Origin: Stylophora pistillata
Lineage: Eukaryota
DNA: 64,000 nt
Direction: 5' to 3'
NCBI RefSeq assembly: GCF_002571385.2
Contig: NW_019217822.1
Span: 286,398-350,397 of the forward strand
Notes under the pieces: generated by a model
What the model was told of the DNA's origin: nothing
Databases searched by the model: none
What the model saw: the letters and a program-made list of their open reading frames with translations, nothing else
Position numbers and translations under genes: made by a program
Part shown: piece after piece, positions 1 to 64,000 of the stretch
How the letters are laid out: each line of letters starts with the position of its first letter
Numbering within the stretch: position 1 is the stretch's first letter

Positions 1-11790: not shown

Positions 11791-14700
11791 CTAGGTGTTT
11801 TCGTCCCCGTCTTTCATGTACTTCTCTTGAATTGCTGCTGTCCTATAAGATTGAACACAGCCAAAACGTTATTTCATTTGGTTAATGACGAATCTGTAAA
11901 GACAGATGGGTAACTAAGGGTTCCCACATCTGTAACCCTGGGGGTGTGCAGCTTCCCTGGGGGTGTGCAGCTTCCCTGGGGATGTGCAGCTTGCCTGGGA
12001 GTGTGCAGCTTCCCTGGGGGTGTGCAGCTTCCCTGGGGGCGTGCAGCTTCCCTGTGTGCGATGTCATAGGGTATACCCTTAGGTATACCTTGTTAAAGGG
12101 TATTAACTTTATCTTTAATTAAGATGTTCCAAATAAACGTAACTGATGTTATTGAATTTTTTTTTACAAAAAACTTTTTCAGTAAAGGAAATTGTCACAA
12201 AAGAAGCATTAAAGTTTTCAAATTGGAGAAATTCACGTGACTTAGTCAAACAAAGACAAGATTAATTGAGATATTTATAGGGCCACATGTATTTAAACAC
12301 CAAGTGTAAAAGGTCTTGACACAAACAATGACCTTGAATTTGCCCCAAAAAGGAAAGTGGAAGACCCAGCTACCAGTCTCAAACCTAATAAAACAAATGA
12401 AGTAATTTGAAGGAATAGATAAAGAAGAAACAAATAACAACTTGTACAAATTACATTTGACATTGCTCAGGTGAATTACCTAAAAAATTCAAAATCTGTT
12501 CCTACAGCAGAAGACATCAGCTGACTGAAGTTCCCTCGGTCATCCTCCAGTTCACCAAAAGCATAACCGTTAGCCTGATCAATAGATTTGGTCACCTGAT
12601 GCATACTCTCTTTTGACTATTAAAACAGAAATGAGAAATATGTTTAATCCACTGATTTCCTAACCTTCAGCATAAAAAAGTAAAAAAAGAACAAATTACG
12701 TTTGAATGTGCCTAAGATTTTGCAATTGAATGAACGATTGTCAAGAATAATCTGAGATTGCAGCGATTACACTTAGCAGTACTCAGTAATTGGTCAATAA
12801 TACACATGCCACCTTTTTGACCAATCAGATACATCAAAAAAGCAAAACAAGACTTAATTTGACACACTTTCCCCTGCCACTTAATGTGGGATTGCTTTAT
12901 GCTGCTTGTTCTACAAGATTACTTTGCACAAAGAGATCAAATGACAACAAAAACAAACCTTCAAGTATATGACTGGTTTATTTCCACAAGTATTTCAACA
13001 ATCACCTGTATATCTAGTGTTTTAAAAGACACCAGGCCATAATCCTCAACTAAACCCACTAATGCTTCATTCAGCTTTTTGTACTTTTGAGTAAATGGAT
13101 CATCCTTGATGTGATCCAGGAGAAAATTCAGATCCAAAACATCTGTGTAAAAGTCTAAATTGAATGCTAAAAAGAAATAAAAATAATTGAAGTCAACAGT
13201 AAAATTCCAGAAAAAATCTCTAGCTTATTTCATTTCCAATGGATTCTTTCTTTACTCCCTTGTTAAAGATGAAACATAATAACTAAAAGTAACAAAACCA
13301 AGGACAATTGATACATTGGTCCATTTTTCTGGTAATGACATTTTACACCTCACCCCAAATTAAAACAGAAAAATCAAAGCCAGATCAATCTGAGTGTTTA
13401 CAGCATTTAACTCCCTTTTCCTATGCCCTCACTACGTTCGTCTGCAGGAAAAATATTTTCCTTCTCCAGAACGCTGATTCATACAAATAGACACAAACTA
13501 TAAGGCAAGCAGAGTGAGAGCACTTGCCTGCCACGCTGATGTATACTGAGAGCTATACTTCTAATCATTTAAAACTTTGTCTAAAATCCCATTCAAATGT
13601 ATTTTAATCAATAACTACAGGTCTTACTGGCCAACAGTGGCCTATAACTGCCACTGCTTTACAATGGCTTTCGTATTTTGAATTCTCTTGGACTGGATAC
13701 TAATCACAGGTCTCCCCTCCTTCCCCCTGACAGGTTGGCAGTGGTACCCATCTATACTCCTGAGCAGAGAGATGCACAGAGGGAGTAAGGTGTCTTGCCC
13801 AACAAAAGACCACAGAATGACCAACATTTCATGTATCACATAAAAATTCAATCACCTAGTTTTCCATAGTGTTCTACCAGATCAATCTTGGACAGGACAT
13901 TCACATGAGGAAGCTCAACATGAATCATGGTCGACAAGGATGTAAGAAGAACAGAAATAAACTTTGTTGGATCGCTACAATGATGTGAATCAACAAGATG
14001 GACTGCAGCCAGCTGTGGAATAATAAATATGAAGTATTCAATGCAAATCACTTAAAAATGATTAGCTGTCGATTCATGTAAGTTCTGAAGATCCCCAGTT
14101 ACTCAAACAAGGAGGAACACTTACAGTGTAAGCATCAAACTGCATAATTATCTAATTTGAAAATAAAAAGAGCTCAGAAAAATGACAGAACTTGAGGAGA
14201 AGTCATGCAATGCAAAGGCAATTTCGCCCTGGGAAATATATGGTAAAAAAGGAAAAATTGCACGTGCATCTGCCATACTCTGCAGATAGGGGTGGAGTAG
14301 AGGGAGGAGAGGGGATCTTGGGACACAAGTTCTTCTTCTTAAATAAGACAAATAATTAATATGGCCCCCCTTTGCAAGACTAATAAATGTAGATGTAGAA
14401 TATGACGATAAAAGATTTCTAGCTTACGACCTAAATGTTCCTAATTTATCTAAATTGAGCGCTTCTGCCTTACTAGGCTTCTGGTTGGGCGCCTAAGTAG
14501 AACAGCATGTGGAAAAAGAAAACCCTTAAAAATCACTTACTCTGAAGTCCCACTTTTCAAGCTGCCTGACTACATTTCTCACAGATGTATGATGAGTGTA
14601 CAATTCAACTTGGCCTGGGCAGTCGAACAAGAAGTAATATCCTTTAAGATCTTTCAGCTTTCTCTCCAGCCAGTCAAGATTTTTTTCGAGATATTCGATG

Positions 14701-14933
14701 CAATAGATAAGCCCACCATTTGGACCAAGCTTAAGATTCTCCATCACGTCATCGAGAGTGATGAGAGTGGAAATGTCTATGGCACATTTATAGCCCAGCG
14801 AATCGTTCGCAGGATCGAGATTGACAACAGCCACTTTTCGACCCAAGTTTGTTAAAAATTCGCTCATCCCAGCACAAAATGTGCTTTTTCCAGAGCCCGG
14901 TGGCCCTATGATAATCTGACCAAACGATGGCAT
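11791..14933 (-). CDS. GPN2: GPN-loop GTPase 2 (299 aa, 5 exons)
   Basis: Exons 14933-14541, 14012-13856, 13166-13006, 12616-12480, 11842-11791 (900 nt, all GT-AG, phases consistent). [10 protein letters not shown]-loop, NLDPAN, LGPNGGL GPN loop, [44 protein letters not shown]-terminal IQEKY. Confidence 0.97.
11908..12089. mobile_element. MITE carrying a 19-bp G-rich minisatellite (GPN2 intron 4)
   Basis: Six copies of CCCTGGGGGTGTGCAGCTT (about 11936-12053) between imperfect inverted ends GGTAACTAAGGGTTCCCACATC / GATGTCATAGGGTATACCCTTAGGTATACC. Confidence 0.65.
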
Positions 14934-16592
14934 TTTGGAAAAAAAAAGTAAAATTAACCATGAACGCAGAAGTGTGAATCTTCACAGACGTCCGCCATGT
15001 TTAGCACCCAAAATCTCTCGGTTGTAATTTGGGTCTTAGTCTCTCTCAATCGCTGAGCTACTGTAGGTCGTCTCTTCGTACAAAAGGTACGTGTGAATCA
15101 GTAGTGAAGTAAGTCCCCTTCGAATAGTTTTTTTAAATCACTTCTTTTACCGCCAGGGTAACCAAAAGTTAATGCTGACAAAAAATGAAGTAATAGCTCG
15201 TAATGAAAAAATTTGCAATTGCCATAACCGTTTACGACGCGTTTTCAACTAGCCTGTTTGGACAAACTGAAGCACCAACGCTCCAAGCAATTATTAGCGT
15301 CGACGTCTTACGTAAAATTCCCTTATCATCGCCCGTCGAAGTCTTCGTCATACATGTTGGCCCAGCTGATGGTGGATGAAATCTCGATTTGGATTTTACT
15401 AAGTTGTTTGGGTAAGAGTTCCAGGCCTTTAAGAAGATATCAGAAGAAGCTAATTACTTATTTCACGATGGCTGGTTGCTTTCTGTTGAAATTCATTATT
15501 CAGTGTTGATAATTATGAACTGATAAAGTGATGTCAAAAACTAAAAACGAGAGCAGGGGCTTCAACAATTTCGCAAATTCTAATCTAATTTTACATGAAA
15601 TAGAAGGGATATCTCATATTCACAAAAAATGCAACTATCTTCACAGTTTTGTACATAGGGCTCTAAGGTTGCTGACGCTTGACGTTTGCTGTTCATGGAA
15701 AAAAATTGATCTAAAAAAGTTGAATGGGTCCGTGGACTACCTTTAGTTCAGTTCCAGTCCCCTTTCGGTCGAGAGTCGATCATGATTAAAGGGGGGTGGA
15801 AAAGGGGGAGGACAGACTAGAGTGGCTATTAGTTCCTTTCTATACTATCAGTAACAGAGTGGCTGCATTTCTAACAGGAGGGAAATAGTATTCAACTGAC
15901 ACAAAAGCATTCTTATTCAAGCCAGAATCAAACTGTGACATTTATTATGTTTTTGTAAATATATTAAGTATTCCACATTTGTCTACACAAAAATAAAAAC
16001 GTGGCTATTTCTCCTGTTTGATAAAATAGTTTATCGGTGAAATGATCTGCTTTCTTCAACAAAATTTAAATACTTCTGTCTATAAACTACATCTGAGCGA
16101 AATGTTTGGGATAAGTGTCTGGATTTCTACATGATTATTCACGAAAAGCTTCAAAGACCCAGTGTAATTCATTTTAAAGAAGAGAGAGTAATAAATGAAA
16201 AGCAGTTTTCAAGAAAAGTCAAAAGAGGAACCCACAAAACCGTGTAGATAGCGTTATTTCCATAATCAAACACATTGCGAAGGTCAAGTAACACCTCAAG
16301 ACTAGAGAATATTTTTCAGAGCAAACAAATACTTGATTTCTCATGTCTTTGAAAACCGCTTCAACCGATAAATAAATAAATAGTAGGAAACGAGGAAAAG
16401 TGCACAAACGTAAATGCATTAAGAAAAACTACATAGGTGAAACGTTTTCGTAAATGGCTTGAAATTAGGTACTAAAGGAAGTTTGGAATTAGTTGGGTGT
16501 CCAAGGTGTCGAAAACGTAAAAAGGAAAGGAAAAACAGAATTTATCATAAACACTGTTTGGATGATCATCGAGCATCGTAGGAGGCGGCGTA

Positions 16593-19500
16593 TTACTCAA
16601 AATTAAAGTTCGATTTGCGTCGTCCACCACCATTACGAAGATCCCAGATCCTGGGAGAGAGATTTCCGTTCCCTCTCAAAGATGATGATCCAACATTACC
16701 GAGATCTAAAAAAAAACAAACAAATGTAATTCTATTACACCGACTTCTCCTATTCCCACTTCACGTGGTGCATTCTATGCGGGTGTTGTACTCGGATGGG
16801 AGGTGTAGCCGTAAGGGGAGAAGCACCCCCCTAACCACAAAATGTAATACGGAAACTTACGATGAAAAATTAAGTTAGGTGTGCCCCACCCCCACCAGAA
16901 ACCAGTAAGACTTTAGAGCAGGACCTCTTACCTAACCCCCCAACTAATCCCTTCCCTACCCCCTGCCCGTTCCTTCTTCCTCCTCCCCGTTCGCTGCCTC
17001 TTGCACATCATTACAGTTCACAAACCTATTGACAGGGTGTTGGGAACGAACGACGTGGGTCGTCGTTTCTTAGCTTGCCCACGAGCCACTTGCCGAGCAC
17101 GTGACCCAAATCCAAGACACTGTAGAGTTTCTGTGATAAAACGCTGGGCAGGAGAACAGCAGAGCATGACAAGAAGCTTAGCGTCACCACCTGACAAGAG
17201 CAAATGAGCATGCGTTAGTGAATGTACGTTAGAGAATGAGTCTTCGAGGGACTGGACCGGACAAATTGCGAAATCCCACCCCAGGTGGCTGTAGAACTAC
17301 TGAAGCAGTTACAAAATTGTATCAAACATTGCATTCATATTGGGCTCAGGTTCCTTGAGCAAGAAATTCAGGTGAGGGGCCAATGCCCAACGAAAGGAAA
17401 AAAAGAGTGCACTGACAAAAAAGGAGTGAGCAATATTCATCACCATAAGCCATGCAATCATCTATTAGAGAAGAAAAAATAAAGTTGTCAAACTGGGCCT
17501 CTGAAGGAGAGTAGAAGCTCTCAATCAATCAATCAATCAATCAATCAATACTTTGTTTACCCACGTAGCGTCAAGGAGCTCAGTAAAGTTCTTTACGGGA
17601 ATTTCGAAAGTATTTAAATTGAATGCTCTACCTTGGACTGCCTGTACAAGTGAAGAGTGGACGTTTCAGTGAGTCACAGATTAGGATTAACAGCGTCAGG
17701 TGAATAACTATTGCTGATTACAACATAAAACAAGCCTACTCACCTATAGTATCCTGTAACATGTGAGTGAGTCTGGTGTTACGGTAGGGTATGTGAGAAC
17801 GATGCTCTGACAGCGCCCCTAACACATCGGCCAAGGCACTCAAACTGTTATAACAAACATCAAATATTTCAACGCGAGTTAACTTTGACATTAACTTTGA
17901 TCGAGATCATGTAGGCATGGGTTGTACATTAATTTATTCTCAGTGTTCTTCCTGAAATGCTTTCCTCAGACTGGGTAGAGACAGTCCCGTCCTTTTGATT
18001 AAATTGTGGGAGAGGAAAAGGGTTTGGCTTCAGGATTTTGGAGGGAATCATACAATGCACAGAACTACGCAAATGGCGAAGGAAAAAACTCGAAGGTAAG
18101 GGAAACCGCGAGCTTGTATTTCAAATCATACCACTTTGCTACTTCAACAGATAATATTGTTTAAATAATCTCACCAATTTTCATACCCTTGAGGCGGGTA
18201 AGCTGAAAAATTGCAAGCAATAAATTTCGGGTTATGGTTTTCAGACCAAGAACAAGTAACTTGCAAAACAACACTTCAATTTATTGTATAAACAACGTAG
18301 AGTTAAGAACGCAGCGTTTTGATTGGCAACTGATGAATGAGCGATCTGGGTCAAAAAAGCATAAAATGCAGGTGTCTATGGGACTTAAAGTCAGCACTAT
18401 CGAGCGATAATTGTCAGTGCAAACTGACAAGGACTTGATGCCCCAGTTACCTTTTGTTGATGTGCGAAGTTTCTCGTAAGGCTACACCGGTTACCCCAGA
18501 CATTCCTGAAAGCAAATTTAAAAATTGAAAAAAAAAAAAAGTCATAAGGGATAAGAACACAATAACGACTGTTGATGTTTTTGTCTTCCTATGATTGAGA
18601 AAAATACCATGAAAATAATTTCAACCCTGATTCTTCCCTCCTCTTACCGACACATTCACTTCCGGCCAAGTCGACGAGCTGAAGCTTGGTTTTCACACTC
18701 TGGCTTCCGTTAGTTGAGGAATTAGTGTTCCGGGTTGGAGAAGGAGATCTGGAACGAGCAGCGGCAGCGGTGCCAGGTGCTGGAGACCTGGAGAGAAAAA
18801 TTTAATCTAGCCGTGAGCTACGCATTACAGAAAGAAAGTCTCTAATGGCAAACGTAAGTTATTTTTGCTTTTTTTTTCTGTTGCGGAAAAAAATTGTTGT
18901 GTTAAGTTAAGCATTTTGAGTTAAAATATAAGCATTTGATACAGTTTATTTACAAGATCCACTCAGAGATGCTTTTATTCTTTCAAAAAGTTTTTGCAAT
19001 TAAGTGTAACATTTGTATACGCATGTAACTACCTCGAACGCCTTGCAGAAGCAGCTTTACTTTTCGGCGCAGGAGACTGGGACCTATTGCTGTTCCCAGC
19101 TGATGGCTGGGGCAGAGTTCGTCGTGATCTTGTAGGAGTGCCTGGGGGCGAAGGCGCCGCATCACTCGACGAGGAGGACGTACTTGGTTTTGTCTGAGTG
19201 ACTGTGTAAATAGTCAACTGTACTATTAAATGGGAACGGCTGGAATGAGCATGAACCATTGTGGCGTCCTCGTGTCTCCGTTGCATACCGTAGTAGACAA
19301 CCGCCATTACCTCCTGTACAGTCCTCACGGGTCTGAAGGAAGAAATTCGGACGTTGGTATCAAGACTAAAAAACCCATTCGTAATGAGTTCGAATCTTAA
19401 GGATGTTAACCTATTCTAAATGGCAAACGCTCGAAACGTCAGCTTTTGTAATCGTTACGGTGGCCAATTTACCATTTCAACTTTGTTGTTATATCCAAAT

Positions 19501-22500
19501 TATTTAGAGAAAGAAAAATCAGTTAGCAGGGGCTCCAAAAAACTTAGTCTGCTCTTCGAAATTTCGCTTCTAGAATATTTTCGCGAAAGGGGGTAGCCAC
19601 AAATCTTCACTACTATGAAGTTTCGTTTCTTCAGCTGAGTTTTTATGAACCCAGTACTTTCGCAAGTCCACACCATTCTGTTGAATTTCGAGGAAACCAG
19701 GCACAAGATTCGTCAGCATTAGTACAGTGTTTCGTACGTTAGTGAGTAAAAAGCACTGTAGTTAAATGTAAACGTAAGAATACTAAGCCTCTTTTACCTG
19801 GTTACAAGAGATGGAATCTCGGTTGCTCCTTCACTACTCGTGACAATATCAAGCTGTTAAAAAGAATACGAAAAGATTATCGTTTGGAAGACATGAATCT
19901 TCAGTGAGGTCATGCTACTTTGAGCTATTTTTCGCCACCGGCAAAACCATTTCCACCATCAAGAGGCAACATATTATCAGTTCTTCAAGAGAGGAACACA
20001 AAAGAGGAGCAATAATGAACAGTAAGGAACAAGGATGGCGAAGGATGGAGAAGATTGAAACGGATCGCTAATAGAGAGATTTAGCAACGCGTTTACGTGC
20101 CCTTTCACGTGTCACGTAAACTGAAATAGCGTGAACCTTGCTGCTTTGGCTTCGCGTGAGCTCACGTCATGGTGTATTTGAAGGCGCCCTTGTACGACTG
20201 ACAAGGAATAGTTTTGGCGCCCTTTTTCCGGCAACTAACTTCTTCTAGGTGAGAGAAAAAGTGAAGAAAATCTTACGTACACGGAAAACGCTGGGTAAGG
20301 TAGAAAAACACGAGAGAGGCAGTAACTAAACAGAACTGAAGGAACAGCAAAATAATGACGATCTTGAAAAATACGGGCTTCAAAATTTCTCAAAGACGCC
20401 GCGACGCACCGTGACATTCTGTCCAGTTAATGGGAATTATGGAAAGGGTGAAAAGAAACTCATGAAAATAGACACCAAACTTAACGGAATTACTCAACGA
20501 TAAAACATCTTCAGAAATACATTAATAAAGTTTATGATCACGTTGGAACTTACCCTGGAAGCATTTTTTCCCGCCAGAAGATCGCGAACTTCATTATTGT
20601 AAATCTCGCATACAGACATTTCCAACGAGAAGCTCTCTTCAGGATTTTCTCGTTCAGAGATGAGTCTAAAAATTCCACAAAGAGAAATGTTTGTAAATTT
20701 GGGAACAGTTTCTTCCTATTGAGGGATACAGCCTGTACAAATTGAAGAGTCTGCCAATGAACATATGTCAGATTCTAAAGATTCCTTTTGTTCGCCATTT
20801 GGAACTCTACTACTTACTTGAACATTTCCTTTGCTGATCGTGGAATAATCCCTTCGTCCTTATTCAGGGACTCTGAATCAATCTCCATGTCCAAGTCGTG
20901 ACTTCCCATCATGGTGTGAGTTTTACCAGAACCTGTTTGACCATATGCCATGATACACACATTGTACCTATCAAACAGACATTTCATTTGTTTTGTTTAT
21001 AACAGGTGTTACTATTTTAAAATACCTAAAATATATATTCACTGTTCTGCAACAGGCAGAGACAATTCAGAAAATGCCAGAGCATTTAAAAAGGAATTAG
21101 GACAAACTGTCAATGGTCACGCAAGGTAATAAACTTGCCCGTCTAACAGAGACGTCAAGCAAAGTAATAAACTTACCCGTCTAACAGAGACGTCACGCAA
21201 GGTAATAAACTCACCCGTCTAACAGAGATGTCACGCAAGGTAATAAACTTGCCCGTCTAACAGAGACGTCACGCAAGGTAATAAACTTACCCGTCTAACA
21301 GAGACGTCACACAAGGTAATAAACTTACCCGTCTAACAGAGACGTCACGCAAGGTAATAAACTTACCCGTCTAACAAAGACGTCACGCAAGTTAATAAAC
21401 TTACCCGTCTAACAGAGACGTCACGCAAGGTAATAAACTTACCCGTCTAACAGAGACGTCACGCAAGGTAATAAACTTACCCGTCTAACAGAGACGTCAG
21501 CAGAGGTTTCACGTCATCAAATAGCGACTTCTGGTCAGTGTCAGGTCCATAAACTCTTTCAAACTCAAACTCTTTCTTCTGCATCTGGCCACCAACAGGC
21601 TTAGCGGGGCGCACAATAAGTTTGTCCTCATCTTGAAGTTCTACAACTCTTTCAGAAGGAGTTCCTGCCACACCGAGCGACTCTTCATCACCAGGGGAGT
21701 CCAGGCGACTGATTAAGGGACGCAGTCGGCAGTGCACCCTAATATTGCCTCGCATTTCCTGCAAAGGAAATTTAAACAAAAAAAAACAAAACAGTTGACA
21801 CCAGCATAAAAAGAATAAAGAGCTGAGTAACCCACAAGGATTTGAACCCCACTCAGCTCCGGTTTTGCAGTCTGATGCCACTGAGTACCAACGAAACTAA
21901 CGAGAACTCTGGTGAGCCAAGCCATATACTTGGATCATGTATGACAATCAAGGTTCTTTGCATGCTGCTAGGGTCGGTGATTTTGACTGGAAGCATCCTG
22001 TACAGACACAGAGCAAGGAAGATGGCGTAATTTGAAAAGAATGCACCAGGACAGTCTATAGCATCTTGAGCTCTATCTCATCCCCTTATCACAAGTCATG
22101 TCATTGTGCATATCAATTAAATCTATCTATTGATAAGGAACCCCCCCCCCCAAAAAAAAAAGGGGAAAAAAGGTTCAGGAAGCATAGGAAGAAATTGGAA
22201 TGGCAAGCCAAAATTTCAAGGAAAAAGGCATTTCTTGGTGCAAAACTTAAACCACTGAGAAACTCAGCTGGTTGTGAAAAGTGCTGATAGTTTCAAAAGA
22301 AACTGTTTGGGGCTGCGTCGGTGGGAGTAACAAAATAATTTGGATATATTAACAAAGTTGAAGTGGTAATTTGGCCACCGTAACGATTACAAAAGCTGAC
22401 GTTTCGAGCATTAGCCCTTCGTCGGAGCGAATAGAGGAATTGCGGGTTGTGTGTGCTTTTAAAGGCAGAAAATGGAGCTACGTTATTGGTGGGAACATGG

Positions 22501-25500
22501 CAACGAGAAAAACAAGAATAAATTAGTGGAATGAAAAGCGTTTGTTGATCCCTGTGGGATTTAGACTGCTGGTTTGAAAGATTCATCTTTTGTAATCGTT
22601 ACGGTGGCCAATTTACCACTTCAACTTTGTTGATATATCCAAATTATTTGGTTGTGAAAAGTGTTTGAGAAGACCTTTCCACATGTAATATGTCCTGTTC
22701 ACAGTAGTTGCACAACATTTACTACTAACCACAAGAGTGTTGTGTAATGTCATTCTCCGAGACTTTTCTTGGATGTATCTTTGTCTGAACTCAACCATCT
22801 CCATTTCTGTCTTGAGAAGCTTATGTTGGAGGCCTGAATATGAAAGTTCAAACAAGGTCAATTTTTCACACACACAATAAAAATCAAGCAAAGGACATGT
22901 AAAGACAGGGCTATGTCAAGAAAATTGAGCACTCTACACTGACCTGCTGGGCATGTAATTATACTTGAAAAAAAATCCTTGAAATTTTTAGAGTCTAGGA
23001 TAACAATTAAGCTGCAAATAGTAATTAAATGTACACGGTACCTTCCATATTGGACATTTTCATTGAGCCAAACTGATCAGTTAGTTTTGCAGTCTTGTCC
23101 ATTTCTTGTGAAAGTAATTCTGGAAGACTCTTCACTTTCCTTTTCAGATCATGAAGCTCCAACTTCACTTCCTAAAAAAGAATGCCAATAGATATAAAAA
23201 TTTTCTTTGAAAAGTCATGTTGGAAAGACGATCAATTTGATTGTGACATTTCTTAACTGAATTGCCTTCTTTGCTGGAGTGTAAATTGGTACCAGCCAGC
23301 TATTAGGGAGACCTGACAAAAGGCTGAAATGAGGGCTTAGGGGCAGGACTCTGGGGAAGGGGGGGTGGGGTTACTTGCCCACATTGGACTAAAATCCAAA
23401 CACACAGGAAGAACAATTTTAGGAAATCTCTTTACTGCCCACCATCTGACAATTCTTGATGTTGGCCATAATCCCTTCATAGATTTTTTTTAAAATTCTC
23501 ATCAACTTATTGCTTGATATGAGGGTCTACATAGGGTTAACCAATAGCTGTAAAATAGTAAATAAAAATTACTGTTAGCCATAAAAATTGAACAATTTTA
23601 ACCATTGGGCTTAAATTTTGACAAATTTTTAACTGTTAGGCATAAAATATAATCAACGGTACCATAATTTTTTTCAGTCTAAGTCAGTCATTTTGAAAGT
23701 GTCAACAAAATAGACTGTTATGTCTTGTCTTGTCTCACGCTAATGGCTTATGTGTTTATGACTGTTACACTTTTTATTCTGACTGGTACCCAAAGGAAAG
23801 AAACTTTGCTCAGGCTCCACAGTCATATTCTGCAAACCAGAAGTGTTGCAAGAGATGCATTGACAGACAGCTGTCTATTTTTAGGATAGTTGCTTTCTTC
23901 TTTCAGTGTGCTCATGATAATGGTTTGAAAGGAATAGAAGTTAGTTCGTATCAAGCTGCAGGAAAGAGGCCAATCCAAAGTAAGATGTGAGGACATAAAT
24001 TGGAAAGGATCAAGCACTGCTGCATGTCATCATTTAAAAAAATGTTTTATAAATTTTCTCAGTCTGAACTACCAAACCAAGAAGTTGGGTATGGGGTCAT
24101 TTGATGTGAAACCATACTACCTTGCAAAAGTCAGTGGGAAAACAGAAAACAATGCAATTTCAGCACAACAGCAACTCGATTTAGAATTACCCTTCTTGCT
24201 TCACTCTGATGGTGAAAGTGAGCTGAAGGATAAGTGGTCTAAGTAGTGACTTCAATGCTAAAATAGCCTAGATGTAGTTATTTTATATTTCTTATTTCAA
24301 CTCAACTGCGCGTGCATGCTACCAGGCAGTACACTAAGCCTACCAGTGTTCCCACTCCAGTGGAGGTCTTGGTTACTCGAAGAGTCATTAAATTCTCTTT
24401 GGTGGTTAAGCACATCCAGTGGGTAATGTATAGTTATTTCAAGAATATATTTGATTTCTTAAAGCTAGATGGATACTCTTCAACACTGATATGTCCAATT
24501 GGCTTAGCATTTTAATATGGTACAAAGTTCAAATTAAACAGAGAAACAGTAAGGTTTACTTCCTCTGATGCAAATTAATGTAGTGATGTGGCTGCTTTTT
24601 TGTTATTCACAATTCAAACATATACATCTATACATATATAATGATACTGTTCCTGAAGTAGTAAGTTATTGCACTTTGTATAGTTATGTATTGTTACTAC
24701 AGTGACTTTCTTTTTTTTTTTCTTCCTGGAATTGACCCAAGATGTAAAGAAACAGTCATAAATGTGTTTTAGATCAATGAAAATTAATCATTAACTTTTG
24801 AAAATCATCAAAATTAATTATTAAAATATTACTGTTCACAGTACCAAACAGAAATTAACCGATAGCTGTAAAATGACCTAAATGTTTTACCCTTAGCTGT
24901 AAAAGCCATCACCCATTGAGACCCTCTGATATTGTGTTGATATTGTAAGGAAAATGGGAGTTAATGGGAGTTTTGGGGTTAAATTGTTGCTTGACATGTG
25001 ACAGAAGGTGGGCTGACTTCTGGCAGGATGAACCAAGACTAATAAGCTGTCTTAAAGCTGCAATTATGTATTATTGATTTTGTAATTGTAATTTGTTAGT
25101 TTCAATACACAAGTGTGTGCTTACTATTTATCCACCACACGGTGGATAAATAGTAAGACAAATCATTCTGTAATACCTGTAGTTTATCATTGGAGATTCT
25201 GAGCGTTTGCAAAGAATTCTTCCTTAAGCTTTTCTCCTCATCAAACAAGCGCCTAAAATGAGTGGACTCATGTCGGCAAGAGCGCACTGACCCTTGACAC
25301 TGAAGAAAAACAAACGATTACATACAAAATACACATAAGGATGGCTACTAAGGTATAATAAAATTAAGACAGGTAATTTTTGCATAAAGTACAAAATATG
25401 AAAAGTAACAGAAGAACAAATGTCTCCTTGACTTGACTAGTAACTGAGTACACAACAGTAGGTCAGCTGGGGCTCAATTACATCAGACGAAGGCAACATA

Positions 25501-41300: not shown

Positions 41301-42749
41301 NNNNNNNNNNNNNNNNNNNNNNNNNNNNNNNNNNNNNNNNNNNNNNNNNNNNNNNNNNNNNNNNNNNNNNNNNNNNNNNNNNNNNNNNNNNNNNNNNNNN
41401 NNNNNNNNNNNNNNNNNNNNNNNNNNNNNNNNNNNNNNNNNNNNNNNNNNNNNNNNNNNNNNNNNNNNNNNNNNNNNNNNNNNNNNNNNNNNNNNNNNNN
41501 NNNNNNNNNNNNNNNNNNNNNNNNNNNNNNNNNNNNNNNNNNNNNNNNNNNNNNNNNNNNNNNNNNNNNNNNNNNNNNNNNNNNNNNNNNNNNNNNNNNN
41601 NNNNNNNNNNNNNNNNNNNNNNNNNNNNNNNNNNNNNNNNNNNNNNNNNNNNNNNNNNNNNNNNNNNNNNNNNNNNNNNNNNNNNNNNNNNNNNNNNNNN
41701 NNNNNNNNNNNNNNNNNNNNNNNNNNNNNNNNNNNNNNNNNNNNNNNNNNNNNNNNNNNNNNNNNNNNNNNNNNNNNNNNNNNNNNNNNNNNNNNNNNNN
41801 NNNNNNNNNNCTTAGCAACCTCCCGCGTACATCCATAACTCAATAGTGTACGCTGTGGTGTTTACCATTTGTTAAAAAGTGTTTGAATTTTTCGGGTTGT
41901 TGGTGGCACAGTGAACAGAATGTACCCACTTGCACCCGGAGCCCAAAAATTTTTAGTGGAGAGGGGTATTGGGCAACTGCTAAAGTCCCTTAGTACACTA
42001 TGGACTTCATGTGCTCGGAGCGCGTGAAGCTCCACATTAGTGGGTAGACATGGCGCTTACGGCAACTGCCAAGAGCAACTGGAATAAATTTTGATTTTGT
42101 TTACTTTCCAATCCTTAAAAGAACGCTGAGGAAGTTAATTCAAATTTCTTTTTTTACTCCCGATTAATAAAAATCGAGAAAAAGGCTGAAAACAGACGGA
42201 AAATTATTTACTTGTAGCTCCTTGCCCCTTCGCGTAATCTTCTTTGGTTAACCTCTCTCAATTCGTTGAAATACGTTTCATTGATCAAGTGAAAGACTAT
42301 ATTCTCAGACTTATTGCGAGAAAATCGTGTCCTGTTGGGTTTTCTAACGCACATAGCATGTGCAGCATTGCAGCTAATAAATTAGGCTTTCGACTGAAAT
42401 TTCAAGTGAGACGAAACAAATGTAGCCCGTTGTACTTTACCCGAGATCGCCGGCCAAAAGTCCAGACGACGATCGCCGCTCTTTCAATCGGCGAATTTCG
42501 CCGGCAGCCGGCACTTCGCCACCCTACGTGTAGGGCCCAAAAGCTACTGAGAACGTTCGGACGTGTCTAACAAAGCCATGCGTTTTTCTTGTTAATAGAT
42601 TGGCAGAGTCAAGGTCTAGCCCTATTTTGTTTGAGACACCAGTCAGGAGGCGAGATTTTTTTGGAGACGTTAATCATCTCATGGCCACCGAAGCAACTGC
42701 TAAAGAATTGATGATGTCAAAATCCAGCGAAGATCTATTATCAATGTGA
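33156..42749 (+). CDS. LDLRAP1: LDL receptor adaptor protein 1-like (ARH; PTB domain; 331 aa, 9 coding exons)
   Basis: Exons 33156-33279, 36514-36581, 36669-36755, 37129-37218, 37470-37498, 38038-38152, 39170-39457, 40363-40406, 42599-42749 (996 nt). ARH-like N-terminus MNSLK...SP; PTB motifs (EGIHFYVKILG, IYRVSYCVAD, KVFAFI, CHAFLCSK..MAQAMALTIADAF); C-terminal DDDFDAEFTKLAESR matches the beta2-adaptin-binding motif. Likely 5'UTR donor at 33023. Confidence 0.9.
35074..35250. mobile_element. Short MITE
   Basis: 14-bp TIR GGGGCGGATCCAGG / CCTGGATCCGCCCC; TSD not clear. Confidence 0.6.
39541..39741. mobile_element. TTAA-flanked ~200-bp MITE
   Basis: TTAA|CTCTTTAACCCCCA...TGGGAATTAAAGGC|TTAA; diverged relatives at about 11455-11633, about 43010-43325 and the host of the 23521 element. 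Confidence 0.6.
40615..40765 (-). mobile_element. tRNA-related short interspersed repeat
   Basis: Minus strand TGTGGCTCAGTAGTAGAGCATCGG...GGTTCGATTCC (A/B-box-like) without a complete cloverleaf; diverged relative at about 21815-21970. Confidence 0.55.
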
Positions 42750-42898
42750 TTTATTCCCTAGTTATTGAACAATTATTAATTCGCAGTTGTACCTTTTAAC
42801 TCGACCTTTCAGCAATATAGTGATGCGGTGGTGAAATATAGCAACGTCAGTCTTCTTTAAGAAAAGAATTACAGCCTCGTTTCTTAGGAGAGGAGGCT

Positions 42899-42988
42899 GG
42901 CCTACGCGTAGCCGTACCCTTCCCCCGAAGAGAATCGGGGCTCCCTTCCGCTTCTCCTCGGGGGAAGGGTACGGCTACACTTAGGCTC
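42899..42988. repeat. Short GC-rich hairpin element downstream of the LDLRAP1 stop
   Basis: GTAGCCGTACCCTTCCCCCGA / TCGGGGGAAGGGTACGGCTAC perfect 21-bp inverted repeat. Confidence 0.7.
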
Positions 42989-44156
42989 GAGAGTAGGATA
43001 GACCTGGGAGGTTATTCTTCATACTGGTTTCTAAACGTTTCCTTTGGCAATGACAAGGAGAAATTTTTGCGTACTAAAGAGCATTAAAAATTTCTTCTTT
43101 AGTTCGCAGTTATTTCGGATCAACGCAGTATCTGACAAACTGCGCACCTACCCCTCCCTCCCGTTACTCAACAACAGTCAAATGATGTCAAGTTAGGGTT
43201 AGGGTGCGCGGTTGTTTCGATAACGACATCGATCCATCCTTTACATTACTCTCGTGTCTTTATGATGTTTTATTCAGCCTTTGATTCTGTTAGAAATGTG
43301 ATGCTTGTTCCGTCATGGGGTTAAGGGGCTAAATGGTGTAAATATTCTCAATAGACTTAGGAACATTTTAGGAGAGATCCTCAGATCTCAATTGCAAATT
43401 CTAAGTACCCCGTAGGTATAGAAACACCATGCTCAGGTACTTCGACTATCTGCATGTGAAACTTATTCTTAGCTAATTTTGTAGTGATTTGGAATTAATT
43501 TGGAAATTTTAGAATGTTGTGAGGGTCTCAATGGGGTGATGGCTTGAAAAGCAAACGGTTAAAATTTTGGCCATTTTACGGTGAACGGTTAACTTTCTTC
43601 CCTTGTAATTAAACGAAAAATGTTTTCAGTTAACTTATTTTATGACTAACAGTTAAAATTTGTTCATTTTTACGCCTTACGACCAAATTGTTTTGGCCGT
43701 TTTACGGCTAATGGTTAACCCCAGGGAGACCATACATGAAATTGTAAAAGCCCTAAATTGTAATCGTTAGAAACTTTTCTAAACTGATTTGCAAACGAAT
43801 TAAAATTCACAATACTGGAATGTATGATCCCTTTTGTGGGAAGTGTAACTTATATTTTGAAGGAAGGATGTGATCTGCCATTCACCTTCCCGAGAAGTAC
43901 ATTTCCACCATAGTCTTCTGTATGAGTCGAAAAAACCGCCAAGTTTTTCAAGGTTCTCCTTGATTTCTAAATTAAACGGTGTTAATTGACGATATGGTGT
44001 TTAAGCAGTCAGCTCATAAAGAAAGAAACCGCGAAACTTTATCTTTATGGCTATGAGATCATGAAAGTCCCTCGTCGTACTTCTTAACGAAAATGTGGTC
44101 ACTTGAAGAGTTTGGTAAAATTGCTAGTATTTGTTCAATCCAGTCTTATCTTCATC

Positions 44157-47100
44157 TCACAAATGCGTGGTTACGTTGCTTCCATTGCTGTGAACCGTTC
44201 TTTTCTTTTCTCGTTGAAGCTGTGAATAAATACAAACAAACCCATTCATTTAGGCAGATTTAGCTCCGGCTGGTAGATTAAACAGCTAGGTCTGTGGAAA
44301 AAACACGAGGTTACATTAACGAATGGTATGCTTTTGTCCGCTGTCTCTAACTAATGATTTCGAATTTTGTGAGTTTTTTGGAGGGAAGAAACCAAAGAAA
44401 ACACTCGGAGTAAAGGCGAGAACCAACAACGCACCCAACCAAGATGTGACGTCAGGTCGGAGGAATCGTACCCAGGCCATAATGGTCTATTGCTCCCCTT
44501 TCCTGGTATGCCAGCCCCACTCAACCCCGCTCGCCTAGTTACCTTACCACCTCCATTCCTCCGACTACGTACCGTGTCTAGCATTTCCCTAAGACGTTGA
44601 AGCTCTCCATCCTTGTTGATGGTGTCTTTACCAGAACAGGAACATTTTGCTGTGGTGGTGGCAAATGTATCCAACGAGCTGAAGGTGCGCGTCCGAGCAC
44701 GGTACTCCTCGTTTATTCCGTATTTCCTTAGCGCTGCAATCTGAGAAGAGTCAATCACTTATCTATTGCAGAATTTAGAGGCAGATTTGAGATGATGGAA
44801 AATGCAAAATCATTGAACAGGTTAATGACAATAGATTGAATGAAACAAATGATGATTGCAATAGTCATCATCATCATTATCATTTTTATCACCATTGCTG
44901 TTATCATAGCATTAGTATTCTATATTAATTATCACTGGTATATATTATAGTTTTTAACCAGGAAAATTTCTTTCTGACGTGGATTTTATAGAAGCACTAG
45001 GTAAAATAATCATTTAAACTAAATAGCACTGAGAAGCATCCTATCCCTCGTCAAAATCGTTTTCAACATTTGTCCCTTCCCCCTTTGTCAATGTTGGTAA
45101 CTAGAAAATTGGCAGCAAGAAAAAAAAAAGAAAAAGAGGCCGGAAAAGAAACTTTCAACATGAAGAAGGAAGCATGTATGATGTTTCGGCAAAACTTGGG
45201 GGAGGGGAGGTTAACTAGCTGTCCTAAGTATCACTAAAGCAGAAGGATGGAAAATTAGTTGCACGGATCTTTTTTATTTAGCGTTTACCTCGGTAAAATA
45301 AAATACTAATAAAATTGAATAACAAAAAGTAAAAATTTCATGCTTTCTCGTTTTGAAAGACTGAGGATAATATTTACTTTTTTATAAATAGCATTCGTGT
45401 TTCCGACTCTACTCAGGGAATCCTACCTTTGGTACAAACACAATGCAAAGGGTAGAGGTTGTGCTAAACAGAATACAGATGCCTGTGACTATAAACGACG
45501 CCTCGAATTGCTTTTCGTGTACAAAAGTTACGACCGGAGTTCCAACAATGCACACGATTACAACGTTGTAAACTGCCATACCTGAAGAGAAAAAAAAAAA
45601 AAGAGAGGATGAAATAGCCTTAAACACAAATCTTTTACACGTGGCAGCACATCTGAGTGAGGAGAGATGTGTAGAGATGCCGTTTATACCCCTCCCAGAT
45701 ACCAAAAACCTTTGCATTCAGAAATACCCCTCTGTCATAAACCTAAAGTAGAGTTTTACATCCCGGGTCTGACACACCTTGTAATTACTAAAGATAAGGA
45801 AAGAAAACGAGTAAGGTTTATAATTTTAGAAGTATTCACTAACTCTTGCTCCACAAATCAACTCGGAGACACTTCCCAAAATGAAAATGGTTCTTTTACC
45901 GGAACCTGGGTCACATCATGTACGAAGTCGTGAAATTTTTACAATCTTTCATAATCCGTCATCAATAAGGCCTCTAGACGAGGAATTCTCACTCGCACAC
46001 TCCTGAGGCGCGAAGGGAAAAGATCACCAATTATTGTTCTAGTTACTAGAGCGGTTATTCCAGTTCAGTAAAAATTACCAATATGGTGAGAGTCATTCAA
46101 GGCAGGTATCTTAACATTTCTTGTCTCCCAAGCCAGGAACAAACCAAACAGAAGTAAGATTCCTTTGTAGGAATACAGCAAGCCCAGCCAGATTTCAATG
46201 TGGTTGACTTCACACGTATACGTGTACGGTAAATGAAGAATATTGTCATCCTCGTGATTGTTCTATGAACAAGTAGACCAAATTCACTGTATTAGAAAGT
46301 TTTTTCTTAATTTTCTGTTAAATTTTGAAGATGGCGGTCAAACCTCCCTTTTCTCTGACTTTTGATCAGTTTCCCCGCCGTTAAATTCGAGTTTTGATTT
46401 TCCTTAACTCACGACCCGATCGACAAAAATACTTGGGGGTAGTCTCTCAAATGGCGGGATCTGAAATAGTCAATAAAAAAGGCGTAGTAACCATATAAGG
46501 ACGGGTGGGGGGGCAAAGACCGGGGGAACAGTGAGTACACAGGACCAGAGAAATGGTGGGTAAAGAGGACCAGAGGAACAGCGGGCACAGATCCCCCGGT
46601 ATATGAAAGACTACTCAACTTCGGTAAAATAACAATGAGTCAAAGCCCTCTTTCCCAGTTTCCTTCCTGAATGAGGACATCAAATCCTTTTTTACATGAA
46701 AAACGAACTTTCAAAAGTACTAGACTCTTTTCATCAGTCATTGCATACAGAACCGAAACAAGTTTTTTTATAAAGAATAGAAATCCATGTATACTTCTTT
46801 TAATTACCAGTGCTGAGAGATATTTGATTTGCCTCTGATAAGGATCCAAAAAGTTCCAATGTAGAAGGATGACAGCGTCGATGAGAATGAGAACGCCAAT
46901 GACGCCAAAGAGATGCAAGTCTTTGATAATCTGAAACATCCGAAAATTAACGCACCAATAAATTTCTAAACGTTAATTCTTCACGCAAGCCAAGTGGCCA
47001 TTCCAGCCAGGGATTATTCCCCGTTTTCCTAGCAAGAGGCGACTAAGAGTATTGGTACTTCACCCTGGATGGGAAGCCAGTCCTTCCCCAAGTCAATAAA

Positions 47101-50100
47101 TGGGGTAAATTTCTAAAAGAAACTATGGTGCTGTGTCAGTGGGAGTAACATGGTTATTTTATTTATGCTCCCGAGTTGCGAGAGGCACTGGGAAAGTGAA
47201 GTTTTTTTTTTTGACCGAGAGTACAAGACAATGACTTGGCAGCTCTCGAGCCCAGACCTCTCGATCCGGTGTCCAGCCCACTAACCATTAGGTAACCGCG
47301 TCTCCTGCCACGGAAAATTCTTAAGAGGAATGCCTTTTCAAAACTTGCCAATACGCTTGAAGACTTCATTACTTTTACTAAAAGGGCATTTATAAAACAA
47401 GAAAAAGTATTCAAAAAGAGACGAAGTGAAGTTTCTAAACTCTGAAAAGAGGACGGGCAAAATGAAAAGTGACACATTATAGGGAAGTTAACAAAGAGTG
47501 GAAGAGATGAGCTAAGAGGAAAAGACTTGACGCAAACAGGAGTTCTATTCCTTACCAGTTTCTTTGCACTTATTATCCTGGTGACCTTGTGAACGCGCCA
47601 CGTTTTTGAAAACAAGGAACCAAAGACAAACGTAAAGCCGACACAAAGCGTAGCAGTCCTTGTCTAAGTCATCAAAAAAGTTACAATAAATGAGTTGCAA
47701 AAAAGGAAAGAATATTATTTGTTTGATAGAATTTAGTTAACTGATTGAACTAACTCAACATTCTATGGATATGTCCCATTTGCGAGGAACAGTAGGCTAA
47801 TCGTCAACTAGTCAAGCTACACATGCACAACGAGTTGCGGCACAAACCTGACTGAATTAGGGTCAGTACGTGAGTGCTTTTCCTACAAATTGCATCAACT
47901 GAACTCTCTCTGCGCTTTTCGCAGCACAGGTATGTGAATTGTTCTGATGTTATTCTAAAACGCTATTTTAGAACAGTTACCAGGATTAGTACCTGCACAG
48001 TCTTAGTCGTTTCATCAACATTGGAATATTTATTACAGAAGGGAACTTACCGTGCAAAGTTCAGCTTTAAGATGATCTCCATCGAACGCGAACAGAATGA
48101 CAGAAATGTACGACAGAATGCAACCTAAGATTATAACATTGTTCAGGTTTGGACTCGACATCTTGATAAGTCTGACAAGAAACAAAATACGTAATAGTTT
48201 ACTGACGGTAACACGAAAGACCTTCGTTTTTCTGCTATATGACACGAAGTAACATGTGATTGTATGACATCGAGTTTACATGACATGGCATGAAAGTCAT
48301 TGCGTGGTTAATAAAGAAACCTTTGCGCTAGTTGCTAGACGCAATAGTCAATGTTTGGATAAAACGATATAAAGATATATCTTCTATTTGATGTATTAAT
48401 CGACTGATAGATTAGTATCATTCTATTTCCTAAACAAGGTATTGTCAGTCAAACTAGCAGATAAGTAAAAACAGTTTAACCTTGAAAATAATCATTGGAC
48501 GCTACAACGCTCAGGCTTATTGAAAAAAAAAAAAGACCAATGAACGACTAGATGGCAGTTTAAAAAGGGAAAAGAGGAATCTTGTACAGTCACAGCTCAA
48601 CATGTTTTTCTTTAAATTTTTTGGTGTCGATTAAACAATGGACTTAACCAATGAACAATTATATAATGAAGACAGTACATCATAGTGCTACGGCTATTTC
48701 GTTTTGAATTTTTAAAATATCAAACAATTCGTTCTACCTTTTATTCCTGTTCTTTATATTAAAGTATAAGAACGTGAACGCTAAGAAAATTCCAAAGGAA
48801 GCCATGGAACACATGAAGTAAAAAACAGAGATGGACATTGTGAACAGCTGCCTCTGTTCACTCTGTCGATCCACGGGCGCTACCCCTCCTAAGAAGGGAG
48901 TAAACAAGAACATTGCAAAATTAATTATTCTCGACATTGAACAAAGAACCATTAAAATTTTCCTGGTTGTGGCTTCGTAGTTGTTTAATACTAGCGCTCG
49001 CTAGAATCTGAGTAGTACGGGATAGAGGCTATCGTAACTTCAGGCTTCTTGACCTGTAATTTCTTAAAGTGCGAGGATTTTGAGTTTTACTCGTATTTTC
49101 ATTCATAGTTCAAATCAAACATTTGACTATTTCAGCTAAGTCTTGGCTTTCTTTTTGAGATTACTTTAAATATTCTGTTTTGAATAAGTCTATGCTAGTT
49201 CTATCGGGATAAGATGCCGTATTTTATAAGTGACAGCCATTAAAATTTTTCAACCCTTAATAAAATCAGTTTTTTGCTATCTAATGGTTTTTACAAATGC
49301 AAATTAAAATCTTTTTTATAAAGAAAAATGAACACACCAGCCGCTTAGCAACTTTACGAAGGCACGAGATTCACTAAGCACATTTTTGTAATTCAGTCTT
49401 AATCAGTAGATATTGGCCTTACTTGCTTACATTACTTCGATTCAGTCGACACGATTTCTTTGATGGTATTTTTAAACTCGGCGGGCAAAACTGGTTTAAG
49501 ATTTAAGGCTTACCTTCCCAATGAAACTCTTTCCCAGGATAAAACACTAAGGAGGTTTGTCCAACATCGTGACTGCAGATAGCTTCAAACTCTGATCCTA
49601 TTTTGATTAAAGTTAATGTTACATTATTTTTCAGTCTGTTTCTTCGGAGTTTTTGTATCGTGTTTTTTTTTTCTGTTTTTTCGTTATCATAGTACAATTA
49701 AGCTCGGAATCATACATTTAAAAATATAACAATAAAATTTAACCTTTGTACCAAAATCATGCCTACTGTTCAAACTGAGAGTGCATTACATTTTTTTACA
49801 TATATGATACAAAACTATCATAATGTGCGACTGAAAAAAAGCACAACATACCTATCAGCTGTGATATTTCAAAAACGCCTGACCTGTCTCCTTTGTCATT
49901 TAGTTTTACGATGCTCTAAAAAGGGAAAACACTGCTACTTTACAAATTTCATTCTTTTTGATAGAAAACGAGAACTCTCAATACTTTTATCAGCACCCAG
50001 TTAAAGTTGGTAACTTTCTTCAACTCTTAGACATGAAGGCTCAACACCAGCTCAAACGAGCCCCTATCGTGGTAAAGCGTAATATTTCTCTTAAACCCTT

Positions 50101-53100
50101 AGTGTTCGTGCTTAATGGATCGAGTTCTGAAAGGGAACTGATTGCGATATAACATGAATCAAGTTGTGGAGTTTCTGGTACGTTACAGCCTTAGAGGTGG
50201 CGCTGAGCTCATCTCTGTAAAATATCTGGAAGTTCCTCGAGTAAGGTTGTAATTTTACCTGCATGGTGTGACTAGATTGATGACCTGCTTCTTCTAAAGA
50301 AGTCTCAATGCTAATTTTGACAAGACTGAGTTTAAAAGCTAGAAATTGATCTCAAAACTCGCTTGACCTCTTGTTACCTATAACCTCTTTCTATTTTACC
50401 ATTTGAAGTTAACCTCCTTAAACTTCATGGAAATGCCTAAAGGACGAAAGAGTGTACAAAAAAGAGACAAAAAACAAACAAACTAACGGGAAGAGGCAGG
50501 TACAAGTAACACAATCGTTGATTTTACAGCAGTTACTGATGGATCAACTTTAGCCAATCAAAAATCTGCATGGAAATGCTTTTGTCTTAACTTTGGACTT
50601 ACCGTAACGCCCCGAAATTTCGTCGACAAGAGATTTTTCCTCATTAGGTCCGAGAAGTTTCTTTCTCCAAATGCAACGGTGTCAAGACGAATCTTTGGAG
50701 CCAAATTCTGCGCTGTTCTATTCAACGCAAGGGCAACAAGCCAGGCTGCATCATATGCAAACCCTTTGTAGTCTGTGTCATTTACACTTGATAGCCTAAC
50801 CTTCTGAATGAAACTGGATTGGAACTTTTTGGGTGTCTGATAGAGAAAGGGATTTAATTAATACGCATTTCACATTTGTATCCAATGGGCTGTACAGAAA
50901 TGACTCAGATAGCAGTGGGGTTTGTGTATGATCACAGATGAGAATGCTGATTATGACATCCGGGGACCTCAAATATCGAGCCTTTTTTTGAACAACGCCT
51001 CTGAAAGATAACGATATGTTTTGAAAAGACATGTATGTCTACTAACCATTCCAGACACTGTTTCATTCTTTGAGCTGCTGAGCCACATATAGTTAACCAA
51101 GAGGATCCCTTTTGCGCCCTCATTGACTTCTTCTGGTGAGCAGTTGACATTTTTTAAAGTTCTTTTCCACCATCCATATTTGTCAGGGGTGTTAATAACC
51201 CAACCGTACTTTCGCCCATGCATGCTATGCTTGTAGATCTGATGGTGAAAAAAAATCACTATTTCCCACGGATTGATTATGCTTATGTCCTAGGGAATTA
51301 AAGGATTGGGCCTACAGCCTGATAAATATTACGGACAAATGATATTTGCGACAAAATAAGACGTGCAGTCGTGGATTATAAAGAAAAAAATGATAACTGA
51401 TCGAAAGTTATGAATTGTGAATTGTTGATCGTATCGTAAAAGTCTCTGAAAGCTCTTTTTCAGCATGTTCAGTGACAATCAATCTACCAGGGACGGCGTT
51501 TTTCACTTTCTACGTTTTTTGTTTTGTTGTAGAGAAAGTTTATCAAAACCTTTATGAGATTCAGACCCTGTTATCTCAGCAAAGCGCTTTTTTCTGAGAA
51601 ATCAGTGTTCTGGTAATATACTAAAGTAGTACAAGTAAAGTGAAATACAAATATATTCAGTTTGAACGAAAATGAAGTCAGATCGTCGGCTCCCCCCTTG
51701 CTCCCCTATCACCCTCATAAAGCCCACGATTTTTTTCCAGATATATCCAGTATTTTCTCTTCTCGATTTTGCCACGATAAAGGAACGTATACACTTTTCT
51801 AAAGAGTTCCTAAAACGAATGTTGTGAGTTTTGTGGGACATTTGTAAGTATGGGTCTTCGCTGTGCGCGCTTTCCGCACTGCGAGCTCCGCTATGATAAG
51901 ACTCGATGATGGTGTCTTTTCAGATGTAAAGTTAGCCCGAAACGCAATCCTTACCTCGCACATAGTTCTGGTTGAATGGGTGAAGAAACCAAATATGATC
52001 CTAGCATCAATGTCCTGTGTGAAGTTTAAGGCGTAGGACAAAAACAACATGTGTTAGGCAGAGGTTCAGAAACTCTAACTTGCTTACTGGTCCACTGATT
52101 AAGTAAATGTCTTACCTCGCCATCCTCGACTATCGAGTCTATCTATTTAGGTGGGAGCTCGATTTCCAAGAGGAATTTGATGAATACCATTGTTCTAAAT
52201 AAATTAAAGCTGTGGAGATGATTCGAATTTCTGGCGATGATAGTACCAAATTTCTACAAAACTTGGTGGGTTTCTTCTAAAAGAGCCAGATAGCTATGGA
52301 TATTCTAAAATTGAAATCCTTCGCTTGCGGTAAAAGGTCCCGTTTGAAAAAGTAAACTAATGCTTCTTATCAAGTCTACTCTAAGTATCATTTCCGAGCG
52401 AAGCTAAGCTTAAAAATTAGGCAGAATCGTCTGATTTTAAAGCGATACCTTAAGATGTTTTATTTGACTCTTTGGGTCCGTCAGAAAGCTTCCATAAGAG
52501 ATCACGTCAATTCCGTTCTTTTTGCATTCTTCTCTGAGGCTTGTTGCTGCCTATAAAATTTCCAACAGAGGATAAATCTCATTAGTTTCGTTCGAATTAA
52601 CCACACGGCTAACAACGTTTCGTATATCCATCCACGCCACTCTTTCTTCAGCTGAAAATTTTTTATACCTTCGTTGCAGAAAGCCTATGGACATGGTTTA
52701 AGCTAAGGAGATCTTGATGGTTACATTGGAAAATTTTCCCTGACTTGTTGGAACACTCAAGTCAGTTTCACTACCGGAAAGAAACTTGTAATTCAGATCG
52801 GCCTTACCGAGCTAAAATTGGCCGTTTAAATAGTCTTTATTATTAACTGATAGAAAGGTTAGCTAAGCAAAGTTGCCCATCATAAACAGATAACAAGGTG
52901 GTCGGGCCGGGCCAGCCTGATTGCCATGCCCACGTAAACGGGTAGACGCTTTAAGATCGCCGTCATTTTGCCCTTGTGTACAAAATGTGAAAGTCGTCGT
53001 CTAAAGGCAAAAAAATATACTCACGGATGTAAAAAGTTCTCTACTCTGGTATAGTATGGCCACTCTAGTCCACGCAAATGTTTTCGCGATAGCGATAAAT

Positions 53101-53195
53101 GTACGATTTGCAGCAGATAATGCTGGAACCGTTCTGAAGAAATAAGGGAATATGTCTTTCTTGGATAGCTTGCCTGAAGCTGCAGATGGAGACAC
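44157..53195 (-). CDS. GABA-B receptor-like class C GPCR (5'-partial; 15 exons, ~660 codons visible)
   Basis: Exons 53195-53025, 52550-52449, 52014-51955, 51238-51047, 50836-50603, 49915-49852, 49597-49514, 48888-48738, 48171-48051, 47663-47556, 46930-46808, 46262-46079, 45581-45427, 44740-44573, 44219-44157. VFT motifs ([34 protein letters not shown]), no cysteine-rich domain, 7TM motifs [56 protein letters not shown]; short coiled coil; ends TTHL*. Confidence 0.92.
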
Positions 53196-53622
53196 CTTTG
53201 AATAATAAATAAAACGGAAAATTGATAATGTGCTCAAATTGTTTGTATAACGATATTTCAGTTATTAGCACAAGGCAAACACAAGCCAGGTGGCCCCAAC
53301 GGGAACCGAACCAAAGGCCTTTCTCTCGAACGAAGGAACGCCCATTTTCCATGACATAAGGGCTGACTTTGACCTGATGTTGCCGGTGAAAGTGGAGCCA
53401 TAGATTCTGTAATCGATGAAGACAAATTCAAAAAGTACGGACTTAACACATCTTGCTGGCCAGACCTCCATTTGTTCCCTACTGGATTAATCTAAAGTAA
53501 GTCTCTAAATGGTGGTGCTGCGTCCGTGAAGGGTATTACGAGATGATTTGGTTTTATTAACTTCATCAACTCATTTGAAAATGAGTTGATGATGTAGATT
53601 ACCCACAATAAAGAAATTCAGC

Positions 53623-53653
<31 letters not shown>

Positions 53654-53734
53654 AAGCGATTGATTGTCTAAGATGTCACTGCTAGCGCGGCTGGGAGTTG
53701 AATAACAATATGATGGAACTGATGGAAGTATGTT

Positions 53735-54815
53735 TAAAAGTGCCTATTCACCCCCTAGAGGTTTATATATATTTCGATTCTTTGCGTTATCAGGATTAAT
53801 CTCCAAATAATATTTTTGCGATTGATTAAATATTTCCCGAGATATGCCGCCTCAAAGTTACTCTTTTGGCCACGCCCTTTTGACTTGGCCGGGAGAGAAT
53901 TACTGGGCCGAGCCTACTACCTCTCCAACATTCAGTGACGTCACAGCAAGAACGAATGTTAACTTCTTGTATAAGAACATGTGTCTACTGCTGTAAAATG
54001 ATGTGAAAATGGCGACTCGTTGCGCGGTCGCTAAAATACACCAGATTCGTCTTAATGCATATTCCTCCATAAAATACCGTTTTATGGCGATGATCGCCCT
54101 GAAGCTAGGTCTGAAGGAAGCAGTGGATGGACTCTGTGAGTAGAAAGCGCGCCAAGTTTGAACCTTCAGCAACATCTGTGATATGCTCTCGTCATTTTTC
54201 GCCTGAAGACTACTGTCAGCGATTCGATTTTGTAATAACCCGTCCTCAACTTGTAAAAGACCACATTGGGACGTCTCCCATTCCGCGAATATACGCCTGC
54301 GATGAAAATGAAACACGCAATTTGTCTGATCGAAGTCGCCGACAGGTAAGAAGTTGTATTAAAGTAGTGTCTGGTCCTGGTCTTTTTTTGTCGATCGTGA
54401 GGTGAAGTTGTATTTTATGAATGGAATTTAGATCGTACGAGATGCTATAGAATCGCACGAGAACAGAGAAAGAGAAGAAATTGAAAAATGCGAAGTTGAA
54501 ATTGAAGTGCCTCCTGACCCACCTGTTGAAACAGAAACACCATCGATCATGGAGCGTAATCTTCGGAATTTTGTGTCGAATCTATAGATACGTTAATATT
54601 CTCTTTATAATGCGCCTTTAAATGGGTAAATATCTCAGAAAGCAACAAGAAAGTCGTAAAAGTCTCAAGTACATGTAGCTTCGCATAGTCTAGTGAATAT
54701 AGGCACATCGATCGAAAGACGTTCTGGCTGTGACGTCATGAGGGACTTTTAGTTACCAGTATTAACTTCGCCTGGCCAAATCAAAAGGGCGTGGCCAAAG
54801 GACGAACTTTGAGGC
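53735..54815 (+). mobile_element. Non-autonomous DNA transposon with degenerate THAP zinc finger (Kolobok/P-like)
   Basis: Inverted repeat 53848-53893 vs 54770-54815 (right end cut by gap); frameshifted THAP from ATG 54009: MATRCAVA.../HKIPFYGDDRPE/...KQWMDSVSRKRAKFEPSATSVICSRHFSPEDY...PIPRI; donor after 54346. Confidence 0.7.
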
Positions 54816-57048
54816 NNNNNNNNNNNNNCGTCGACGTCGTTTTCAAGCGGCAAGAGCCATCAATTGCCGTTGGCGAGTGTTGTACAATGCGTACAAATCA
54901 ATAAATTTTTGTACATTGAACAAATTAAACAGAGAGTGAAGAAATGTCGCTAATAAAAGTAGCACCAGCTTCATGTCTACAAAGTTTTATTTGGTGCTCT
55001 TTTCACGCGTGAAATATCAAGAGTGGACAGTCTGGTTTCAAATATCATTTATGTCGCACAAGTGCGACCTCCATGACTACCCTGGTGTAAATGTCGCGAC
55101 ATATTTGTAGGGCAACTTATAACACGACATAAAAGAAATAAAGCCAAAGTGCGACCCCTGCCTATGTTACACGTACTCATTTGATGGGAACAAAATGGTC
55201 TTGAAAAATCTTTCGTATCATCAAGAAAAGTTCAAAAATTTTGCGCTATTTTACACAGGTTTGATAGTCTATTTAAAACCACACGCACTACTAATAAACG
55301 TATTCCCTGTTCCATTTTGAAAATGCAATAATTACTCAGAAGGTTATTTGTCGTTTGAGAAACAATAACAACAGTATCTGATATGAAATCAGTACCTACG
55401 GTACATCCGGTATTAATTTGAAAATTAAAAAAATTAAATTAAAATAAAAAGATGCGTTTCATCTTTCAATTTGGGGCTGACAGTTTGGATACTACGAGAA
55501 AGGAAATTGTATCATTGTTGCTGTCGTGACCGGTTTCTTCAGTTGACATGCGGGTAAATTTCGTTTTGCAAAATTTGAAACTGCACGGTCTTCTCGTTGA
55601 CTCATTGCTTACCTTATAACATGAAGGTCATTCGTTTGCAGAACAAAAAAATCCGGAGAAATTTTCCCTCAAGTTACCTTGTATCCTTATGTGTAGTCTT
55701 TACGAGGACACATTGCACTCTCGTACATGTAAATGACCGTTTTTTATGCACTGCACTCAATTTTTAAAGCTCAATAAGCATTGTGAGTGTAACTCGTTTT
55801 GGTTATTGTTATGAGAGACAAAAGATGTGAAAAACCACCTCCAACTCCTTCTTTTGGAAACGATCCATTGTTTTAATTATCACCGCGGCATTTGACACGT
55901 CAAGCCAATTAGGCAAATGATTTTTTCCATAACAGGGGATTCTAATTGATTTGAGCTTTATTTCGCCGCGGCTTTCCTTTAGTCGTGAGATAACAAAATT
56001 TGTAATATTTTTTGGAAGATAATTAAAACATAAGGAAACACAAAATAAAGTTTCTTCTTTGTACCGAATAGCTTTTTGCTAAAAAAAATAAATACTGCAC
56101 ACAAGATGATTAACTCCCTGAGGCAGCTGTCTATTTCTGGAAACTGTTTGACTCCCTTTTAATATGGTACCGTCTGATCATGCAAGCAGTATTATGAACC
56201 GGTCGGTCATGGTGATATTAAGTTGCACATGAGGCCCTCAACTTTATGTTTTGTGCAAGTGCCGGTATATCCACCACTCATCGTTTCACGTCACAGGAAG
56301 AAAACCCTTCGTTATTGGTGACGCAATCGTACCGGTTTCATTAAACCTACATCAAATCCGGTGACATCCACTAAGATTAAGTACGTGTATCAGTTCACAC
56401 TATTTCGAACTCAGTTAGTTATCCTCCTCTGGACTTATCGTTGTAAACCTCTTTCACATCATGTGGTCGTGGAAACAATTCGGGAAAAGAAAGAATCTTA
56501 TTTCTTGGAAGGTGGCGATTAAAATTTTGGGTCACCACGGTAAACAACAATCAAATTTTTTTTTTTTTTAGCGCGGAAAACTTAGTAAAATACTACGTTG
56601 TATTGTAGAGGTATTATAAAAGGTTGTGACACCTACGGTTCGGTAAGGAATAAACGCACAAACTTTTAATTAGCGTCGAATGTAGGTAGTGAATTATGCC
56701 GTGTTGCATCATGGGAGCACTGCCTTATACGCATTGCGGCTACTTAAGACTACATCATCAAAGTGGTGGAACAATATTCTTTGTGACATTCTAAATATGT
56801 CATTGTGATAACAGGGATCATTGACAAAATCAACAAAGCAGTCTTCATTCTCATTGCAGTTCTAATTCATAATTCACTGTTTTCAATATCATTATCATAT
56901 CTTTTTTCTTGTTGCTCTTTTTATCACAAGCCTGAGGATAATGTGTAGAATACTGTTGACTGAGATCCGAAACCAACAGAGCATCACCTGCCATCACTTG
57001 AAATTACCTTTTTTTCACCAGTCAAGTCTTTCGACGACCAAGTTTAGG

Positions 57049-58940
57049 ACCACCAAAAATACAAGGATGTCAAATAAATCAGTAAATACAAAGATGATTT
57101 AAGGATCAGCTGCAGAATAGCATAGCTAACAAAGGAATGGCATTGCAAAATTATAGACAGTCTAGGCTTCCTTCATGAAACAGAACACCCTAAACATAAA
57201 AATTAGCCAAACGATAAACGGTCTAGTTGCCCATGTCAAGTTGGAACATGAAGTTGTGAAATGGACCAGCTAAATTGCGAATAGCCTAGCACTCATTTGC
57301 AATACAGTACACAAACGGAGTAGCGTTGCGTCAAATGACTCAGGGTAATATCGAGTAACACAGCGTACGCACAAACGGTGCAGCGTTGCATAAAATGGCT
57401 CAGCGTAATGTCGAATGGTACAGCGTACATACAAACAGGCTAGCTTTACATGAAAAGGCTCAGCATAATGTAGAATGGTACAGCGTACAAACAAATGGCG
57501 TAGCGTTGCATGAAATGGCTCAGCGTTATGTCGAATGGTACAGCATACATACAAACAGCGTAGCGTTGCGTGAAATGGCTCAGCGTAATGTCAAATGGTA
57601 CAGCATACACACAAATGGTGTAGCGTTGCGTGAAATGGCTCAGCGTAGAATGGTACAGCGTACATTCAAACAGTGTAGCGTTGCGTGAAATGGCTCAGTG
57701 TAATGTCGAATAGTACAGCATACACACAAATGTTGTAGCGTTACGTCGAATAGCTTTGCAGAACATCAGACACTCTAGCTGAACATTAAATTGCTTAGCA
57801 ATACATGAAATATTCCGATGTTGTGGCCAATCGTCGAGCTTGCTTGTGGCGTGACGTGAAGGCTATCTCGCGGAAACCACCAAAAATACAAACCGCAAAT
57901 GGAACAACGATCTCCTGGGGGGCATGACGTCATCGAATGTGAAGACTGGCGCGAAAGCATGACATCGGTGTGGTCGCTATATTTAAGTCTTCACTTCGTC
58001 TAGCCCTAAAGCAGAGGTAATTCGGTAAGTTTCTCCTCTTTGTTTTTCCCTGCCGATATTGCATTTATTCGTTGTCGGTTCATGAGAGCGTTAATTAAAA
58101 TAGCAACGAGACTGGATTCTACCACGGTTTGCCGGCCTCCAGGTTTACCATAGTTTGCACGCGTTGGTGAGCCTGAATGTTTACAGAATTAATTGACAAT
58201 TATTCGCCTCAAGCTCGTGAATATTGGTGAAAATTCCCCGAGACGAAGTCGAGAGGGAATTACAATTCACGTATATTCACGCAGTATCTCACTGTTACCA
58301 GAGATGTTCACTCCAACGCGTCAAGATGCAAATGACTCAATTTTTGTTTCACGACCATGATGCAACGCAATCAGAGTGCGCACACCGCCTGCATTCGACA
58401 TTACGCGGAGCCATTTCACACAACGCTACAATGTTTGTATGCACGCTGTACCATTCTTCATTACGCTGAGCCATTTCACGCAACGCTACACCATTTGTGT
58501 GTACGCTTTACCATTTGACTTTACGCTGAGCCATTTCACGCAACGCTACGCAGTTTGTATGTACGCTGTACCATTCGACATTACGCTGAGCCATTTCACG
58601 CAACGCTACACCGTTTGTGCGTACGCTGTGCTACTCGATATTACCCTGAGTCATTTGACGCAACGCTACACCGTTTGTGTACTGTATTGCAAATGAGTGC
58701 TAGGCTATTCGCAATTTAGCTGGTCCATTCACAATTTCATGTTCCAACTTTACATAGGCAACTAGATCGTTTATCAGTTGGCTAAACCATTTATGTTTAG
58801 GGTGTTCTATTTCATGAAGGAAACCTAGACTGTCTATAATTTTGCCATGCCATTCCTTTATTAGCTACGCTATCCTGCAGCTGATCCTTAAATCATCTTT
58901 ATATTTACTGATCTACTGACATCCTTGTATTTTTGGTGGT
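57049..58940. mobile_element. Foldback-type element: long inverted arms with internal 60-bp tandem arrays
   Basis: ACCACCAAAAATACAAGGATGTC (57049) is the reverse complement of the end at 58940; ~250 bp unique arm plus 60-bp repeats (about 7 copies 57300-57750; about 5 inverted copies 58390-58690); no clear TSD. Confidence 0.85.
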
Positions 58941-61900
58941 GACGGCCGCCCATACCAAATTAACGCTTGACTCTGTTATGAGAAGTAAATTCGTGTCTAA
59001 AAAAGAAGTTTGACACTGAGTAAATTTAGCCATATTACGGAGGGACGTGAAGAAACTTGTCGAGAAGAGAGATTTTGAAAGTCAACAGTATAACATTTAG
59101 AGACTTGACTCTTCTCTCCTTCCTCCACAATCGGACGCATTGGGTTTCATTAGTCTTTTCACAGATTGTTCTTTTAGAATTTAAGAAGCGACGCTAACCT
59201 CTGCCAGGTTAGCGATTGCTCACTGAGAGTATTTTGTGTATAAGAAAAACATTTTTGCTCTTTAGGCTATCGAAGGTCGCAAACGTAATTTGAAATAAAT
59301 CAGAACTTGAGAAAAGTCATGAAAAAAAGCGAGGTATTACAGATCGATTCTGGTATTAAACTATGTCTCCACATACCTTACAAACTGATACTGATTCTAA
59401 AGCGTAAATGTAGGCAGTTCCTTTAGGACATTTTGGTTCGGTAATAACTGACACCTAACTTGAATCAAATGATTTTTCTTCCTGTTTAGCAGACAACATG
59501 TCCTGGGAGATTTCGAATATAAATATATTATTTATGCCTTCTTGAAAAACGTCACGAATCGTCAGGAGGAAAGAATGTGAAAAGCCAAGCTTTTGCCTGG
59601 ATTTCTTGTTTATAGTTATTTGATTCTACTACAATTTCAGGAAAATTGCAATCAACGTTTCCGATGACTCCGTTTTAGTCATGATGAAAACTTGAGAAAG
59701 GTGCAAAATGGAAAATTGAAGTAAGTTGGCAAACAAACACTTCCGAAGATCGTGACATGCATAATAATGATGCCAAGTTTCCGTTTGCTTTTAAGTGGCA
59801 TGTTTAACTGTCAGCTAACTTAAACTATGAGTGGGTAATTAGGAGTCAGGATTCTACGGATTCAATTTTTCCGCGAAACTGAAAACAGGAAGTCCTCCGA
59901 GGTAACACTGATTAGCTCTATTAAAGTGCAGAATGACAAAACCTTCCCAGTACATGACATATCTAGCTCATTTCTAACTTTTAAAGTACACTCATAAGTA
60001 ACTGTCCGTTCCTCTACTATGTGATTGCTGACATAAATTATGCATGGTTTTCTGCGTTAGAAAACTAAATGTTGTCACATTTTAAACCGCTTCATTTTAG
60101 GTTTTTCATTTACCAAACTGACTCTTTCTATGGATAGCGTCATTCGGCATGTAGTGACACTTTCGTGAACAGTGAGAAAAAAAAATATTTGTGACATTAT
60201 TGAACAGCGATTATTTCTGTTCATCCAAATGTCTGAAGTGAAAAATAAACTTCCTGACATTTTCCATCAAATAATATTGATTGCATTGTCGCATATACAT
60301 AGGCAATACACATAAACAGGGTGAAGCAGAGTTGGAAAGGAAAAACTACCATGATGGCCTTGCTTAGACAAAAAAAAAGAGAAAGTTGATCAATTAATTT
60401 TGACTTCGGCAGCTTGTTGGCTTTAGCTTTAAGTAAATTTAAGCGACTTAAATTTAGCCCTTTCTCAAATTCTTCTCCACAACTGGTGGAAAGACATCAG
60501 ATAGCAACCGCTTTTAACCGTCCAAAAATTTTAGCGCATACAGAGAACAAGGAAATGCTTACCTCAAACAAAGGCTCTACAATTTAGGAAGAACTCGGTG
60601 ATTAGAAACGTTAAGCAGGAAATTGCGCTGATGAAGAAAATTTGCATAACTAACATGTTTTCAGACAGAAAAAAATAATTCCTTGCGTGCAGGTGAAAAT
60701 CCTACTACGGTCGATAGGAGGAGCGTAAAAATATCATTCATACATGAAATATTTCTTTTTGAAGGAAAACCGATGTTTTCGTATCTAGTGTCTCTGTTGG
60801 GCTTGCTGATATAGGTTCGACATAGAAAAGTAATCATTGCATTAATATTAGTCCGTGTTTCCTAAAGGAAAAAAAATACTCAAAGATGGTTTAATTAGCA
60901 AAGTGGATTTTCAAAGAACGTTAGGGCCCTTCAGCAAAACTGATGACAGGACGAGAAAGTTGTAAACATGTTTTACTCAGGTGGTTATGTTCGTTGTATA
61001 TAACATTACATAGTGGTTCCAAAATAAAATTAGCATATCGCCCCAGGTGGAGAGGGTTCAAAACGCGGGAAAGTTTAACAATCAAGCGATGTGTTAATTT
61101 TTTCTATCTGCGGTTATTTTTCTCTTAAAGGCTGTGACGAGAATGTTAAAGAATATGTGTTTCGTTAATGATATTTTCCATACACCAAACTTGACCTCCA
61201 TAAACATTGACTATATTTTTGTCGATGTTTTTGTTTTTGTTTTTCATGATTTTGCCAATACCCTTATCATCTTCTGCAAAAGGCAAGCGATTTCCATACA
61301 AAGATCTTAAAGCCAAGCAGGGGAAGTTTAAAAAAACTCGCAGTTTTCTTCCTCCTCTTAAATCGTATTCGTTACACGACGAGATCGGCATAAAATTCGT
61401 ATTTCATTTCCATTTTATTTCTGAGATGTCTATTATGAGTCTGAAAATCAACAGGAATTCTAATCGGGAATCGGCATGATTCAATTATAATGTATTCAAA
61501 GTTGCAGGTGTTTAAAACTAGCCATTTATGCATATACGATTTTATGACTTCCTTTATTGTTTTGGCTGGAATTGGAAAAAATGGAATTTCTTATCTAATG
61601 ATAAGTTTTACCAATGGACTCTTGTCAGGCTTGTGTTTATTATGCAAACCATCTGCCTAATTCGTGCCCGTTTACAATCAGCTTTTGAATTGCATGTTTG
61701 GCTTAAATTTTTTTGAGTCTAAATTCTTCGTTAAAGGTAACAGGAATCACATGTGAAGAGAGAAGTATAAATAACAGAAAGGTACTTTTAGTCGTCAAGA
61801 CAGTTTAAGAGGACAAAACAATGTTTAGTGGATTAGATGCGGTCGGTTGCACGCAACATTGAACTGTTAGAAATAGCTAAGTACAGTTAGATCTCGTTGT

Positions 61901-63145
61901 AAGCAGGTCACTTGCAATATTGAGAACTAAAATAATGGTCGATGTAGTTGATGATGTGTGTTAATCGTTTCACAGGAGACCTCAAAACATCGCAATGTAA
62001 CTCGCATCGTACCTAAACTTCCCGAGCACGTTTCAACTATCACATTAATTAAAAACAAGGGAAAGTGCAATTTCTCTTTCTCCAAATTCAACAAACAACT
62101 GAATACCCTTTATTCGAACGTATTGTATTAAAAAACCTGGGAGTTAAATCTTGTCATCATTCTTACCTTTACTAATGATCCATCAAAACTGTTTTAAAGC
62201 AAGTCAGGTTACCCTCGACATTGAAATCGCTAATGAAAGGATCGAAGCACTTGACAGAGCTAATTAAATCCCTAGTCAGCTTTTTAGAGACTGGATGTAT
62301 GAAATTTCTTTTCCCTGCCCAGCCTACCAGTCACTTTGTAGATAACGAGCACAAGATCTGAGCTCTGCGTGGAAAAGTAATCAGCGCTTTCCTTCTAAAA
62401 GGCGGTGCGTTACCATGGTTTTTGCGATTGCGATAAAGCTGGCGGCGTTTATCTCCCACCCATCTGCCTCTATTACAATAGAGGCAATGGTTATGGTGAA
62501 AGCATAAAAAATTATAAGGTCTAAAATTAGTTTATTCACACCATGTGGCTGACAATGAATCATGGGACTGAAATTGCATGAGGTTATTGCCATTTGAAAT
62601 ACATTTGCTCTGAAAAGATTTTCTTCATATATTTTTGCTATCGATTTAAATAGGATAGCTATTCTATCAACTAAATTATACGGCCTATTCCCTTCTTGGA
62701 CAACTAGCCAATTTAGCTGTTACGACTTTTGAAACGTGATATTTTCAGCGAGCAGGCGTATTTAATTTCATTGACTTGATGCGTTAAAAGGATCGTATCA
62801 GAAGTACTCTAAATTTGAATGTCAATACCAAGCAGAGGGCAAATAAACAATGAACTATATCCGCGAGTGAGCATAACAGAGCAGCAGTTCTTCAATAAAC
62901 AGCTATAGAAAATATGTTTTAATTTGGTTTGAAGGTCCTCATTGAGTTCATTAATTAGCAATAACGGAGACATTATTACTCATAGCTGAGACAATCCTCC
63001 TGGTTTTTTCTCCTTCCACCGAAAACCAACTTTTCAAATTCCTCTTCGATTCTTTAAAAATCAGTTGCCTGTAACTACCTCTTGCAGGAAGCGTTCTTTC
63101 GACTTGCGTTGAAAATTGAGGATTGCATTAATCAGATTCCCGTCA

Positions 63146-63179
<34 letters not shown>

Positions 63180-63185
63180 CATACA

Positions 63186-63215
<30 letters not shown>
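63146..63215. repeat. (ACAT)n microsatellite
   Basis: About 17 near-perfect ACAT units. Confidence 0.9.
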
Positions 63216-63216
<1 letters not shown>

Positions 63217-63324
63217 TAATAATAATAATAACAAAGTCTTTATTAAGCATTCTAAACAACAAACGTGTTTAGTTACAGATATGAACTGAGCAAGTATAAA
63301 ACTAATGAACTAATATGTATGACA

Positions 63325-64000
63325 TACATACATATATAAACTTTATTTACTTCGAATTTAAGAGTAGCAAATGTAAGCTAATATCTTCGAGTGATTAAAA
63401 TGAAGTAAAAGGAATAAGCTAAAAAGAATAAAGAATAAGAATAAGAATAAATTAATAATAATACATTAATGAGGATAAATATTTACATATTATTATTATT
63501 TAAATATTATTATACTACTAAATTCAGTATAGTTACACAAAGGAGTCATACTGAAGTATTTGGCGCCGAAAGTCTGGAAAAGTGGAAGTTCTAAAGTGAA
63601 AGTTCTCCGGGAGAGAGTTCCATAAGTTAGCAGCTAAGTAAGAGAAAGAGTGAAGGCCATATGTTGTAGTTTTAGGTTTTGGAAGGGACAAGATGTAATT
63701 ACCACGTAGGTTATAGGACGTAGATCTAAACGAAAACATATCATTTAAATATCCTGGATAGTTAGTAAAAAATTAACTCTTGTACAATATGATTAGAAAG
63801 TTCTGTAGGCGTCTGACTTGAAGAGATTTTAAGTTGACCTTATCCAGTAACGTATCATTTATACGAGGATTCATAATCATGAAAAAGAAACCTTAAAATC
63901 CGCCTGTTTAAGGCCTCCACTTTACCAGAATTGCGGGCGCCGCAAAAGTGCCACACAGGGGAGCAGTAATAAAAATGCGGCAGGATGAAGGTCTTATACA
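63325..64000 (-). mobile_element. LINE (CR1/L2-group) 3' end, degenerate
   Basis: Minus strand YKTFILPHFYYCSPVWHFCG...PGYLNDMFSFRSTSYNLRG...PKPKTTTYGLHSFSYLAANLWNSLP, typical of the ORF2 C-terminus, with stops; 3' AATAAA followed by an (ATGT)n tail. Confidence 0.85.

What the first reader, a model, noticed from the sequence alone, without database searches (positions are those of the whole stretch)
21117..21499. Minisatellite that multiplies a splice donor ten times in KIF25
Seen: the 38-bp unit is the last 19 nt of exon 6 plus the first 19 nt of intron 6, filling ~70% of the 513-nt intron. Besides the true donor (21481) there are nine copies with near-identical exonic context: six GTAAGT, one GTGAGT and two GCAAGT (including the copy nearest the acceptor). 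Read-through gives GGG TAA at once, so any downstream donor truncates the protein before the P-loop. Inference: a copy-number-tunable decoy array that could set KIF25 dose through NMD, or a natural test of first-donor selection.
Basis: partly seen in the sequence, partly recalled or inferred. Interest (0 to 1): 0.7.

Follow-up and report, generated by a model that had tools for sequence, protein, structure and literature searches.

The report
Splice-donor minisatellite in coral KIF25
In a coral kinesin gene (KIF25), the end of exon 6 with its splice signal is copied ten times in a row into the next intron, but the few spliced RNA reads seen use only the first signal, so this is likely a tolerated repeat of a kind already known from human and lancelet genes.

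Summary
Observation confirmed: a 38-bp unit (19 exon + 19 intron bases) x10, ten donors (7 GTAAGT, 1 GTGAGT, 2 GCAAGT), filling 70% of intron 6 of an intact 15-exon coral KIF25. A second sample's DNA holds it at multi-copy depth, so it is not an assembly artefact. The architecture is known: human F7 intron 7 (37 bp x5-9; minigenes already done), CBS, 6-16 and amphioxus 'mirages'. This scan noted it before on other DNA (83 notes, at least 30 genomes). Three more cases sit at coding exon ends in this genome (PAN2-like, urocanase, MMP-like). All 6 reads in listed intron-6 joints use the first donor; no decoy joint is listed, but depth is low and NMD could hide decoy products. The immediate stop is generic (5 of 5 phase-2 introns of this gene). 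The array is absent from 7 of 7 more distant coral orthologous introns. Some unspliced intron-6 RNA appears in 3 of 4 raw runs, but this intron also has the gene's weakest acceptor. Best reading: a recent slippage-born repeat, tolerated by first-donor choice. A copy-number dosage switch is unsupported, not excluded.

The parts
16596..26301 (-). KIF25 (kinesin-14 family) gene, 15 exons, start codon to last coding exon
   Evidence: Exon chain open without internal stop; tblastn of P0123/P0121; Pfam Kinesin and Microtub_bd on exons 6-7; homologues named KIF25
21481..21758 (-). Exon 6 (278 nt, ends in phase 2 in the Gly codon before the P-loop exon)
21120..21499 (-). Ten 38-bp units; unit 1 = last 19 nt of exon 6 + first 19 nt of intron 6
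21475..21483 (-). Authentic donor (CGG|GTAAGT, first intron base 21480), the one used in all listed junction reads
   Evidence: Joint 'skips 513': X21 3 reads, X24 3 reads; X8 contig 8
21285..21445 (-). Pseudo-donors 2-6 (GTAAGT at 21442, 21404, 21366, 21328, 21290), -3..+6 identical to the true donor
21133..21255 (-). Pseudo-donors 7-10 (GCAAGT 21252, GTGAGT 21214, GTAAGT 21176, GCAAGT 21138); this end holds 6 of the 9 substitutions
   Evidence: last two units the same in sample X5
21116..21119 (-). TGAC at the right edge, repeating the TGAC that opens unit 1 in the exon (21499-21496): likely slippage seed
   Evidence: Sequence; role inferred
20968..21119 (-). Unique 3' part of intron 6 with the most pyrimidine-poor acceptor of the gene (9 of 20; others 11-16) and a 6-nt length polymorphism beside the AG
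   Evidence: insertion at 20968 in X5 and X8
20818..20967 (-). Exon 7 (150 nt) with the P-loop

Best explanation
A 38-bp stretch spanning the exon 6 donor of a coral KIF25 gene is repeated ten times, the spliced RNA seen uses the first donor, and the array is likely a recent, tolerated by-product of DNA slippage rather than a regulatory device. Steps: (1) inferred: a first duplication by slipped mispairing between two TGAC words 38 bp apart, then expansion by slippage or unequal exchange; (2) inferred from comparison: it arose after the split from the more distant corals sampled; (3) shown at low depth: mature mRNA joins exon 6 to exon 7 at the first donor and encodes full-length kinesin; (4) inferred from human F7: the first donor wins because exon definition or 5'-to-3' choice commits it, though the copies would work if it were lost; (5) inferred: any rare slip to a later donor makes a stop before the P-loop and would be cleared by NMD, which lowers the cost of the array.
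For: First donor in 6 of 6 reads of listed intron-6 joints, two studies; X8 contig 8 runs unbroken from exon 6 through the shared 19 nt into exon 7; none of 134 fetched proteins ends at the exon-6 'DG', and full-length cluster members read through it. Same intron position without array in 7 of 7 genomic coral loci at 80-90% protein identity. Same architecture at three other coding exon ends in this genome among 23 donor-word arrays examined. Substitutions are not enriched in the donor core (3 of 9, P=0.36; GT 2 of 9, P=0.08). Predicted folding buries all ten donors alike, so structure does not pick one. Precedent: F7 minigenes and amphioxus mirages.
Against: Only 6 junction reads; joints under 3 reads are not listed; NMD could hide decoy products. 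The donors are stronger than F7's: by that paper's own increments about CV 92 (my inference), at the edge of its non-competing range, and with two strong sites HeLa data favour the intron-proximal one beyond about 30-45 nt (PMC3413131). Human 6-16 and CBS arrays leak to the next two donors (as cited in PMC1557585). Intron-6 depth is above zero in 3 of 4 raw runs while intron 4, 7 and 8 bins are zero. No Pocilloporidae relative could be read, so the age is loosely bounded.
Confidence: 0.75

Rival explanations
1. The array slows removal of intron 6: several U1 particles bound 38 nt apart would compete, leaving more unspliced RNA and slightly less mRNA, in proportion to copy number.
For: Intron-6 to exon depth 0.15, 0, 0.57, 0.11 in X21-X24 against zero in intron 4, 7 and 8 bins; about 8 read-equivalents in 363 nt against 3 in 726 control nt (P 0.02-0.11, depending on assumed fragment counts). 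In X24 coverage runs past the last donor; X8 has an unspliced 3'-end contig at depth 7 against 11-14 for spliced ones; protein P0133 begins in the intron-6 3' end.
Against: A handful of fragments, possibly PCR copies; X21 also covers intron 5; X8 is only guessed to be RNA. Intron 6 has the weakest acceptor of the 14, which explains slow removal without the array. The alleles of the RNA samples are unknown.
Confidence: 0.13
2. One reading: later donors are used in proportion to copy number, the products are destroyed by NMD, and copy number sets KIF25 dose.
For: Six pseudo-donors match the true one at -3..+6; all later donors give a stop one codon on; repeat-word depth in X5 is 1.44 times what the window's allele predicts, hinting at other alleles; the intron-proximal rule (PMC3413131) and the leaky 6-16 and CBS arrays (as cited in PMC1557585).
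Against: No decoy joint listed; not conserved, 0 of 7; stop is generic, 5 of 5 phase-2 introns; F7 used only the first donor even where later ones kept the frame.
Confidence: 0.1
3. Assembly artefact: one copy in the real genome.
For: The assembly has 5513 contigs and N gaps elsewhere in the window.
Against: Units carry distinct substitutions; sample X5 shows the repeat cycle at 6-8 times flank depth and the same last two variant units; RNA reads lie inside the array with none fitting two places.
Confidence: 0.02

Closest known systems
Human F7 intron 7 37-bp VNTR (Borensztajn et al. 2006, PMC1557585; read: abstract, introduction, results sections 6 and 9, discussion, first part of references)
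   Same: First unit spans the exon-intron boundary; nearly the same period (37 vs 38 bp) and copy number (5-9 vs 10); identical pseudo-donors; only the first donor seen in mRNA.
   Different: Here 19 exonic nt per unit (F7: 4), a stronger donor (F7 CV 74), three variant donors at the far end, every later donor gives an immediate stop, and the host is a coral. No functional test here.
Amphioxus 'mirage' minisatellites (Adh3, globins BflGb6 and BflGb9; PMC3087553, passages read)
   Same: Tandem copies of an exon-intron boundary in a marine invertebrate, with splice signals in most units, reported not to disturb splicing; edge units diverge.
   Different: Length instability is shown there and only hinted at here; globin units are longer (150-160 bp).
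Human CBS intron 13 (31 bp), 6-16/IFI6 intron 2, LMNB2 (100 bp), PDGF intron 4 (81 bp) arrays (known only through the introduction and reference list of PMC1557585)
   Same: Donor-reiterating minisatellites.
   Different: CBS and 6-16 use two pseudo-donors as well; LMNB2 and PDGF only the first. Leak here is undetected at low depth.
Duplicated strong 5' splice sites in HeLa (Hodson et al. 2012, PMC3413131; passages and first part of discussion read)
   Same: Strong donors tens of bases apart competing for one acceptor.
   Different: There the intron-proximal site wins beyond about 30-45 nt; here the most upstream of ten is the one seen.

Membership tests
Exon-intron-spanning minisatellite (F7-type / 'mirage') | Tandem array whose first unit spans an authentic exon-intron boundary | tested here: met
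   junction reads at 21480
Exon-intron-spanning minisatellite (F7-type / 'mirage') | Splice signal reiterated in the units | tested here: met
   7 GTAAGT, 1 GTGAGT, 2 GCAAGT
Exon-intron-spanning minisatellite (F7-type / 'mirage') | Mature mRNA mainly uses the authentic site | tested here: met
   6 of 6 reads in listed intron-6 joints plus one contig; low depth, steady-state RNA only
Exon-intron-spanning minisatellite (F7-type / 'mirage') | Copy-number polymorphism (VNTR) | tested here: inconclusive
   X5 word depth 1.44 times the window allele's expectation; fits a longer allele or fewer internal variants; contig depth is a rough measure
Exon-intron-spanning minisatellite (F7-type / 'mirage') | Pseudo-donors become active when the first is lost (shown for F7) | not testable with these tools
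   needs minigenes
Regulated unproductive splicing (AS-NMD dosage switch) | Alternative site detectably used | tested here: inconclusive
   No decoy joint listed against 6 canonical reads; upper bound about 39%; no NMD-blocked RNA
Regulated unproductive splicing (AS-NMD dosage switch) | Alternative product carries a premature stop well upstream of later junctions | tested here: met
   but generic for 5 of 5 phase-2 introns of the gene
Regulated unproductive splicing (AS-NMD dosage switch) | Element conserved across related species | tested here: not met
   0 of 7 orthologous coral introns; close relatives not available
Regulated unproductive splicing (AS-NMD dosage switch) | mRNA level tracks the element (copy number) | not testable with these tools
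   needs genotyped colonies with RNA

The most novel reading that the evidence does not exclude
Ten near-consensus donors at 38-nt spacing, right at the distance where mammalian data switch from upstream to intron-proximal choice, make splicing of intron 6 copy-number dependent: longer alleles give more retained or decoy-spliced, NMD-cleared RNA and less KIF25, a natural dosage VNTR in a coral, with weakened donors at the acceptor-proximal end (also seen in the urocanase array) selected to limit the leak.
Probability: 0.15. Interest if true: 0.55.

Novelty: new member of a known kind. Interest (0 to 1): 0.2.

Why it matters
Mainly as one more case showing that donor-reiterating minisatellites reach corals and are tolerated there, with several per genome. 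Its one useful trait is that the donors are strong and 38 nt apart, where two mammalian rules (first-donor choice in F7, intron-proximal choice for strong duplicated sites) predict opposite outcomes; the few reads side with the first donor. If copy number changed KIF25 mRNA it would be a rare invertebrate splice-dosage VNTR, but nothing here shows that.

Tried and rejected
First lay (19700-23300) was swamped by a high-copy repeat in intron 5, so its joint table showed no splice joints; only its depth table was used. Exact search for the junction word in metagenome contigs found 0. RNA structure as the selector: all ten donors have predicted unpaired probability of 0.002 or less in three window settings; rejected as discriminator. 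Selection against GT in the copies: not significant. Truncated isoforms among homologues: 0 of 134 proteins end at the exon-6 boundary; the search favoured longer proteins, so this is weak. Donor-word arrays are not enriched over the reversed-pattern control for GGTAAGT (51 against 199 matches) and only somewhat for GGTGAGT (150 against 100); matches are clumped, so no enrichment is claimed. Of 23 arrays looked at (12 of 12 GGTAAGT loci with this one; 11 of 15 listed GGTGAGT contigs, 4 simple-repeat-like ones dropped, 50 matches unlisted), 19 had no protein match at the first donor; L047, L037, L049 and L034 look like exon ends but were not confirmed (98 of 118 flanking frames scanned). Paper searches found nothing; three look-ups were not held, so the 6-16 paper and a review on 5' splice-site choice were not read. 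PMC10078293 (passages) added nothing specific. No paper search held the word 'coral', so no claim is made that coral cases are absent from print. No supplements were read.

Full report
Observation. TRF gives 21116-21507, period 38, 10.3 copies, no indels. Ten units in register run from 21499 to 21120 on the minus strand with nine substitutions in all, six of them in the last four units. Unit 1 is the last 19 nt of exon 6 and the first 19 nt of intron 6. The ten donors are seven GTAAGT (with the true one), one GTGAGT and two GCAAGT, the last unit being GC. The intron is 513 nt and the array fills 361 nt of it.

Host gene. Fourteen exons from 26301 join into an open frame, and tblastn adds a fifteenth near 16705-16596. 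Exons 6 and 7 match Pfam Microtub_bd and Kinesin. Homologues are named KIF25 from cnidarians to mammals. The closest cluster has Pocillopora and Stylophora members, and P0123, named Stylophora pistillata KIF25, matches exons at up to 100%. Several runs that hold the stretch are labelled coral metagenome. The stretch occurs once in the own genome.

Real, perhaps variable. In contigs of run X5 (kind not on record; it covers introns, so it behaves as DNA) the consensus repeat cycle has depth 1089 and 1450 against 184 for exon 6, and the last two variant units, with the final GC donor, match the window. That is 5.9 and 7.9 times flank depth where the window's allele predicts 4.1 and 5.5, a factor of 1.44 in both. 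A longer allele or one with fewer internal variants would fit; contig depth is a rough guide only.

Which donor is used. Of 29 and 35 reads laid from raw RNA runs X21 and X24, the only joints listed are intron 7 (4 and 5 reads) and the full 513-nt skip from the first donor (3 and 3 reads). A contig of X8 runs unbroken from exon 6 into exon 7. No decoy joint is listed, but listing needs three reads, short overhangs cannot tell donors apart, and 0 of 6 allows up to about 39%. Every later donor gives a stop one codon on, so NMD could hide such products. That stop is not special: all five phase-2 introns of the gene do the same. None of 134 fetched proteins ends at the exon-6 boundary.

A result against the plain reading. 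Intron 6 shows some RNA depth in three of four raw runs (intron to exon 0.15, 0, 0.57, 0.11), while bins of introns 4, 7 and 8 are zero in all four and intron 5 is covered only in X21. In X24 coverage passes the last donor, X8 has an unspliced 3'-end contig at depth 7 against 11-14, and protein P0133 starts inside the intron's 3' end. This points to unspliced intron rather than decoy use. It rests on about eight read-equivalents (P 0.02-0.11, by assumed fragment counts). Intron 6 also has the most pyrimidine-poor acceptor of the gene (9 of 20; others 11-16) and a 6-nt indel beside its AG, so the array need not be the cause.

Conservation and frequency. Ten coral-type loci came from metagenome contigs at 80-90% identity; three are spliced cDNA with the same junction, seven are genomic with the same intron position and no array. 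The other 14 of 24 loci were distant kinesins or partial and were left out. No close relative was readable. In the own genome, three-donor patterns gave 12 GGTAAGT loci and at least 15 GGTGAGT contigs. Of 23 arrays examined, four start at a protein-matched exon end: this one, a PAN2-like exon (32 bp x3), a urocanase exon (32 bp x4, last full copy GC) and an exon with a peptidoglycan-binding domain that looks like a matrix metalloproteinase (32 bp x3; the MMP label is my recall). The arrangement recurs in unrelated genes, as expected of a mutational by-product.

Mechanism. Origin: the word TGAC opens unit 1 and closes the array, the usual seed for slipped-strand duplication (established knowledge; role inferred). 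Substitutions are not enriched in the donor core (3 of 9, P=0.36) or the GT (2 of 9, P=0.08). Each unit can form two short hairpins, one covering the donor, but all ten donors are predicted equally buried, so structure does not choose. Position does: in human F7, whose intron 7 has a 37-bp VNTR of the same design, minigenes showed the pseudo-donors functional but unused unless the upstream ones were inactivated, even when strengthened to CV 91 and even where they kept the frame; only perfect sites competed (PMC1557585). The coral donor is near CV 92 by that paper's increments (my inference), and for two strong sites HeLa data favour the intron-proximal one beyond about 30-45 nt (PMC3413131). 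A leak is therefore plausible, as in 6-16 and CBS (cited in PMC1557585), and NMD would mop it up.

Comparison and novelty. It meets the tested defining features of exon-intron-spanning minisatellites (F7-type; amphioxus 'mirages', PMC3087553); copy-number variation is only hinted at. It lacks conservation and detected use, which a regulated AS-NMD switch would show. Earlier notes of this scan report the same design in at least 30 genomes, some with hundreds of copies (unchecked AI notes); none of those shown is from a coral, and none resembles this sequence. The 'mirage' lead came from those notes and I checked the paper. Verdict: new member of a known kind, interest 0.2; the dosage reading stays open at about 0.15, and would rate about 0.55 if true.

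Noticed in passing
L038:3006-3104 (G000:C52): 32-bp unit x3 spanning the donor of a PAN2-like exon; copies 100% identical.
   Followed up: partly
L033:2947-3110 (G000:C280): 32-bp unit x4 spanning a urocanase exon donor; the fourth donor is GC and a fifth, decayed copy has lost the GT, a far-end decay like that in KIF25.
   Followed up: partly
L050 about 1980-2073, minus strand (G000:C66): 32-bp unit x3 starting at the donor of an exon with a peptidoglycan-binding domain, MMP-like.
   Followed up: partly
L047, L037, L049, L034, L039, L044: Further donor-word arrays (3 to about 29 copies) at or just after possible exon ends; no protein match at the first donor. L047 has a Cu/Zn SOD-like frame about 0.7 kb downstream.
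   Followed up: partly
window 20968: 6-nt insertion beside the intron-6 acceptor in X5 and X8; the longer allele resembles the acceptor of other corals, so the window's allele may be the derived deletion. An ATG just upstream is in frame with exon 7 in both alleles (P0133 starts there).
   Followed up: partly
window 22280-22650 (related copy near 19410-19480): High-copy repeat with inverted parts in intron 5; reads of the family reach depth 2000-4800 on both strands in four RNA runs.
   Followed up: no
window 11936-12054, 31096-31686, 57309-57746, 58392-58680: Other tandem repeats (19 bp x6; 296 bp x2 with an N at the join, possibly an assembly doubling; two related 60-bp arrays in opposite orientation).
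   Followed up: no
window 17018-17026: Exon 14 has a donor a few bases before an in-frame stop; read-through would give a shorter tail than the 15-exon form.
   Followed up: no
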